Virus record (IMG/VR): IMGVR_UViG_3300017698_000118
Coordinates: 1-64,000 of that record
Source of the DNA: an uncultured virus (IMG/VR IMGVR_UViG_3300017698_000118)
Lineage: Duplodnaviria; Heunggongvirae; Uroviricota; Caudoviricetes
DNA: 64,000 nucleotides
Strand: one strand, 5' to 3'
The translations under genes and the position numbers were made by a program. The notes below the pieces were generated by a model that saw nothing but the letters and a program-made list of their open reading frames with translations, had not been told where the DNA came from and ran no database searches. Numbering within the stretch: the stretch's first letter is position 1; each line of letters begins with the position of its first letter. Below, in pieces: positions 1-64,000 of the stretch.

Positions 1-1615
1 CTGTTGCTACTTTTATAGATTCTTCTGCCTCAAAGGCATTAACACTATCTGCTACTTTTTTAGTGTAGCTTTTTTGTCTACTATTCTTTGTCTTTTCTTG
101 AACAGTCTTTTTTATCTTCTGTGCAGGGCTGGACTTTGCAACGGCTTCAGCTCCTGTTTTTGCGGTTTTTGCATTCTGGGATGCTGCCCCGGCAGCACTT
201 GCGGGAGTAGATACAGCAGCACCTGTAGCGGCACCAGCAAGTGCCCCTTGTGCAGCAGCTCTACCTGATCCTTCTAACAGATCCTGATCTGTATCCACAT
301 GAGTTGCAGTACCAATATTCTGAGCCAACTGACCTGTCAGCCCTTGCAAGGTTTCTTCAATACCCTCAGTAGCACCATCTTTAACTACCTTGAGCATCAT
401 AGCCTTACCTATGGACTCAATACCGTTACCCCGAAGAATATTACCTACGAACTCACCTGCACCAGTCACTTTTGAAATAGCACCTGCACTTAATGCAGTA
501 ATGATACCTACTGTGTTGAAAGTATCATTTGCTACCTCTAATCTGGCTTCTTGGGGGGTCATCCCTTGTTTGATGTACTCTTGATAATCAGGGGATTTCT
601 CGATCTCTTCTTTCTTGATACCTAGTACTTCTTCCTTAGATTGCAAGGCATTAGACATGCCTTCACTAAAAGCACTGTAGCCTACACCTGCACGGGCAGC
701 AGCTCTTGTTGCTAACTCCTTGCCTGCCTTGGTAGCCATAAAGTCTTTGGTCTGTTCGGCAGTCATATCCTTGGTAGCCCTGCCGAATGCACTCTTAGCA
801 GCAGCTTTACCGACTACACCACCACCCAGAAGATCCACTACAGATTCTGCTACAGTGTCAGTGAGGGTGTACCCTTCATAGCGGGCTCTTTTCAGTTTAT
901 CTATTGCCGCTTTACCTTGCTCAAACACACGAACCAGTAGCTCATCCTCACCAGCTGCTACTTGATCTTGAATTCGTTGCTCACTTTCTGCATCGAATAG
1001 CACATCACGAGCAGACACTGAGCCACGTTCTGCCTGAAGTTCATCACTTTGGAGCCCCTCAATAAACTCTCTCGTTTGTTGGAAGTCAGGGGCAATACCA
1101 ATATCACGTAGTGTTTCATCCAGACCCGGGATACGCATATCCGAATCCATAGACTCTAGGGCAAGATTACCCCCCAGTGCTACAGGATTGTATTTTGAAG
1201 CTATATCCATGAGGCTGTAAGCCATGCCCCCAGTATTGACTACACCTTTCGCTACACCTCCAGTGATATCCTGAGCAACTTCACCTCCTTCTCGATCACC
1301 GTAAGCCAATTCACGCTCTTCAGCGCGGTATACATTATCTTCCAGTAAGGCGATGTTTAGATCTTGCTCCCACTGTTGTTTTTGTTCCGGGGTAGCATCT
1401 GGATTCAATCGGAGGAATTCTTCCTCAGTGACGGGAATATCATTGTTAGCTAAGAATTTCTCCTGCTTCTGGAGACTCTTAGCCATGACCTGTTTGGCCT
1501 TAGTTGCAGATATTTCAGAAGATTTAGCTGGGTCAACTACACCGTAAGAGTCAGTATCTCCTTGGGCAGTGGAAGCCAAGGGATCTATGAGGTAGTTGTT
1601 ATCTGAGTCCGCCAT
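1..1615 (-). CDS. Virion-encapsidated RNA polymerase (N4 gp50-like), N-terminal part; runs off the window edge
   Basis: ATG at 1615 (MADSDNNYLIDPLAS...). The translated segment EETLQGLTGQLAQNIG...DQDLLEGSGRAAAQGALAG resembles the N4-like vRNAP N-terminal region. It sits directly downstream of the gp51-59-like block, and vRNAP hairpin promoters are present elsewhere in the window. Confidence 0.8.
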   Translation of the reverse strand, partial: MADSDNNYLIDPLASTAQGDTDSYGVVDPAKSSEISATKAKQVMAKSLQKQEKFLANNDIPVTEEEFLRLNPDATPEQKQQWEQDLNIALLEDNVYRAEERELAYGDREGGEVAQDITGGVAKGVVNTGGMAYSLMDIASKYNPVALGGNLALESMDSDMRIPGLDETLRDIGIAPDFQQTREFIEGLQSDELQAERGSVSARDVLFDAESEQRIQDQVAAGEDELLVRVFEQGKAAIDKLKRARYEGYTLTDTVAESVVDLLGGGVVGKAAAKSAFGRATKDMTAEQTKDFMATKAGKELATRAAARAGVGYSAFSEGMSNALQSKEEVLGIKKEEIEKSPDYQEYIKQGMTPQEARLEVANDTFNTVGIITALSAGAISKVTGAGEFVGNILRGNGIESIGKAMMLKVVKDGATEGIEETLQGLTGQLAQNIGTATHVDTDQDLLEGSGRAAAQGALAGAATGAAVSTPASAAGAASQNAKTAKTGAEAVAKSSPAQKIKKTVQEKTKNSRQKSYTKKVADSVNAFEAEESIKVAT

Positions 1616-1629
1616 GAAAAATTTTCCTC

Positions 1630-1657
1630 AAAAAGAAGGGGGCTAATGCCCCCATTC
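1630..1657 (-). terminator. Intrinsic terminator upstream of vRNAP
   Basis: Minus strand reads GGGGGC-ATTA-GCCCCC followed by TTCTTTTT. Confidence 0.7.
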
Positions 1658-1685
1658 TACAGAAAAATTTTCTGAAGGAAATGAT

Positions 1686-2906
1686 TTACTCTGAGTAAGT
1701 GAAGCCACCTTTCAGTTTCAGGGGTTCCAAATTAATCTGCTGATTACGGTCTGCTGCCTTTTCTTTGATCACCATAGCATCCCGCAGTAATTGACTCTGT
1801 ACCGCGTTTTCCTGTGTGCGGTATACGTCCTGCACATCAAATTTACGCTGCCCCAACTGACGATACTGACCATAACGGTTGTAGGCTTGAATTAGCGCAG
1901 TCTCTACCTGCTTGTCGTTATTCTTCAACTCACCATCATCGTTCACTGATAGTTGTTGCATAGCCAATGCATACACTTCAGAGGGCACTACAGCAGCATC
2001 TCGGGAAGACCCTGTAAGCCCCCAATCGCTAGATAACTTACGGATATTCTCGTTATTGGTAGCGAGTACTCTGGCTTTTTCTGTCAAGGTATTGGCCACT
2101 TTTGTGGTCTTCTCCCTATACTCCTCGCTCTCAGGCTCGCCCCAATCCCAAGTACCACCATCAGGCTCCGCATTGTTTCTCAGCCCGTTGATAATAGCCA
2201 TCTCAGGGGTAGCACCGCTACCGAGCTCAGTTATACCGCGGTAAGCAGCAAGACTCTGATCAATACTATCCAGTTCCTTGTCCCTTTCGATCTGAATAGC
2301 ACTGAGGGTATTAGCGGCAGTCTGCTTTGACGTATCCAGAGCAAACTGGTCATACTCGTTCATACCGGTCTTACCCTGATTAATGGTAGCCAGCATATCT
2401 TGGCCCAGAGCGTCCGCTTCTTCTCCATTATAGCCAAGCTCTCGGGCTCTGCTGGAAAGGGTACGGCCAATATCTTTCTGGTCAGGAAGCTCTAACAACT
2501 TGCTGGATAACTGCTCAGAGGTCAGCTTAGCGTCTGCTTTAGCAATACGGTATAACTCATCCGCATTAGGAACATTTTCCTGATTAGTAGCAGCTAAGTA
2601 ATCTTCTTTACTGGCAAAATCTATCTTACCATTTTTCAAGTTTACATTGGAGACAATTGGGGATTGCTCCAACTGAGAAGCCTCTGCCCGGATACTGCTG
2701 ACCTGATCTTGGAAGGTATTACGGAAGTTTTCAGCATCTTGCTCCAGACGTAGACGACCTTCCCGCTCACCTCTGGAAGCAAGGCTGGATAAGGCATCAC
2801 CGATAGTCCCGATACCTTGAGAGATAGAGTTCCCTGCTTTATCTGCCTGACCCAGCAAACTGGCGTCTGAGGGGGCGGACACATTGCGCCAAGTAATTGT
2901 ACTCAT
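1686..2906 (-). CDS. Internal virion/ejection protein (N4 gp51-like)
   Basis: 406 aa, N-terminal ITWRNV motif typical of N4-like gp51 homologues, syntenic position before vRNAP. Confidence 0.6.
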   Translation of the reverse strand: MSTITWRNVSAPSDASLLGQADKAGNSISQGIGTIGDALSSLASRGEREGRLRLEQDAENFRNTFQDQVSSIRAEASQLEQSPIVSNVNLKNGKIDFASKEDYLAATNQENVPNADELYRIAKADAKLTSEQLSSKLLELPDQKDIGRTLSSRARELGYNGEEADALGQDMLATINQGKTGMNEYDQFALDTSKQTAANTLSAIQIERDKELDSIDQSLAAYRGITELGSGATPEMAIINGLRNNAEPDGGTWDWGEPESEEYREKTTKVANTLTEKARVLATNNENIRKLSSDWGLTGSSRDAAVVPSEVYALAMQQLSVNDDGELKNNDKQVETALIQAYNRYGQYRQLGQRKFDVQDVYRTQENAVQSQLLRDAMVIKEKAADRNQQINLEPLKLKGGFTYSE

Positions 2907-3862
2907 ATCTTCTTCACTCCACGTTGGGCTACGAAGTCGTCATCGTTCTTGTAGTTACCACCTTGACCTGCGGCTAAGCGCTGACGGTAGCTATCACGTA
3001 GCTGTAAATTCACGAGATTAGCTTGGTTATTAAAATTCTGAGTAGTAACCCCCCGATTAAAGCGGAACTGTTCTCGGGCAAGTTGTAAGTTCTGGTAGCC
3101 AGTATAAGCATTGGCTATACCTGACAGTGCTTGCAGACCTGTAGCACCCAACTCTAAATTATCTCTATTTCTTTCTAACCAACCGGGCGTACTCTGAGAA
3201 GTTGGGGAGTTGAATGTAGTGTCCAGACTCGATAACTCACTATCATTGAGTCCGTAGTCTGTTTTCACTAGATTAGCTGGCTCGTTGCCTGCATATCCTA
3301 AATCCAAGTTCTGCAAGTTACCGCCTGTATCTGGATTAACGGTAATAGGGGCTAATTCATTTGGCAATGCCGAAGATGTTGCGCCTCCAGTCGCCTGACT
3401 AGTTGTAGTGTCAGCAGGACGTGCAGGTATTTTAAGTACGTCTGGATCAGTTATCAGACTATACTGGTCAAACCACTCCTGACTACTCTGAGGCCCGCTA
3501 GGAGCCTGTGCTACACTATTTTGCCCGAGATTAGGTGTATTTGCGTTAGCAAATCGGGGATCCGTTACTTGCTCGTAGGTAGCCCCGGGTATGACAGAAT
3601 AGGGGTTAATATTGTGTTTCTTACTAGCCCTAACAAAGCTCAAGTCAGCCATATTAGTAAGGCTACCAGTTGGTTTGATGATCTCATTATCCACCAGTCC
3701 CTTAACTACATCTGCGGGAGGAGTACCTGCCAATAGTTGGTTTTTACTCTGCTCATAAGCAGGGTTAGGTACATTACTCATGGTAGTCCAATCGAATTTA
3801 ACCGCAGGTACATCAAAATCTCTTAATAGATTTTGAGCATCTACTGCACTCATGCTCGCCAT
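2903..3862 (-). CDS. Virion structural/ejection protein (N4 gp52-like C-terminus)
   Basis: C-terminal LGATGLQALSGIANAYTGYQNLQLAREQFRFNR...NFNNQA is gp52-like, with a long low-complexity N-terminal extension; synteny. Confidence 0.6.
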   Translation of the reverse strand: MASMSAVDAQNLLRDFDVPAVKFDWTTMSNVPNPAYEQSKNQLLAGTPPADVVKGLVDNEIIKPTGSLTNMADLSFVRASKKHNINPYSVIPGATYEQVTDPRFANANTPNLGQNSVAQAPSGPQSSQEWFDQYSLITDPDVLKIPARPADTTTSQATGGATSSALPNELAPITVNPDTGGNLQNLDLGYAGNEPANLVKTDYGLNDSELSSLDTTFNSPTSQSTPGWLERNRDNLELGATGLQALSGIANAYTGYQNLQLAREQFRFNRGVTTQNFNNQANLVNLQLRDSYRQRLAAGQGGNYKNDDDFVAQRGVKKI

Positions 3863-3932
3863 TTTACCACCTCAAACCTTATACGATCTGAGTTTACAGA
3901 TCTTTGGTTAATAGTTTCTAACTAATGTTAGG

Positions 3933-6143
3933 TCAGATTACAATATACTCTAATTCTTCAGACAGGGCATTAGACAAGTCCAGCGCACTATCCACATAAT
4001 AACTTGGAGCGTCTAATACTGCCGCTCCTGGGTTTCCTACATGCGTAGTACGAAAAAAGAAGTCAGTAGGGGACTCTACAATAATAGCTTCTTTGCCCTC
4101 TAGTCCTGCGTAAAAACCTTCTGATTCATAAGCTTTAGGCAATAGCTCGTATGCTGCTTCTAACGCTTTTTCTTTACCTTCCATTTCTTCTGCAAAATCT
4201 TTTATGTCGTCCTCTAAAATGGATTGCTCATTAGCTAGAACCATCTCATAAACACTGAGTACTGTGTTTGTCAGTATCATAGCGGCTTCTGCAGAAGCAG
4301 TGCGAATAAAGGTTTTTAACGTATCAAGATCACGAATAATGATAGCTACAGCTACAGCCAGTATTGCCCCTACCACGCCTCCTACTTCTTTTATAAGCAA
4401 TTTTCCTATGTAAGCCACAGCTAAAGTTTTAACTAACTGCACTGCTATTTGCTGGGCTATCTGAAGCACAGTGCCCCCAAAACCACCTGTAACTACGGTA
4501 ACTACGATTGCTGCAACAGTTATTATCGAACCTAGCACCCGTTTCCATGTGCTGCTATCCACCTCCTGGTAAACCCCCATTTCAAGTCCAACAGCGTCTA
4601 TAGCAATGAGCCCTTGTTCTCTGAAAGGGTAATCCTGCATCCTGCTTCGGATAATAGGCAATCTTATAGAACTTACTCTGCTACCACTATCTAGCTGTTT
4701 TTTTAGATGGGCAATATCTATATATTCTGACCTACCATGCCGAACATACGCTACATAGGATAGCCCTGACACACTTACAGATTCGTAAGTGTTGTCTTCA
4801 ATACGTCTATAGAGAATATACCTAGAACCATCATCAACACTAGGATATCCAATTGATGCATTGCTGGCTAAAGTGTTTGATTGTACTTCTATATGAAACT
4901 CCCCTCTGTTGTTTTTCCCTGACCTCTCCACAGAGGATGTGTAAAGTACTTCTCTAAAAGTAAAGTGAATATTGTAATTTGCCTCATCTAACCTAGGAGT
5001 AAGTTTTAAATTGTTCGATAAAGGCTGCTCTGTTAAATGGCTTGGGTAGTAGTCTTTGAAATAATCAAAGACATAATTAAGCGCTTCTTCTTGTTTCGAT
5101 AGCAAATCAATTGCCGGGTAAATGTATGCATCATCCACAACCCCATCATCAGGATCTTCTGAAGTACTGGAACGGATACCTGAAATAAGAGAATCCACGT
5201 CAGTCTTTAAAGTGGCCCCCATTTTACGAGATATGTCCAAGTCTTCTGCAGTAAAGCTAGAGTTGGTAATAAATTTCTGATTTGAACGAATAGGTATCCA
5301 AGGATAAAAATCAGCCCAGCCCTCTCCTCCTACAGTTTTGTAGGAAGAATTAGCGAATACTGAATCACTGGGCCACAGGTAATAGGTATGACTGGATATA
5401 TCAGAACTTTGCTGAGTAAGTATTACAAATTGAATTATTTCTTCATCAACAACTACATAAATAAAATCATTATCACGAGGATTGTTACTTACTCTATAAG
5501 GTTCTAATGCTATCGTAGTGTCTAATGTAAGCAGACTTATATACTCTTTCCCAGAGGATATCTTTGTGGCTTTTACTTGAATATGCCCAATAGCTAAATC
5601 ATTTTTAAGTACTCTAGGTATAGCTTCAGAACCGACGCTAAAATTAGGGGATATTTCTAATAACTCCACCTTCCATTGGGAAGGCACGCCATTGTAATAC
5701 CCATTGGCAGTACCTTGCCCTCTGAGTATCGATGAATTTAGGGTATTAGTGAAAGGGTTATACCCGTAATACGTACCTAACTCTCCCAACATAGCAGTCT
5801 GAAAAGACTGGTTATTCACTGATATTGATATAGCTTTTTCAATAGTATCATCAGGAATACCAAACCTATTTGTTATAAAATTACGAGCGTAGTCATTGCC
5901 CTCTAGGGCAACTACTGCTCGGTAGTTTTCTTTAGGGTACCCCCAATAAATTTCTTTGCCGTAGGCGTAATACTTCTCTAGATCTTGTGCAGTAATTGCT
6001 TGAGAGTTGGCTAAGTACCCTAGCAGTTCTGTGTTGAGGTCTTCCTTGCCCGCGATGGCATACCCAACAATCTCTAATAGATTGTTAGGCTGCTCTTCAT
6101 ATAATCTACTATAAGCTAGGCTTGCATACTTTTTTGTACCCAC
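3933..6143 (-). CDS. N4 gp53-like virion protein
   Basis: 736 aa with a hydrophobic C-terminal region and ESPTDFFFRT..G motif; synteny. Confidence 0.65.
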   Translation of the reverse strand: MGTKKYASLAYSRLYEEQPNNLLEIVGYAIAGKEDLNTELLGYLANSQAITAQDLEKYYAYGKEIYWGYPKENYRAVVALEGNDYARNFITNRFGIPDDTIEKAISISVNNQSFQTAMLGELGTYYGYNPFTNTLNSSILRGQGTANGYYNGVPSQWKVELLEISPNFSVGSEAIPRVLKNDLAIGHIQVKATKISSGKEYISLLTLDTTIALEPYRVSNNPRDNDFIYVVVDEEIIQFVILTQQSSDISSHTYYLWPSDSVFANSSYKTVGGEGWADFYPWIPIRSNQKFITNSSFTAEDLDISRKMGATLKTDVDSLISGIRSSTSEDPDDGVVDDAYIYPAIDLLSKQEEALNYVFDYFKDYYPSHLTEQPLSNNLKLTPRLDEANYNIHFTFREVLYTSSVERSGKNNRGEFHIEVQSNTLASNASIGYPSVDDGSRYILYRRIEDNTYESVSVSGLSYVAYVRHGRSEYIDIAHLKKQLDSGSRVSSIRLPIIRSRMQDYPFREQGLIAIDAVGLEMGVYQEVDSSTWKRVLGSIITVAAIVVTVVTGGFGGTVLQIAQQIAVQLVKTLAVAYIGKLLIKEVGGVVGAILAVAVAIIIRDLDTLKTFIRTASAEAAMILTNTVLSVYEMVLANEQSILEDDIKDFAEEMEGKEKALEAAYELLPKAYESEGFYAGLEGKEAIIVESPTDFFFRTTHVGNPGAAVLDAPSYYVDSALDLSNALSEELEYIVI

Positions 6144-6154
6144 AATGGCACCTA

Positions 6155-7120
6155 CTAGGTATTAGAAGCTACGCCGTTTACCAATGCGTCTACTGCGGCT
6201 TTAATCTTAGATACGTTCTGAGGGATGCCATTAGCATCCAAAACAGGTATTGGAGCACCGTCTGTACTTTCCCCGTCCCAGCTTGCTACATCCCCTGCAA
6301 TCATAGAGATAAAGCTAGTGGCCGGGTTAGCTGATTTATCTAATGACCAAATGTCACTCATAATTTTAGCTGCTTTCTGCTCCGCATCCCGCAGGAAGCC
6401 ATCAGCCTGGCGCTTCATAGTCAATGTCTTGGATCCAATAGCACCAGCTACTGTCACCCCATCCACTTCATCTTGGATCTGAGCTTTCTCAGTCTTAACC
6501 TTCTGAGTCATCAACAGCACTTCTTGATCGGTACGTAACTTCTGTACACGCAGAAGATTCAATTCTTCTGCGGCATTCAATACTTGTTGCTCAGTCAATT
6601 TAGCTTGAGCATTCATTTGAATTACTTGAGCTTCAGCCAAGGATACCTTAGCAATGGACTCTTTCACTTGCTGTTCGGTGATCTGATACTGAAGATCTAG
6701 AATCTCACTCTCTTTCTCAGTTTTCTCACGCTGAACTTGTGCAGTCAGAATCTGCTCATCCAGAAGCAAGTTCTGCTTCTGCACCTGCTCTGTTTCGTAA
6801 TCAGCTCGGATAATTTGCTTATCCAGAAGCTCATTGTTCTTTTCGATACCATCAATCTCAGCATCGACTTTTTCCATTTGTTTTTTGGTTAGGTCAACTT
6901 CCGCTTGAGCACGATCTTTGCCTAAACCAAAAGCCACCGCCTGCTGAAGCAGGGATGGCATACTTGCTGAAAGAATCTCGGCAGTCTGAGCAGTACTGAG
7001 ATCGTCGTTTCTCGCTGAATCTTTAAGCTGTTCCCTTAAAGCGTGCACAAACTTATCGAATGCACCTTCACCATTGAGTTTGCCTTCTGTAATCAGACTT
7101 AAAGAGATCTCAGTACTCAT
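6155..7120 (-). CDS. N4 gp54-like structural (tail) protein
   Basis: LITEGKLNGEGAFDK start, coiled-coil repeats, GAIG...QADGFLRDAEQKAAKI motif. Confidence 0.7.
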   Translation of the reverse strand: MSTEISLSLITEGKLNGEGAFDKFVHALREQLKDSARNDDLSTAQTAEILSASMPSLLQQAVAFGLGKDRAQAEVDLTKKQMEKVDAEIDGIEKNNELLDKQIIRADYETEQVQKQNLLLDEQILTAQVQREKTEKESEILDLQYQITEQQVKESIAKVSLAEAQVIQMNAQAKLTEQQVLNAAEELNLLRVQKLRTDQEVLLMTQKVKTEKAQIQDEVDGVTVAGAIGSKTLTMKRQADGFLRDAEQKAAKIMSDIWSLDKSANPATSFISMIAGDVASWDGESTDGAPIPVLDANGIPQNVSKIKAAVDALVNGVASNT

Positions 7121-7130
7121 CAGTTATTCC

Positions 7131-7808
7131 TTAGCTATTGCCAGCAGCAGCTGCTTGTTGAGCAGCCAGATCTTTCATTTCTTCTTGACTGAGAGGAGTC
7201 AAATCTTTGATAGCAAATTCAGGGACCATACGTATGGATACCTGATTACTACCCTTACCTTTCTTCGGCTTGTGCGCTACACGGTAACGACGAGCTTTAA
7301 TCATATCCAGCAAAGCTTTTTCAACGTGGGTATCCACATCGAAAGGAACCATCCGCTTCAGGCTAACGATTTCATTGCCGAAACAGAAGATTTCACCTTG
7401 CCATGCGCTCTTATTAGGATTCATGCAAGTAATATGCACACGCACTAAGCGAGACAATTCTTTCTGTTTCTTTTCACGGACTTCAGCCGGGCTACGGTAG
7501 GTGTGTTCAGGAGCAGCAACAACAGGGGCGTTGTCCGGTAGGAGTTTTGCACCTTTTTCCTTGGCTTCTTTAATACGTGCTCGCAAAGTCTCGTCACCAA
7601 TATTGGCACGAAAATCTACATTCAGTCGTTGGGCTTCTTCTTCCAGTTTTTGGCGAGCAGCGTAAGTATCTTTATCAGTCTTAGGTGCCCCAGTGTTCTG
7701 GCTATCTGCGTTATTAGTCAGGCTGGGAACTTGTTCGTTCTTTTCAGCCGGGTTCTGGTCATTGGTCTTGTCATCTGACATAACTCTGTCCTCGGAGTTT
7801 GATTTCAA
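7131..7808 (-). CDS. N4 gp55-like protein
   Basis: LVRVHITCMNPNKSAWQGEIFCFGN motif and C-terminal PLSQEEMKDLAAQQAAA. The real start may be the ATG at 7781. Confidence 0.75.
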   Translation of the reverse strand: MKSNSEDRVMSDDKTNDQNPAEKNEQVPSLTNNADSQNTGAPKTDKDTYAARQKLEEEAQRLNVDFRANIGDETLRARIKEAKEKGAKLLPDNAPVVAAPEHTYRSPAEVREKKQKELSRLVRVHITCMNPNKSAWQGEIFCFGNEIVSLKRMVPFDVDTHVEKALLDMIKARRYRVAHKPKKGKGSNQVSIRMVPEFAIKDLTPLSQEEMKDLAAQQAAAAGNS

Positions 7809-7816
7809 ATTGTGAT

Positions 7817-7843
7817 AAAAAGAAGCCCCCCGAAGGGGGCTCC
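7817..7843 (-). terminator. Intrinsic terminator after major capsid gene
   Basis: GCCCCC-TTCG-GGGGGC-TTCTTTTT on the minus strand. Confidence 0.8.
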
Positions 7844-7861
7844 AATCATGCTACCACTCGC

Positions 7862-9325
7862 TTAGCGAGGTGCAACAGATTTATATAGCGCGATACGTTC
7901 CGGTCGGGTGATCAGGATACCGTAGTACCACTTGATGGACATGAAGCCCATTTCACCGTAGGGATCGTTACGATCTGCAACTTCTTTACCCGGAGCTTTG
8001 TGGTAAATGGTGAACTTGTCTTCTTTACCACCGCGAGCAAAGCCGATAGTAGTAAAGGACTCGCTACCAATGCACAGAGCAGGGTAGATGTTGTAGGCTT
8101 CAGAGCCTGCGTTGGCAGCACCAGAAGCAGCTTCAGCAACACCGGTACGGTAGCCATCGTTAGTGGTTACAGTGTCACCGAAACCTTCCCAGTGCATCAT
8201 TTCCGGCACAACCACGATACGGAATTGATCGATAGCACCAATCTCACCGTTCAGGATAGTAGTACCAGCAGCATAATGCTGAACCGGAATGAAAGCCTTT
8301 TCACCAAAGGAATCTTCCATTTTTTTCACAACCGGGATCAGTTCAGAACCGATGTACAGGACACGGGCAGAATCGACCACTTTAGTGTCGATCATGCGTG
8401 TACCAGTAATCATCTTGGTCTGGGTCGGACAACGGTTATTATCCAGATCAATGCTGAGACGCATCAGACCGTCATAAGTCAGGACGGACAGATTACCAGT
8501 TTCACCGGCCATATCACCGTCAGAACCAGCATTACCACCAAAACGAACTACACCGGCAGCGTTCAACAGGTCAATTTGCAGAACGTCTTCAGTGATTTCA
8601 ACAGCACCGTTCACCATTTCCCGGGTGATGTGCTCCATGAGCATATCGTCGGAATCGAAATCCAGAGATTCCTGAGTGTATTCGTCGAAGAAACCGAATT
8701 TCTCAAGATTGGATTCCAGCTGAACACGGCTGAAGCCAACACGGTTAACACGGCCACCGTTCTCGGTCAGAGTCGGCAGACGGCCAGCGATATAGCCCAC
8801 GTCTTTGGAGGAACCATACAGATTACCAGTGCTGGGTACTGCACTGTTTTCAGTAATAGTCCAGCCAGCCGTTTCCAATGCTGTCTTGGTAGTAGCATAG
8901 TCAGTGTCCATAACACCTAGGTTCCGGAAGATAACCACCGCATCTGCCTGTGCAGCAGTCAGTGCAGCTGCTTCAGCAACATTTGCACCTACTGCGAAGT
9001 AGGAGGTGTAGAGGTTATCGATGGTGTTCGGACGATTGATAGTGATAGTAACTTCGTACAGACCATTAACGCCATCGGCAATATTACCGTTAGCATCGAT
9101 ACCCTGATCGTTAATGTTTGCATCTTCCAGAAGGGGCAAGTAGTGATACAGTTTAATTTTCTTGCCGTAATGCTTCGGCATGTTCTCAACAGAGGACATG
9201 GGCAGGAAATACTGCTTTTTGCGGCTCTCTACAAGTGCTTTACGTTTGTAGAAGTCAGAACGAATCTGACCACCACCAATGGCGGAATCATTACCACCCG
9301 CTGGGTCATTATAACGCTGTACCAT
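7862..9325 (-). CDS. Major capsid protein (N4 gp56 family)
   Basis: N4 capsid motifs [53 protein letters not shown] and [16 protein letters not shown]. Confidence 0.95.
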
Positions 9326-9356
9326 GACGGTAACTCCTAATTAAAAACTCAAATGG

Positions 9357-10598
9357 TCAAAGATTGCCGGAAGACATGGCTTCTTCAAACTCTGCATCTG
9401 ACATTTCCCAGATCTCTTTTTTCGCAGGTTTGCTCTTACCATTCTTACCGCTTCGGGATGGAGCCTTACTCGCAGCACGTTTGCGCTTATCACGAGTTTT
9501 AGCATCATCCTGTTTGCCAGATGGTTTAGAAGGAGTTTTCTTGGGCGCGGGGGGTTCTTGTTTAAAGAACTTGTCCAACTGGCCTGAATTCTTCAATTCT
9601 TCACCAACTTGCTGATAGGCTAATAAAGAGTTAGTACCCCTTACTTGCCACAGAGCCATACGCCGATTAACTTCGCCTTGAATTACATCGTATAAGCCAG
9701 ACTCAATATGGTCATGGATTATCCGCAAATTCTCAGGCTTTGAAGCCACGATCTGACGGCTCTCTGTATCCCACTTCTGATTCACTTCTTGCAGAGTTCG
9801 GGTTATTGATTCAGAGCCTTGGAGTTCATCCAGTACTTGATCAAGCTCGATTTCTGCATCTGAAACAGCGTGTGATTCAGGTTTGTAACTATCTGCATTA
9901 TCAGTGCTTAAAGAGAACGGGTCAATACTATGTTCTGCAAGAAGTTTACTGATAGCTTCTGGCTTACCTTTAGCTGCTTCAATAAGCAGATCCAGTTTGC
10001 CTTCATCCAGTAGCTCATTATTACCTAATTTCTTGATAATCTTCAAATTAGGCTTAATCTGCTGCATTTTCTTTGTGTAATTAGCCCCCTGAGCCATAAG
10101 GGTTCGGGCTTCATCCACATTTTTGACAGCCATCTCGCCATTGTTTGCACGAAAAGGTGAAAGGAGTTTATCCATTTCACCTTTGTAGAAATCACTGTCT
10201 TCTTCTTTATTCTTCTCAGCTGCCTTCTCTTCAGGAGTCAGCTCTTTATCTTCTTCATCTTTGTCTTCATCTGGATCATCAGATGGATCTTTTTCTTTGT
10301 CTGCATCTTCTTCACTTTCAGGATCTTCATCCTCATCATCTTGATCCGACGTGTCTTCTTGCCCATCGTCGTCTTCAGGATCATCTTCTTCACCCTGATC
10401 TTCCGCGCCAAGATCCTTATCATCATCAGTATCAAGTTCACCCAGTCCAAAGTCATCTTTGTCTGGGTCTCCAGAAGCAGATATATGATCTCCTGAAACG
10501 TCTTTTCCCTCATCATCGAAAGCAACTTCAGGAGGAGTCTGCTGAGCAAACTCCTCATCTGACATGCTATCGTAATCGGGAATATTATCATCTGACAT
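9357..10598 (-). CDS. N4 gp57-like protein (probable scaffold; often annotated tape measure)
   Basis: Acidic N-terminus, PFRANNGEM...LMAQGANYTKKMQ motif, C-terminal MSDAEFE; between capsid and portal. Confidence 0.8.
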   Translation of the reverse strand: MSDDNIPDYDSMSDEEFAQQTPPEVAFDDEGKDVSGDHISASGDPDKDDFGLGELDTDDDKDLGAEDQGEEDDPEDDDGQEDTSDQDDEDEDPESEEDADKEKDPSDDPDEDKDEEDKELTPEEKAAEKNKEEDSDFYKGEMDKLLSPFRANNGEMAVKNVDEARTLMAQGANYTKKMQQIKPNLKIIKKLGNNELLDEGKLDLLIEAAKGKPEAISKLLAEHSIDPFSLSTDNADSYKPESHAVSDAEIELDQVLDELQGSESITRTLQEVNQKWDTESRQIVASKPENLRIIHDHIESGLYDVIQGEVNRRMALWQVRGTNSLLAYQQVGEELKNSGQLDKFFKQEPPAPKKTPSKPSGKQDDAKTRDKRKRAASKAPSRSGKNGKSKPAKKEIWEMSDAEFEEAMSSGNL

Positions 10599-10624
10599 GA
10601 CTATTCTCCGTTACTATTGAGGTA

Positions 10625-10969
10625 TTATTCTTGGTTGTTTAGCTCGTCAATGGTATCACGAGCATTGCGTATCTTATCTGCTGCATTAGCTCCCCGCATA
10701 TGCACCGCAGCCAAATACTGGTGCACACTGCTTAGGCCCTTGATTTCAGCAATGATTAACTCATGCTCATCTTTGGCCAAACGAGGGTCATTGGATTGAA
10801 GTACCAAATTGGCAGCGTGGTCACGGAAGAGTCCTTCAGTGAACAGCACCTTGAAGTCTTCATTATCTTGGAGACGCTCAAAACGCTCAGCTAATTCAAC
10901 TTCTACTTGATTCTCTTCAATATAATCTTGAAGTTTTTCACGATATTCTTCTTTATTCATGTCTTGCAT
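10625..10969 (-). CDS. N4 gp58-like protein
   Basis: ERLQDNEDFKVLFTEGLFRDHAANLV motif; synteny. Confidence 0.7.
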   Translation of the reverse strand: MQDMNKEEYREKLQDYIEENQVEVELAERFERLQDNEDFKVLFTEGLFRDHAANLVLQSNDPRLAKDEHELIIAEIKGLSSVHQYLAAVHMRGANAADKIRNARDTIDELNNQE

Positions 10970-11055
10970 TTTAATGCTCCAACGTATCTAGTTTTCCTCA
11001 ATATTCAACTAATGTTGAACTGAGCGTTAAGATAACCTTGGCTTTCACCAAAGTA

Positions 11056-13197
11056 TCACTGCACTCTCGGAGGCGTAGGAAGCATTGATTCAATCAATGA
11101 CTTCTTCGTCTGCGAATCCGCTTGTGCAGTAATTTTGTCGATATCACGAGCGTGGGTAGTCCCCGTTTCCTTCTCGATGAAATCCAAATCTTTCATATCA
11201 GCATTACTACCTGCTTCTCTTGCTTTAGCCTGTTTCAAAATAGCATCAGCTTGTTCGGCGGCAGTTTTGGCATCCATAAGATTAAGCTCTTTCTGTAACT
11301 TGAGCAACTCAAGTTGTTGAATAGCTTGTGCCATTGGATCAGGTTCTGGACGATAATTTTCAATATTACGTGCTAGCTCTGGCATATTACGTAAACGAGC
11401 AATCTCTGCACGGATCATTCTTACTTCACCCGGATCAGAGTTAGGCCCAATTGTTTGCAACATAAATGCCAATTCTTGGGCTTTCTGGTTATTTTCCTGA
11501 ACACTATTAATCTTTATCTTCAGATCAATATTACCTAGTAAGTCATCACGACGGACAATAGCAAAATTACCATCAGTCATCCGAATAACTTCTTCTTCAT
11601 CCAGAAGTTCTGCATTCATGGCGTGCCATTGGCGGAACATAGATACCAGACCGTTCGCCAAGCGTCTCAGAATGCCTGCCTCACGCACAGCAGCAGCATC
11701 CAGCACACCTTGTACACCTCTGGCACTGGTCTTGCCCAGAGCATCGCCTGAGAGCCCTCCTGAGAAGGCTTTCGTACCTGTCATGCTCTCAGCTTCAAGG
11801 TTATGCAACTGAACCATGTTATAAGCACTCTGAGGTATCTCAGGATACTGGTGGGTATAAAACATCTCCGAAGGACTACGGCCCGGGTTAAATTCATAAT
11901 CCTGACCTTCCATAAACTTTTTACGGTTAAGGAAATCCAGAGAATCTTTTGACACACCTGTTTGACCGTTAGCACTTCGAGCCATCAAATCAATCATGCC
12001 TCGGGATACCGCACCCACAATGTGCTGATTATCTTCAATCAATACAGCATCAGGTTCGCCGTAAACAGACTCTTTTACAGGTAAGTAATCCACGAAAATA
12101 AATGGGAGCTGTTTATGGGCAAACGGATTTAATTCCAATTTGATCATCAAGTCCCCAGCGAAAGTCGCTTGGATAGGGACAAGTTTATTGTCCCCATTGA
12201 TATCCCAGAAGCCCCAATATTCGTAGATGTAAAACTGCTTACGCGCTTTATCTTCAAATCTAAAGTTATTAGTACGCTTTACTGAACCTGTAGTACGATC
12301 AGTTTCTTCAGGTGCTGCTAAGTCCATTGTCTTGAGCATATCAAGATTACTGTAAGATCCTTCTTTTTCAAGATCAGCAATGCATGTCTCAATACGATGA
12401 ATAACGAAACGTGCTTTCTGTGAATCATTCTTACAGCTGGGATCGACAATGATGTCGTCTGCATTACAGATGTCTACAGTAGGGGAATTTCTTATTACAT
12501 TTACATTAGTAACCTTTTCCACACTAGCAACTACAGGCATCCAGATTCTTTGCTGTTCGTCTTCCATGGTCATCTGGAAAGCTATTTGGTAATGCTCAGG
12601 TACTATTTTTGTAAAATCTTCTGGAGTTTCTTGGTATATACGAGAGAGCTCATCCATTGTGGACATAGCTCTTGGGGTATTGCTTTCCTGATACGTATAG
12701 ACAGGCGCGTCTTCTTCTATTTCTTCTTCTATATAATCCCAACCTGTTTTTAAAATAACAGTGCCTTCATCTACTGACGTTCTGATGTAGGCATCAATAA
12801 ACTTCACACGATCAATTGATTTACGGAATTGGGTATTCAGGACCAACTCTGCCTGCCGAGAAGCGAGTGCATCTTCCGCAGTTACAGGTTCAGTTTTGAT
12901 GATGTTCTCTGAGGTTAAAAAAGGATCACTAAGACTACCGTAACGCCATTCAGCTTGTTTGCGGATAAGCTTCGGCTGGTAGTTGGAAAACCCTTGGCGT
13001 TTCTTTAATTTAGCTTTACCTTCCACATACATAAGATCAAGCCAACCTTGAATACGGTCAACTTGCTCAGTATGTAATTGATCTGAGTTAACTAAGTCAT
13101 TCAGAAGATCTGCAACTGTTGGCGGATTTTCCCAATCCACCATATCCTGAACAATGGCGTCATAATTGCTTTCGGGCAATACTTTCGTGTCATCCAT
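11056..13197 (-). CDS. Portal protein (N4 gp59 family)
   Basis: PKLIRKQAEWRYGSLSDPFL, RGMIDLMARSANGQ and KAQELAFMLQTIGPN motifs. Confidence 0.93.
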   Translation of the reverse strand: MDDTKVLPESNYDAIVQDMVDWENPPTVADLLNDLVNSDQLHTEQVDRIQGWLDLMYVEGKAKLKKRQGFSNYQPKLIRKQAEWRYGSLSDPFLTSENIIKTEPVTAEDALASRQAELVLNTQFRKSIDRVKFIDAYIRTSVDEGTVILKTGWDYIEEEIEEDAPVYTYQESNTPRAMSTMDELSRIYQETPEDFTKIVPEHYQIAFQMTMEDEQQRIWMPVVASVEKVTNVNVIRNSPTVDICNADDIIVDPSCKNDSQKARFVIHRIETCIADLEKEGSYSNLDMLKTMDLAAPEETDRTTGSVKRTNNFRFEDKARKQFYIYEYWGFWDINGDNKLVPIQATFAGDLMIKLELNPFAHKQLPFIFVDYLPVKESVYGEPDAVLIEDNQHIVGAVSRGMIDLMARSANGQTGVSKDSLDFLNRKKFMEGQDYEFNPGRSPSEMFYTHQYPEIPQSAYNMVQLHNLEAESMTGTKAFSGGLSGDALGKTSARGVQGVLDAAAVREAGILRRLANGLVSMFRQWHAMNAELLDEEEVIRMTDGNFAIVRRDDLLGNIDLKIKINSVQENNQKAQELAFMLQTIGPNSDPGEVRMIRAEIARLRNMPELARNIENYRPEPDPMAQAIQQLELLKLQKELNLMDAKTAAEQADAILKQAKAREAGSNADMKDLDFIEKETGTTHARDIDKITAQADSQTKKSLIESMLPTPPRVQ

Positions 13198-13523
13198 CAG
13201 TTCACCTTCAACATCATAACTGCCATTTTTTGTTGTTTGTGGGGTGTTCCGTTCAGACCATCTTCCGTAAAAGAGAGCTTACATCTGATCTCGTGAGTAC
13301 CCCTAGTCTGGGGAGCCAAACGAACAAAGGCTTCGGTCTCAGAGTTAAAATCATCTGAGCCTACTACCTCTGCCGGTAATTCCCACTCCACTTCCACAAG
13401 TGTTTCGTTTTCCTGTGATAACCACTCCTGAAAGTCGATAGAATAGTACTCAGCACTACCCAAGAAACAGTCTGGGAAGTGCTTGCCGTCTACGTCCTCA
13501 TAAGCGTAATCACGATGATTCAT
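13197..13523 (-). CDS. Small virion protein, possible fibre-tail adaptor
   Basis: 108 aa; YSIDFQEWL motif resembles DYxxDWxxWL fibre-adaptor proteins. Confidence 0.45.
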   Translation of the reverse strand: MNHRDYAYEDVDGKHFPDCFLGSAEYYSIDFQEWLSQENETLVEVEWELPAEVVGSDDFNSETEAFVRLAPQTRGTHEIRCKLSFTEDGLNGTPHKQQKMAVMMLKVN

Positions 13524-14017
13524 TATGCTGTAGTCTCGCCTTGGATGGTGAGAGTGGCAGAGTCGTTAGCAGTAGCTTCTGCTCCTGAGTCCACTGTACG
13601 CTTTAGCCAAACAGCAATATACCCACCATTATTTGGGATATTACCTAGAACAACAGCGTCATTAAGGGAAGCTGCCGCAGAGAAGGACACGGCAGTAGGA
13701 GCCACATCTTCTGCTCCTACAATCTGAGCAGAGGTATTAGCACCTGCTGGATCCACACCAATCTCAATATTGGTGTCTGCGCTGCCTGTATTATTGGCAA
13801 TCCAGATAACTGCCTGTAGTAGAGTAATAGAGGCATTAGTGTTTTTCACGTAAATACAACGGTATTCAGTATCACCTGCCGCAGCTTCAGCGCTAGAGAT
13901 ATTATCGAATACATTATTCATCTGTGAACTGACAATCTCAGTACCCGAAATAGGGCCACCAAGACCTACACCAGAACTAGATTTGAATACTTTGATCTCA
14001 CTGGTAGTAATAGGCAT
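13523..14017 (-). CDS. Putative virion structural protein
   Basis: NNVFDNIS..EA.AGDTEYRCIYVKNTN and AVWLKRTV motifs seen in phage tail/head-decoration regions. Confidence 0.5.
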   Translation of the reverse strand: MPITTSEIKVFKSSSGVGLGGPISGTEIVSSQMNNVFDNISSAEAAAGDTEYRCIYVKNTNASITLLQAVIWIANNTGSADTNIEIGVDPAGANTSAQIVGAEDVAPTAVSFSAAASLNDAVVLGNIPNNGGYIAVWLKRTVDSGAEATANDSATLTIQGETTA

Positions 14018-14030
14018 TTTGCTACCCCAT

Positions 14031-14540
14031 TTATCTGAGTTTGGTTGAGTTGCTTCGCAAAGGACTGCGCTTGTTCGCCTTGACTACCATGAGACTTGGT
14101 TTTTCAATGGCGCTTCTTACTACGATATCCTTACTAACTGCGGACTGAATGCTATTTAGTATAACGAAATTCTTGACTAAATCTATCGTAAACGAGTACT
14201 CGATACTAAAGACAGCTCTAAGGGCACCCCCGGAAGCGTAAAACATTTCTACATCTTTTCTCACTACTCCGTCTTGATCATAGACTAGAGAGAAATCTTT
14301 ACTGACTTTACCCCCACTAGCCCATGTAACAGTATTACTTACTGTTACATTATTGACTAATGAGTAGTCCAGCACAAAATCTGAGGACACAGCCTCCGTG
14401 ATACCATGGGTAATCACGAAATCTTTTATCATTGCCCCTGTGTTAGCGTAAACAACAGCAACATTCTTTGTTACTAAGTAACCGTTCCCTACGTCAGAGC
14501 CGTAGGGGATATGATCACCAAATTCGCCTACACCAAACAT
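14031..14540 (-). CDS. Hypothetical protein with ~19-aa beta-rich repeats
   Basis: Repeated V.KDF.L.Y pattern; lies in the structural operon. Confidence 0.5.
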   Translation of the reverse strand: MFGVGEFGDHIPYGSDVGNGYLVTKNVAVVYANTGAMIKDFVITHGITEAVSSDFVLDYSLVNNVTVSNTVTWASGGKVSKDFSLVYDQDGVVRKDVEMFYASGGALRAVFSIEYSFTIDLVKNFVILNSIQSAVSKDIVVRSAIEKPSLMVVKANKRSPLRSNSTKLR

Positions 14541-14543
14541 AGG

Positions 14544-15401
14544 TTAGCTCCAATCAAAGAAACTGCCAGCATCTTTGCCGGGGGTGCCTACAGACTCCGA
14601 CAGATAAAGAGCGGAAACTGCTCCAACCATAGCTGTTCCGCCGTAGTTATCGTTGGCATGGGTACCTACTCTAACTAGCTTACCTATAACTACTGTTCCC
14701 GGTTTAATAGAAATATTGGTAGAGAACTCTTTCAGTTCACATTGCCCTTCCGTGCCCGATAACACGAAATCTTGTACTTGGTTTACAGTAGCGCCTACTG
14801 CTCCATCGATATCAGCAACAACTAGGTCTAGAGAAAATCTTACCGTACCACTCGCTGTACCATCTGCAATGGTTTGTACCTGTATCTTGAGCTCTGAAAC
14901 CAAAGATACGTCATTAGGTACATTAAAGTTAACAGGCATTGCCTTGTCTACGGCTGCGGGGAAGCCTGGAACTTTAATACCTGACCCAGCTTTAACCTCA
15001 TACTGAATAGTACCATCTGGGCTGTACGTATCGTTGTAGGCACCCACGTTGGAGAAAATACGTTTCCACACAGGAGAGTGGAATACCATCGACTCTGCTG
15101 ATGGGGAAGAAGACACAACAGCATTTGTTGTCAATACCAGAGGAACCAAAGGGTACTCTTCATAGGTTCCGTCCGTTAAGGTCATAAATACCGTATCACG
15201 GGTAATAGTACCCGCGCCGCTATCAAAAGTACCTAAACCTACTTCCCGGTTGTTGCCGTCTCGCACTGAATAAAATACTTCATCCGACATAGCAAATGCT
15301 TGAGCAAAGGAAACAAATCCTGGTATTAGAGACCCTAATGTAATATCCCCTGTGCCTGTGCTAGATACTTTTTGGTTAATTACATTTTTTAATTTAGGCA
15401 T
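14544..15401 (-). CDS. Putative tail/head fibre protein
   Basis: N-terminus SSTGTGDITLG...GFVSFA...NREVGLGTF is a common phage fibre anchor domain. Confidence 0.55.
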   Translation of the reverse strand: MPKLKNVINQKVSSTGTGDITLGSLIPGFVSFAQAFAMSDEVFYSVRDGNNREVGLGTFDSGAGTITRDTVFMTLTDGTYEEYPLVPLVLTTNAVVSSSPSAESMVFHSPVWKRIFSNVGAYNDTYSPDGTIQYEVKAGSGIKVPGFPAAVDKAMPVNFNVPNDVSLVSELKIQVQTIADGTASGTVRFSLDLVVADIDGAVGATVNQVQDFVLSGTEGQCELKEFSTNISIKPGTVVIGKLVRVGTHANDNYGGTAMVGAVSALYLSESVGTPGKDAGSFFDWS

Positions 15402-15512
15402 AATAAATATCTCTATCGATTAAACACTCTACTATTACCCGTCCGGCCCTTAAATCTACGGAAATTAATTGTAACTCTTGCGCCATCTCGGCTCTCGTGC
15501 CGTAGTCGTCCA

Positions 15513-17831
15513 TTAGCCGCTAACCTCGACCAGCGTGCATCGCGCAACCCAGCTCACTGTCTTCCCTGCCTCCCCAGTTACCTGTATTGTAGCGCCGCCC
15601 GAGCTGCTGTTTGCTATGACATTAACATCCCATGCCGCCGTATCCTCGGCTATGACTGTAACAACAGGGGTGCCCACCATCGCCGTTGTTGCTGCAGAAC
15701 CATTGCGATCTATACAGCCTTCAATTTTATACGCTCCAGATTCATCATCTGCATCAGCCCGGCGAGCAACGATCATAATAGAAAAACAAAATGTGCTATC
15801 GTTTGGGAGTTCTATTACGCCCATGCTAGCAAGTGTCTCGTCCGTAGTCTGCACTCGCCGTACTACTACAGAAGTTTGAGCGTCACCGGGGGTAGTAAAC
15901 TTACCGTCAGCAATCGTGTCTCCAGACTGATGCCGTGCGTTCGCCTCGTAACCGTGTCCTCTGGCATACGGAGCAGATGCAACAGTTCCTCGTCCACCAG
16001 TAACCGTGCAGTAATCTGCTGAAGCCGTATTGCCTCTACCGCTTAATACCCCCGGCGCATTACTCGGCCCCACAATGACATTATCAAGCCCGCCTCCAAT
16101 GACCGCATAACTAGGCTCTGCACCCTTCACGCCGATAGTACAGTTGTAGCCACCAGCAGTGCTATTATAAGAACCGTAAGACGAGTTGTACCCGCCGCCA
16201 GAAATAGTATTGCCCGCTGGATTAGTTAAAGAGTCAATCTCGTTGTACCGGCCCCCACCGATAGTATTTATCTGCCCCATCCCAACATCACCTAGCTTGA
16301 TGTCGTTATTTCCCCCGCCTGATATTGTAGAAAAATTACCAGCAGCTGAGTTCCCTTGCCCGCCCGCGCATGTTGCACTATCACCGTCTGTTAAGTTATT
16401 CAGCCCACCCCCTATAGCTGAATTTCCGCCATGCACATAGTTGCCGCGCCCTCCTGCAATTACTGAGTGCGTCGAGACCACAGCGGTCACGCCATCAACT
16501 CGCAATTTTTTAATTCTATTCAATGTGCCGCCTGAGATTAGCGAATACTCTCCCCGCTCAATCTCATTGTACGACCCGCCGCCGATGGTATTGTGTGTCG
16601 TGTTGTCCTCATCGCCGTGTAACCGGTGGTGTGCGCCGCCGCTAATAGTGCCGGCAATACAGTCGATAATGTTATCGTAACCGCCGCTAATGATGGCATA
16701 ACTGGCATCACTCCCAGCAAACGAGCCGATTACGTTAGGAAAGCCAGAGTGGCCACCGTGCGCGATGTAAGACATTCTTACATCGGATGCGATACTAGCG
16801 TAAGCAGATACCGGCTTTACGTTAGTGGCCCCCACCGCGACCCCATCATCATCCGTGCGCCTGTGCGTAGTTTTAGCTAACAGGAACACGCCGTCGGCTG
16901 ACTCTATAACATCCTCCCCGTCATCAGTTCCGCTATACGAAGTGTCCGCCTCATACACGACCCCGCGTGATGCGTCTATGATTGTTTGTCCGTTCTTGAT
17001 GCCAGAAAGCCCGCGTAACTCTGCGATAGTGTCAACGTACCTGACGCTTTTATGTACTAGCTCCACCCATTCAGATAATGTATTTTCTGTACCGCTGCTA
17101 CTAGACTCCACCAGCCAAGTAGCAGGATCAGGCTGGGAAGATACCAGTACATAGGTATCGTCATAGGCTCTGTAGAAATAGATAGCTAATGAGGGAGTAG
17201 TCGTATCCACCCAGATAGGATTGACTGTTGGATCGGTAGGCTCTGCTACACCAAAATGGATCTGATCACTGAATCCTGCCCCCAATAAAGCAGTGACCTG
17301 AGCTAAGTTAGTCGCATCTTCCCCATCGACTGCGGTTCCCACACCGCTTATTTTATTGCCCTGCATTTGCAGATCTTGAGTAAACATGTGCGAAGGAGTT
17401 CTAACCCAGCCGTTGAAGTTATTCACTCCATCGTGATTAGTAACTTCTGAGGCTACAAACTTAAAAAATCCACCATCAGCGGTGTCAGGGATATGTACTA
17501 TCAGCCCTTCTACTCCAATTGAATCAACGAGATTAGCAGTGGTGCTATCTACTCCTGCCCAAGCTAATGAGCCTACATTGTTGGTATAGATTCTCTTCCA
17601 GCAGCCAGTATCACTTGCTAATCGGGTAACGTCTGCTGAATAGATTGTCATATTATTGTGGTTATCTTGCGTCAATGTAGCATCATAAACAAAAATACCC
17701 CCACCAGACCCCCCCACAACAATAGCACCCTCTCTTTCTTCTACTGGGATAGAAGGGATGTCTCCAATACTAGCCACAACAAAATTGTCATTACTATTGA
17801 ATGCACTTTTTTGTACGCCTTTGATTCCCAT
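15513..17831 (-). CDS. Tail fibre/receptor-binding protein 3
   Basis: 772 aa, many ISGGxxN repeats (beta-helix/solenoid), N-terminus paralogous to the next fibre gene. Confidence 0.8.
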   Translation of the reverse strand: MGIKGVQKSAFNSNDNFVVASIGDIPSIPVEEREGAIVVGGSGGGIFVYDATLTQDNHNNMTIYSADVTRLASDTGCWKRIYTNNVGSLAWAGVDSTTANLVDSIGVEGLIVHIPDTADGGFFKFVASEVTNHDGVNNFNGWVRTPSHMFTQDLQMQGNKISGVGTAVDGEDATNLAQVTALLGAGFSDQIHFGVAEPTDPTVNPIWVDTTTPSLAIYFYRAYDDTYVLVSSQPDPATWLVESSSSGTENTLSEWVELVHKSVRYVDTIAELRGLSGIKNGQTIIDASRGVVYEADTSYSGTDDGEDVIESADGVFLLAKTTHRRTDDDGVAVGATNVKPVSAYASIASDVRMSYIAHGGHSGFPNVIGSFAGSDASYAIISGGYDNIIDCIAGTISGGAHHRLHGDEDNTTHNTIGGGSYNEIERGEYSLISGGTLNRIKKLRVDGVTAVVSTHSVIAGGRGNYVHGGNSAIGGGLNNLTDGDSATCAGGQGNSAAGNFSTISGGGNNDIKLGDVGMGQINTIGGGRYNEIDSLTNPAGNTISGGGYNSSYGSYNSTAGGYNCTIGVKGAEPSYAVIGGGLDNVIVGPSNAPGVLSGRGNTASADYCTVTGGRGTVASAPYARGHGYEANARHQSGDTIADGKFTTPGDAQTSVVVRRVQTTDETLASMGVIELPNDSTFCFSIMIVARRADADDESGAYKIEGCIDRNGSAATTAMVGTPVVTVIAEDTAAWDVNVIANSSSGGATIQVTGEAGKTVSWVARCTLVEVSG

Positions 17832-17913
17832 AATATGGCCTCACTGAATAACTAGATGTAATTAGTACTTTTTAGTGCAATTAAAACAAACTTAGTATTG
17901 CCGTATCCGCCCA

Positions 17914-20390
17914 TTACGAGCCCACTTCATGCAGCTCAAGCTCGGCAAACCACTCAGTAGGTACTGTGCCGGTAGTGCGTGGGCTGAAGGTAACTTTAGC
18001 GACATTTGTGCCAGAAAGGTCTAGTGATGCGGCTATGTCACCCATCCCAGTATCTACAAACGACTCCGTGACCGGCGTACCAATAAGATACTGCGAACCA
18101 TTATCAGTCCTAAATGCACCATGCTCAGTGAACACGGCCCCTTCTGCGTTTGACCCACGAGCTGTCACAGTGAGTCGGTACATAAATGTTTTATGTGCCT
18201 CAAGTACCACAGTTGTCTGCCCGTCTATAAGCTCCCCGCTAACTGCGGTAGTGTCAGTCGTGCTGGCCTCAAATAACGTCCGCGTTACCTGCTTTCTACC
18301 AGGACGAACAGAATCAGAGACGGAGTGGATTGTTTGCCCTGATGCTCTGGACTTACCCGCCTTACCGCTGATCGCAGAGCAGTAGCTGTGGTAAATCTGC
18401 GCGTCCTGCGTTGCCGCCACAAAGTTGTAACTACCTACAACGGTATTATCACGGCCTTGTACGAAACTAAACCCACCACCAGCAATACTATTGTTAAGAC
18501 CAAACCCAGTCGAATACTGTGAGCCTATGTCTAAGGACTCACCAAACGCTGCCGATCCCGCTCCGTTAATGGTAATATTACGCCCTGCCGCAGTAGCCCC
18601 GTTGCCCACTACTTCGACGTTAGCGCCGNTGAATATGCCGCTACATACCCCGTCTACATCCCCATAAATCCCGCCGATGACTGAGGAGCCAGTATTAGAT
18701 GTTCCGTGGATCTTAGAGCTTGAGCCACCTAGAATGATACCGTAAGAGCCTGCAGAAATTCGATGGTATGACCCACCAAATATACTGTTATGATCTCCCC
18801 CGACGATACGTTGGTGAGCTCCTGAGCACTGACTCATTAAACGATTCACGATGTTATCGTAACCGCCGTAGATCGTGCTGTAGTCCGCACCACTGCCCAC
18901 CAGTGGTACTTTCTTACCGTGAATCCGCAGTCCCTCGTCAGCCGTCAGCTCAGTTCCGCCGGTGTACGTGTTAGTACCCGATTCCGGGTAAGTTATTGTC
19001 GCACTTGCCGTTCCCTCGCCCACTAGAGTGAAGTTAGTTACATTGATAACAACGCCATCGGCTCGAACAAACTGGACTTTAAGATCAGATGAAGAGTCAA
19101 CTTCATAGGGGAAAACGAACTCAACATTAGATCCGTCCCCAGCGTACTCTTCGTAGGGCTGGTCCCAGCCTATGAAGTTCTGATTATAAACATTGCCGCC
19201 GCCAGAGATAGTAGCAGCAGAAATATCAGTGACGATATTGTTTACTTCAGGATTAGCTGTAATGTTATCGCCGCTGACCCCATCTTCACGAATAAATGCC
19301 CCTGTAAACTTCGCTCGCTTACCATCAGCAAGCTCAAAATAGACTCGCCCATCGTCTGCTTGACTCCCATTGATGACAGTAACAAAGAAGCCCATTCCGT
19401 CTGTTGCTGACTCTCTGCCACCAACAAAAATTAGTTGACCGTCACCCATACCCGTCAACGCCTGAAGCTCGCTTACGTTAGCGACGTATTGAATGTAATC
19501 CTCATTGATGCTTACTACTTCACCAATACCCAGTACAGAAATTTCTTTATCTGAACTGTAAGTATTGGTGAAGACCAATTCTTGGGTACCCATGTTTACG
19601 TCATAATCTGTTTCAGCAGTGAGTACTGACCCATCTACCGTCACGATGTAGTTCTCTGCTCTTGTTGATGTAGCTCCAGAGATGGGGTAAGTGTTACCGC
19701 CATCTCCGTTGAATGCCCAATAGCGGGTAGTGGAGGCTAGGCTACCCACTGCAACCAGCTTCCACGTCAGCGTACCCGCCTCGTCTGTGTAGACGTAAAG
19801 AGGTAGGCTGTCTTGAGAAGAGTCGAGCCACAGAGCGTTCTCTGGCGCGTTAGTAGGAGTACTGTCCTGAACGTAGAAAACAGCCTTATCAACAATCCCT
19901 GCAATCAACTGGGCATAAGCTACAGCATCGCTGTTAGCTGTAGCGTTCAGCAGTCCAGTGATCTTGTTGCCTTGCATCTGGATAGTATCAGTGAAGTGAT
20001 GATCTTGAGTTCTGACCCAACCATTAAAGTTGTTGGTGCCATCGTGATCACCTACTAGGGCACTATCAAACCGGAATACCTCTTTCAGAGTACCCTCAGA
20101 GATGCGTACCTGCATCCCATTAACGCCATATTCTTCGAGTAGGTTGTTTACGGAGGTATCGTTAGACCCCGCCCACTCCAAGGTACCTAAGCCAAGTGCA
20201 GCAATTCTGATCCAACAGCCTTCATCAGTAGCTTCTTGGGTAGCACTTCCAGAGAATATAGTCACATTATTGTGGTTATTCTGAGTCATAGTAGCGTTGT
20301 AGTTGAATACCCNGGGATGTCTCCCAGAGTGTCTACAACAAAGTTATCACCAGTGTTGAAGGCACTCTTCTGTACACGCTTAACTGACAT
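17914..20390 (-). CDS. Tail fibre/receptor-binding protein 2 (start extended across the N gap at 20312)
   Basis: ATG at 20390 gives MSVKRVQKSAFNTGDNFVVDTLGDIP, matching fibre 3's MGIKGVQKSAFNSNDNFVVASIGDIP. The frame is broken at the N and continues as the 791-aa ORF with GGxxN repeats. Confidence 0.75.
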
Positions 20391-20401
20391 ATTGTATCCC
20401 C

Positions 20402-21946
20402 TTACGCCATTAGATCTTTGATTGTGGCGCTGCCTGCACCAGTGACGGAAGTGGATCCAAACGAGTACATAACAGCAGAAGTGTAATCGTTAGCCAACTT
20501 ATACACGCCAGATACTACTTCTACCGGGTAATTCTGGTTCTCCATCGCAATGAAACTGTTATCTGCGAAATCCCCCCCAGAGCTGTCTGCACCAAAGTGA
20601 TCAGATGTCAGCTTGTTATTATCCATACGGATCCAGCACCCAGGTGTGCCTGAAGCAGGCGCAGTAAACCATGCTGCGCCGCCTGGAGAAGCGATAACAA
20701 GAGGCGATACCACTGTTACTCCATTATGGTCAGCAGAATCTACATTGTCGTCCCAAACAAACATACCGCTACCTTGGGAACTGTTTTCATAGAACCCGTC
20801 TACAATCACACGATCATCAGGCAATCCTACACAGAATCTTAATGCACCAATGCCCTGCATTGTGGAGTTAAACCACTCAGGTTTAATCAACCCTTCGTAT
20901 TGGCGCATCCAACAGCCGTTACCAGCAGAGTTGCCTTGGCTTGCCAGATCCTGAGAAGGATCGATTGCAGTTACTCCATTAGCCTTAGTCTTCTCGAAGG
21001 TACCATCAAAGACGAACATACCGCCTGAGCCATCACCGATGGTGTAACCGCCTTTAACCAAAATCACTCTATCCGTGCTGCCGTCTACTAACTCTTGGTT
21101 GTCGTAGAACGAGCTTAGTAGAGGGAGGGTAAGTGCATCACTGGTAGGCGAAGGTACATTGGTTACTACTGAGCCTTGTAGGAAAGTAATCACATCTCCG
21201 GGAGAGGCAGGGGCTGCCAATGTAATGGAGTTGTTCATATTCTTGGTGTAGTCCAGATTACTGGTCAGGAATCTGCCATTCAGGAAAACCTGAATATCTA
21301 GAGGACTCTCGGTGGAAGAGATACCCCCCGGCATAGGAACCACATACTGATCAGTAGTCTCGGCAACGTAGTAACGCTCTGTTACTTGGATCAAAGGTGC
21401 AACAGTGTTCACTGAAGTACCCGAAACCACTACGACCTCTTCCCCAATCTGAAGGTGAGAACCAGTAAAGGTAATCTGGTTATCAGCAGTAACTGTGTAT
21501 GCGCCTTCCGCAGGATCTACGTCAGTGCTGTACTGGTAAGCAGTACTCACAAAGACCATGTTACCCCCACTTACTGTGGAGATAAGATCAGGGAAAGTGA
21601 TAACAGTATCCGATCCAACGATATCCCCAGCAGCGACAACATGCTTTTGGATATGTGTCTCAGTATTGGCTGCACTGACCCAGGAGCCGCTGACATAGTA
21701 ATACACCACCTTATCGGTAGTATGCATGAAGTAATCGCCATCTTGTAAAAGATCACCATTAGGCCGTTCCGTGGGTACCGTATCCAATACACCAAGGTAA
21801 CGATCTGCTAACTCTTCTACGCTCGCTTGCAGCGAAAGGAGCGCCGGAAGATTATCGTAAATAGCTGCCAGCTTGTCATACTCCGTGCCAACAAATTTCT
21901 CGATCATCTTCTGAATATTCACTGGATCTCTGGTGGTTATCGCCAT
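20402..21946 (-). CDS. Tail fibre/appendage protein 1 (N4 gp66-position)
   Basis: Two copies of G.GMFV.D....NGVT....GCW.R tailspike head modules; next to the gp67-like gene. Confidence 0.7.
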   Translation of the reverse strand: MAITTRDPVNIQKMIEKFVGTEYDKLAAIYDNLPALLSLQASVEELADRYLGVLDTVPTERPNGDLLQDGDYFMHTTDKVVYYYVSGSWVSAANTETHIQKHVVAAGDIVGSDTVITFPDLISTVSGGNMVFVSTAYQYSTDVDPAEGAYTVTADNQITFTGSHLQIGEEVVVVSGTSVNTVAPLIQVTERYYVAETTDQYVVPMPGGISSTESPLDIQVFLNGRFLTSNLDYTKNMNNSITLAAPASPGDVITFLQGSVVTNVPSPTSDALTLPLLSSFYDNQELVDGSTDRVILVKGGYTIGDGSGGMFVFDGTFEKTKANGVTAIDPSQDLASQGNSAGNGCWMRQYEGLIKPEWFNSTMQGIGALRFCVGLPDDRVIVDGFYENSSQGSGMFVWDDNVDSADHNGVTVVSPLVIASPGGAAWFTAPASGTPGCWIRMDNNKLTSDHFGADSSGGDFADNSFIAMENQNYPVEVVSGVYKLANDYTSAVMYSFGSTSVTGAGSATIKDLMA

Positions 21947-22644
21947 CCTCGTAGCTCCAATTTCATATTTGTGTGAACTTCCGCTTGGTTCAAGCCATTC
22001 GATTTCAGGTCAATAACGCCTGCTTCAAAACGAGATAATAAATTGGCCCCTGTAGATTCCTTTTCTACTGAGCCACTGGACATAAGATAACGTCCAGCAA
22101 TGTGCATCAAGAGCAGTTCCATATAAGCAGGAGACACATTGATCTTCTGGTTAGGAACGTCCTCTCCTTTGCTATTCAGAGGTAGATGATCCGCCCTGTA
22201 GATAATGTTCATCGCATTCTCATTCCGAGGGTACGCGATTTCTACTACATTATACTCAGGAGTAAACAAGGAGTAACCTGCCCCATTATCATTTAATGGG
22301 TATTCGTCACCTATCTCTGAGAAAACTTGTTCGATCTTCAGAAGCGAGCCGCCCTCAAAGGGCTCATAGCTCGTGTCCATGATGTACTTGATGGGACCGG
22401 GGGTAGAGTCAGTTTGTCTATGTTCATTGGTCAAAGAGTACCGGGAAATGTACCCATACTGTTGAACCATGACACTGCTGCTACGAAGTAGGAATTTCTT
22501 ATGTAGGGCGGTGAGAGCCAGTTTTACAAAAGGCATGACCCGGGGATAATCCGCAGGCTGAATTCCTTCGCCGTCGTCATTACCGACGCCGTACTTACGG
22601 AACTCGCCATAGGATAATTGCTCGAAAAGATCTTTGACTAGCAT
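21937..22644 (-). CDS. N4 gp67-like head-tail adaptor
   Basis: LFEQLSYGE and LALTALHKKFLL motifs; directly downstream of terminase. Confidence 0.75.
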   Translation of the reverse strand: MLVKDLFEQLSYGEFRKYGVGNDDGEGIQPADYPRVMPFVKLALTALHKKFLLRSSSVMVQQYGYISRYSLTNEHRQTDSTPGPIKYIMDTSYEPFEGGSLLKIEQVFSEIGDEYPLNDNGAGYSLFTPEYNVVEIAYPRNENAMNIIYRADHLPLNSKGEDVPNQKINVSPAYMELLLMHIAGRYLMSSGSVEKESTGANLLSRFEAGVIDLKSNGLNQAEVHTNMKLELRGWR

Positions 22645-22688
22645 TAGCGAAGATCCAAAAGTAAGGAATTTCGCCTAATATAGCTGGA

Positions 22689-24302
22689 TTACGTGTAGTA
22701 ATCCAGCCCTTGCATCTCATGACTATTCATACCTTCTTCGAGCCCCCACATACCATCATCTTCCCCGTCACTAGCTGCTTCTGCAGGCATAGAACTCGAA
22801 GGTTTAAATGTGTTTAATGAGGCTAACTGTGAAATAGTATCAATACAATCATCGTGTTTGGATTTGAATTTTTTCCGGGTAGCCAAACTCAACTCGTTAT
22901 ACATCTCAATCATACGAGGATCTTCTTCTAATTCCTCGGGGAAATGCATCTTACCTGCTTTGAACCAAGGCTCAACAACGATGAATCTCTCCATTTTGTT
23001 AGTATTAGGTCTAATACCGTCTTGTCCGCTATTGTTTTCAGAGCCCAGACGGAAGAAAACATTTCGGGTGATCATTTCGTTCCTGATCCAAGGAATGAAC
23101 CCTTTCTGTTGGCCTGAGATTTCGACACCCACTTCTAAAGGACGGTATTCCTGAACCAGTCTAAACAAGGCATCTACGTTCTTGCCCATGTCTTGCCTTT
23201 CGACTACGCCATCTACCCAGAACCAGTCTCCATTTGAGCCATAAGCCCAAACACTGATTACACTGAAGTCAGATGCACTTTTTTCAGAGGTAGCGAAATC
23301 AGTAGTAATGTAAAAATTAAAAGCACCTTTATTCTTTAATAGTACAGCTCTACTGTATCTTTTTATCTCAGAAGGCTGAATCATTCTCTCTTCATCGGAG
23401 ATAATTCTTAGCATCAATTCTTGGTTGAAGGTATCGACCTTCCCTGATTTTTTGGCTTTCAAATACTGCCGCATCACATAGTCATAATCGAAACGATCTT
23501 CCCATGCCCCCTTAAATTCTTCTCTTTTACAGGGGAATTTTTCGCAAATAGGATATACGTTAACTTTCCATGCCCCAGATTCTACGGCTTTGTATAGTGG
23601 GTCACTCGCGTTGAAGGGTGTACCCGACCAGATAATTTTTCTGCGACTGGGGTGCAGTGCATAGTCAATAGCTTTATAAACAGTGTCTTCAATAGCTGCA
23701 ATTACTGTAGGTGAACGCGCATCTTCGTCTGAAACCAAATCATCCAACACAGCTAACTGTGGACGTACACCTAACTCTTTCGCACCCCGTACACCTGTTT
23801 TGGCACCATAGCCTTTTACGATCAGGGTTTTGCCTCCTGCATTCGTAAACTCCCAACGGGTATCTGTGAATTTTACTTGGGGCACATATCGTTTCATAAA
23901 CTCAGAGTTATCATAACGAAACTCCAAGTTTTTACGCATATTCTTCACACCATTGTCTATAGAGTCAGAGACATACAGTGCAACATCAACATCACCGAAT
24001 CCTTCAATTTCCCCGTAAACTGCTATGTATAGGAACAAGTACTCTCCTAAAAGAGTAGTTTTTGCAGTACCTCGGGCGCACATATTGAGTACGTCTTCTT
24101 CTCTACCGGGTACTTGATCCAGCATCCACAAGTGCATTACAGGTGAGGAATTTTCCTCACCTTTACCGCCGTTAACCAACTTAATAAAATTCAAAAACTT
24201 AATAGCAAAGTTTGAGGGAATATAGTCAGGTTGTGCACCGTAATGAACTTTGTTGAGATAATCCTCAACAGTAAATTCATACTTTTCAGCTACTGCTTCC
24301 AT
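22689..24302 (-). CDS. terL: Terminase large subunit (N4 gp68)
   Basis: CARGTAKTT (Walker A-like), LAVLDD (Walker B), nuclease motifs YITTDFATSEK and KHDDCIDTIS. Confidence 0.95.
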   Translation of the reverse strand: MEAVAEKYEFTVEDYLNKVHYGAQPDYIPSNFAIKFLNFIKLVNGGKGEENSSPVMHLWMLDQVPGREEDVLNMCARGTAKTTLLGEYLFLYIAVYGEIEGFGDVDVALYVSDSIDNGVKNMRKNLEFRYDNSEFMKRYVPQVKFTDTRWEFTNAGGKTLIVKGYGAKTGVRGAKELGVRPQLAVLDDLVSDEDARSPTVIAAIEDTVYKAIDYALHPSRRKIIWSGTPFNASDPLYKAVESGAWKVNVYPICEKFPCKREEFKGAWEDRFDYDYVMRQYLKAKKSGKVDTFNQELMLRIISDEERMIQPSEIKRYSRAVLLKNKGAFNFYITTDFATSEKSASDFSVISVWAYGSNGDWFWVDGVVERQDMGKNVDALFRLVQEYRPLEVGVEISGQQKGFIPWIRNEMITRNVFFRLGSENNSGQDGIRPNTNKMERFIVVEPWFKAGKMHFPEELEEDPRMIEMYNELSLATRKKFKSKHDDCIDTISQLASLNTFKPSSSMPAEAASDGEDDGMWGLEEGMNSHEMQGLDYYT

Positions 24303-25026
24303 TTTCTATAATCTCCCCGTCTTCGATATCTTCTTCACTCACTTGGATACGTTGACCTGCTACTTCAGCGGCAGACATCTTACCCTCACTAATCAGTTGC
24401 TGCTGGGTTTTCGCCAACTGTGCAGTGGTTTCACGCAACTCATCCATTAAATCTTTCTGCCCTTCGCTGTGCACAGTCAGGTCAATCTTAGTGCTTTCAG
24501 GTGGCTTCAAGTGCTTGAGGATAGAATCTGCTGCGGTCTGCCGAACCATCTCACTCTTAGCCCCCATCATCAGCTCTGCCTGTACCTGCAAGGCTCTCTG
24601 GAAGTGGTCTTGGTTCAGGACATGCACCGGAATCATGGATTGCTCATAGATCGTGTTAACGAGCTTGTTCCGGTTGTAGGCAGAGGCAAAAGAACTAATC
24701 GTCTTGTTGTCTGCCCCTTCATTCAGAAGGCGGGTGTATCGATCAGGAAAGGTCTTGATATAGGCATCTGTTACTTTATTGCCCATCATTCGGTAGGAGA
24801 CGTACTTAACAGCACAAAGATAATCAGTAATCTTGTACTTACCATCTTTGAGTACCTCAGTATAACCAAGAATATTATCCCGAAGAGTCTCAGCCATAAG
24901 TGGGTCAGACAACACATTGTTGACTGTATTCATCACTTCTTTGCTGATACCTGTTCGTAATTTCTTAGGTAATACTGCTTTGAACTGTTCTTCTGTTAAG
25001 AGGGCGGTACTCATATCCTCTCCCAA
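24286..25026 (-). CDS. N4 gp69-like protein (putative terminase small subunit)
   Basis: DYLCAVKYVSY, YIKTFPDRY and AKSEMVRQTAADSILKHLKPPE motifs. The start is probably 25014. Confidence 0.8.
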   Translation of the reverse strand: MGEDMSTALLTEEQFKAVLPKKLRTGISKEVMNTVNNVLSDPLMAETLRDNILGYTEVLKDGKYKITDYLCAVKYVSYRMMGNKVTDAYIKTFPDRYTRLLNEGADNKTISSFASAYNRNKLVNTIYEQSMIPVHVLNQDHFQRALQVQAELMMGAKSEMVRQTAADSILKHLKPPESTKIDLTVHSEGQKDLMDELRETTAQLAKTQQQLISEGKMSAAEVAGQRIQVSEEDIEDGEIIENGSSS

Positions 25027-25064
25027 GGTGAGTTAGTATTAGGAGAGGATATGGTATTTATCAG

Positions 25065-25526
25065 TTATTCGTCAATAACCGCGTATAGTTTATTAAAATC
25101 TTTCTCGGGCATACAACTGATCTCACCTTTCTGATCCACGACCAACATACTACCCACCCGGGCATCGAATTTTGTGATCCAGTTATTACCCAACTGCACA
25201 CTCCGGCCATTCACAAATTGAATAGAACCCAGACGAGGGTTCACATCTGCGATACCGATAGCGTTCACTTTACCCACTGGCTCGTATTCAGGAAGATCAT
25301 CAAATGGCCCTATGCTTTCAACCTTGGTCTGCTCTTCATCAGTAACAGGCTGAGTAAGCATACTCGCTATTTTTTCCTCCATAGCTTTTTGCTCGGCGTC
25401 TTTCTGGGCGGCAGCTGCCATTTCTTTCTGCTTTTCCAGATCAGAAATTAAACCCCCGCCCGGTTGAATTTCTTTGTTGGGCTTATCTTCAGAAGTAGTT
25501 TCGGTTTTTTTGGTTTCGTCTGTCAT
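25065..25526 (-). CDS. Hypothetical protein
   Basis: 153 aa with RBS; the C-terminal VGSMLVVDQKGEISCMPEKDFNKLY resembles the N-terminal domain of the neighbouring gene. Confidence 0.6.
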   Translation of the reverse strand: MTDETKKTETTSEDKPNKEIQPGGGLISDLEKQKEMAAAAQKDAEQKAMEEKIASMLTQPVTDEEQTKVESIGPFDDLPEYEPVGKVNAIGIADVNPRLGSIQFVNGRSVQLGNNWITKFDARVGSMLVVDQKGEISCMPEKDFNKLYAVIDE

Positions 25527-25564
25527 GGTATTGCTCCGTTTAAGTTAAATAAAAAACCACACTA

Positions 25565-26110
25565 TTACACTATAACCCAGTCGGTGGCCAGACAATCGCT
25601 TACTGACGGAACCCAACCGGGCTGCCATTTACCCTGCGCGTTACGCATTGCAAAGTAAGGCTGGGAATCCAATGGTACATCCTCCCCAATGTGTTTGGCA
25701 GTGCGGTCATTGACCTTAGCGCCGGGCTCCTGAGAGTTGTACGGCGGGAGGTACAGGCTTGGCATCATAACCACAAACTGCCCCTTACCATTCCACCCTT
25801 TACGAGCAACCCTGTAATTCTGCTCCATACACAGAATGGCATCACCAAAATTCATTTCTGGGTTAGAGGCGTCTCTATAGGCTTCCTCGAAAACTTTTGT
25901 AGGGCTCCATGACTGATACCCATCAGGGTATTCAACAAAATACCCCATATCATTTTCATCACCATGAAAACGACTGGCCCACCCTTCCTTAGCGAAGTGA
26001 GTTAATTGTCCTCGTTTTTCAGGAGCAATCGTAGCCTCACCATTCTTACCTATTTCCACTCCTGCTATTTTAATAGCACTAACTACTTTTATACCTATAT
26101 ACTTATCCAT
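25565..26110 (-). CDS. DUF2829 / Tad2-like protein with extra N-terminal domain
   Basis: MNFGDAI...RVARKGWNGKGQFV...QPYFAM...GWVPSVSDCLATDW is the DUF2829 signature. Confidence 0.85.
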   Translation of the reverse strand: MDKYIGIKVVSAIKIAGVEIGKNGEATIAPEKRGQLTHFAKEGWASRFHGDENDMGYFVEYPDGYQSWSPTKVFEEAYRDASNPEMNFGDAILCMEQNYRVARKGWNGKGQFVVMMPSLYLPPYNSQEPGAKVNDRTAKHIGEDVPLDSQPYFAMRNAQGKWQPGWVPSVSDCLATDWVIV

Positions 26111-26111
26111 A

Positions 26112-26318
26112 CTATTTACCCATCACTACGTTTTGTAAATTAAGGGTTATCAATGCCAGTTTTTCCATTGGCATATCCTCACCCAGCGTGTATTGATACT
26201 AACTCTTCCCTTCATCCACCAACACCAATAAGAAGTTAGCGTGTTCAGGTGCCGCATCAATTCTTTCTTTCAAACGATCCTTCCAGCTTTCATGCAACTT
26301 CGTCACTTTATTAGTCAC
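26112..26318 (-). CDS. Small hypothetical protein interrupted by an in-frame TAG (26199-26201)
   Basis: The frame fills the intergenic gap exactly: VTNKVTKLHESWKDRLKERIDAAPEHANFLLVLVDEGKS*YQYTLGEDMPMEKLALITLNLQNVVMGK. Confidence 0.45.
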
Positions 26319-26655
26319 GATCACTCTCCCGTTCAATGTTATCTTTTCTAGCCACTTCAGATGCAGGCATCTTGGGATACCCTATATACATCCTGTAGCT
26401 GTTCATACCTACCCGCTTAGTACACAGTAAATCTTGCTCACGTAATTCCTTCTTAGCCAATGCAAGCACATTAGCTGACATTCCAAGAGCTTTAAGTATG
26501 TACTTATCAGAGTAGTCTCTATTCGGAGCCAACTCACATAAGAACAAATACACCACCAATGCTCTATGAGTTAAGCCAAACTTTGCCAGCCCATTGAAGC
26601 CTCTGAAGAAATTACTTGTGGGCAATTCTTTACTGAGTAAAGCCATTATTAACAC
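26311..26655 (-). CDS. Winged helix-turn-helix protein
   Basis: LTHRALVVYLFL...ILKALGMSANVLALAKKELREQDLL pattern. Confidence 0.6.
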   Translation of the reverse strand: MLIMALLSKELPTSNFFRGFNGLAKFGLTHRALVVYLFLCELAPNRDYSDKYILKALGMSANVLALAKKELREQDLLCTKRVGMNSYRMYIGYPKMPASEVARKDNIERESDRD

Positions 26656-27031
26656 CTCTCAGGAAATCCAAGTAATACGCATCTTGGCTCTCCCAAAATT
26701 TAATGACTTCATCCAGTGTTTTAGTTTTCGCTGGAGCCAAATAAACAAAGCACTGCCCGAGGCTATTCGCTTTACGCTCTTTGTAAAGCAATCCCGCGTT
26801 TTTTAATTCATTACGAAGTTTCATTAATGTTGGTTTAGTGACAGACATAATACTTGCCACGAAATCATCATCAATTAACACCCCCGGGATGATTCCCAAA
26901 TACACCTGATACAGCTTAATAGCATTACCACTGAGCTCTTTATTGTGGATTACAGCCAGATGATCACTATCCATCAGGAAGCTCACATCATCCCTTCCCG
27001 CCACCAGAGCACTTCTCACAGAGTACCGCAT
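26630..27031 (-). CDS. Winged helix-turn-helix protein (initiator-like HTH)
   Basis: LSGNAIKLY...VASIMSVTKPTLMKLRNELKNAGLLYKER pattern. Confidence 0.6.
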   Translation of the reverse strand: MRYSVRSALVAGRDDVSFLMDSDHLAVIHNKELSGNAIKLYQVYLGIIPGVLIDDDFVASIMSVTKPTLMKLRNELKNAGLLYKERKANSLGQCFVYLAPAKTKTLDEVIKFWESQDAYYLDFLRGVNNGFTQ

Positions 27032-27116
27032 ACCAATAAACCTTATATATCCTTGTTTTTCTATACCCTACCCCATATAAAACCAAAGTCAACTACTTTT
27101 TATCAGTATCCCCCGG

Positions 27117-27186
27117 CATACCAGAATCAGGGGTGCCAGACATACCAACTTCAGGGGTGTCGTGACCTACCAAGATCAGGGGTGCT
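27117..27186. repeat. Three imperfect direct repeats TACCA-N3-TCAGGGGTG
   Basis: TACCA at 27119, 27143 and 27168; TCAGGGGTG at 27127, 27151 and 27176 (period 24-25 nt). Confidence 0.8.
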
Positions 27187-27663
27187 AAATAAGACTTAAA
27201 ACGATACCCGTCGCGCCTCCCCTGGAACTCGCCCCTCCGCACAAGGATGTCAACCACCCTTGTGAATCCCCCTGACACCCACCCCCACTACTCCCCACTC
27301 CAGTATTCCCCCCCTCACCTCAAGGCTTACGCAGCGATCGTGTTCCGCTTCGCTACACACTCTGCTGCTCGCCTATCGGCTCGGTTACACAACCAGACGC
27401 CTATACACCTCCCACCCTCTGCTCTAGGCAAGTTACTAGGCACTCTGTAGGGAGGTTTTTAAGAGATAGTATAAGAAAGAGATTATTAATTAGTATTATA
27501 TATATAATATATGGCACCTATTATGATAATTATGATATTTACTTACTAGACAATAAATATAATTAGATCGCTTATACACAATTACGATATTTACTTACGA
27601 GTGTAGTACTCACACGCAGGGCAAAAAAATAAGCAAGTACCCCCCCGGNCTCACCACTTACAC

Positions 27664-27685
27664 AGCGCTCCGCGCTAACCATGGA
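27664..27685 (+). promoter_or_regulatory. vRNAP early hairpin promoter P1
   Basis: Template strand AGCGC-GGA-GCGCT, the N4 GC-G(G/A)A-GC hairpin. Confidence 0.85.
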
Positions 27686-27713
27686 TACTATCCTTAATCA
27701 TCGGAGCTCAATC

Positions 27714-27953
27714 ATGAACGCTATCTTCTCTGCAATCTCTGCTATTATCTCTGCATTCACCAACCTGATCGTCACCTCTACTGGCACTGCTGAAAAAGCA
27801 GTCACAGGTATCGACAACGTAGTTGAAGCAATGGTCTCACATACTGAAGTACTGAAGGATCAATCCCAGTACGAATGCAAGAAATCAAAACTCGAACTCG
27901 ACGACAAACTCGCTCAACTGCAAGCTGAAATCGACAGTCGCACCAAAGCCTAC
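27714..27953 (+). CDS. Early hypothetical protein (first gene)
   Basis: GGAG RBS before ATG 27714. The probable true stop is 27951-27953 (TAC where TAA would complete the terminator); as written, the ORF runs to 28022. Confidence 0.6.
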
Positions 27954-27978
27954 CTCCCTTCGGGGAGTTATTCTTTTA
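27951..27978 (+). terminator. Intrinsic terminator
   Basis: CTCCC-TTCG-GGGAG followed by TTATTCTTTT. Confidence 0.75.
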
Positions 27979-28146
27979 TCCTTACACAGTCATACACATT
28001 ACACATACACAGGGATAGATAGATATTACAAGTAAGGGAGTATTAACTAACTTACTATTTTACTAACTATCTTATCTCTACCTACCTAATACTATCTCCT
28101 CTAGTTATGCCTATACTTACGCAATACTCTCCTAACACTATCAAGT

Positions 28147-28168
28147 AGTGCTTCGCACTTATTATGGA
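28147..28168 (+). promoter_or_regulatory. vRNAP early hairpin promoter P2
   Basis: Template strand AGTGC-GAA-GCACT. Confidence 0.85.
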
Positions 28169-28196
28169 TAACTATCTATTAGGCAGGAGTATTATT

Positions 28197-28448
28197 ATGA
28201 ACATAGAGTTATTGATGTATGTACTGCTGTTCATGCTCGTATGTCGTGGAGTATGGGTAGTCTATGTAATCACTGTAATCCAGCTATCTGATGCCAAACC
28301 AACACCTGAATACAAAGCCATGAAGATGTCTCTCTTGACGACATCTGCTGCGCATAGGGAGCCATTCAAAAAAGTATTCGAGCAAGCTGTTAAACATAGA
28401 ATACGTGTAACTCACAAAGAGTACATGGATACCCTTAGCAAACTTTAA
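28197..28448 (+). CDS. Early membrane-anchored hypothetical protein
   Basis: AGGAG RBS and hydrophobic N-terminus. Confidence 0.6.
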   Translation: MNIELLMYVLLFMLVCRGVWVVYVITVIQLSDAKPTPEYKAMKMSLLTTSAAHREPFKKVFEQAVKHRIRVTHKEYMDTLSKL

Positions 28449-28458
28449 GGAGATAATC

Positions 28459-28638
28459 ATGATCACTATGCTGATCTCTGAACGTCTGGTTGAAATCTCT
28501 GAGCGTATTGAGTACCTCGATAAGCTCGTGAAATCAGGTGATCGTAATCCCGAATACATGGAAGAAATCTCTGATCTATCCATGGAAGGCCATGAACTGG
28601 CCCAAATGGATCCTGAAGATACCGTCACCATCCCATAA
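28459..28638 (+). CDS. Early hypothetical protein (59 aa, not in ORF track)
   Basis: AAGGAG RBS; MITMLISERLVEISERIEYLDKLVKSG... Confidence 0.65.
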   Translation: MITMLISERLVEISERIEYLDKLVKSGDRNPEYMEEISDLSMEGHELAQMDPEDTVTIP

Positions 28639-28679
28639 ACGCCTCTAAAGCCCTCTCGTGCACTCTAGGAGCAACCGGT

Positions 28680-28874
28680 ATGATCGCATCAACTAAACGC
28701 TCCTTGAGCCATGAGGAGCTGATTTTCGTGCATGCATGGCGTGTATGGAAACAATCCAAACTCAACGTGGGCAAATTGAACAAGCTTGATCTCAAAAGCG
28801 AGGCCATGACTCTACTTAACCATGCATCATCAAATCTGAGGAAAGCATACGCAGATGTGTGTGCTACTCGTTAA
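28680..28874 (+). CDS. Early hypothetical protein
   Basis: AGGAG RBS, 64 aa. Confidence 0.6.
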   Translation: MIASTKRSLSHEELIFVHAWRVWKQSKLNVGKLNKLDLKSEAMTLLNHASSNLRKAYADVCATR

Positions 28875-28896
28875 TATCTCGCAATGGAGTAACAGT

Positions 28897-28977
28897 ATGA
28901 ACTGGTCATTTAAAGAAGTAGATGGAAGTGAGTATCAGCCGGACTGGAAGTATGCCGGTCCGAAGATCCCTAAGTAA
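28897..28977 (+). CDS. Early micro-protein (26 aa)
   Basis: GGAG RBS; MNWSFKEVDGSEYQPDWKYAGPKIPK. Confidence 0.45.
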   Translation: MNWSFKEVDGSEYQPDWKYAGPKIPK

Positions 28978-29037
28978 CAGTGTAGCCTCAGTAATGGGGC
29001 TATATTAATCAATATTGATAGACAGTAGGAGCTTATT

Positions 29038-29235
29038 ATGAGCACTCTGCGTGTGACTTTAAATGTCTGGGACTCTGATAGCGGTGAGAAAATAGCTGTG
29101 ATTACTAGAACAGCTTTGATCATTGAAGCAGCTCCTATGAGTGCTCGTGATCTACTCGCTGAAAGAGTATCCAACAGTATTAGCATAGAAGGTGTTAATA
29201 CTACTGTTAAATGCCATGAATTGCAGGAGGAATGA
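29038..29235 (+). CDS. Early hypothetical protein
   Basis: AGGAG RBS, 65 aa. Confidence 0.6.
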   Translation: MSTLRVTLNVWDSDSGEKIAVITRTALIIEAAPMSARDLLAERVSNSISIEGVNTTVKCHELQEE

Positions 29236-29236
29236 T

Positions 29237-29461
29237 ATGACTAACCTGGAAGCAATAGTAGGCGGGGCACTTGTTGCCGTGGTGTTCACACTCATCGTTT
29301 ATGTAAGCGGTGAGCGTGTGAGTGATGCTCGTGAAGCATTACGAGCCAAGTGTAATCCTGTAGCTGAAGGTAACGTAACTGGGTATGACGGTAGTCTCGA
29401 TGATTTGTGTGGTGAGAACTACTCTAAATTTATCCATAAACCAGAAGGAACTAAACAATGA
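29237..29461 (+). CDS. Early membrane protein
   Basis: AGGAGG RBS and an N-terminal TM helix. Confidence 0.6.
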   Translation: MTNLEAIVGGALVAVVFTLIVYVSGERVSDAREALRAKCNPVAEGNVTGYDGSLDDLCGENYSKFIHKPEGTKQ

Positions 29462-29649
29462 GTGAATACTCTCGTATTAACAAACTAAAGCGTGCCAATA
29501 AGAACCTGCACATGGCCAAACAGAAGAATAATTTGGCAGATTTATCTAACCGTTATGGCGTCGGTGCAAAACGCACCATCAAAAAGCTACGGCACAGTGC
29601 AATGATCCATCGTCATCGTGCAGCCATGCTGCGTATGCAGGCTATATAG
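29458..29649 (+). CDS. Early basic hypothetical protein
   Basis: ATGA overlap with the upstream gene; K/R/H-rich. Confidence 0.55.
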   Translation: MSEYSRINKLKRANKNLHMAKQKNNLADLSNRYGVGAKRTIKKLRHSAMIHRHRAAMLRMQAI

Positions 29650-29659
29650 TAGTAGTGCC

Positions 29660-29696
29660 AAAGCCCTTCTCCCTGTGAGAGGGGTTTTGTTTTTTG
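29660..29696 (+). terminator. Intrinsic terminator
   Basis: AAGCCCTTCTC-CCTGT-GAGAGGGGTTTT followed by a T tract. Confidence 0.7.
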
Positions 29697-29725
29697 GTTA
29701 TTACTTATTTGTCGTGGAGAGTATT

Positions 29726-30229
29726 GTGACTATTAAATTGATTATCTCAGGTGGGCAGACAGGTGCCGATAGAGGCGGTCTCGAAGCTGCGAAAGATCTG
29801 GGTATTCAAACCAGTGGCTTTGCACCTGCTGGCTATCTTACTGAGAGAGGAAGTGATTACTCTCTTCGAGATGAATTTGGTTTAGTAGAAAGCAGGCATA
29901 CAGGCTATCCACAACGTACCCTTCAAAACATACTGTCTGCTGACCTTACTGTGTTATTCACAGGAGAGAAATATTCTCCAGGTAGTGCATTAACAAAAAA
30001 ACTATGTCTACGCCACGATAAGAAAATGCGTGTAATAACCCTGCAAGATGATCTGGAAGGCGGATTGCTTATACCTGTTTCAGAGAGTCTATGGCCCAGC
30101 AATATTTGGAGTGATCCCAGTATCGGTATTATTAATGTAGCTGGTAACAGAGAATCGGTATGCCCGGGTATCCAAGCAATGACCAGAAGGTGTTTAAGAC
30201 AACTCATTGAAAACCACGGGGAGTATTAA
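29726..30229 (+). CDS. SLOG-family (MoCo-carrier/YpsA-like) protein
   Basis: IISGGQTGADRGGL, YPQRTLQNI..AD.T and IINVAGNRES motifs; GTG start with GGAG RBS. Confidence 0.85.
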   Translation: MTIKLIISGGQTGADRGGLEAAKDLGIQTSGFAPAGYLTERGSDYSLRDEFGLVESRHTGYPQRTLQNILSADLTVLFTGEKYSPGSALTKKLCLRHDKKMRVITLQDDLEGGLLIPVSESLWPSNIWSDPSIGIINVAGNRESVCPGIQAMTRRCLRQLIENHGEY

Positions 30230-30230
30230 T

Positions 30231-30452
30231 ATGGCCTTAGATGAAAAAGGTAACTATGTATTCTACTTTAAAGATAATCCAGCAGATGAAAGCTATATAG
30301 AGCCGGAAGATTGTAGGCTACTTGCGGATCACGTAAAGAGCGGCTTCATATCTGTACAGGTGTTCAGCGATATCAGTGGAGTACCTGAAGAGGATGTAGG
30401 TAATATCGTAATCATGTTTATGGAACCCAATGCAAGAGAGGTAATGCATTAA
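30231..30452 (+). CDS. Hypothetical protein
   Basis: GGGGAG RBS. Confidence 0.55.
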   Translation: MALDEKGNYVFYFKDNPADESYIEPEDCRLLADHVKSGFISVQVFSDISGVPEEDVGNIVIMFMEPNAREVMH

Positions 30453-30892
30453 TGATTAAAACATTAATCTACTCTAGTGAGTTAACCCTAACTGCCTATT
30501 TAGATGAATTCGAAAAAGGCGTACAAAAATTCTGTGAACAATTAGGAGATCTACATCCTCACCTGAGTAGTTTTAATATAGAAGTTCTCATAGAGATGGA
30601 TAGCTACAAAGAAGTAATACAAAAAGAATTGAATCTATTCTGTGTATTAAATCCTGTTTACAGTATTGAGGTAAAAAAAGAAGAGTACCCTATATCTACA
30701 GCAATAGGAGGGAGGCATACAGGTGAGCTTCACGTAGGGGTACTACTCCTGTTCAGTGGTATAAAAAGATCCGATATTATTAAAACTAATTTTGAACTAG
30801 ATAACACTAAGTCTCTGTGGATGTACGATATAGAAGAAAAAGAAATGGTGAATATTATTCAACCGAAGGAGGATCAAGATGGAACAGTATAG
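30452..30892 (+). CDS. Hypothetical protein (paralogue family 1/3)
   Basis: Shares L..LNP and C-terminal Y motifs with the next two ORFs. Confidence 0.6.
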   Translation: MIKTLIYSSELTLTAYLDEFEKGVQKFCEQLGDLHPHLSSFNIEVLIEMDSYKEVIQKELNLFCVLNPVYSIEVKKEEYPISTAIGGRHTGELHVGVLLLFSGIKRSDIIKTNFELDNTKSLWMYDIEEKEMVNIIQPKEDQDGTV

Positions 30893-31361
30893 AGATCTAT
30901 ACATATACACGGAGATGATGTTTAGCTCGCCTCAAAGTTATATAAAAAACATAGTTGGGATCCATCAAAGTTTTAGCATCACTCATAACACCTATGTACT
31001 TAGTTACTATAGTGGAGCATACAAAGAGAAGGAAAGGGCACTATTAAATCAAGAGTTGGAAGTATTTAAGGTGATGAACCCTGAACTAAGTAATCAAATA
31101 GTGTTTAGCTATGTCAAGTCTGGCGGTATACCTGCCAGGCAGACAATTATTCCTACAATCTCTCGAAACACAGAAGTGACAGAGGATAAAAGCTTACTGG
31201 TGTTGGTAGAAAATATAGTACTAGTTTCTAGTCAACGTAATAGACTATTAAACAAAGCCAGAGAAGCTCACCTTATACCTGTAATTTATAACATTAGGAC
31301 AGGTGTTTTCCAGTTCATTGAAGAGAGTATTAAAAAAAAAAGGAAAACCTTTGGATACTAG
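30879..31361 (+). CDS. Hypothetical protein (paralogue family 2/3)
   Basis: AGGAGG RBS; LNQELEVFKVMNPEL. Confidence 0.6.
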   Translation: MEQYRDLYIYTEMMFSSPQSYIKNIVGIHQSFSITHNTYVLSYYSGAYKEKERALLNQELEVFKVMNPELSNQIVFSYVKSGGIPARQTIIPTISRNTEVTEDKSLLVLVENIVLVSSQRNRLLNKAREAHLIPVIYNIRTGVFQFIEESIKKKRKTFGY

Positions 31362-31743
31362 ATTAGTTATATATCTCAGATTAAATGTACCCAGTCTTAT
31401 AACTACCCGAACTTACACGGAAGAGGCAATAAACTGCTTACTTATTAAAACAGGGCGGAAAAATATAACAATAGTCAGTGTGTGTGATGAAACAGAGGCA
31501 CTTAGTAAATTAAATCTACATATCCAGCTACTTAGTAAACTAAACCCAGATATGGACATTCAACTAGGTAAATCTATCAAATCAATAAAACTACTAGTAA
31601 CTGAGTATCAACGACATGATGTAATCATAGTATCCAACGTATTAAATGAACAGACAGTAGCTGACCTAGCTTTCGGCAATATGTGCAAAAGTTTATCTGT
31701 ATATTCCCCTGAAAAAGCTACCCTTACACCAGTTAAATCTTAA
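31351..31743 (+). CDS. Hypothetical protein (paralogue family 3/3)
   Basis: TTG start after AAGGA; LNLHIQLLSKLNPDM. Confidence 0.55.
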   Translation: MDTRLVIYLRLNVPSLITTRTYTEEAINCLLIKTGRKNITIVSVCDETEALSKLNLHIQLLSKLNPDMDIQLGKSIKSIKLLVTEYQRHDVIIVSNVLNEQTVADLAFGNMCKSLSVYSPEKATLTPVKS

Positions 31744-31828
31744 ATCTCTTACACAAAAAGATTACACATTACACATCATTACTGATGTGTGGGTGTCTCT
31801 CGTGTCTGCTTATTACATTGGGAGCATG

Positions 31829-31849
31829 GCGCTCCGCGCTTATCAAGGA
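31829..31849 (+). promoter_or_regulatory. vRNAP early hairpin promoter P3
   Basis: Template strand GCGC-GGA-GCGC, upstream of the Drc-like gene and RNAP II. Confidence 0.8.
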
Positions 31850-31901
31850 AAGCCCAATTCCGGGTTTTTATAATCGTCAATCATTAGTCAAGGAGACTAT
31901 T

Positions 31902-32192
31902 ATGGGCGCTCGCGATTACGCAGCTCAAGAAGCAACTACCCGTGCCAACGACAACCAGAAGGCCGATGGCTACATTAACATTCGTGGTGTTCTGCCGAAG
32001 AATGGCGAAACTCCTATCAAGCTCAAGGGCCAGAACCGGGTCTACTTCCCTCTGAACATGGAAGACCCTCTGCACAAGAAACTGATGGAAAGCGCACAAG
32101 CTGATAGCGATGGCGTGTTGAGCATCACTTTGGTGGCAGAAGTACGTGTGGCAGATACTGCCGAGCAGGATGTTTCCGGCTTGGAATTCTGA
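31902..32192 (+). CDS. Drc/N4 gp2-like ssDNA-binding RNAP II cofactor
   Basis: KADGYINI...PL...DPLHKKL pattern; small gene under a vRNAP promoter, directly before RNAP1. Confidence 0.6.
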   Translation: MGARDYAAQEATTRANDNQKADGYINIRGVLPKNGETPIKLKGQNRVYFPLNMEDPLHKKLMESAQADSDGVLSITLVAEVRVADTAEQDVSGLEF

Positions 32193-32205
32193 TCCAGCAC
32201 TACCC

Positions 32206-32238
32206 AAAAGGGCTCCTTCGGGAGCCCTTTTCTTTTTC
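32206..32238 (+). terminator. Intrinsic terminator
   Basis: AAAAGGGCTCC-TTCG-GGAGCCCTTTT followed by a T tract. Confidence 0.85.
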
Positions 32239-32257
32239 TGATAAAAAGGATGTAGCC

Positions 32258-33151
32258 ATGAGCGATCTAGCCGTTATGCAGGCAATTCTGGAAGACACGG
32301 TTAATACCAAAACCATCCGAAAGAACTTACGGATGGAGGTAGCCAAGCTCCACCTCATTAATGAAAAATTCAGTGAGATGGAAAATCTTCTGAGTAACTG
32401 GATGGATATTCCGGAGAACTGGGACGATAGTATTGCAGCGATGAAAGAGCTCTTCTCTGATGCAGAGATATGCGAAAAGATCCTGCTTGCTGTCTCTTAT
32501 GCCACAGTTGAACCAAAGCCAATTCAGGCTATTGGTGCTGTGCTTGCTCAGGAACTGTGTTACGCCTGTCCTTTCGAGGGCGTAGATGTTGCAGTGACAC
32601 TTCTGGAAGTCACGACAGACAGTGATCTGTTCGACATCCTACTCAAACCTGGCGCACACAAGATCTACGCCAACTTCACCCTACCCGACAGCTTGTTGCG
32701 TAGTATTGAGCTGGCTCAGTTTCCCTTACCTATGATCAGTATACCGTTGCCTCTTAATCCTATGGATAAGAGCAACATGGATACCTCTCATTTCATCCAG
32801 AGAGGTAGTCTGATCCTTGGGAAAATGCACCACCACAACGAGCATATCTGTAAAGACGTGCTCAATATCTTGAATGCTACTCCTCTCGCACTGGATATCC
32901 CTACGGTGCAGGAAGATGAAGTATCCAATAAGCCTCTAGATACTCCAGATAAGCGAAAGCAGTTTGCCAAATTGGCGAAGGATTCTGCGGATGTTTACAT
33001 GGAGTTAATTAGTCTAGGTAATCGCTTCTACCTTACCAATGCGTATGATTCCCGGGGACGGGCATATATGCAGGGGTATCACGTTAATCTGCAATCTACC
33101 GACTATAAGAAGGCTTCCATTTCATTAGCTGACCAAGAGGTAATGTCCTGA
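32258..33151 (+). CDS. RNA polymerase II subunit 1 (N4 gp15-like)
   Basis: FPLPMI..P, GSLILG..HH and FYLTNAYDSRGRAY.QGYHVN (DxxGR motif). Confidence 0.9.
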   Translation: MSDLAVMQAILEDTVNTKTIRKNLRMEVAKLHLINEKFSEMENLLSNWMDIPENWDDSIAAMKELFSDAEICEKILLAVSYATVEPKPIQAIGAVLAQELCYACPFEGVDVAVTLLEVTTDSDLFDILLKPGAHKIYANFTLPDSLLRSIELAQFPLPMISIPLPLNPMDKSNMDTSHFIQRGSLILGKMHHHNEHICKDVLNILNATPLALDIPTVQEDEVSNKPLDTPDKRKQFAKLAKDSADVYMELISLGNRFYLTNAYDSRGRAYMQGYHVNLQSTDYKKASISLADQEVMS

Positions 33152-33411
33152 TGGTAAGTAAAAGAGCAGGCGTTCTCCTTCCTACCGCTCAACTGACAGA
33201 CAAGTGGTATAAGGATAACAATATCGACCGAGCTGAAGTAGCCATTGAAACTCTTGACGTGACCGATAAATCTTTCGGCAGCGTCGAGCGTGTACTGCTA
33301 TTTGAGAAGTGGTCAAAGAAATACGGCGTAGACCACGAAGTGTGTCTATCTATGTATTGTCAAGCTATCCGAGATGGTATTAACGCATCTCAGCAAATGC
33401 TGGAGGAGTAA
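33151..33411 (+). CDS. Hypothetical protein
   Basis: TGATG coupling, 86 aa. Confidence 0.6.
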   Translation: MVSKRAGVLLPTAQLTDKWYKDNNIDRAEVAIETLDVTDKSFGSVERVLLFEKWSKKYGVDHEVCLSMYCQAIRDGINASQQMLEE

Positions 33412-33617
33412 TGGACAAACCAGCACGAGGATGGATCAAGCCTGATGGGTTTGATCTCCTCGCAGAAGGGTGGGCAGTCAGTCGAATACTGGAGCTGGGT
33501 AAACTCCAATCGTTCGCTAAAAGCGATTTACTAACCCACTGGATGGGTAAGTATGAATTAACCAGAACAGAAGCCCGCTTGTTATTTAAGCAAATTGAAA
33601 ACGATATCCATAAGTAA
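33411..33617 (+). CDS. Hypothetical protein
   Basis: GGAGG RBS, 68 aa. Confidence 0.6.
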   Translation: MDKPARGWIKPDGFDLLAEGWAVSRILELGKLQSFAKSDLLTHWMGKYELTRTEARLLFKQIENDIHK

Positions 33618-33645
33618 CAACTCTAACTCGCAATGGAGAAATACT

Positions 33646-34620
33646 ATGCAATCGCTATCTACCTTGGACTACCTGAAAGTAGCTCTTGCCAATTCTTATG
33701 GTGAGGGCTATGACCGCAAATCATGGGAATGCCGTATCAATTTGGCAGATGAGCTGCTTGATATGGATGAAAAAGATCTGGAAGGATGCGGAGAGGAACC
33801 TATGTTCTTCCAGAAAACCCTTCGAGCCATCAAGGACTACCATGCAGGTAATCCATCTGGTTACATTATGCCAATGGATGCTACAGCGTCTGGATTGCAG
33901 ATTCTGTCTCTCCTGATGGGATGCCCAACTACTGCATCTCGCGTCAACCTGATTAATACAGGTGAACGTGTAGATGCGTATGAGAGCGTCTCTGAAATCA
34001 TGGGAGTGTCTCGTTCAGTACTGAAGAAACCAGTAATGACTCACTACTACGCCAGTAAGGAACAGCCAAAAGCTGTATTTGGTGAAGGTGATGAGTTAAA
34101 GCGTTTCTATGATGTACTGTATGAAGCGTTCCCTGGAGCAGAGATCGCCATGGAAATCCTGTTAGGACTTTGGCAGCCTTATGCCCGAGAACATAAGTGG
34201 AAACTCCCAGATGGGCACACTGCTATCTGTAAAGTTACAAACATGGTTTCACATAAAATCCCTATGCGGATTAACAAGCAGGAATTCGGCTACCGAGCTG
34301 AAACTGTAAGCCCTTCTAAGAAGGGTATCAGCCTGCCTGCTAATATCGTGCAATCCATCGATGGTTACATCATGCGGAGAATGGTACGTAAAGCACATGA
34401 CCAGCATTTTGAGCTACTAGCTATCCATGATTCATTCTGGGCTCGCCCTCAACACATGAATAAGGTGCGTCAGAATTACATGGACATCATGCGAGAAATT
34501 GCAGACATGAATCTGCTTGAGGGTATTGCTCGTGAAATTACTGGCAACCGTCACTTTACTATTAAGCGTATCGATACTGATCTGGCTAGCAAGCTGGACG
34601 GTGAGTACGCTCTGTCTTGA
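33646..34620 (+). CDS. RNA polymerase II subunit 2 (N4 gp16-like)
   Basis: T7-type motifs A (DATASGLQI), B (RSVLKKPVMTHYY) and C (AIHDSF); ends EYALS; ATG 33646 with GGAG RBS. Confidence 0.92.
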   Translation: MQSLSTLDYLKVALANSYGEGYDRKSWECRINLADELLDMDEKDLEGCGEEPMFFQKTLRAIKDYHAGNPSGYIMPMDATASGLQILSLLMGCPTTASRVNLINTGERVDAYESVSEIMGVSRSVLKKPVMTHYYASKEQPKAVFGEGDELKRFYDVLYEAFPGAEIAMEILLGLWQPYAREHKWKLPDGHTAICKVTNMVSHKIPMRINKQEFGYRAETVSPSKKGISLPANIVQSIDGYIMRRMVRKAHDQHFELLAIHDSFWARPQHMNKVRQNYMDIMREIADMNLLEGIAREITGNRHFTIKRIDTDLASKLDGEYALS

Positions 34621-34632
34621 TTATTCTGCCTT

Positions 34633-34665
34633 AACCCCTCTTATGAGGGGCTTTTTTTTTTTTTG
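34633..34665 (+). terminator. Intrinsic terminator
   Basis: CCCCTC-TTAT-GAGGGG followed by a long T run. Confidence 0.8.
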
Positions 34666-34699
34666 TTTATGTTTCCATTTAAATTAAAAGGATAGAACC

Positions 34700-35551
34700 A
34701 TGAATACTCAGCTCTCAATAGAACAGCTCCAAACATTTCAGAAACTGGATCGTATCGTTAATATTTTCAAAGAGTCTGACTGTGCAATCCGTCCACACTT
34801 TACACTGGTAGGTGGATCAGGCTCAGGTAAAAGTCTGCTAATTGAGACCCTCGCTAACGACCACAAAATTGGATACTTTCGTGTCAATGCGGCAGCACTG
34901 ACCAAAGAAGGTACTTCAGGTAATAGCTTGTCCAAAGCACTAACCCCTTTGCTACAGTTTGGCGGTAAGCCTGTAATTTGCTTCGTAGATGAATTCGATA
35001 AGCTATTTATCTCAGGCAACAGTAATAGCCAATTGGCCCATGAAACAACCAATGGGGTTCAGAATGAATTTCTGACAGTACTAGAGAATGAAGTTGCCGC
35101 CGTTTACGGAGATTACGGTAAATACGTTGACGCCAATGTAGGAAATGTACTATTCGTGTTTGCCGGTGCATTTAACGGCGAAGAAGATATCGATATCGAT
35201 CGTCTACGCGAACTAGGCATTAAGACAGAATTTCTTGGGCGAGTGGGGCTAGTATTTAATACTTCACCCATGTCGTTGAAATCTATGCTGGGCATATTAA
35301 AGACTTCCCCACTATTACGTGACTACTTCACACTATTCGATCTTACTCCTGAAAAAAAGAAAGAAGCATTAACTACTCTTTCCCGTGAAGTAGAGAGTGC
35401 CTATGATAACAACACTTTGGGTGCCCGTGTCGTGAACAATTTGATCCACCAGTATTTCATCTATGGTGGAATCAAAGAGAAAGACGAAAATAAACCCATA
35501 TTCCGTAAAAAACTAGAAATCAACTTACCTGAAATTAAGGAAAACCGATGA
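34700..35551 (+). CDS. ClpX/HslU-like AAA+ ATPase
   Basis: Walker A GGSGSGKS, Walker B FVDEFDKL, plus GVQNEFL, NVLFVFAGAF and GIKTEFLGR. Confidence 0.8.
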   Translation: MNTQLSIEQLQTFQKLDRIVNIFKESDCAIRPHFTLVGGSGSGKSLLIETLANDHKIGYFRVNAAALTKEGTSGNSLSKALTPLLQFGGKPVICFVDEFDKLFISGNSNSQLAHETTNGVQNEFLTVLENEVAAVYGDYGKYVDANVGNVLFVFAGAFNGEEDIDIDRLRELGIKTEFLGRVGLVFNTSPMSLKSMLGILKTSPLLRDYFTLFDLTPEKKKEALTTLSREVESAYDNNTLGARVVNNLIHQYFIYGGIKEKDENKPIFRKKLEINLPEIKENR

Positions 35552-36105
35552 GCCAAAATAAAGAAAATAGTTGGAATGTAGTTTACCCAGAGCGTGTATT
35601 CTCTTTCTCAAATAAGACTGTTGGAGTCTTTATTCATAAAGAGACAATGTACCAAATAGAGGCTAAAAGTTGGGTGGATGAAGGGGAAACCTATATGATC
35701 TACCCTATGTATGACATGCCTGCAATACGGGTGAGTAAAGATCTCTACACCCTACATAAAAGACCTGATCCTGAGGCCGGTGAAAGAGAACATGAAATGG
35801 AAAATGCCGAAGTAGTTGGTTATGAAAAACTTCAAGAAGTACTAAAACGTGCTTACGATCAAGCTGCAAATGGTAAAGGGAAAGAGCGGCACAGTAGTAA
35901 CAACACTATACCTTTCCATGAACAGCGTATGCAGTCTATCTCAGACTTAATTAAAAGTCCTAAAGGAATGGAATTTCAAATAATCAAAAAGATTACTGAA
36001 AGGCTGGAAATGGAAGAAACTGAACGTACCACTAAAGAACTTTTAGGTGCGATCAACTACATTGCTGGAATTATTATTTTCCTCGAAAAACAGGATAACC
36101 AGTAA
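35548..36105 (+). CDS. Conserved phage hypothetical protein
   Basis: C-terminal AYDQAANGKGKERH...PFHEQ...ELLGAINYIAG domain common in phages. Confidence 0.65.
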   Translation: MSQNKENSWNVVYPERVFSFSNKTVGVFIHKETMYQIEAKSWVDEGETYMIYPMYDMPAIRVSKDLYTLHKRPDPEAGEREHEMENAEVVGYEKLQEVLKRAYDQAANGKGKERHSSNNTIPFHEQRMQSISDLIKSPKGMEFQIIKKITERLEMEETERTTKELLGAINYIAGIIIFLEKQDNQ

Positions 36106-36167
36106 TAGCTTAATACTCCTCGGATTTGTATGGTGGTTGTTCCCACTATACTTTCCGAGGAAAAATT

Positions 36168-36440
36168 ATGTCTACCAGAAAGAAAGCCAAAATTGCAAAA
36201 TCTCGTGCAGAACTCTTTGAAACTATCATTGTTCAGTTGGAAAAATGCTCCAATTACCAACGGGAACTAATTGTAAAGCAAGCCGGTATTCACCCAATGA
36301 CTATTTACTGGTGGGTTACAGGTGTCACCACTTCCCCTCGCTTATCTACTATTATTCCTGTTGCAGAAGTACTCGGTTTCGATATTGTGCTGAAACGCAA
36401 TAAAGATAAAAAATTCCGAAAAGGTCTGCATTCCGTATAG
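36168..36440 (+). CDS. XRE-like HTH protein
   Basis: AGIHPMTIYWWVTGVTTSPRLSTIIPVAEVLG. Confidence 0.7.
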   Translation: MSTRKKAKIAKSRAELFETIIVQLEKCSNYQRELIVKQAGIHPMTIYWWVTGVTTSPRLSTIIPVAEVLGFDIVLKRNKDKKFRKGLHSV

Positions 36441-36465
36441 ATCTCTAATATAGGAAATAACAATC

Positions 36466-37446
36466 ATGAGTGATTCAGTAAGAGAGGCGTTTGAGGCGCT
36501 TGAGCAAGCCAAAAACAAGTTTGAAATGTGCGGAGCCACCTTTGAATTCGACACCATCAAAGCCGCCCTTAGCGCCAATGGTGGGGAGGCGGTTGGCTAC
36601 ACAGGAAGTGGCTCACTGGATGCATTAAAGCAAGGGGCAGAGGGGCACATTTTCCCATCGCCCGCACCGTCGCACCCTGTCCCGCTGTACCTGAGTCCAA
36701 CTGTCAAGGATTCCTTGACGGTCCAGAACGAACCCATCGGGTATGCAGACCCAGACACCCTGACTGACTATCGGGCAGGTGACAGGTTGCACATGCCCGT
36801 TTATCGCCCAGATGCGTCTGCCGATTGGCAAGACGGGGTTCCGGTTTATCTCCACCCCGCCCCGCCATCTGTTGCGGTGCCAGAGGGGTGGAGCGTGCTA
36901 CAGGTTGAAGACCAAGGTAACGCTGGGTTCATTGTCGGATCGCCTCGCGTTAACGGCGTTCGCACAAACACCAGCGTCTGGCGGGACGACGAAGACCCCG
37001 CCCATCAATTGCTGGCGCACATGCTCGCCGCCGCCCCATCCCTCGACCATTCCGGTGACGCCAACAAAATGGCGGATGATCTGCCGGTCGCCATCCCTGA
37101 AAGTGAGTTTGACGAAACCAACCCGATACACCAAGCCGCCGATGCCTACTCTTATGCTTGTGAAATTATGGAGCAACATCAGGCCAAACGTGTCAATGCG
37201 GGGAAAGACCCCGGCACCATCGGTAGCCTCTGCGACGGTATCGCATGGCTATATGAACGCATTCAGGAATTGGAAGACGCCCCCTCTGTGCCGGAGAACG
37301 AAATCAAGGCGCAGGCGCTGGAGTGGTTTGCGGACTGGCTGAAACGGCAGTCTTTCGCCCACAAAAAGCGGTGGACTTCTGCTGCAAACGAGGCGCTTCG
37401 CTGTGCAGCCCGCCTCCGCACCGCTGGCGACGAGGGGGAGGAGTGA
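36466..37446 (+). CDS. Mosaic hypothetical protein (temperate-phage accessory type)
   Basis: Repeated EPVGY...PLY modules and VPEGW / MLAAAP motifs. Confidence 0.65.
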   Translation: MSDSVREAFEALEQAKNKFEMCGATFEFDTIKAALSANGGEAVGYTGSGSLDALKQGAEGHIFPSPAPSHPVPLYLSPTVKDSLTVQNEPIGYADPDTLTDYRAGDRLHMPVYRPDASADWQDGVPVYLHPAPPSVAVPEGWSVLQVEDQGNAGFIVGSPRVNGVRTNTSVWRDDEDPAHQLLAHMLAAAPSLDHSGDANKMADDLPVAIPESEFDETNPIHQAADAYSYACEIMEQHQAKRVNAGKDPGTIGSLCDGIAWLYERIQELEDAPSVPENEIKAQALEWFADWLKRQSFAHKKRWTSAANEALRCAARLRTAGDEGEE

Positions 37447-37580
37447 TGCTGTGCTACGCGATAGTCAGAAAAGGGCATGTACAAAAAGACCTGATTACGG
37501 ATCAGCTTGAGATTTACGAGTCCTACGACGCCGCCATACTGCACTGCCCGGCAGGAGCAGAAATTAAAGANCATCCATAA
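37446..37580 (+). CDS. Small hypothetical protein (contains N)
   Basis: GGAGG RBS, TGATG overlap. Confidence 0.45.
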   Translation: MLCYAIVRKGHVQKDLITDQLEIYESYDAAILHCPAGAEIKXHP

Positions 37581-37594
37581 CGGAGAAGACAACC

Positions 37595-37831
37595 ATGAGT
37601 GACAAGATCGTAGTAACCGATATAAATAAGCGTTGGGAAGAAGGCATTGAACACCATCCAAAGTCCATAGAAATTGTTGAAGCTCTTGAAGAAATAGATT
37701 TCAAGTACGGCGGTGACACGCTTTGCATAAAAACTGGCGGCGACGGTGACAACGGCGAGCACATGATGTTCTTGTTGGACATCTACTTCGAGCAGCAGGA
37801 TGCAGAATCCCTGAGCGACGAAGGAGAGTGA
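37595..37831 (+). CDS. Hypothetical protein
   Basis: GGAG RBS; KTGGDGDNGE motif. Confidence 0.65.
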   Translation: MSDKIVVTDINKRWEEGIEHHPKSIEIVEALEEIDFKYGGDTLCIKTGGDGDNGEHMMFLLDIYFEQQDAESLSDEGE

Positions 37832-38061
37832 TTGTGAGTGATATTAATATGAGTACTTTTAACGACTACGTTGCATGCGTAGCTCAGGATATAGTGGCGG
37901 CATATTGCAGCCCGCATGTACTTATGAAGCCAAAGGTTTATAAAGACGGGAATCAATGGTGTGCCCTTTACGGCGAAAACATTCAGGAAGGTGTAGTCGG
38001 GTTTGGCGACACGCCAGAACTCGCATGTAAAGCGTTTGATCTTGCATGGGAGAAAGGCTAA
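37828..38061 (+). CDS. Hypothetical protein
   Basis: DGNQWCALYGENIQEGVVGFGDTPE, a HicB-like phage motif. Confidence 0.65.
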   Translation: MIVSDINMSTFNDYVACVAQDIVAAYCSPHVLMKPKVYKDGNQWCALYGENIQEGVVGFGDTPELACKAFDLAWEKG

Positions 38062-38237
38062 TGGAAATTTCACTGTTGGCTGGTGTTGGGATTATCGTGG
38101 TTTGTTTTGCCACAAACTTTGCTCTTGCGGTTGCCAAGACAGGATGGCACGGCGCGTTAGTGATATTGGCATGTGAACTTCTTTCGATGGCCCTGCTCGG
38201 TCTATCTATATGGCTAATAGCTGGAGGTGCAGCATGA
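38061..38237 (+). CDS. Small membrane protein
   Basis: Two hydrophobic segments; TAATG coupling. Confidence 0.55.
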   Translation: MEISLLAGVGIIVVCFATNFALAVAKTGWHGALVILACELLSMALLGLSIWLIAGGAA

Positions 38238-38536
38238 ACATCAAGATTGGTGATAAGGTTAGAATGGTAGACGGCCTAACATGGGCTGTCGTTGAAATGC
38301 CAGGTGGCAGTGAGGATTTCCCTGATGACTATAAGGTACGGCGTGTAGATAACGGCGACTTGGGGCTTATGTCGCCTTCCAGTATAACCCACGTCAACGG
38401 CAAGCCTGTTAGTGAGAAGCCAGAGAAGAAGGTGTATGCCATGGCGCCGGAGGGGNAAAACGCACGGCTAATTTTACTGTCGTTGACAACCAGGGCGACA
38501 TTATCGGTTGTAACTGGAAAAGAGATGGGCACCTAA
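38234..38536 (+). CDS. Hypothetical protein (frame uncertain after N at 38456)
   Basis: MNIKIGDKVR start with GGAGG RBS. Confidence 0.5.
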   Translation: MNIKIGDKVRMVDGLTWAVVEMPGGSEDFPDDYKVRRVDNGDLGLMSPSSITHVNGKPVSEKPEKKVYAMAPEGXNARLILLSLTTRATLSVVTGKEMGT

Positions 38537-38598
38537 ACGGAGGCGACTGGACACGCATTGAGCTAACCGAAGACGAAGCGGCGCTGATCAACGCTAAA

Positions 38599-39159
38599 GT
38601 GGATGCGGCCAATGATAATGATGTCACCACAAAGCCTATCGACCTAGAGCGCCTAAAGACTGACCGGTACTACTGGGATGAAGTGGCGCCGGAGGGGGCT
38701 GAGTATTATGGGCAAAAAGAGCCAGGATGGCTTGAGTGCTGGTACAGGATGTCCGGCTCTGACTGGGAATATCTGCTAGCTGATGGCAGAAATAGCGAAT
38801 GGAAAAAGGCAAGCGTAACGCGGGGCAAGGAAAACCTAATATCTCGCCCAGCGCCTGCATGGAACGGCGAAGGGTTGCCGCCTGTTGGGGTAGAGTGTGA
38901 GGCTTGGTACGCGAAAGGCGACTGGGTTGTGGGGAAGGTTATTGCACACGATGAGATAGACGGAACCCCAGTTGCTGTATTCAAGGATGGCGAGCGATAC
39001 ACGGCGTTCACGGCTTGCTGCCTTCGCCCCCTCAAAACAGAAAAGGAACGGGTGGTTGATGCTGTGATGGAGGTGGCCGGGTTCGGTGAGAACATGCGCC
39101 ACGGGCTAAACAAGGCGTTCGAGGCTAATGCACTGCGGATGCCAAAGGGGGAGAAATGA
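38599..39159 (+). CDS. Hypothetical protein with APEGA and WxGEGLPPVG modules
   Basis: ORF track; motifs shared with the ORFs at 40542 and 41237. Confidence 0.65.
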   Translation: MDAANDNDVTTKPIDLERLKTDRYYWDEVAPEGAEYYGQKEPGWLECWYRMSGSDWEYLLADGRNSEWKKASVTRGKENLISRPAPAWNGEGLPPVGVECEAWYAKGDWVVGKVIAHDEIDGTPVAVFKDGERYTAFTACCLRPLKTEKERVVDAVMEVAGFGENMRHGLNKAFEANALRMPKGEK

Positions 39160-39512
39160 AAAAGCCAAAATACATGGTATTACCGATAAAATATTCGGCG
39201 CCTGACCTCATTGACGGGGAAGGCACCAGAGTCGGGATTATTTACACGGAGAGCGAGGTGCAATACTTCGTCCATGTGGTAAACGCTCAAGGGGAGGCTG
39301 ATGGCAGCACAGAAAAACGTCAGCCTGTGCTGGGCAACGACAGCCTGAACGCAGCATGCCATGCATGTCTCGGTATATTCAGGGATTACGATGAGGACGA
39401 GGTAAAGCGGTTCGCCCCAGCATCCGTGCAGGCAGCATGGAAAGAGGGCAAGGATATCTCGGAATTCATTAAGAAGCGGCGGGACGAAACGCTAAAGGAT
39501 TTCACGTTATGA
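39156..39512 (+). CDS. Hypothetical protein
   Basis: ATGA coupling, 118 aa. Confidence 0.6.
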   Translation: MKKPKYMVLPIKYSAPDLIDGEGTRVGIIYTESEVQYFVHVVNAQGEADGSTEKRQPVLGNDSLNAACHACLGIFRDYDEDEVKRFAPASVQAAWKEGKDISEFIKKRRDETLKDFTL

Positions 39513-39889
39513 CCACTAAACGAGTAGCAATAGCAGAGCTGAAAGGAGCGGCGCTTGATTGGGCTGTGGCTATGGCCGTATGCCCTGAGTCGTTTAGGGG
39601 TAGCCGTCGCCATGATGGCACGCCAAACTGGGTGGCTGGGTGGCTAGACAACGGAAGTCCATCCACCGACTGGAGCCAAGGCGGGCTGCTGATCGTTCAG
39701 CATGACTATGCTTTGCCATATAAAACACCTGGGCACCGGCAGCATCTTGGCAGATATGAGGCGCGCACGCCTGGAGGGTTTACGATAAACGGAAGCTCCC
39801 CTCTCATCGCAGCCTGCCGCGCCATAGTAGCCGCCCATAATCCTGACGGCTTTGTGGAAGTGCCTGATGAACTGGTGGAGGAAGAGTGA
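39509..39889 (+). CDS. DUF2591/NinX-like protein
   Basis: ELKGAALDWAVA, SPSTDWSQGG and SPLIAACRAIVA...VEVPDEL. Confidence 0.75.
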   Translation: MTTKRVAIAELKGAALDWAVAMAVCPESFRGSRRHDGTPNWVAGWLDNGSPSTDWSQGGLLIVQHDYALPYKTPGHRQHLGRYEARTPGGFTINGSSPLIAACRAIVAAHNPDGFVEVPDELVEEE

Positions 39890-40086
39890 TGTCACGTTCA
39901 GTTTGTAAATACTGCGGCAAGCCAGTGGTGCTGAAGCCCAGCGCCGAAGAGCGAGCCAAGAAATACGGTGAGACGCCGACGTTCTATCGTCGCCTGTTTC
40001 CCAATCACGGCGCTTGTGAGGTAAAGGCTCGGGAGAATGAGACCTTGAGCTTGCTGAGACGGAGAGCGAGCAATGAGACTTCCTAA
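39886..40086 (+). CDS. Small Zn-binding hypothetical protein
   Basis: CKYCGK...PSA.ERA.KYG.TP..Y..LF..H..C. Confidence 0.6.
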   Translation: MMSRSVCKYCGKPVVLKPSAEERAKKYGETPTFYRRLFPNHGACEVKARENETLSLLRRRASNETS

Positions 40087-40100
40087 AAAGGGTAAAAATA

Positions 40101-40529
40101 ATGGGGAATATCTATAACTATCTATATGAAAGGGTAAATTACCCAAGAGAAGGAGGCTACAGAATGGAAGCCTTTAAACTACCTGACTGGATTAATATTG
40201 AGATTTCTAAAGAAGGTGATAAAAAAACTGTCATCGTTAATTCTAGAATACATAAAAGTAAGAGGGTAAAAATGACCCCTCAGTATTCTTCTTCTTTTTC
40301 TGATATTGAAATCATAAAAGATATTAGCNCTACAGTAAAAAAAGGCACTCATTGGAAGCACCGTAATGGATGCGAGTATTTAATAATTCTACTCACTAAT
40401 GAAAATTCTAATCCAGAAAATTCTGATAAGTACCCAGTAAATGTTGTTTACATAGGCATGAATGGAAATATCTGGTCTAGACCTCTCACTGATTGGCATA
40501 GAAGCATGACACCAATAGATAATGAATGA
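40101..40529 (+). CDS. Hypothetical region; C-terminal DUF1653-like domain (possibly two genes joined at N 40329)
   Basis: WKHRNG.EY...YPVNVVY...NGNIWSRPL motif after the N. Confidence 0.5.
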   Translation: MGNIYNYLYERVNYPREGGYRMEAFKLPDWINIEISKEGDKKTVIVNSRIHKSKRVKMTPQYSSSFSDIEIIKDISXTVKKGTHWKHRNGCEYLIILLTNENSNPENSDKYPVNVVYIGMNGNIWSRPLTDWHRSMTPIDNE

Positions 40530-40541
40530 TGGAGAGATTAA

Positions 40542-40817
40542 ATGAATACACTACACACTGGAGCTCCCATACAACAAATGAAAACTACTGAACAATGGTC
40601 AGGTCCAGAAGATGGGTTGCCGCCTGTTGGGGTGGAGTGTGAGTACGATGACTGTGATAACGGCTGGGTGCCTACCACGATCTTGGCGCATCACCCTGAC
40701 GGCCACTGTGCTTGGCATCAGAGCGTTAACGCGGATGGTTTCTCTGAGGGCCGCTCATACTCCAGCGACAGCAAGAACAGCTTCCGCCCCCTCCGCGCCG
40801 GGAAGGAGGGTGAGTGA
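40542..40817 (+). CDS. Hypothetical protein with GLPPVGVECE module
   Basis: GGAG RBS; shared motif. Confidence 0.6.
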   Translation: MNTLHTGAPIQQMKTTEQWSGPEDGLPPVGVECEYDDCDNGWVPTTILAHHPDGHCAWHQSVNADGFSEGRSYSSDSKNSFRPLRAGKEGE

Positions 40818-40996
40818 TGGGAGCTAAGTACAACATTGAATTATGGCGTTTGTGGGTTCGATACACGCCGGGGGTTTCTCTGGAAATACTCACCCGGCAC
40901 AAAGGAGCTGGGGGCTGGTTCGCCCCGGCCAGTTGGCATTGGAGGTGCCGGTACTCAAAACGGTTCGACACCAAAAAGGAGCACCCCAATGACTGA
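40814..40996 (+). CDS. Small basic hypothetical protein
   Basis: GGAGG RBS, overlap coupling. Confidence 0.5.
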   Translation: MMGAKYNIELWRLWVRYTPGVSLEILTRHKGAGGWFAPASWHWRCRYSKRFDTKKEHPND

Positions 40997-41240
40997 GCGC
41001 ACAGACCGCGATTTCGAGTGGCGGGACATTGGCGATGGCCGCCCGGTAAAGGTTCAGGTATGCGATATGTGCCGGGTGGCACCGTCAAATGTTGACGACT
41101 GCGGAGAGTTTGGGAACCCGGACTGCCCATACTTCGGAATCGGGCGGGAAGAATTCGAGCGCCGCGCCGCTTGCCGCGCCATCGTAGCATCCCACAACCC
41201 TACCGGCTATGTAGAAGTGCCTGATGAACTGGTGGAGTGA
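40989..41240 (+). CDS. Hypothetical Cys-rich protein with DUF2591-like C-terminus
   Basis: AGGAG RBS; ends AACRAIVASHNPTGYVEVPDELVE. Confidence 0.6.
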   Translation: MTERTDRDFEWRDIGDGRPVKVQVCDMCRVAPSNVDDCGEFGNPDCPYFGIGREEFERRAACRAIVASHNPTGYVEVPDELVE

Positions 41241-41623
41241 AGGAGAGGATTATGACTATCGACATCGAACGACTGAAGCATGACTTGGATTACTGGAACT
41301 CTGTTGCTCCAGAAGAGGCGACTCATTACATCATTGATGATGACGGCAAATCGCGGCATGTAATCCAGCCTGGATTCTATCTCGACGAAGGGGATACATG
41401 GTGGCAATGTGACGGGTACAGCTACTGGCGCAAGGACACTGTCAACCCTCTTACGTCCATCCCCCGCCCCGCCCTGTTATGGGATGGCGAGGGACTTCCG
41501 CCTATCGGAAGCGAGTGCACTATCAAGGATGACGGTATACTGAGAACCATAAAAAAACACGGTATGCGAAGCGTGTACCGGGATCTGGCTAAAGGCATTC
41601 TTCGTCGTCTTACTTTAAAATAG
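41237..41623 (+). CDS. Hypothetical protein, paralogue of 38599-39159
   Basis: IDIERLK.D..YW..VAPE.A and WDGEGLPPIG. Confidence 0.6.
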   Translation: MKERIMTIDIERLKHDLDYWNSVAPEEATHYIIDDDGKSRHVIQPGFYLDEGDTWWQCDGYSYWRKDTVNPLTSIPRPALLWDGEGLPPIGSECTIKDDGILRTIKKHGMRSVYRDLAKGILRRLTLK

Positions 41624-41743
41624 GTATCCCTATGTTAGATAACCCATGGATTTTTTCAGCCGCAGTAATATTCGTTTGTCTGGCTTTGGTAGGGCTCTAT
41701 GAAATAATCTGTGGATTATTTAAATATCTTGCTGGTGAGAGAG

Positions 41744-41935
41744 ATGATGACTAAACCTTCAGATGTTGAGATCAGTAGGCTACAACTGATGAAATCCAAG
41801 GAAGAATGCCATCAGCTCCAAATGGAAAATGCTAAATTGAAAAAAGAGATCAACAAACTTGAGTCTGATCTCTTAAAAGAAATATCCCGCAATGCGGAAT
41901 TAATGACATTTTTAACTTTATCTGATGAGATTTAA
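41744..41935 (+). CDS. Small coiled-coil hypothetical protein
   Basis: Heptad pattern. Confidence 0.5.
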   Translation: MMTKPSDVEISRLQLMKSKEECHQLQMENAKLKKEINKLESDLLKEISRNAELMTFLTLSDEI

Positions 41936-41937
41936 CT

Positions 41938-42147
41938 ATGCCTAAAACCAACGAAGAAAAGAATCATGTACGAGGGGAAGAGCACTACTGTGCGAAACTG
42001 ACAGAAGAGAATGTTATTGAAATCAGGAGACTCGTGAATGAATTGGGGCTGTGCTGCACTTGTGTGAGAAAACTCTTGAAACTGGAGTGTTCTAATCATG
42101 CAATCTGGGAATCGGCTTCTGGTAAAACTTGGAAACATCTTCCCTAG
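41938..42147 (+). CDS. Stand-alone HTH domain of the type found at HNH endonuclease C-termini
   Basis: RGEEH..AKLTEENVIEIR...SGKTWKHL. Confidence 0.65.
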   Translation: MPKTNEEKNHVRGEEHYCAKLTEENVIEIRRLVNELGLCCTCVRKLLKLECSNHAIWESASGKTWKHLP

Positions 42148-42149
42148 AT

Positions 42150-42419
42150 TCAAAGGGCGATACACTTTTGAAGTATCGCCCACAGAATCACATTCTGTTT
42201 AGCTAGATTTGCTCTATCTAAACTAATTGCTTTAGCTTTATCAAAGATTGTAGAATCTTTATCTAACAATTCCCCTTCAAGTATAAAACTTTCTGGTAAA
42301 TCAGATTCCTCTACACACTCCACCATTACGGGAACCTCTACTCGTTTAATCACGACAGTAGGTTCCCTGCTTATACATCCTGCCAACACCAATACCATCC
42401 CTAAAACCAATATCTTCAT
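42150..42419 (-). CDS. Rz1: Outer-membrane spanin (lipoprotein)
   Basis: Signal peptide with LAGC lipobox, VEVPV..C; last gene of the lysis cassette. Confidence 0.75.
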   Translation of the reverse strand: MKILVLGMVLVLAGCISREPTVVIKRVEVPVMVECVEESDLPESFILEGELLDKDSTIFDKAKAISLDRANLAKQNVILWAILQKCIAL

Positions 42420-42814
42420 AGCCCTAACGCCTCATCCATAACTGCTTCAGCATCAGCACAAGTAACCCCTTCCATTTGCTCAAGAGAGCGTATTCTCTCT
42501 TTCAGGGATGCCTGACTAGCCCTAGCCTTAGAAATAGCAATAGCGGCCTCTTCTTGGCGCTTCTGGTTATGTTCTTTGAGATCAGTGACAGCATTATTTT
42601 GATCTTCCAAAGCCAATTCCAATGCAATACGGTTACTCTTACAAACGCCGTAATCCACTTTCAGCCTTTCAATTTCTACTTTTAAAGCAGAATTAGTGAC
42701 CTTTAATCCCGTATTTTGGATGTAAGAATAAACTGCATAAACCAACAGAGGGGCAATAATTGCAGCAGCAATGTAGCCTACTGCTTTTACAGTAAGGTTC
42801 TGCAAAATACTCAT
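42416..42814 (-). CDS. Rz: Inner-membrane spanin
   Basis: N-terminal TM helix, coiled coil with QNNAV, C-terminal Cys. Confidence 0.75.
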   Translation of the reverse strand: MSILQNLTVKAVGYIAAAIIAPLLVYAVYSYIQNTGLKVTNSALKVEIERLKVDYGVCKSNRIALELALEDQNNAVTDLKEHNQKRQEEAAIAISKARASQASLKERIRSLEQMEGVTCADAEAVMDEALGL

Positions 42815-43089
42815 GTCATTGGCCTGTTATAGCCTGAATCAGATTTTGCTTTGGATCTGGCATACTGATTAAGTCCACCGCCCATAGCATTTGAACCAAA
42901 TAAACCAACAGTAACGAGCGCCCAGTCCCCTGATTCAATAACTTTGAACCACATCAAAGCAGAGGATATGAGTAACCCGAAACATAAAAGCAAAAACAAG
43001 AATGCCTGTAAGTGATCGTCTATTAACTCAATCCAAGTTCGACAGTACTCACGGGCAGCGTTAGGGATATTACAAAACCATTTCATCAT
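42811..43089 (-). CDS. Holin/antiholin-like membrane protein
   Basis: Two TM segments; between endolysin and spanins. Confidence 0.55.
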   Translation of the reverse strand: MMKWFCNIPNAAREYCRTWIELIDDHLQAFLFLLLCFGLLISSALMWFKVIESGDWALVTVGLFGSNAMGGGLNQYARSKAKSDSGYNRPMT

Positions 43090-43652
43090 TGATTCACCCT
43101 GTGTCTGAACCAGCCATAAGTGAAATCTTCATTGGCTTGTCTGCCAATATTGGGGTCTATATTACCACTAATAGTAAATAAGTAATGACCGAATAAAGCT
43201 TCCAGAGCAGATAACAAAGTTTCCGCAGGATATTCACCGGAACGGTATGTCATGAAAGAGTTGAAAGCGGATAAAGTCTGCTCTCCGATGATTCCATCAG
43301 TAGCAATATCTGGATAAATAGATCCCTTCTTATTAAAGAGATTCAGAGACATTTGAAACCACTGGGAAGGTTTATCAGGGCCACAGAGAACACCTGCATC
43401 AAAAAGTCGATAACCTACTTCTTCGTCGATATCTGCCACTCTCCCAAAATTAGGAGCAGTGTAGTACTTGGTGAGATAGATATGGATTGCTACATCCCGA
43501 GGGAGATTATTCATTGGCCCCATGTAATTATGACGCCTAGCGGTGGCTTCTGTAATACCCCACATTGTTTCTCCCCCACGATCTGAGGGATGGTTGGCAT
43601 AACGCCCTTCCTTGCCAATAGTGCGTTCAATTGCTGCACGTACTTTGTCCAC
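43086..43652 (-). CDS. Endolysin, glycoside hydrolase family 108 with PG-binding domain
   Basis: EGRYANHPSDRGGETMWGIT catalytic motif, DGIIGEQT, NEDFTYGW..HRV. Confidence 0.92.
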   Translation of the reverse strand: MDKVRAAIERTIGKEGRYANHPSDRGGETMWGITEATARRHNYMGPMNNLPRDVAIHIYLTKYYTAPNFGRVADIDEEVGYRLFDAGVLCGPDKPSQWFQMSLNLFNKKGSIYPDIATDGIIGEQTLSAFNSFMTYRSGEYPAETLLSALEALFGHYLFTISGNIDPNIGRQANEDFTYGWFRHRVNQ

Positions 43653-43664
43653 AGGTAAGCCTCT

Positions 43665-43977
43665 CTAGTCGCGGCCTCGCCACTTGGATATCTCAGTCAC
43701 CATATTAGCAAGGTGTTTGGTTACAGTATCATTAAGAGTTGTCTGTTGTTCTATCAAACGTTGATCCAACTTCTCTATCGAAATTTTGAGATCCTGGCGA
43801 TCCCGTTCGATAATCTCATAAANNNNNATCTTTTCTATCAGCTTCTCTTCCGTTTTGTACAAATCTATACCCAGCTATGGCATGGCCAATGAGGATAAGC
43901 ATCGCTATGGCGAACTGGAGAATGTCTGATAATTCCATAGCAGCTACAGCCTCTTGGATAGTTTGAATAATTGCCAT
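43665..43977 (-). CDS. Putative holin (one TM plus coiled coil; spans NNNNN gap)
   Basis: MAIIQTIQEAVAAMELSDILQFAIAMLILIGHAIAGYRF...[gap]...YEIIERDRQDLKISIEKLDQRL; first gene of the lysis cassette. Confidence 0.5.
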
Positions 43978-44207
43978 AGTCTATCAACCCTCGCGTGTGC
44001 ACTCAAAACATAATTGGGTATAGTTTGCCTACTTTAGTTGAAATATTATGTTAAAGGTTTCAATTATAGTAAAAAATTTTACACACTTATTACTAAACAA
44101 TAGTAAATATCATTAGTTAGCTATTGTTCTGTTTTGTGATGATTATTTAAGGTTTCCATTGCGAGGAAAGCCGTGCCGTTCCGGTCAAAGAGCGGCGACT
44201 AATTCAT

Positions 44208-44248
44208 GCGCCCATGGCCAAATTGGATAAGGCATGAGGTTTTCTAAA
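44208..44248 (+). pseudogene. 5' half of a tRNA-Arg(UCU)-like sequence
   Basis: GCGCCCA-TG-GCC-AAATTGGATAA-GGC-A...TTTCTAA, with no 3' anticodon strand, T arm or acceptor 3' strand. Confidence 0.65.
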
Positions 44249-44310
44249 TGGCACTTTTGTCTTGTTTTTTGGTTTGCAGCGAATGGAATGAAGTATTAAT
44301 CTATCAATGC

Positions 44311-44404
44311 TGAAATCATAGCTCAGTGATCCACCTGAAAAGTACCCGGTTGTTTGATCGCGATTGGCAAAAAAATTCGGGTGGATTACTGAGCTATGGC
44401 TTCA
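44311..44404 (+). ncRNA. Long hairpin RNA (29-bp stem, 3 G-U, 1 mismatch)
   Basis: TGAAATCATAGCTCAGTGATCCACCTGAA pairs with TTCGGGTGGATTACTGAGCTATGGCTTCA. Confidence 0.7.
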
Positions 44405-44423
44405 TATGGAGAAGCATAATCTA

Positions 44424-44506
44424 CCTATACGGGTGTGTTCTGAGAACCGATAGCGGACAGCAAAGCTAACCAATATCAAACGTCATACAGAACACACCCT
44501 TATAGG
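44424..44506 (+). ncRNA. Long hairpin RNA (18 bp, one mismatch)
   Basis: CCTATA-C-GGGTGTGTTCTG pairs with CAGAACACACCC-T-TATAGG. Confidence 0.65.
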
Positions 44507-44512
44507 ACGGTT

Positions 44513-44676
44513 TCCGGGTATGGGTATCCCCGTTTTGCAGCGGGGTGATGAATCCCTCCGGTTTACGGAGATAAGCACCGACCATCCTATAGCGAGTCGG
44601 CGTGACTCGTAGCTGTTGATACTCAACAGAGTGGAGGCTAATCCAAGCGCCAATCTGGGGGAGGAGCCCGGAGCCA
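44513..44676 (+). ncRNA. Multibranched RNA with tRNA-like acceptor stem and 3' GCCA
   Basis: TCCGGGT/GCCCGGA-G-CCA closes four internal hairpins. Confidence 0.55.
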
Positions 44677-44899
44677 TTTCCCGTAACCCTTAGTGACCTA
44701 ATACAAATTTTCGATTCTTGGAAAAAATCATTAAGTAAAAAACAGAATTAACAAGAATGAGGATAGTAGCCCGAATCCCTGTACTGGTTAAGACTACTAT
44801 CCAATAGTCCGGTGGCTACCAGACTGGCAACAGATCATGACCTGTGCAGGCTCATATGCACCAAACCCGGCAATGAGGTGGAAAGCCTCTCTTATTTTA

Positions 44900-44964
44900 G
44901 GGCCGATAGCTTATGTGGCAGAAGCGTCCGACCCATAATCGGAAAATCTGGTAATATCTGGCCT
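44900..44964 (+). pseudogene. tRNA-CAU (Met/Ile2)-like sequence lacking a T arm
   Basis: D stem GCTT/AAGC; anticodon stem TCCGA/TCGGA with loop CC-CAT-AA; no TTCGA loop; imperfect acceptor. Confidence 0.65.
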
Positions 44965-44976
44965 TTTTATAAAATT

Positions 44977-45006
44977 AAAAGCCCCTTCTTAGTGGAGGGG
45001 CTGTTT
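44977..45006 (+). terminator. Terminator-like hairpin (possibly bidirectional)
   Basis: AAAAGCCCCTTC-TTAGT-GGAGGGGC-TGTTT. Confidence 0.6.
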
Positions 45007-45060
45007 GCTATCTGATGAGACTGATTGAGATCCAGTCGAAACTCCTTTGGAGTCATAGCG
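45006..45060 (+). ncRNA. Hammerhead ribozyme (type I)
   Basis: Stem I GCTAT/ATAGC, core CTGATGA, stem II GACTG/CAGTC, GAAA, stem III CTCC/GGAG, GTC cleavage triplet (cut after C45054). Confidence 0.92.
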
Positions 45061-45101
45061 TCTCTATCTAAGCTCCCGAGTGCAGGGAGCCATGATAACT
45101 A

Positions 45102-45200
45102 TCTCTTACGGATATACGCATACTGCCGACCATCACAGATAGCGCTGTGACCTGTGCGGGTAGTTTGGTCAACTAAAACCTAAGAGACCTTCCGTATCCA
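45102..45200 (+). ncRNA. Multiply pseudoknotted structured element
   Basis: Five crossing 5-7 bp pairings plus an internal hairpin (see findings). Confidence 0.5.
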
Positions 45201-45427
45201 AAAATAAATCAACACATCCAGCCTATGTGTTGGTTCGGAGGTAAAGGATATCAAAGGTTACTAGCAACACCGTGAACCCTAGGGACGAGGGGGAGGTGTT
45301 TGCTAGGGTTCTAATTCTATTTACCTCAATCCCATCTAGTAAATAACCCTACTGGTCACTTTACTGCGACAAGGTGGGATTGAGTTCTATTGCCTACAAA
45401 TTCCTCGCAAGAATTTATCCCCAATAA

Positions 45428-45799
45428 ATGAGAAAAACTATGGAATTTGTTATTAACGCAAACCCAAATAATGATCTAGTTAAACTATCCAATAAAAATA
45501 TAGATAAATCTTTTGAGAAAGAGATATATCACTGTAAGCAACTGGCAGAAATGCTGCACACAAGTGGCAGTCCAGTATTTGATCCCACGACTAGATTTCG
45601 AGCCAAAGAGCTAGGATTTACTTACATATCCTGCTCGCATAAAGCGATAGACGCAGGAACTACTGTTTTCACGGTCTATTTACAAGATGAATTTAATCGA
45701 CCAAAGATAAGGGTAGATTTCTACACAAACAGGTATGTCCATGTAGTGGATCGTACTAAAGCAGTAATTAAATTTACTAAGTACTATTTTAATCTATAA
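45428..45799 (+). CDS. Hypothetical protein
   Basis: 123-aa ORF following the RNA cluster. Confidence 0.6.
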   Translation: MRKTMEFVINANPNNDLVKLSNKNIDKSFEKEIYHCKQLAEMLHTSGSPVFDPTTRFRAKELGFTYISCSHKAIDAGTTVFTVYLQDEFNRPKIRVDFYTNRYVHVVDRTKAVIKFTKYYFNL

Positions 45800-45810
45800 C
45801 TGAGGCTATC

Positions 45811-46938
45811 ATGCAGAACGAACAGAAAAACGACAAGTACAGCAGCGCTAAGACCAGTATTGATATCTTCAGTGCTGTTCCTCTTATTCGTCAGTGCTTA
45901 CGTGCGGGTCTTGTGCCTATTCTTCGAGGTCCGCCCGGTATCGGTAAATCCGCAGCAATGCGTAGCGTATGTGAAGAATTTCGTCTGAAACTTATTGATC
46001 TACGTCTCGCACAGCTTGATCCAACAGATCTTAACGGCTTTCCCGCTCCTGATATGAAAACAGGACGTGCTACTTTTCTGGTTCCAGAAGTATTCCCCGT
46101 AAAAGGCCAAGCTCTACCTAAAAACAAAGAAGGCAAAGATTTCGAGGGTTGGATGCTCTTCTTTGATGAAATCTCCAACGCCCCTAACAGTGTACAAGGT
46201 GCGGCGTTTAAGTTGATCTTGGATCGTATGGTAGGACAGCACGAACTACACGAACGTGTTGTTATGGCGGCAGCAGGCAACCGTGAGACTGATCGAGCAG
46301 CAGCGGGTAAACTGAACACTGCTATGCAATCTCGACTGGTTCATATTGATATCCGTTCTGACCAAAAACTGTGGTGTGAATGGGCCATTCAACAAAATTT
46401 CGATACTCGTATCATTTCCTTTTTTAATTTCAAACCAGATCTAACCAATAACTTTCAGCCTAACAATGCTGACCGAACTTTCGCATGTGAACGGACATGG
46501 GAAATGGTCAATAAGCTAATCAAAGGTAAGAACCCTCAAGCCACTAAAAGTTCTGATATCTCTGTATCTTATGCAGAAGATTTCGTCCTACTCTCTGGTG
46601 TAATTGGTAAAGCCGCGGCTATGGAATTTACACTGTTCTGTGAGATCTTTGGGAACCTGCCTGATATCCAAAATATCATTGCTGACCCAGACTACGCCCC
46701 CTATCCGACAGAGTTGGATGTGCGTTGGGCGTTGACTGGTGCAGTGGCTGAAGCCATGACAGCAAACAATGTGGATAAATTGATTCGATATGTCTTGCGT
46801 ATGCCCATCGAATTTCAGATTATCACCATCCGTACCGCGATCAAGCGTAACAAAGAGTTGCGCACCCATAATGAAATCTCTAAATGGTCTATCGCTAATG
46901 CCAATCGATTGGCCCGACTTGATAAAGTAGGTAAATAA
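45811..46938 (+). CDS. MoxR-like AAA+ ATPase (N4 gp24-like)
   Basis: GPPGIGKS, IDLRLAQLDPTDL.G, LFFDEI, AAGNRETD. Confidence 0.9.
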   Translation: MQNEQKNDKYSSAKTSIDIFSAVPLIRQCLRAGLVPILRGPPGIGKSAAMRSVCEEFRLKLIDLRLAQLDPTDLNGFPAPDMKTGRATFLVPEVFPVKGQALPKNKEGKDFEGWMLFFDEISNAPNSVQGAAFKLILDRMVGQHELHERVVMAAAGNRETDRAAAGKLNTAMQSRLVHIDIRSDQKLWCEWAIQQNFDTRIISFFNFKPDLTNNFQPNNADRTFACERTWEMVNKLIKGKNPQATKSSDISVSYAEDFVLLSGVIGKAAAMEFTLFCEIFGNLPDIQNIIADPDYAPYPTELDVRWALTGAVAEAMTANNVDKLIRYVLRMPIEFQIITIRTAIKRNKELRTHNEISKWSIANANRLARLDKVGK

Positions 46939-47462
46939 TGCGCCCTTCTAACTGGACATACAAAATCCCAGAAGAACTAGCCAAAATGAACTGGTTTACC
47001 CGGGGGCTATGTCGTTATGCGATGTGTACTCCCTACTATCATCTGGATGGCTACATGCAACGTTGGTGGCTTATCAAAGAACGTTGGATTCGTGTAGGTA
47101 AGTGGGAATACCAATTGCCTGCTATCCGCCTACATCGAATCATTAAAAGTGATAGTGATCGCCATCTACATGACCACCCGCGAAAAAGTATTAGCCTAAT
47201 TCTTCAAGGTAAGTACCTAGAGGTATTTCCTTACCTTCAGGGCCAACCCGCGAGTATGGATCAAAAAGCACGAGCAGTGTACATGCGGAAGCCTTTCAGC
47301 TTTGTGTACCGTAACGCTACAGATCGTCACTGTATCAAGCTAGTAGGTCAAGTTACCTACAGTCTGTTCATCACTTGGGGTAAACGCCGTGAGTGGGGAT
47401 TCTACACAGAAGACGGCTGGGTACATCACCTGGGCTACATTGACGAATTCAAAGAGAGTTAA
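46938..47462 (+). CDS. Cupin-like protein
   Basis: IRLHRI..SD.DRHLHDHP...SLIL.G.Y.E...H.I, WGFYT. Confidence 0.7.
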   Translation: MRPSNWTYKIPEELAKMNWFTRGLCRYAMCTPYYHLDGYMQRWWLIKERWIRVGKWEYQLPAIRLHRIIKSDSDRHLHDHPRKSISLILQGKYLEVFPYLQGQPASMDQKARAVYMRKPFSFVYRNATDRHCIKLVGQVTYSLFITWGKRREWGFYTEDGWVHHLGYIDEFKES

Positions 47463-47925
47463 TATGAAGACAGTAGAAGGTAATCTCATAGCTTTAGCTA
47501 AGGAAGGTGAATTCGATGTCATCGTCCATGGCTGTAACTGTTTCCATGCTATGGGGGCTGGCATTGCTAGACAAATAGCCGATCATTTCCCTGAAGCAGT
47601 GGAAGTAGATCTGAGTACTGGATATGGAACCAGAGAGAAACTTGGTGCATTCAGTAAAGCGCTTATCAAACGATACAGTAACCCCTTCTACGTCATCAAC
47701 TTATACTCTCAACATGGATTAGCCTCTGTAACAAATCCAATCCCTGTTGATTACATAGCAATCCAGAAAGGCTTTGAAAAAATCCGACAAGATTTCCCAG
47801 ATGCCCGCATAGGCTATCCGATGCTAGGGGCAGGTCTTGCAGGTGGAAATTGGGCGGATATTGAAGGTATTATCGATAAAGCCTTAACTGGGCTCGATCA
47901 TACTCTCGTAATCTATAAACCGTAA
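47463..47925 (+). CDS. Macro domain (ADP-ribose binding/hydrolase) protein
   Basis: IVHGCNCFHAMGAGIA and YPMLGAGLAGGNW motifs. Confidence 0.9.
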
Positions 47926-47934
47926 GGAAGACCA

Positions 47935-48129
47935 ATGTTGGAAGCAAAACAGCGTGTACAGCGCGTTCGTGAAGAAGCAGTGGGATCTGATCTATCTTCA
48001 TGGGAAAAACATAATTTCCTGAAAAGCATTGAAAACCATGTCCACCTATCTGACGCTCAAGACGCTATCCTCACTGAGATAGAGGAGCGCTTGGGTATCG
48101 GTGTAGGGCAGGAAGAGCAATGCAAGTAG
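47935..48129 (+). CDS. Hypothetical protein
   Basis: LSSWEKHNFLKSI...LSDAQ..IL.EIE. Confidence 0.6.
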   Translation: MLEAKQRVQRVREEAVGSDLSSWEKHNFLKSIENHVHLSDAQDAILTEIEERLGIGVGQEEQCK

Positions 48130-48368
48130 CTGCTTTTGACCTGAGCATGGAAGAACCTATCATCCTTGCTCGGTCCCCTCATCGTCACAAATGGAGGGTT
48201 ACTGTCTGGATTGCTACTGATGTTTTCAGAGAGCAACGTATTATCACTAACCCTCAACCAAGCTATCTCACTCAAATGTTTAAGCCTGCACTAGAAAAAC
48301 TCCTCTCTCTCCGGAAGGAATACCCTGAACATACGAATGCCGGATTCAACATAATTCGCCTACGCTAG
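48120..48368 (+). CDS. Hypothetical protein
   Basis: 82 aa, overlaps the upstream gene. Confidence 0.5.
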   Translation: MQVAAFDLSMEEPIILARSPHRHKWRVTVWIATDVFREQRIITNPQPSYLTQMFKPALEKLLSLRKEYPEHTNAGFNIIRLR

Positions 48369-48420
48369 TTCACCCTGCAAGAGAGATCTGTTTGGTGATG
48401 TCTGGCTCAGGAGAATTATT

Positions 48421-49575
48421 GTGTCTATCGACCTCGCAATTGAACAAGCTAAAGTGGATTTCATCCTTGATACCCCTAAGAGCACATTCCTAACCTCCCT
48501 ACTCTGCTCTGTTAATATCAAAATAAATGATAATATCCCCACTCTCCGTATTAATCCCTTTTCTATGGAAATCTCCTCTAATTTCTTTTTAAGTCTCAAT
48601 AAAGCAGAAAGAAAGACAGTACTGGCTCACGAAGTGATGCACTTAGCATTACAGCATTGTGATGAAGACAGACTGCAAAACCGTGACCCTGGAATCTGGA
48701 ACCAAGCAGGTGACTACGTAATTAATCAAAACTTGCTGGATAAAGGATATGAGCCAATCAAAGGTTGGCTACAGAACGATAAATACATCGGTTACTCCAC
48801 TGAAGAAGTGTACGCTATGCTGGAAAACCAGCAGGAGCCCCCGCCTAACTCTCTAGGCCAAGATGTAGACATGGGTTCTGATGGTGACGATGAAGGGGAA
48901 GAAGGTGCTAAGCCTTCTTCTGAAAAAGCCAATGAACAACTCGAAAAGATTATTCTTAAAGCAGCGGTGGAAGCTGAAATCGTAGGAGAAGATATAGCAG
49001 GTCAACTACCTTCAGATGTCCTACGTAAGATCGATTCTATCCGTAACCCTGTAATACCTTGGCAAGAAGTACTGATGCAGTACATGCTGGATTACGATAA
49101 AAGTGATTACAGTCTATCTCGTCCTAATAAGCGCTTCCTCCCGCACTTTGTTCTGCCCTCTATGCACGCAGAATCATTAGGCAATGTGGCCTTCATCTGT
49201 GATGCTTCTGGCTCTATTGGTCAACGTGAGTTTGAAAAATTCTACAGTGAAGGGGTCGCTGCCCGGGAACAACTCAATCCAGAAAAGTTCACTATCGCTA
49301 GTTTTGATACCAAGATTCAAACAGTAATTGAACTCGCAAGGGATGAGTACATGGATTACTTTCGATTGTCAGGTGGGGGCGGAACCTCTATTGGCCCTGT
49401 GCTTAAATTTATTGAAGAGAAAGCCCCGGACGTAACAGTCATATTCACAGATGGATGTTTCTGGGACACAGATGCCTATGCCCAAGTGAACATTGACACC
49501 CCTATTATCTGGCTAATTGACAAAAACCCAAATTTTACCGCCCCTATTGGGGACATTATTCATTTCGTGGAGTGA
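48421..49575 (+). CDS. Metallopeptidase-vWA protein (N4 gp25-like)
   Basis: HEVMH zinc motif, DASGS MIDAS, GGGGT, IFTDG. Confidence 0.9.
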   Translation: MSIDLAIEQAKVDFILDTPKSTFLTSLLCSVNIKINDNIPTLRINPFSMEISSNFFLSLNKAERKTVLAHEVMHLALQHCDEDRLQNRDPGIWNQAGDYVINQNLLDKGYEPIKGWLQNDKYIGYSTEEVYAMLENQQEPPPNSLGQDVDMGSDGDDEGEEGAKPSSEKANEQLEKIILKAAVEAEIVGEDIAGQLPSDVLRKIDSIRNPVIPWQEVLMQYMLDYDKSDYSLSRPNKRFLPHFVLPSMHAESLGNVAFICDASGSIGQREFEKFYSEGVAAREQLNPEKFTIASFDTKIQTVIELARDEYMDYFRLSGGGGTSIGPVLKFIEEKAPDVTVIFTDGCFWDTDAYAQVNIDTPIIWLIDKNPNFTAPIGDIIHFVE

Positions 49576-52121
49576 CTATGTTAATCCAAGATCAAGCTAA
49601 AGCCATCAACACCACATCATTTGAAACATCAGATTTCAAAATTAATGCATCTGCTCATGCTTTTAAAGTATTAAGTAGTTCACTCTACGAAAATAAAAAA
49701 GTAGCAGTTATCCGAGAACTTGCTGCTAATGCCAGTGATGCTAATAAAGACAACGGAAAAGAAGATATTCCAGTAACCATACAATTGCCCTCAGATTACG
49801 CTAACAATTTGGTCGTAACTGATGTGGGTAAAGGTATGAGTAAAGAACAATTGCAGCATGTTTACACTACCTACTTTGAAAGTACCAAAACAAATTCTAC
49901 TGATAGTATCGGTGGCTTCGGTCTTGGCAGTAAATCTCCTTTTGCATTGACAGATAATTTTACCGTGAATTCTGTAACAGAAAACGGGGAAGAAACTAAT
50001 ATCATTGCTTATCTGGACGGAGGGCAGCCTAAAGTATCTGTTACTTATCACGATAAGAACTCTTCCAAACCTTCTGGCACAACTGTGTCAGTATCTATCA
50101 AAGAAGTTGATACAGCTGAAATTAAAAAAGCTATCTTTGAGTATTATATTTTTAAATATTGGAAGGTTTTTCCTAAGGTCATTGCAGATAGCAAGGAAAT
50201 TAACGATCTTATCGCTATTGCCGAAAAAGCAGCACAAGTTACTTTATCGCGTGATCTAATAAATACCCAAGCAGATTATAAATATTTTGTTAAAGACACA
50301 GAATTTATGGGGAAACAGGTATCATTTAATTCCTCCCAATATAATTTCACAAATATCGTTTATGGTAACTTTTCTTACCAGATCCCTACTGCAATAAGAA
50401 ATGAAATCACAGAATACATTCTCCATGTAAAAAGAAAAAACAAAGTAATGTTTTCAGGGAACTTTATTTTGTATTTCCCTTTAACTGTAGTACTAGAATT
50501 AGCACCTTCCCGAGAAAGGATCGAAGATACAAAACAAAATAGAGAAGTTATTTTTAAAGGGATAGATGCCGTACTTGATAGTTATACGGCTATCTATGAG
50601 AGAAGTTTAGAATACGCTTGTTTGCGCGCCCTCTCTGTAGTTGCTAACTCTCAAGAATTCAACTCTGATGTTATTGATAGATTAAATAAAATTGGGAAAA
50701 GGTATCCTGTATTTAAAAGTATCTGTTGGAGTTTCGTGCACTACTTTAACGAAGTACCTCCAAGACTTATTGGAGTTATGGCGGGAATCCACTCAAAAAG
50801 ATCAAATGATCGGCGTTACGATTTGCCCTACTTTTTTAAAAGCAAATCTAAAGCGAGTAAGGCGTTTTTTTGGTTTTTAATCTTAATGCACAGATTACAA
50901 AATATTTTTAAACTGGGTAATGATAACAACAGTACTACTCTAAATATCGATAATCCTAATTACAGCCAAAATTTCCGTAGTTCAGAAAAAAATATTTTTG
51001 AATTCAATATATACCCTAGAGTATATAAAAGTGCTTTCAATAAGTTAACCGAAGCCACCCCCTACAAACAGTATTCTGTTGTAACCGGGGGTATGATTGT
51101 ACCCGAATTATTGTTTAATGGATTTTATTCTACAGATACAGTACTTATACCTGTAGGCGATTTAACTACTCAGCAAAAAGAGAAATTAGCTAGAATTTTA
51201 ATAAATGATGAGTATGAAAATAATCGACCAGATATCGATTATAAAAAAGTGCTTAATCTCACGAACACTACGCTATCTGACATAGAAACATATAATAACT
51301 TTAATAAAAATAATAAAATTACTTTTAAAAAAGTATACACAAAAGAAGAAATAGTAAAATTAATCAATAGCTACAATATTAAAATTTCTGGAAAAGTTGC
51401 TGGGGATGCAGACCCAACTGTGGGTAAGGTTGTTTACCCTAACAGTCAGGGCTCACAAGTTATTATAACCAGAAATACCTTGTATTCATTGACCGGGAAA
51501 AATTTAGTTTTTCTGAGTAAACACTGTTCAACCGCTTTTATAAGCAGATATGTAAAAAGATTCGGTATTAAAGATGATGATAGTAAAGATTACTTAAATA
51601 AATTTACTTTTATCTGGTTAAATTCAAAAGCCGAGATGAACACTAAGCGTTTTAAAACATTCTGTTCAAGTAAAGCTTGTCAGATTGTGCATCAACGTAC
51701 TTTATCTGATGATAAAATTTACTATTTCAACAATGAAAATGATCATTTAATTGAAAGTTCTTTATTCAGTTTTATTTATGAACAGTCTAAAAAAGAAAAT
51801 AAAGATTTAGCAATTGCTTTTATTATTTACGCTATTTTCTATAGGCATCATCAAAGCAATGAAGAAATTATAGATTTATTATTGAAAAATATTATTGGAG
51901 TTAAAAAAACTAAAGAAATAAATAAAATAAGTATATTTAACCAAATTAAAAGAAATATAAGCACAGTAACTATTAACGGTATCGGGCAGCAGTCCGAAGA
52001 AATTGAAAAAATTATTGAGTTTATTTCATCACTAACAGAATCCACTTGGAAATTTGTGGATAAACCTGTTTTCTTTAAATCCATTAAAACCTTCATCCAA
52101 AAGATAGGAAATATATCATGA
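49572..52121 (+). CDS. rIIA: rIIA-like protein
   Basis: N-terminal GHKL ATPase (IRELAANASDA, DVGKGMS, IGGFGLGSKSPF), PSRE motif; followed by rIIB. Confidence 0.85.
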   Translation: MTMLIQDQAKAINTTSFETSDFKINASAHAFKVLSSSLYENKKVAVIRELAANASDANKDNGKEDIPVTIQLPSDYANNLVVTDVGKGMSKEQLQHVYTTYFESTKTNSTDSIGGFGLGSKSPFALTDNFTVNSVTENGEETNIIAYLDGGQPKVSVTYHDKNSSKPSGTTVSVSIKEVDTAEIKKAIFEYYIFKYWKVFPKVIADSKEINDLIAIAEKAAQVTLSRDLINTQADYKYFVKDTEFMGKQVSFNSSQYNFTNIVYGNFSYQIPTAIRNEITEYILHVKRKNKVMFSGNFILYFPLTVVLELAPSRERIEDTKQNREVIFKGIDAVLDSYTAIYERSLEYACLRALSVVANSQEFNSDVIDRLNKIGKRYPVFKSICWSFVHYFNEVPPRLIGVMAGIHSKRSNDRRYDLPYFFKSKSKASKAFFWFLILMHRLQNIFKLGNDNNSTTLNIDNPNYSQNFRSSEKNIFEFNIYPRVYKSAFNKLTEATPYKQYSVVTGGMIVPELLFNGFYSTDTVLIPVGDLTTQQKEKLARILINDEYENNRPDIDYKKVLNLTNTTLSDIETYNNFNKNNKITFKKVYTKEEIVKLINSYNIKISGKVAGDADPTVGKVVYPNSQGSQVIITRNTLYSLTGKNLVFLSKHCSTAFISRYVKRFGIKDDDSKDYLNKFTFIWLNSKAEMNTKRFKTFCSSKACQIVHQRTLSDDKIYYFNNENDHLIESSLFSFIYEQSKKENKDLAIAFIIYAIFYRHHQSNEEIIDLLLKNIIGVKKTKEINKISIFNQIKRNISTVTINGIGQQSEEIEKIIEFISSLTESTWKFVDKPVFFKSIKTFIQKIGNIS

Positions 52122-53179
52122 GCGAAATTTCTTACATCCTTACACCTGATAGCGTCACTGTTATTATCAAAGGTATCCCTAAAACTGTCACAAGCGATCA
52201 CGAAAATTTTGACAACATTGTGGACGCTCTTGCAAAGCAAGATGTACGACCTCTCTCTGAAGAGGATGTACTGTGTATGATCAACGTATTAAACAAAGCC
52301 GATGAAGTGGCTAAAGAACTTAATATGTCTGGATCAGCTAATAACGGCGATTTCAAATTAAGTGTGAATACTAATATAGGGACTGTAACCGCTACTGTAA
52401 AAGGCTACATATACCCTCTTCCCTCTTCTATCGTAAAACAAATTGTTGCACTCGCTAACCGCAGCGGGAATATCAAAGCTCTGACTGAATTTGTCGGTAA
52501 TCTGATGGAAAATCCCGACATGGAAATCGCAAAAGATCTCTTTGATTTCCTCCAGTCCTGTAAACTCGCTTTGACTCCTGATGGCTGTTTTCTGGCTTAT
52601 AAAAAAGTTAACGGACAGTGGAAAGATAGCCATACAAATACCATTGATAACAGTATCGGTGCCTACGTTTCCATTCCACGTTGGGCAGTCGTGCGTGATC
52701 GTTCCGTGACTTGTTCCCGAGGGCTGCACGTAGCAAGCTGGAATTATGCTCAGGGGTTCTCCGGCACTCATATGGTCGTTGTAAAAGTTAACCCCAAAGA
52801 TGTGGTATCTGTCCCTACTGATTANAATGAAAAAATGCGTGTGTGTGCTTATCAAGTAATCCGTGAAGTAGGTAACGAAAAACTGGAATCAGAAGTATAT
52901 GAAAACGCTATGGAAGCACCTAAAACTCATACTCGCATTGAGCCGGGCGATGAGCATGGTAGCCCTAACAAATCCGTGCACACTTCTAAGTCCTCAAATA
53001 AGCGCACTCAACGTAAGACCCAAAAGAAAAAAGCAACTGTAGGCCAGAAGGGTGGCGTACCTCACAACAAGAAATACAATAGCGAACGCGAACGTCTGGA
53101 TGCCCGCAATGCCCGTCGTCGTGAACTGCGCGCTCAAAAACGTAAAGCTTCTGAAGCAAAATCCTCCGTTAAAGGTTAA
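52118..53179 (+). CDS. rIIB: rIIB-like protein
   Basis: LTPDGCFLAYKKV, CSRGLHVAS and VKVNPKDVVSVP.D...KMRVC.Y motifs. Confidence 0.9.
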   Translation: MSEISYILTPDSVTVIIKGIPKTVTSDHENFDNIVDALAKQDVRPLSEEDVLCMINVLNKADEVAKELNMSGSANNGDFKLSVNTNIGTVTATVKGYIYPLPSSIVKQIVALANRSGNIKALTEFVGNLMENPDMEIAKDLFDFLQSCKLALTPDGCFLAYKKVNGQWKDSHTNTIDNSIGAYVSIPRWAVVRDRSVTCSRGLHVASWNYAQGFSGTHMVVVKVNPKDVVSVPTDXNEKMRVCAYQVIREVGNEKLESEVYENAMEAPKTHTRIEPGDEHGSPNKSVHTSKSSNKRTQRKTQKKKATVGQKGGVPHNKKYNSERERLDARNARRRELRAQKRKASEAKSSVKG

Positions 53180-53192
53180 ATAAGGAATTAAC

Positions 53193-53774
53193 ATGCAAAC
53201 AAATGACTTTGATATGTCAGAATACTCTGGGATGGTTGCCACTTTAGCCAAACCGGGTGAAGCTATTTTAAGCCAGTTAACCCCTCAATACGCCCACCTT
53301 TGGCACATGGCTACAGGTATCATGGGGGAAATGACAGAAGCACTGTTGGCTTACCTGTGTCGCGATTACGCGAATATGGAAGAAGAACTGGGTGACACCG
53401 AGTTCTATTTTGAAGGTAATAGCCAAGGTATTGGACGTGTCTTCGTTTCTCGTGCTATCGCTATTGACAACAATAGCTGGGATTCTGTAGGTACTACTCT
53501 GCAAAATGCAGTTATTGCAGCTGGGGAAGTACTCGACAGAACCAAAAAACTCATCATCTATAACGATGAAAATCGTATGGAAGGTATTATTGAATGGATG
53601 GGTATTCTGCGTGAAAGACTTGATACGCTTTATGCGCTTACCGGTATCTCACGAGTAAAGGCACTAAAGCACAACCAGAATAAACTGGTTAAAGGTAAAA
53701 ATGCTCGTTACGCAGGTGGTAATTACAGTGATGAAGCTGCCCAGAAACGGGCGGATAAGCCTGAAGGCGAATAA
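53193..53774 (+). CDS. MazG-like NTP pyrophosphohydrolase
   Basis: HMATGIMGE..E, EELGDTEFY, N..KL...RY...YSDEAAQ.RADK. Confidence 0.85.
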   Translation: MQTNDFDMSEYSGMVATLAKPGEAILSQLTPQYAHLWHMATGIMGEMTEALLAYLCRDYANMEEELGDTEFYFEGNSQGIGRVFVSRAIAIDNNSWDSVGTTLQNAVIAAGEVLDRTKKLIIYNDENRMEGIIEWMGILRERLDTLYALTGISRVKALKHNQNKLVKGKNARYAGGNYSDEAAQKRADKPEGE

Positions 53775-53791
53775 CTAAAACTTCCCCCTTT

Positions 53792-53818
53792 GCCCCTCTT
53801 AATTGAGGGGCTTTTTTT
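53792..53818 (+). terminator. Intrinsic terminator
   Basis: GCCCCTC-TTAATT-GAGGGGC-TTTTTTT. Confidence 0.85.
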
Positions 53819-53836
53819 ATTAAAGTAGGATTCAAA

Positions 53837-55159
53837 ATGTCTGCACAAAGCACAGAAATCACCCTAACAGAAAATCAAGAAGATGGACTTGCTGCAATGC
53901 TTTCATTTCTTGTGGACACTGAAAAGCAAATTCTTGTCTTAAAAGGGGACTCTGGTGCAGGTAAGACCACTCTGATTAATGAATTCATCATTAGACTGCC
54001 TGAATATATCAAATACATGCGATCAGCAGTGCCAGAGCTTACAGTGCCTCATTTGCATTTAACTGCAACTACCCATAAGGCTGCTCAAGTAATACAGGAC
54101 AAAACAGGAGTAGAAGCCAACACTATTCATTCTTTGTTAAGTCTACGTATCCAACAGAATTATCGTACAGGTGTGGAAGAATTAGCCCCTTACGAAGATG
54201 CTACTACTGTATCTAACGATTTGCGGGGATCATTGATCATCATTGATGAAGCATCGATGATCAGCAGAGTGCTACTCTCTTGGATATTAAAATGTCTGAA
54301 TAAAGACATCAAAATAATTATGGTAGGCGATCCGAACCAAGTTGTCTCCGTAGGGGACTCCACTTCAAAAGCGTTCAATTCCTCTTTCCCTACCTTTCAT
54401 CTGACAGGCACCCAGCGTCAAAAGAAAGGAAACTCTATTTTACAGTTTGCTGATCAAATCAGAGATACTGTTCTTACGGGGGTATTCAACCCAATACAGT
54501 ATGATTGTAAAAATTTAATACATCTCAGTGGACAGGATTTTCAAGAGGAAATTAATTCTAAATTTAAAGATAAAGATTTCTCCAAAAACAATAAAATCAT
54601 TGCTTGGAGAAACGCACGTATTAACGCATACAATAAATATGTGAGAAGTCTTTACACTTCAGAAAATATCCCCCAACCGGGAGAAACATATATCAGTAAT
54701 TCTGCTGTAGTGGCTAGTAATAACTTAATCACCCTACAGAACAATGCAGAAATTGTTATCAAAGAAGCAACCAAGGATTATTTTGGAGAAGATAATTTCC
54801 CAGTATATCGTGTCAAAACCACTAATCCCAAAGCTCCTGACTTCTTCATGCCACGCAATTCAGATGCGTATCATGCTTTTTTGAAAAGTCTAGCAAAAGA
54901 AGCCAAAGCAGATAGAAGATGGTTCCGATATTTCGAGTACAAAAATCAAATAGCAGACCTACGCCCCGGTGCAGCAGTAACTGTACACAAATCACAAGGC
55001 AGCACTTTTGATGAAGTGTTTATTGATTTAGGTGATATCGGTAAATGTAATAATCCAGACACCGTTGCCCGTATGCTGTACGTAGCTGTTACCCGGGCTA
55101 GATCAAAAGTGTACTTCACTGGTGAACTCCCCCCCAAATATAGAGGAGAGAGTCAATGA
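53837..55159 (+). CDS. Dda/RecD-like SF1B DNA helicase
   Basis: GDSGAGKTT, IIDEASMI, GDPNQ, TVHKSQGST and YVAVTRA. Confidence 0.92.
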   Translation: MSAQSTEITLTENQEDGLAAMLSFLVDTEKQILVLKGDSGAGKTTLINEFIIRLPEYIKYMRSAVPELTVPHLHLTATTHKAAQVIQDKTGVEANTIHSLLSLRIQQNYRTGVEELAPYEDATTVSNDLRGSLIIIDEASMISRVLLSWILKCLNKDIKIIMVGDPNQVVSVGDSTSKAFNSSFPTFHLTGTQRQKKGNSILQFADQIRDTVLTGVFNPIQYDCKNLIHLSGQDFQEEINSKFKDKDFSKNNKIIAWRNARINAYNKYVRSLYTSENIPQPGETYISNSAVVASNNLITLQNNAEIVIKEATKDYFGEDNFPVYRVKTTNPKAPDFFMPRNSDAYHAFLKSLAKEAKADRRWFRYFEYKNQIADLRPGAAVTVHKSQGSTFDEVFIDLGDIGKCNNPDTVARMLYVAVTRARSKVYFTGELPPKYRGESQ

Positions 55160-55749
55160 TGTCAGGATACTATAGCAAAGAGCTAACTCTTCCTCCTTTT
55201 CAGCTCTGGGCAGCTAATACACTTTGTCAATTTATTTACAATTTAAATGATTTTTCTGATGATCTTCGTAATCTACTGATAGATATATCCTTAGAAACAC
55301 CAGGAGTAACTCATGGTATTGATCTAGGAAATGCAGTGTACTCAATAAGTATGTCACCTGTGCCTCACATAAATATAAGAGATAAACAATTTCTTAGTTA
55401 TAGGCACCTAACATGGTTTGAGAAAATACTAAAAGAACACGAAAATACTATTAAGCCCTTCCTGTTAACACGTAAATTAGCAGAAAGAGCCTTAGCTAAA
55501 GTTATGACTAATTTTGAACCTAAATTTAGTATCTATGCTATACCTTCAGATTATAGAAAAGCTTTAATAAATAATTACCCAAAACTTAAAAATGGAACTT
55601 ATTTATCAGATGTATCTAAAAACTTCGCTTTTCTATTATCAGAACAAGAAGAAAATATACATAAAGAAATTTTAAAAGATATACAGAAAATTGTTCAACC
55701 TTTGCATGATAGAATTGCGGCAGAAGTTTTTTTGAATAAGGTGATTTGA
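55156..55749 (+). CDS. Hypothetical protein
   Basis: AT-rich 197-aa ORF between helicase and polymerase. Confidence 0.6.
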   Translation: MMSGYYSKELTLPPFQLWAANTLCQFIYNLNDFSDDLRNLLIDISLETPGVTHGIDLGNAVYSISMSPVPHINIRDKQFLSYRHLTWFEKILKEHENTIKPFLLTRKLAERALAKVMTNFEPKFSIYAIPSDYRKALINNYPKLKNGTYLSDVSKNFAFLLSEQEENIHKEILKDIQKIVQPLHDRIAAEVFLNKVI

Positions 55750-58454
55750 TCATGGCTTACATTGATTATGGTACAGAAGAAAAGTATCGTGCAGCTATTT
55801 TAGTAAAAGACTCTATCCTTTCTAAAGAGCAAGTATATAACTATTATATTGAAGATCTTGTTGAATTAGGTATGACCAAAGAAGATATCATTGTCGTTGG
55901 TTTGCCTTATGATACACAAGATAAAGTATCCAACAAAAGCATCAAAGAAAATATCGACAAACTTTTCACCAATCTTCGTAAGAAAGGGGTTAAGTATGTC
56001 ATGGTTGCGGACAGTAAGTATTTTGTTCCTGTCGCTGGATTAAAAAAAGTATCCAACTCTCACGGCTACCGTTTTAATTGCGCTCTCCCGGGGCATGAAG
56101 ATTTCGTTGTAACCCTTGGGGTTAACTACGGTAGTGTCCTGTACAACCCGAGTATGATCAATAAATTAAAACTATGTAACAAAGCTTTTGCAGATATCTA
56201 TTTAGGTATCTATAAAGAACCGGGAAAAACTGCTGTAGAAAAATCAGTAATTTTAGAAAGCGTAGGGGATATACACGAATACTTATACTCTCTGCACAAA
56301 CAGTCAGCCATCACATGTGACATTGAAGCCTTTAACTTAAAATTCTGGAAATCAGGTATTGGTACAATTGCTTTCGCTACCTCACCAACCGAAGGTGCGG
56401 GTTTCCGAGTAGACTACGAAAAAATTAATTTGGAACATTTACCCGGTATATATGGAAAAAATAATCCTAACAGCGAACATGCAAAATCAGTAAGAGCCCT
56501 GCTTGTTGATTTCTTTATGTCTTATCGAGGTAAGGTTTTCTATCACGGTATTAGCTTTGACGCAAAAGTATTGGCATTCCAACTATTCCTATCCAACTAT
56601 CGGGAAGATTTTATACCTGCAATCGAAAGGGAAAAAGCCGTAGCTATTATGCTACGTAAAGCTCACTGCACAAAAGTATTAGCCTATTTATGTACAAATA
56701 ACTGTGCAGAGAATAGCTTAAAACTTAAAGACCAAGCACAAGAAGTTTATGGTAACTGGGCTCAGGATGAAATTAACGATATTCGTAAAATACCTTTAGA
56801 TGAACTTCTTGAATACAACATAGTAGACGCCTGTGCTACCTACTATCTCAAAACAAAGTACTGGGATAAGTTAGAAGAAGAAAGTCAGAAAGATGTGTAT
56901 GAAGAACTTTACGTACCTTTTTATGATGTAGGTATTAACACTGAATTAAATGGTATGCCTCTGTCTTACAGTACTGTCACAAAAAATAAGAAAATTCTTG
57001 AAGATCGTATCGAAAAGATGGGGGAAAAATTAAAAGATTATCAAAACATTAGTACAGTTACTTACAGCATAAAACTATTAAAGAAAGTTGCTGATGATAA
57101 AAAATTGAAAAAAAAGGAAAGAAGTTTGGATGAACTAAGTCATATACAGTTCAATCCCAACTCCTCCGCCCACCAAATTTCTCTTGTGTATGATCTTTGG
57201 AAAGAGCCTGTATTGGAAAAAACTGATAAAGGGCTACCCTCTACTAAAGGGGCGGTGCTTGAAGGTATCTTAAAAAAATACTGCTCTGCTCATAATTTAA
57301 AACAAGAAAACGAATACAGAGATAACAATAACGAGTCAGTAGAGGAATATACTGAACGAGCACAAATACTGCACCTACTTATCCAAATCAAACGTGCAGA
57401 TAAGATTGTTAATACTTTCTTTAGGGCCTTCACTGAAGGCAGAAAAATCAAAGATAAAGACATTATATTCCTTCATGGTAATCTGAACTCTACTGGAACC
57501 AAATCAGGTAGACTATCCAGCTCAGATCCAAATCTACAGAATATTCCTTCCAATGCCGCTCTTGCTAAACTAGTAAAGGAAGCATTTATATCCTTCCCCG
57601 GATACATCTTTGGAGGAGCAGATTTCAGTTCTCTTGAAGATCGTATTTCAGCTCTGACAACCAAAGACCCCAACAAACTTAAAGTCTACACTGACGGCTA
57701 CGATGGCCACTGTCTTCGTGCATTTAATTACTTTGGTCATTTAATGCCAGACATTGATGATGAATCTGACATAGATCTGATTAACTCTATCGCTGATAAA
57801 TATCCTGATCTAAGGCAGGACAGTAAAGCACCTACTTTTCTGCTAACGTACCAAGGTACTTATATTGGTATGATGAAAAATTGTGGTTTCACAGAAGAAA
57901 CTGCTAAGAGTATTGAAGCTAATTACCACGATATGTACAAAGTGTCCGATGAATGGGTTAATGCAAAACTGAAAGAAGCAGCAAAAGTAGGCTATGTTAC
58001 TTTAGCTTTTGGTTTAAAACTCAGAACTCCTTTGCTCCAGCGTTACAAGTACAAAGGCAACAAAGCTATCTTACCTAAAGCTGCCCAGAAAGAGCTCAGA
58101 ACAGCCGGTAATGCATTAGGGCAGTCATACTGTCTACTTAATAATCGTGCAGCTATCGAGTTCACTGAAAGGTTACGTAAGAGCCCTTATCTGGAGAAAG
58201 TATTCACTTGCTGCTTTATCCATGACGCCACATACCTCTAATGGAAAGATGAAATAGAGGTCACTGAGTGGGTCAATAAGAACCTCACTGAGTGTATGGC
58301 ATGGCAGGATCTCCCTGAGATTGAGCATCCTGAAGTAAAACTCTCTGGAGAATTGGACCTGTTCTACCCTAACTGGGGCAATGCAATAACCCTGCCAAAT
58401 AAGGCCAAAGCCTCAGAAATTATAGCAATCGTTAAGAAGACCTTAATAGAATAA
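55746..58454 (+). CDS. Family A DNA polymerase (N4 gp39-like) with in-frame TAA at 58239-58241
   Basis: Exo DIE, TKSGRLSSSDPNLQN, motif A DFSSLEDR, motif B RQDSKAPTFLLTY, motif C IHDA. The frame continues 70 codons past the TAA with the conserved VKLSGELDLFYPNW. Confidence 0.9.
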
Positions 58455-58527
58455 ATTGAGTTCTATTGTTCGGCACTTCTGCATAAAATCAAAAACTTTC
58501 CCATTCCAAACTGACCAAGGGCAAATT

Positions 58528-59562
58528 ATGTCAAAGTATTCTTACGACCCAAGTATCCCCCTAAGTGTGGCACTCTGGCTTACTGTTGATGAGTATGACC
58601 ACATTAATGAACCAAACTACATTAGTGCTACCGGTTTATTGCGCCCCACTCGTCAAGCTATTCTTGCTGGCCGAATAAAGGATTCCCCCTTCGCAGATAA
58701 ATCTATGGATCTTATGCAACGATTCGCTAGCCGAATTGGTACTGCTATCCATAATAGTCTCGATGAAGCATGGGATACCTCATTGGAAAGAGGTTTCAAC
58801 CTCTTGGGTTATCCTGACCATGTAGCTAAAAACACATATGTGTACAACGAAAAAACCGGATTACCTACTGTTGAGCAAATCCAAGAACATCGTGATAAAG
58901 GATCGAATATTGTTATTAAAGAAGTCCGCATGTTCCGTGAATTCCGTGGCTACAAAATTGGCGGTAAAGTCGATTTCGGTGCCAACGGTTCTCCAGAAGA
59001 TTATAAAACAGTAAAGACGTGGGCTTACGGTGACAAAGGCAAACTGGAAAAAGAGCTGATGCAGATCAGTATCTACCGTTGGCTCTATCCAGAGCTGTTT
59101 TGGACAGGCACAGGAACCATTATTCAGTTGTTTCTTGACTGGGTAAAAGGCCGCACCTCTCAAGAAGGTTATCCCCCTTTGCCCATAGCTGCTCATACTA
59201 TGAAACTCTTCTCGGAAGAAGAAGTAGAAAAATACATAGGGGATAAGCTCACTGCCTTGGAAAAATATAAAGACGCCCCTGAGACAGAGATTCCTCGATG
59301 TACCGATGCAGATCTTTGGAAAGGGGAAGACAAGTATAAGTACTACGCTGACCCAGCAAAAGCTCAAGACCCTAAAGCACGTTCTACTAAAAACTTCGAT
59401 AACATCGTGGATGCTGAAGGTTTCCGCCAATCTAAAGGCAAAGGTGTTATCAAAGTTGTGCAAGGGGAAGTAAAAGCATGTGCTTATTGTGCAGGCTATG
59501 ACCTGTGTACCCAGAAAGATGAATATCTGGCTAATGGCACCCTCTCAATCGATATCAATTAA
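58528..59562 (+). CDS. N4 gp42-like PD-(D/E)XK nuclease
   Basis: ISATGLLRP, GTAIH, GKVD...EDYK, C-terminal C.YC....C.Q. Confidence 0.8.
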   Translation: MSKYSYDPSIPLSVALWLTVDEYDHINEPNYISATGLLRPTRQAILAGRIKDSPFADKSMDLMQRFASRIGTAIHNSLDEAWDTSLERGFNLLGYPDHVAKNTYVYNEKTGLPTVEQIQEHRDKGSNIVIKEVRMFREFRGYKIGGKVDFGANGSPEDYKTVKTWAYGDKGKLEKELMQISIYRWLYPELFWTGTGTIIQLFLDWVKGRTSQEGYPPLPIAAHTMKLFSEEEVEKYIGDKLTALEKYKDAPETEIPRCTDADLWKGEDKYKYYADPAKAQDPKARSTKNFDNIVDAEGFRQSKGKGVIKVVQGEVKACAYCAGYDLCTQKDEYLANGTLSIDIN

Positions 59563-59571
59563 GGCTAAACC

Positions 59572-61749
59572 ATGAAATCAATTGATCAGATGGACTATAA
59601 CTCCACTGCTGAAAAGTTAGTAAACGTACTCTGCGAGAAAACGGAAAATCAAGATCGTCACTTTTTCCGCATTCAAGTGGCTTACTTTTTCAGTAAAGTT
59701 GCATCAATGATGCGGACTACTATTCAGACACCTGATCGTGGCGACATCCCTGTTAATATGTATGGTATTAACCTAGCCATTTCAGGTTACGGTAAGGGGA
59801 TGTCAATGAATATCATGGAAGATTCTGTTATCCCCGGCTTTCGCGGAAGGTTTTTAAAAGAAACTTTCCCACACGTCAGTAAAACCAACTTGGCAAAAAT
59901 TGCTGTTGATCGTGCATCTAAATCTGGGCAAGACCCTGATGAAGTAGAGCTCCCTAGAGTATCCAATGAGTTTAATAATTTAGGCGAATTGGCTTTCTCT
60001 TTTGACTCAGCCACCACAGCAGCTATCAAACAGATGCGTCTAAAGCTCCTCATGTCAGACGCAGGCTCTATCAATATGGAAATTGATGAGATAGGTAGCA
60101 ATCTACTCGGTAATTCCGATGTATTGTCTACCTTTCTCGAACTGTTTGATATGGGTAAAGTCAAACAGAAACTGACCAAGAATACAGTGGAAAACCAGCG
60201 TCTGGCAGATATTGAAGGTAAAACTCCTGCAAACTGCTTACTCTTTGGTACTCCATCTAAGGTATTCGATGGAGGCAAAATTGAAGAAGAAATGCGTTCC
60301 ATGCTTGGTACTGGTTATGCTCGTCGTAGCTTCTTTGGCTGTGCCAATAGTCCTCTTAAAGACATGTCCACGACAGTGGAAGAGACTTACGATAAGCTCA
60401 CCAATACCGGTTCAGCCGATTTTAAGAAAAAACTGCGGGCTCATTTTTATGATCTTGCAGATATCAGTAATTTCAATATACACCTCACAGTTAGCAAACC
60501 TGTTGCTCTACTGAATATTGAATACAAAAAATTCTGTGAAAAGCGTGCAATTAACCTTCCTGAGCACGAAGAGATCCTCAAAGCAGAAATGAACCACCGC
60601 TACTTCAAAGCAATGAAACTGGCGGGTGTTTACGCTTTCACTGAAGAGTCCTTAGAGGTAACAGAAGAACATCTCTACAGCGCTATTCGGTTGGCAGAAG
60701 ATTCAGGCGATGCCTTGAAGCGTATGCTCAAACGAGAACGCCCATATATGCGTATTGCTCGTTACCTTTCTGAGTTAGACAGCCCGGTAACTCACGTCGA
60801 TCTGATCGAAGATTTGCCCTGCTACCGTGGGTCTGCTGCGCATCGGAGAGATTTACTGGATCAAGCTATTGCTTGGGGTTATACCAATAACATTCTTATC
60901 AAAAAGAGTGTCAATGATGGTGTAGATTTTCTTAGTGCAGAAACTATGGAAAGAGTTGATCCAGAGAAAATGCGAATTTCTTACGGGACGCAATTAGCTC
61001 ATAACTATAGCAACGACTATGCTAAGTTCAGTTGCTTTGAAAAATTGACACAAACCCCTGGACTGCATTGGATTAACCATCACCTCTATAACGGTGAAAA
61101 AGGTGCAGGTCATCGCTTGAAAGAAAACATTCTGACAGGCTGTGACATGATTGTGCTGGATATAGACAAGGGAACCACCATTCAAATGGCCCAATCCTTG
61201 CTGTCCAATTTTACTTATCACATGCATACCACTAAACGGCACACTCCTGACGCTCATCGTTTCCGTGTGATTATTCCATTGAGCCATCAAGTGAAATTAA
61301 ATGATGAAGACTTCAAGCAATTTATGAAGAATATCTTCAATTGGCTTCCTTTTGAGGTAGATGAACCCACTTCCCAGCGTGAACGTAAGTGGATGACCCA
61401 TAAAGGGCAGTACTGGACAAATGAAGGTGAACCTTTGGATGCCCTGCTGTTCATTCCTAAAACCAAGAAAGAAGAAAACACTCGCCGTGAATTAGCAGAT
61501 CTATCTAACTTGGATAATCTGGAACGGTGGTTTGCCAATAAAACACAGGAAGGGGATCGCTCCAATAAGCTGGTACGCTATGCACTTATGCTTGTGGATT
61601 CAGGTGCAGATATTGATACCGTACGTATAAAAACTTCTGACCTTAACCAGAAATTGGCTGATCCTCTTGATCAAGCAGAAGTAAATAACACCATCATGGT
61701 GACAGTAGCTCGACGTATTACTGAGCGTGCTCAATCACAAACTCATTAA
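59572..61749 (+). CDS. DNA primase (N4 gp43/dns-like)
   Basis: GDIPVN.Y, LDIDKG and TTKRH...RFR primase motifs; C-terminal GDRSNKL. Confidence 0.88.
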   Translation: MKSIDQMDYNSTAEKLVNVLCEKTENQDRHFFRIQVAYFFSKVASMMRTTIQTPDRGDIPVNMYGINLAISGYGKGMSMNIMEDSVIPGFRGRFLKETFPHVSKTNLAKIAVDRASKSGQDPDEVELPRVSNEFNNLGELAFSFDSATTAAIKQMRLKLLMSDAGSINMEIDEIGSNLLGNSDVLSTFLELFDMGKVKQKLTKNTVENQRLADIEGKTPANCLLFGTPSKVFDGGKIEEEMRSMLGTGYARRSFFGCANSPLKDMSTTVEETYDKLTNTGSADFKKKLRAHFYDLADISNFNIHLTVSKPVALLNIEYKKFCEKRAINLPEHEEILKAEMNHRYFKAMKLAGVYAFTEESLEVTEEHLYSAIRLAEDSGDALKRMLKRERPYMRIARYLSELDSPVTHVDLIEDLPCYRGSAAHRRDLLDQAIAWGYTNNILIKKSVNDGVDFLSAETMERVDPEKMRISYGTQLAHNYSNDYAKFSCFEKLTQTPGLHWINHHLYNGEKGAGHRLKENILTGCDMIVLDIDKGTTIQMAQSLLSNFTYHMHTTKRHTPDAHRFRVIIPLSHQVKLNDEDFKQFMKNIFNWLPFEVDEPTSQRERKWMTHKGQYWTNEGEPLDALLFIPKTKKEENTRRELADLSNLDNLERWFANKTQEGDRSNKLVRYALMLVDSGADIDTVRIKTSDLNQKLADPLDQAEVNNTIMVTVARRITERAQSQTH

Positions 61750-61781
61750 TTGTTTTTTTTACTATCAAAACAGGATTAATC

Positions 61782-62555
61782 ATGTCAGATGATGAAAATA
61801 ATACTGTAGAAGTGGAACAGTCTAATGACAATCTAGTATTGATTACTGGAGTGTCGGGTACTGGTAAATCAGCTTCTCTCCATAAACTGGAAAACCCTGA
61901 AGATGTTCTTTATTTGAACTGCGAATCAGGTAAACGGTTGCCCTTCTCAGCTAAATTCCGAAAAGGAGCCAATGGTCGAGTAGGTGTAACCATTACTGAT
62001 CCTTACCAAGTTTACGGTGTTTTCGATGCTGCAGATTCCATGGGTGCAAAGACTATCATTATTGACAGTCTGACCTATCTCATGGATATGTTTGAGTCCA
62101 ATTACGTTTTGAACTCAGAAGATTCTCGAAAGGCTTGGAACGACTACCAACAATTCTTCAAGAAGCTGATGCAGGATAAGGTAGCGAAGTCCAAACAAGC
62201 AGTGATCTTCACTGGTCACACTTTGGCCTTCTATAACGAAGAACAACGCATTATTGAAAACAAAATGCCAGTAAAAGGAGCACTGAAAAACCAAGGACTG
62301 GAATCCTATTTTTCTTTTTTTTTATCCACTAAGAAAGTTAAAATTGCGGATTTGGAAGATTATAAGAATGATCTTCTGAATATCACCGAAGATGACAAGT
62401 TGGTTGGATACAAGCATGTATTCCAGACCCGCATCACAGGTGATACCGTCAATGAACGTATCCGTTCCCCTATGGGTATGTTCACCGTCAAAGAGACTTT
62501 CATCGATAACGATGTACAGGCTCTACTCAATCGTATCAAAACTTACTACAACTAA
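61782..62555 (+). CDS. AAA_24/Sak4-like ATPase (N4 gp44-like)
   Basis: GVSGTGKS, YLNCESGK.LPF, IIDSLTYLMD, ERIRSPMGMF. Confidence 0.88.
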   Translation: MSDDENNTVEVEQSNDNLVLITGVSGTGKSASLHKLENPEDVLYLNCESGKRLPFSAKFRKGANGRVGVTITDPYQVYGVFDAADSMGAKTIIIDSLTYLMDMFESNYVLNSEDSRKAWNDYQQFFKKLMQDKVAKSKQAVIFTGHTLAFYNEEQRIIENKMPVKGALKNQGLESYFSFFLSTKKVKIADLEDYKNDLLNITEDDKLVGYKHVFQTRITGDTVNERIRSPMGMFTVKETFIDNDVQALLNRIKTYYN

Positions 62556-62575
62556 ACCAGTAACGGAGTAATACC

Positions 62576-63313
62576 ATGGATTTGAGCCAATTTAGCCAAG
62601 ACTCTCAAGCAGAAGGCGAAAAGGATATTATCGGTGGCGGTGGTTTCCTTCAGGATTCTGATGCCAAAGAGTGGACCATCAAATTTGCTTATCTCGATAA
62701 GTCTGCTGGTGGTGCCGCTAACCTGAATCTGCGAATGGTGGATAGCGAAGGTAAAGAATACCGTGAAACCATCTACTTCACTAACAAGAAAGGTGAAACT
62801 TTCTACGAGCGTGAAGGCAAGCGTCATAACCTGCCGGGCTTTAACCAAGTACAGGCAATCTGCCTGCTGGCTGGTAAAAAAGAACTGAAGGACATGACCA
62901 CTGAAACCCAAGCAATTCCTGTCTATGACTTCGATGCTAAAACCGAAGTCATTAAAGAAATGGCTTGCGTAAAAGAGCTGGATGGCGCTAAAGCAATCTT
63001 TGCTATTCTTCGTTTCATCGAAGACAAGAAAAAGAAAAACGAGTCCACTGGCACTTACGAAGCCACTGGGGAAACCCGTGAAGCCAACCGTATTGACAAA
63101 GTTTTCCAGAGTGGTACTAAGCGTACAGTTGCGGAAGTTATTGCCAAAAAAGAAACAGGCGAATTCTTGGATAAATGGTTGGAAAAACATCAAAACCAAG
63201 TTATCGACCTGTCCAAAGGTAAGTCTGGTGCTAAAAGCGGGAATTCGGGTGATGCACCTAAATCCAATGAAGGCGGAGGCTCAGCCAAGAGCGGCGAGTC
63301 TCTCTTCAGCTAA
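62576..63313 (+). CDS. ssb: Single-stranded DNA-binding protein (N4 gp45-like)
   Basis: D.IGGG, KFAY..KS.GGA, LPGF, ETRE.N.IDK and terminal SLF motif. Confidence 0.85.
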   Translation: MDLSQFSQDSQAEGEKDIIGGGGFLQDSDAKEWTIKFAYLDKSAGGAANLNLRMVDSEGKEYRETIYFTNKKGETFYEREGKRHNLPGFNQVQAICLLAGKKELKDMTTETQAIPVYDFDAKTEVIKEMACVKELDGAKAIFAILRFIEDKKKKNESTGTYEATGETREANRIDKVFQSGTKRTVAEVIAKKETGEFLDKWLEKHQNQVIDLSKGKSGAKSGNSGDAPKSNEGGGSAKSGESLFS

Positions 63314-63810
63314 TGTCTAGTAATATAAAGAGACAACTCTTTATAGGGGTAGGCCCCGGTGTGACCGGGGCTATCTGTTTACTGGAACCAGTTGAACAGA
63401 AGATAGCTTTTTGCGAAACCACTCTGCTATTTCCTAAATTAGTAGAGTGGCTGTTAAAGGCAAAAAACGAAGGTAACTTACGTTTTGCTACTGTGGAAGA
63501 TGTGCATAGTATTCCGGGCGCAGCGTCCAAATCTAGTTTCAACTTTGGACGTAACTTGGAAAAATTGCATAACGCTCTCGCCATGGCAGGAATACCTACA
63601 GATCTTGTTCAACCCAAAGCATGGCAAAAGACTATAGGTTTAAGACCTAAGATTCCTAAAGATAAGATCAAAAAAGAAGTTGCAGCTATTGCTATGCGGT
63701 TGTACCCTTCTGCTTCTCTTTATGGACCTAGAGGCGGCTTATTAGATGGTAGAAGTGACGCCTTAATGATCGCCCATTATTGTTATCTAACCCATAAAAT
63801 TAAGGACTAA
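63313..63810 (+). CDS. RuvC-like Holliday junction resolvase (N4 gp46-like)
   Basis: IG..PG..GA, VEDVHS, V.PK.WQK and DGRSDALMIAHY; the first catalytic Asp is absent (IGVGPG). Confidence 0.75.
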   Translation: MSSNIKRQLFIGVGPGVTGAICLLEPVEQKIAFCETTLLFPKLVEWLLKAKNEGNLRFATVEDVHSIPGAASKSSFNFGRNLEKLHNALAMAGIPTDLVQPKAWQKTIGLRPKIPKDKIKKEVAAIAMRLYPSASLYGPRGGLLDGRSDALMIAHYCYLTHKIKD

Positions 63811-63815
63811 TACTT

Positions 63816-64000
63816 ATGAGCACAAAACTGACTCTCTCCCAAAGTGAGATCCAAAAAGCCTTGGTTCTTTATGTGAACCACCAAGGTTTCCGTTGTACTG
63901 TCGAGTCTGCCAATTTCGATTTCTTGGCCAAACGTACTGGCAATGAAGGCGTTGTGTGTACCATGGAAGTTAGCCCTCCTGAACTGCGTTACATGCATGA
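63816..64000 (+). CDS. Hypothetical protein (partial)
   Basis: AAGGA RBS; MSTKLTLSQSEIQKAL..., open to the window end. Confidence 0.55.
   Translation, partial: MSTKLTLSQSEIQKALVLYVNHQGFRCTVESANFDFLAKRTGNEGVVCTMEVSPPELRYMH

Follow-up and report, generated by a model that had tools for sequence, protein, structure and literature searches.

Stable RNAs of unknown function, the species 1 and 2 RNAs, are interleaved in the tRNA gene cluster of phage T4. Phage tRNA islands can also contain tRNA pseudogenes and fragments, in which the acceptor, D, and anticodon arms remain recognisable at the positions of intact orthologues. A further kind of phage RNA is the type I hammerhead ribozyme (Rfam RF00163) found between the genes of phages and prophages. 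In the sections of Perreault et al. (2011; PMC3088659) drawn on here, these hammerheads have a 13-letter core, a GUC site, an open stem I, and closed stems II and III, lie in intergenic positions where an upstream reading frame ends, and are proposed to cut long phage transcripts into operon- or gene-length mRNAs.

The window analysed here is a stretch of 64,000 nucleotides from an uncultured virus (IMG/VR record IMGVR_UViG_3300017698_000118; full record, 73,364 bp, with terminal repeats). An earlier note on this DNA had called it an N4-like phage, and PHROGs matches to a virion RNA polymerase, an RNAP, rIIA/B, an ATPase, a Dda-like helicase, a DNA polymerase, and a primase bear this out. A 1.45-kb gap is flanked by a leftward lysis cassette on one side and a rightward replication operon on the other. 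This gene-free stretch was not built as an array of decoy RNAs. It is probably the phage lineage's tRNA island, joined to the long 5' leader of the rightward operon of replication genes, with the whole read from the + strand, its tRNAs lost by recent deletion, and four of its elements kept under selection. In short, it is an ordinary decaying tRNA island together with a new example of a hammerhead and one candidate leader RNA, the last defined from two full sequences only.

The view that the gap holds no credible ORF agrees with the protein searches: none of the 12 ORFs in 43978-45427 (25 to 67 aa) matched Pfam at E<=1, and none is kept in L004, the relative introduced below. A 41-aa ORF with a TTG start (45025-45150) occurs in both phages, but its five substitutions show by eye no third-position bias, and it was rejected as coding. 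Between the lysis cassette and the island lies an AT-rich spacer (43978-44122; GC 0.33 to 0.35) that is not homologous to L004 and is presumably a divergent promoter region. Sigma-70-like sites stood at chance level (4 found, 3.4 expected), and a DNA search of a phage database with 44000-45450 returned no match. The first ORF of the rightward operon (45428-45799, + strand; 123 aa) belongs to no known family and is poorly conserved, being alignable with L004 only in patches; the homologue in L004 begins at the second ATG of the alignment, which has a ribosome-binding site, and the ATG at 45440 is probably the real start in the window.

A single metagenome scan yielded one close relative, L004, whose ATPase is 87% identical. 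The window and L004 were compared in full, and the other sequences are contig fragments from four runs, including the X5 contigs of a closer strain (95 to 99% like the window); the variants fall mostly into two haplotypes. Exact-pattern scans for three conserved blocks found no match in viral contigs, and an exact-pattern scan of genome contigs for relatives found none either. None of the distant loci that are syntenic (L001, L002, L005-L008, Erwinia phage S6, and Vibrio phage D505) has a comparable gap, a hammerhead, or a tRNA upstream of the ATPase. In L004 the same gap holds four intact tRNA genes, Arg-UCU, Met-CAU, Asn-GUU, and Leu-UAA, so the suggestion of a former tRNA cluster was right. 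The window and L004 have four elements in common, at ~93 to 98% identity: a hairpin (44317-44398; hairpin 1), a block of short hairpins (44583-44681; block II), the hammerhead (45006-45060), and a ~373-nt leader. The neighbouring ATPase gene is 79.6% identical, and the four shared elements appear to be under selection as + strand RNA. Because all four coexist with the four intact tRNAs in L004, they are not replacements for them. Window-specific pieces likewise coexist in X5 with loose ends that continue both tRNAs past the window's break points, and the claim that the tRNA cluster had been replaced does not hold.

The two broken tRNAs that the earlier note described are real remnants. On the + strand, 44209-44234 is a 5' fragment of tRNA-Arg(UCU), comprising acceptor strand and D arm with the rest deleted, and in the alignment its counterpart is the opening 26 nt (933-958) of the intact L004 gene, which spans 933-1009. 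Also on the + strand, 44900-44944 is the 5' two-thirds of a tRNA(CAU), with acceptor strand, D arm, and anticodon arm and the T arm deleted, and is 82% identical to 1564-1606 of the L004 tRNA-Met gene (1564-1640). It is this collinear homology to intact tRNA genes at the same site that identifies the remnants. ARAGORN found no tRNA gene, neither 44209-44247 nor 44900-44964 forming a complete cloverleaf; the Rfam tRNA model (RF00005) left 44209-44247 unmatched and gave 44900-44964, with its missing T arm, 18.1 bits, short of the 29 required. In its mitochondrial mode, ARAGORN called the tRNA(CAU) remnant a T-arm-less tRNA and placed 3 of its 12 genome-wide calls within this 1.3 kb. Past 44234, X5 contigs continue with anticodon-arm letters (as X6 does), and past 44944 with letters of the T loop and acceptor. 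The broken tRNAs are therefore deletion scars rather than designed decoys, and next to other tRNA pseudogenes in phage islands they are nothing unusual.

At the tRNA-Arg site, 153 letters of X6 correspond to 5 in the window, and one deletion of ~150 nt would have taken the 3' two-thirds of the tRNA together with half of a small ORF. In L004 this ORF encodes 52 aa (1028-1186) and has a Shine-Dalgarno site, and the X5 loose end before 44240 matches it; what the earlier note counted as an RNA module at 44240-44313 (+ strand) is instead the 3' remnant of this small protein gene, its 5' half lost in the tRNA-Arg deletion. A second deletion would have removed the T arm of the tRNA(CAU) and all the DNA beyond it to a point 16 nt short of the hammerhead; here 436 nt of L004 (1607-2042) correspond to 47 nt of the window (44943-44989). 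All four island tRNAs appear to have been removed from the window's phage by recent deletions that left two 5' fragments, the deletions being read from one assembly of which runs holding 98% of its words may be the source. By eye, L004 has two extra T-arm-like remnants of its own, indicating that the island turns over in both lineages. Comparison with one relative and a few metagenome contigs corrects an over-reading: what looked like an RNA cassette of a dozen modules consists largely of debris left as tRNA genes turned over.

Folding was scanned in 120-nt windows with z-scores on both strands. Most + strand windows in 44120-45320 have z-scores of +1.0 to -2.5, similar to the coding flanks, and the stretch is accordingly not filled with helices. 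Directly 5' of the tRNA-Arg position lies a block of two hairpins (44151-44208, + strand) that is nearly identical in L004 and in which G44197A turns U.G into U-A; a tRNA look-alike called at 44123-44205 in ARAGORN mitochondrial mode fails standard tRNA tests. Both long hairpins of the earlier note are real. Hairpin 1 (44316-44399, + strand) consists of a 23-bp outer and an 8-bp inner G.U-rich helix, with z of -7.8 on the + strand and -5.4 on the - strand and scan-window minimum free energies (MFEs) of -53.3 and -39.4 kcal/mol, respectively, and its four substitutions relative to L004 and X6 all preserve pairing on the + strand only. It is a candidate processing site, perhaps for an RNase III-type double-strand nuclease, or a candidate stable RNA or by-product of the tRNA operon. 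A derivation of hairpin 1 from a palindromised tRNA D arm was considered and rejected, the 9-letter D-arm motif common to both being weak and roughly at chance level. Hairpin 2 (44424-44506; 18 bp with one mismatch, arms 44424-44442 and 44488-44506, 45-nt loop) has z of -3.3 on the + strand and -3.9 on the - strand, is present in an X5 contig and absent from L004 and X6, and, having no G.U pairs, gives no strand information.

Block II (44583-44681, + strand; 99 nt with three or four short hairpins) is 96% identical to L004 1464-1562, where it forms the 5' leader of tRNA-Met; C44627T turns one of its G-C pairs into G.U. X5 has 51 other letters in place of 44516-44684, and block II is thus dispensable there. 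These 99 nt are also the 3'-terminal and only conserved part of what had been described as a CCA-ended multibranch RNA, whose z is -0.6 to -1.0. The 9-bp stem at 44761-44802, likewise put forward as a module, has a window z of -1.1 and lies within an insertion (44682-44899, + strand; z of ~0 to -1.1) that is shared with X5, not with L004, and that also carries a weak terminator-like hairpin (44875-44889); C44802T in X5 turns a G-C pair of the stem into G.U. Hairpin 2 and 44685-44857 coexist in the X5 strain with the loose ends that continue both tRNAs. Hairpin 2, the 9-bp stem, and most of the multibranch RNA look like lineage-specific filler with folding scores near chance, and these remaining modules would be junk from indel turnover. 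The block identity to L004 and X6 could partly reflect recent cassette recombination rather than purifying selection.

In having folded non-tRNA RNAs (hairpin 1 and block II) between tRNA genes of the same strand, the L004 island resembles T4-type tRNA clusters. Unlike the stable species 1 and 2 RNAs of T4, hairpin 1 and block II are candidate RNAs here; they have no sequence or Rfam similarity to them, and the phage of the window has lost its tRNAs.

The claimed hammerhead is real. It is of type I (45006-45060, + strand), with an open 6-bp stem I and capped 5-bp stems II and III, and its core (CUGAUGA at 45012-45018, GAAA at 45038-45041, the pair A45041-U45053, and C45054) has all the expected elements (CUGANGA, GAAA, A15.1-U16.1, and H17) and the same letters in L004. 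The predicted cut lies between C45054 and A45055. The hammerhead descriptor matched once in 73 kb on both strands and gave no strict match in 300 dinucleotide shuffles. The ribozyme is kept in L004, X6, and X8, with the variants C45045T (a stem III C-G pair becoming U.G) and C45032A (loop II), and the frame upstream of it has its stop codon within the CUGAUGA core in both the window and L004. Rfam Hammerhead_1 (RF00163) aligns over its full length (1-45) at 16.8 bits, below the gathering cut-off of 34; as calibration, 18 unique viral hammerheads retrieved with the core pattern all fell short of every Rfam hammerhead cut-off. Searching with that pattern gave 28 unrelated viral contigs, and a stem finder recovered stems I and III in 23 of them; in an alignment of 17 viral hammerheads, stem I covaries. 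The best Rfam match was RAGATH-1 (RF03152; 20.0 and 21.1 bits against a cut-off of 56.3), which aligns over its full length including an upstream hairpin; this hairpin is missing in L004 and so is not a conserved part. A terminator-like GC hairpin directly before the hammerhead (44980-45002, + strand) is specific to the window, its 5' arm being absent in L004. Across 43900-45600, Rfam at E<=10 gave four weak matches, none of them to twister, pistol, hatchet, HDV-like, GOLLD, or ROOL RNAs or to any ribozyme family besides hammerheads, and at gathering scores it gave none in the entire window. Self-processing, as earlier proposed, would therefore be the work of one hammerhead and not of an array. 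As far as the sections of PMC3088659 used here go, the ribozyme shares with those hammerheads the 13-letter core, the arrangement of open and closed stems, the GUC site, and the intergenic position, and differs from them in scoring below Rfam curated thresholds, in ending the tRNA island of an N4-like phage, and in being followed by a long conserved leader rather than a short one. The collection of papers searched contains no joint mention of hammerheads and Schitoviridae or N4-like phages, a pairing that the present locus records.

Downstream of the cut lies the conserved folded leader (45055-45427, + strand; ~373 nt), defined by comparison with X6 and L004 and by a consensus fold: a hairpin (45072-45090), a multibranch element (45102-45187), a hairpin (45209-45233), a stem (45261-45306), and a hairpin (45325-45384). 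The last three correspond to stems already noted earlier and are both present and conserved. Comparison with the L004-like X6 contig gave ~93% identity, with 31 differences over 428 nt, and of the 99 pairs in the consensus fold 7 are changed and none is broken. Full compensation is seen at two pairs of stem 45261-45306 (A45263G/T45304C and A45266G/T45301C), which may represent one or two events, as two haplotypes hold most variants. Better conserved than the surrounding genes and with strand-specific and compensatory changes, the leader is a small candidate cis-acting phage RNA. A stronger version, in which the leader and hairpin 1 are uncatalogued folded RNAs of phage tRNA operons with a job of their own that outlasts tRNA loss (regulation of the replication operon or countering of host nucleases), the ribozyme setting a 5'-OH end, seems to us unlikely.

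The direction in which pairs are preserved bears on whether the conserved elements act as RNA at all. Of the 28 local pairs with substitutions, 15 can form on the + strand only and 3 on the - strand only; another 2 can form on either strand, and the other 8 on neither (binomial p=0.0075). With structures predicted from the window only, changed pairs in blocks I-III were kept in 17 of 25 cases on the + strand and 5 of 23 on the - strand (Fisher p=0.0017), the 8 broken + strand pairs of the MFE structures being mostly long range; adding the upstream block (44123-44234), in which two changes favour the - strand, gave 18 of 29 and 7 of 25 (p=0.016). The earlier observation of a G-U bias towards + strand pairs holds, and these pairing-preserving substitutions support a + strand reading. 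Such asymmetry is not expected of DNA cruciforms, and we regard as improbable a DNA-level element, that is, a replication origin, a packaging or recombination site, or a promoter array with inverted repeats acting as DNA hairpins. N4 virion-RNAP promoters do act as DNA hairpins, the site is a divergent module junction, z-scores differ little between the strands in the windows of hairpin 2 (-3.3 and -3.9) and of hairpin 45325-45384 (-4.5 and -4.2), and 45320-45384 is invariant wherever covered, as would fit a site for a sequence-specific protein or polymerase. Against this, the tRNAs and hammerhead are all on the + strand, and motifs of the region recur elsewhere in the genome only as 13- to 17-nt chance matches.

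With the gap read as a tRNA island fused to an operon leader, island and rightward operon would be co-transcribed, hairpin 1, block II, the hammerhead, and the leader lying in the same transcript as the tRNAs. The hammerhead would cut itself after C45054, parting a tRNA/non-coding precursor with a 2',3'-cyclic phosphate end from an mRNA that would start at A45055 with a 5'-OH and the folded leader. A check for RNA runs that contain the stretch listed none. That 45006-45427 is instead an independent non-coding RNA gene yielding a stable, ribozyme-released RNA is a reading we rate about as low as the DNA-level element: hammerhead and leader are more conserved than the following ORF and carry compensatory changes, but no 3'-end-forming element was found, 45385-45427 containing no tRNA-like element, terminator, or ribozyme, and the conserved block reaches the ribosome-binding site of the next gene, stopping ~10 nt before the start codon.

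Least probable is the original proposal that the tRNAs gave way to a polycistronic, self-processing array of some dozen RNAs serving as decoys or regulators, possibly in counter-defence, for instance T-arm-less mimics soaking up anticodon nucleases: for all that the tRNA(CAU) remnant retains acceptor-like ends and two arms, that ARAGORN in mitochondrial mode calls it a T-arm-less tRNA, and that a hammerhead is present, both remnants arose by deletion, the conserved RNAs occur alongside intact tRNAs, most claimed modules fold at chance level or are lineage specific, one is a truncated small ORF, and there is one ribozyme only.

Within the leader, a pseudoknot in 45103-45199 can be drawn by eye, in which C45117T would keep its pair as U.G; the alternative is a nested fold.

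The viral record measures 73,364 bp with direct terminal repeats, and its PHROGs matches (virion RNA polymerase, phage RNAP, rIIA/rIIB, AAA ATPase, Dda-like helicase, DNA polymerase, and primase) indicate that the phage is N4-like; its ATPase is less than 45% identical to those of the closest named phages. The gap that holds the island (43978-45427, 1.45 kb) separates a leftward lysis cassette (endolysin at 43086-43652, small ORFs up to 43977) from a rightward operon, which begins with a 123-aa ORF at 45428 and continues with the ATPase at 45811. The left flank of L004, a metagenome contig whose ATPase is 87% identical to that of the window, is unrelated to this cassette, and the tRNA island is located at a module junction. 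On the opposite strand, the whole cassette (42416-43977) separates the early/RNAP block from the replication operon; besides the endolysin, it has small membrane-type ORFs and one ORF for a 132-aa coiled-coil protein. In Erwinia phage S6 and Vibrio phage D505, an uninterrupted series of small + strand genes joins the RNAP region to the ATPase. Undetermined bases in the record comprise one run of five N (43823-43827), among the small ORFs that border the gap on its left, and ten single N.

ARAGORN found no tRNA in the window, Rfam at gathering scores gave no match there, and none of twelve gap ORFs of 25 to 67 aa matched Pfam. In E-value mode, Rfam returned only four weak matches in the stretch: microRNA models on hairpin 1 (44316-44399) and on the 9-bp stem (44761-44802), a tRNA with its T arm missing (44900-44964, 18.1 bits), and the RAGATH-1 hammerhead (44979-45059, 20 bits). 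A folding scan (120-nt sliding window, 40 dinucleotide shuffles per window, both strands) revealed strong structure in few places only, namely 44300-44419 (z of -7.8 on the + strand and -5.4 on the - strand), 44420-44539 (-3.3 and -3.9), 45320-45439 (-4.5 and -4.2), and two windows in 44900-45079 (-2.5 and -2.2 on the + strand, -1.7 and -1.0 on the - strand). The supposed multibranch RNA and the window with the 9-bp stem had folding scores like those of the coding flanks. On these results the stretch is non-coding, as the earlier note held, yet it does not consist of wall-to-wall helices. A second non-coding gap (41623-42416), flanked by convergent genes, contains several 120-nt windows strongly structured on both strands (z of -2.3 to -4.75), which are probably bidirectional terminators, and a tRNA look-alike on the - strand (42147-42223, ARAGORN mitochondrial mode).

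In L004 the same gap holds, on the + strand, intact genes for four tRNAs, Arg-UCU (933-1009), Met-CAU (1564-1640), Asn-GUU (1647-1721), and Leu-UAA (1733-1819), which bears out the proposed origin from a tRNA cluster. As delimited by blastn and MAFFT, the blocks common to the window and L004 are the upstream block with the start of tRNA-Arg (window 44123-44247, L004 847-971), a small-ORF remnant with hairpin 1 (44237-44435, 1110-1307), block II (44583-44681, 1464-1562), the 5' part of tRNA-Met (44900-44942, 1564-1606), and the hammerhead, leader, and start of the 123-aa ORF (44990-45530, 2043-2585). Relative to L004, two pieces are missing from the window: the 3' two-thirds of tRNA-Arg with the 5' half of a 52-aa ORF (preceded in L004 by a Shine-Dalgarno site), and the T arm of tRNA(CAU) with all sequence as far as 16 nt short of the hammerhead. 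The stretch was also aligned with contigs from four further metagenome runs. Those of run X5, 95-99% like the window, continue past 44234 into the anticodon arm of tRNA-Arg (UCU) and past 44944 into a canonical T-loop and a strand able to pair with the 5' acceptor (both read by eye in 30-letter loose ends); in run X6 the layout is that of L004. The intact tRNAs of L004 and the X5 continuations of both fragments argue that both broken tRNAs are recent deletion scars. Of the earlier observation, the tRNA-cluster origin and the hammerhead stand, and replacement of the tRNAs by an array of decoy RNAs is unsupported. L004 also carries tRNA fragments, two extra T-arm-like pieces at about 1308-1370 with the canonical motif GGTTCGATTCC and the rest of the tRNA absent (by eye), which points to turnover of the island in both lineages. 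Two small hydrophobic ORFs with ribosome-binding sites (L004 1028-1186, 52 aa; 1979-2065, about 28 aa) lie inside its tRNA island, the second having as its stop codon the TGA within the CUGAUGA core of the hammerhead; both frames are reduced to C-terminal remnants in the window.

Several parts of the stretch appear not to be under selection. Hairpin 2 (44424-44506) is present in X5 and absent from L004 and X6, X5 has 51 unrelated letters in place of 44516-44684 (including block II), the segment 44682-44899 that holds the 9-bp stem is inserted sequence found otherwise only in X5, and 44240-44313 is a truncated small ORF.

The hammerhead lies on the + strand at 45006-45060, with its core letters and three stems in the order stem I 5' strand UGCUAU, CUGAUGA, stem II G-ACUG ... 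CAGU-C, GAAA, stem III ACUCC-UUU-GGAGU, C45054 (the predicted cleavage site), and stem I 3' strand AUAGCG. A descriptor combining the core with minimum stem lengths of 5, 4, and 4 bp matched this site alone on both strands of the 73-kb genome and nothing in 300 dinucleotide shuffles. The element is kept in L004, X6, and X8 (another run), with C45045T turning a stem III C-G into U.G and C45032A falling in loop II. Rfam Hammerhead_1 aligns end to end with 16.8 bits versus a cut-off of 34, and RAGATH-1 scores 20-21 bits versus 56.3. A search pattern built from the core and stem II retrieved 28 viral contigs, in 23 of which a stem finder recovered stems I and III; the other five are four copies of one sequence and L011. 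Stem I covaries among 17 aligned hammerhead sequences, and none of the 18 unique pattern-derived sequences reaches any Rfam hammerhead cut-off; the cut-offs are therefore insensitive here. The 28 contigs showed no tRNA within 2.5 kb and no homology beyond the ribozyme, so 45006-45060 is a type I hammerhead of the kind ordinarily seen between phage genes. Perreault et al. (2011, PMC3088659) propose that ribozymes of this kind divide long phage transcripts into mRNAs of operon or gene length. In many of the 28 contigs, TAA occurs in or just before the stem I 5' strand and resembles the stop codon of the upstream gene (by eye).

Compared with the L004/X6 lineage, there are 11 differences and 1 gap in 196 nt at 44240-44435, 2 differences in 93 nt at 44589-44681, and 31 in 428 nt at 44990-45417. 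These non-coding blocks, which appear to be under selection, are about 93-98% identical, compared with 79.6% for the ATPase gene, and the adjoining 123-aa ORF is barely alignable to L004; conservation of the third block extends from 16 nt before the hammerhead to about 10 nt short of the start codon. Consensus folding of 45054-45430 gave 99 pairs; the two phages differ at 7 of these, and no pair is broken. Because consensus folding is biased, structures were also predicted from the window alone, and the effect of the L004 substitutions on their pairs was then assessed. In blocks I-III, 17 of 25 changed pairs were kept on the + strand versus 5 of 23 on the - strand (Fisher p=0.0017); with the upstream block, the counts were 18 of 29 versus 7 of 25 (p=0.016). 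Among 28 changed local pairs, 15 were kept on the + strand only, 3 on the - strand only, 2 on both, and 8 on neither (binomial p=0.0075, one position being counted twice). The best single case is the stem at 45261-45306, where A45263G/T45304C and A45266G/T45301C are fully compensatory, A45305G produces a U.G pair, and T45299C lies in the bulge. This haplotype is common to all four runs and L004, save for A45305 in run X9, implying few events. The hairpin at 45325-45384 is invariant in every covering sequence (X9 extends only to 45345). In hairpin 1, all four substitutions (G44379A, A44388G, C44347T, and G44348A) keep + strand pairing through G.U. Its 5' arm (44317-44335) holds a 9-letter tRNA D-arm motif, ATAGCTCAG, also found in L004 tRNA-Met, a match at about chance level; hairpin 1 could have originated as an inverted duplication of a tRNA 5' fragment.

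We infer that the island and the operon would be read rightward together, the tRNAs, in phages that have them, being freed by host enzymes. Cleavage by the hammerhead after C45054 would yield an mRNA starting at A45055 with a 5'-OH end and a folded leader (45055-45427). In general, RNases that depend on a 5'-monophosphate enter poorly at a 5'-OH terminus. The length of hairpin 1 makes it a candidate site for a double-strand-specific nuclease. The novelty is modest: an N4-like phage supplies a further hammerhead example, and the leader is a candidate conserved RNA supported by two full sequences. Twister-P5 matches above the Rfam cut-off occur in two of the pattern-derived contigs, L016 (2808-2863 and 3253-3308) and L031 (3291-3345), about 0.3-0.8 kb from type I hammerheads; these loci, on unrelated viral contigs, are ribozyme-rich phage operons.
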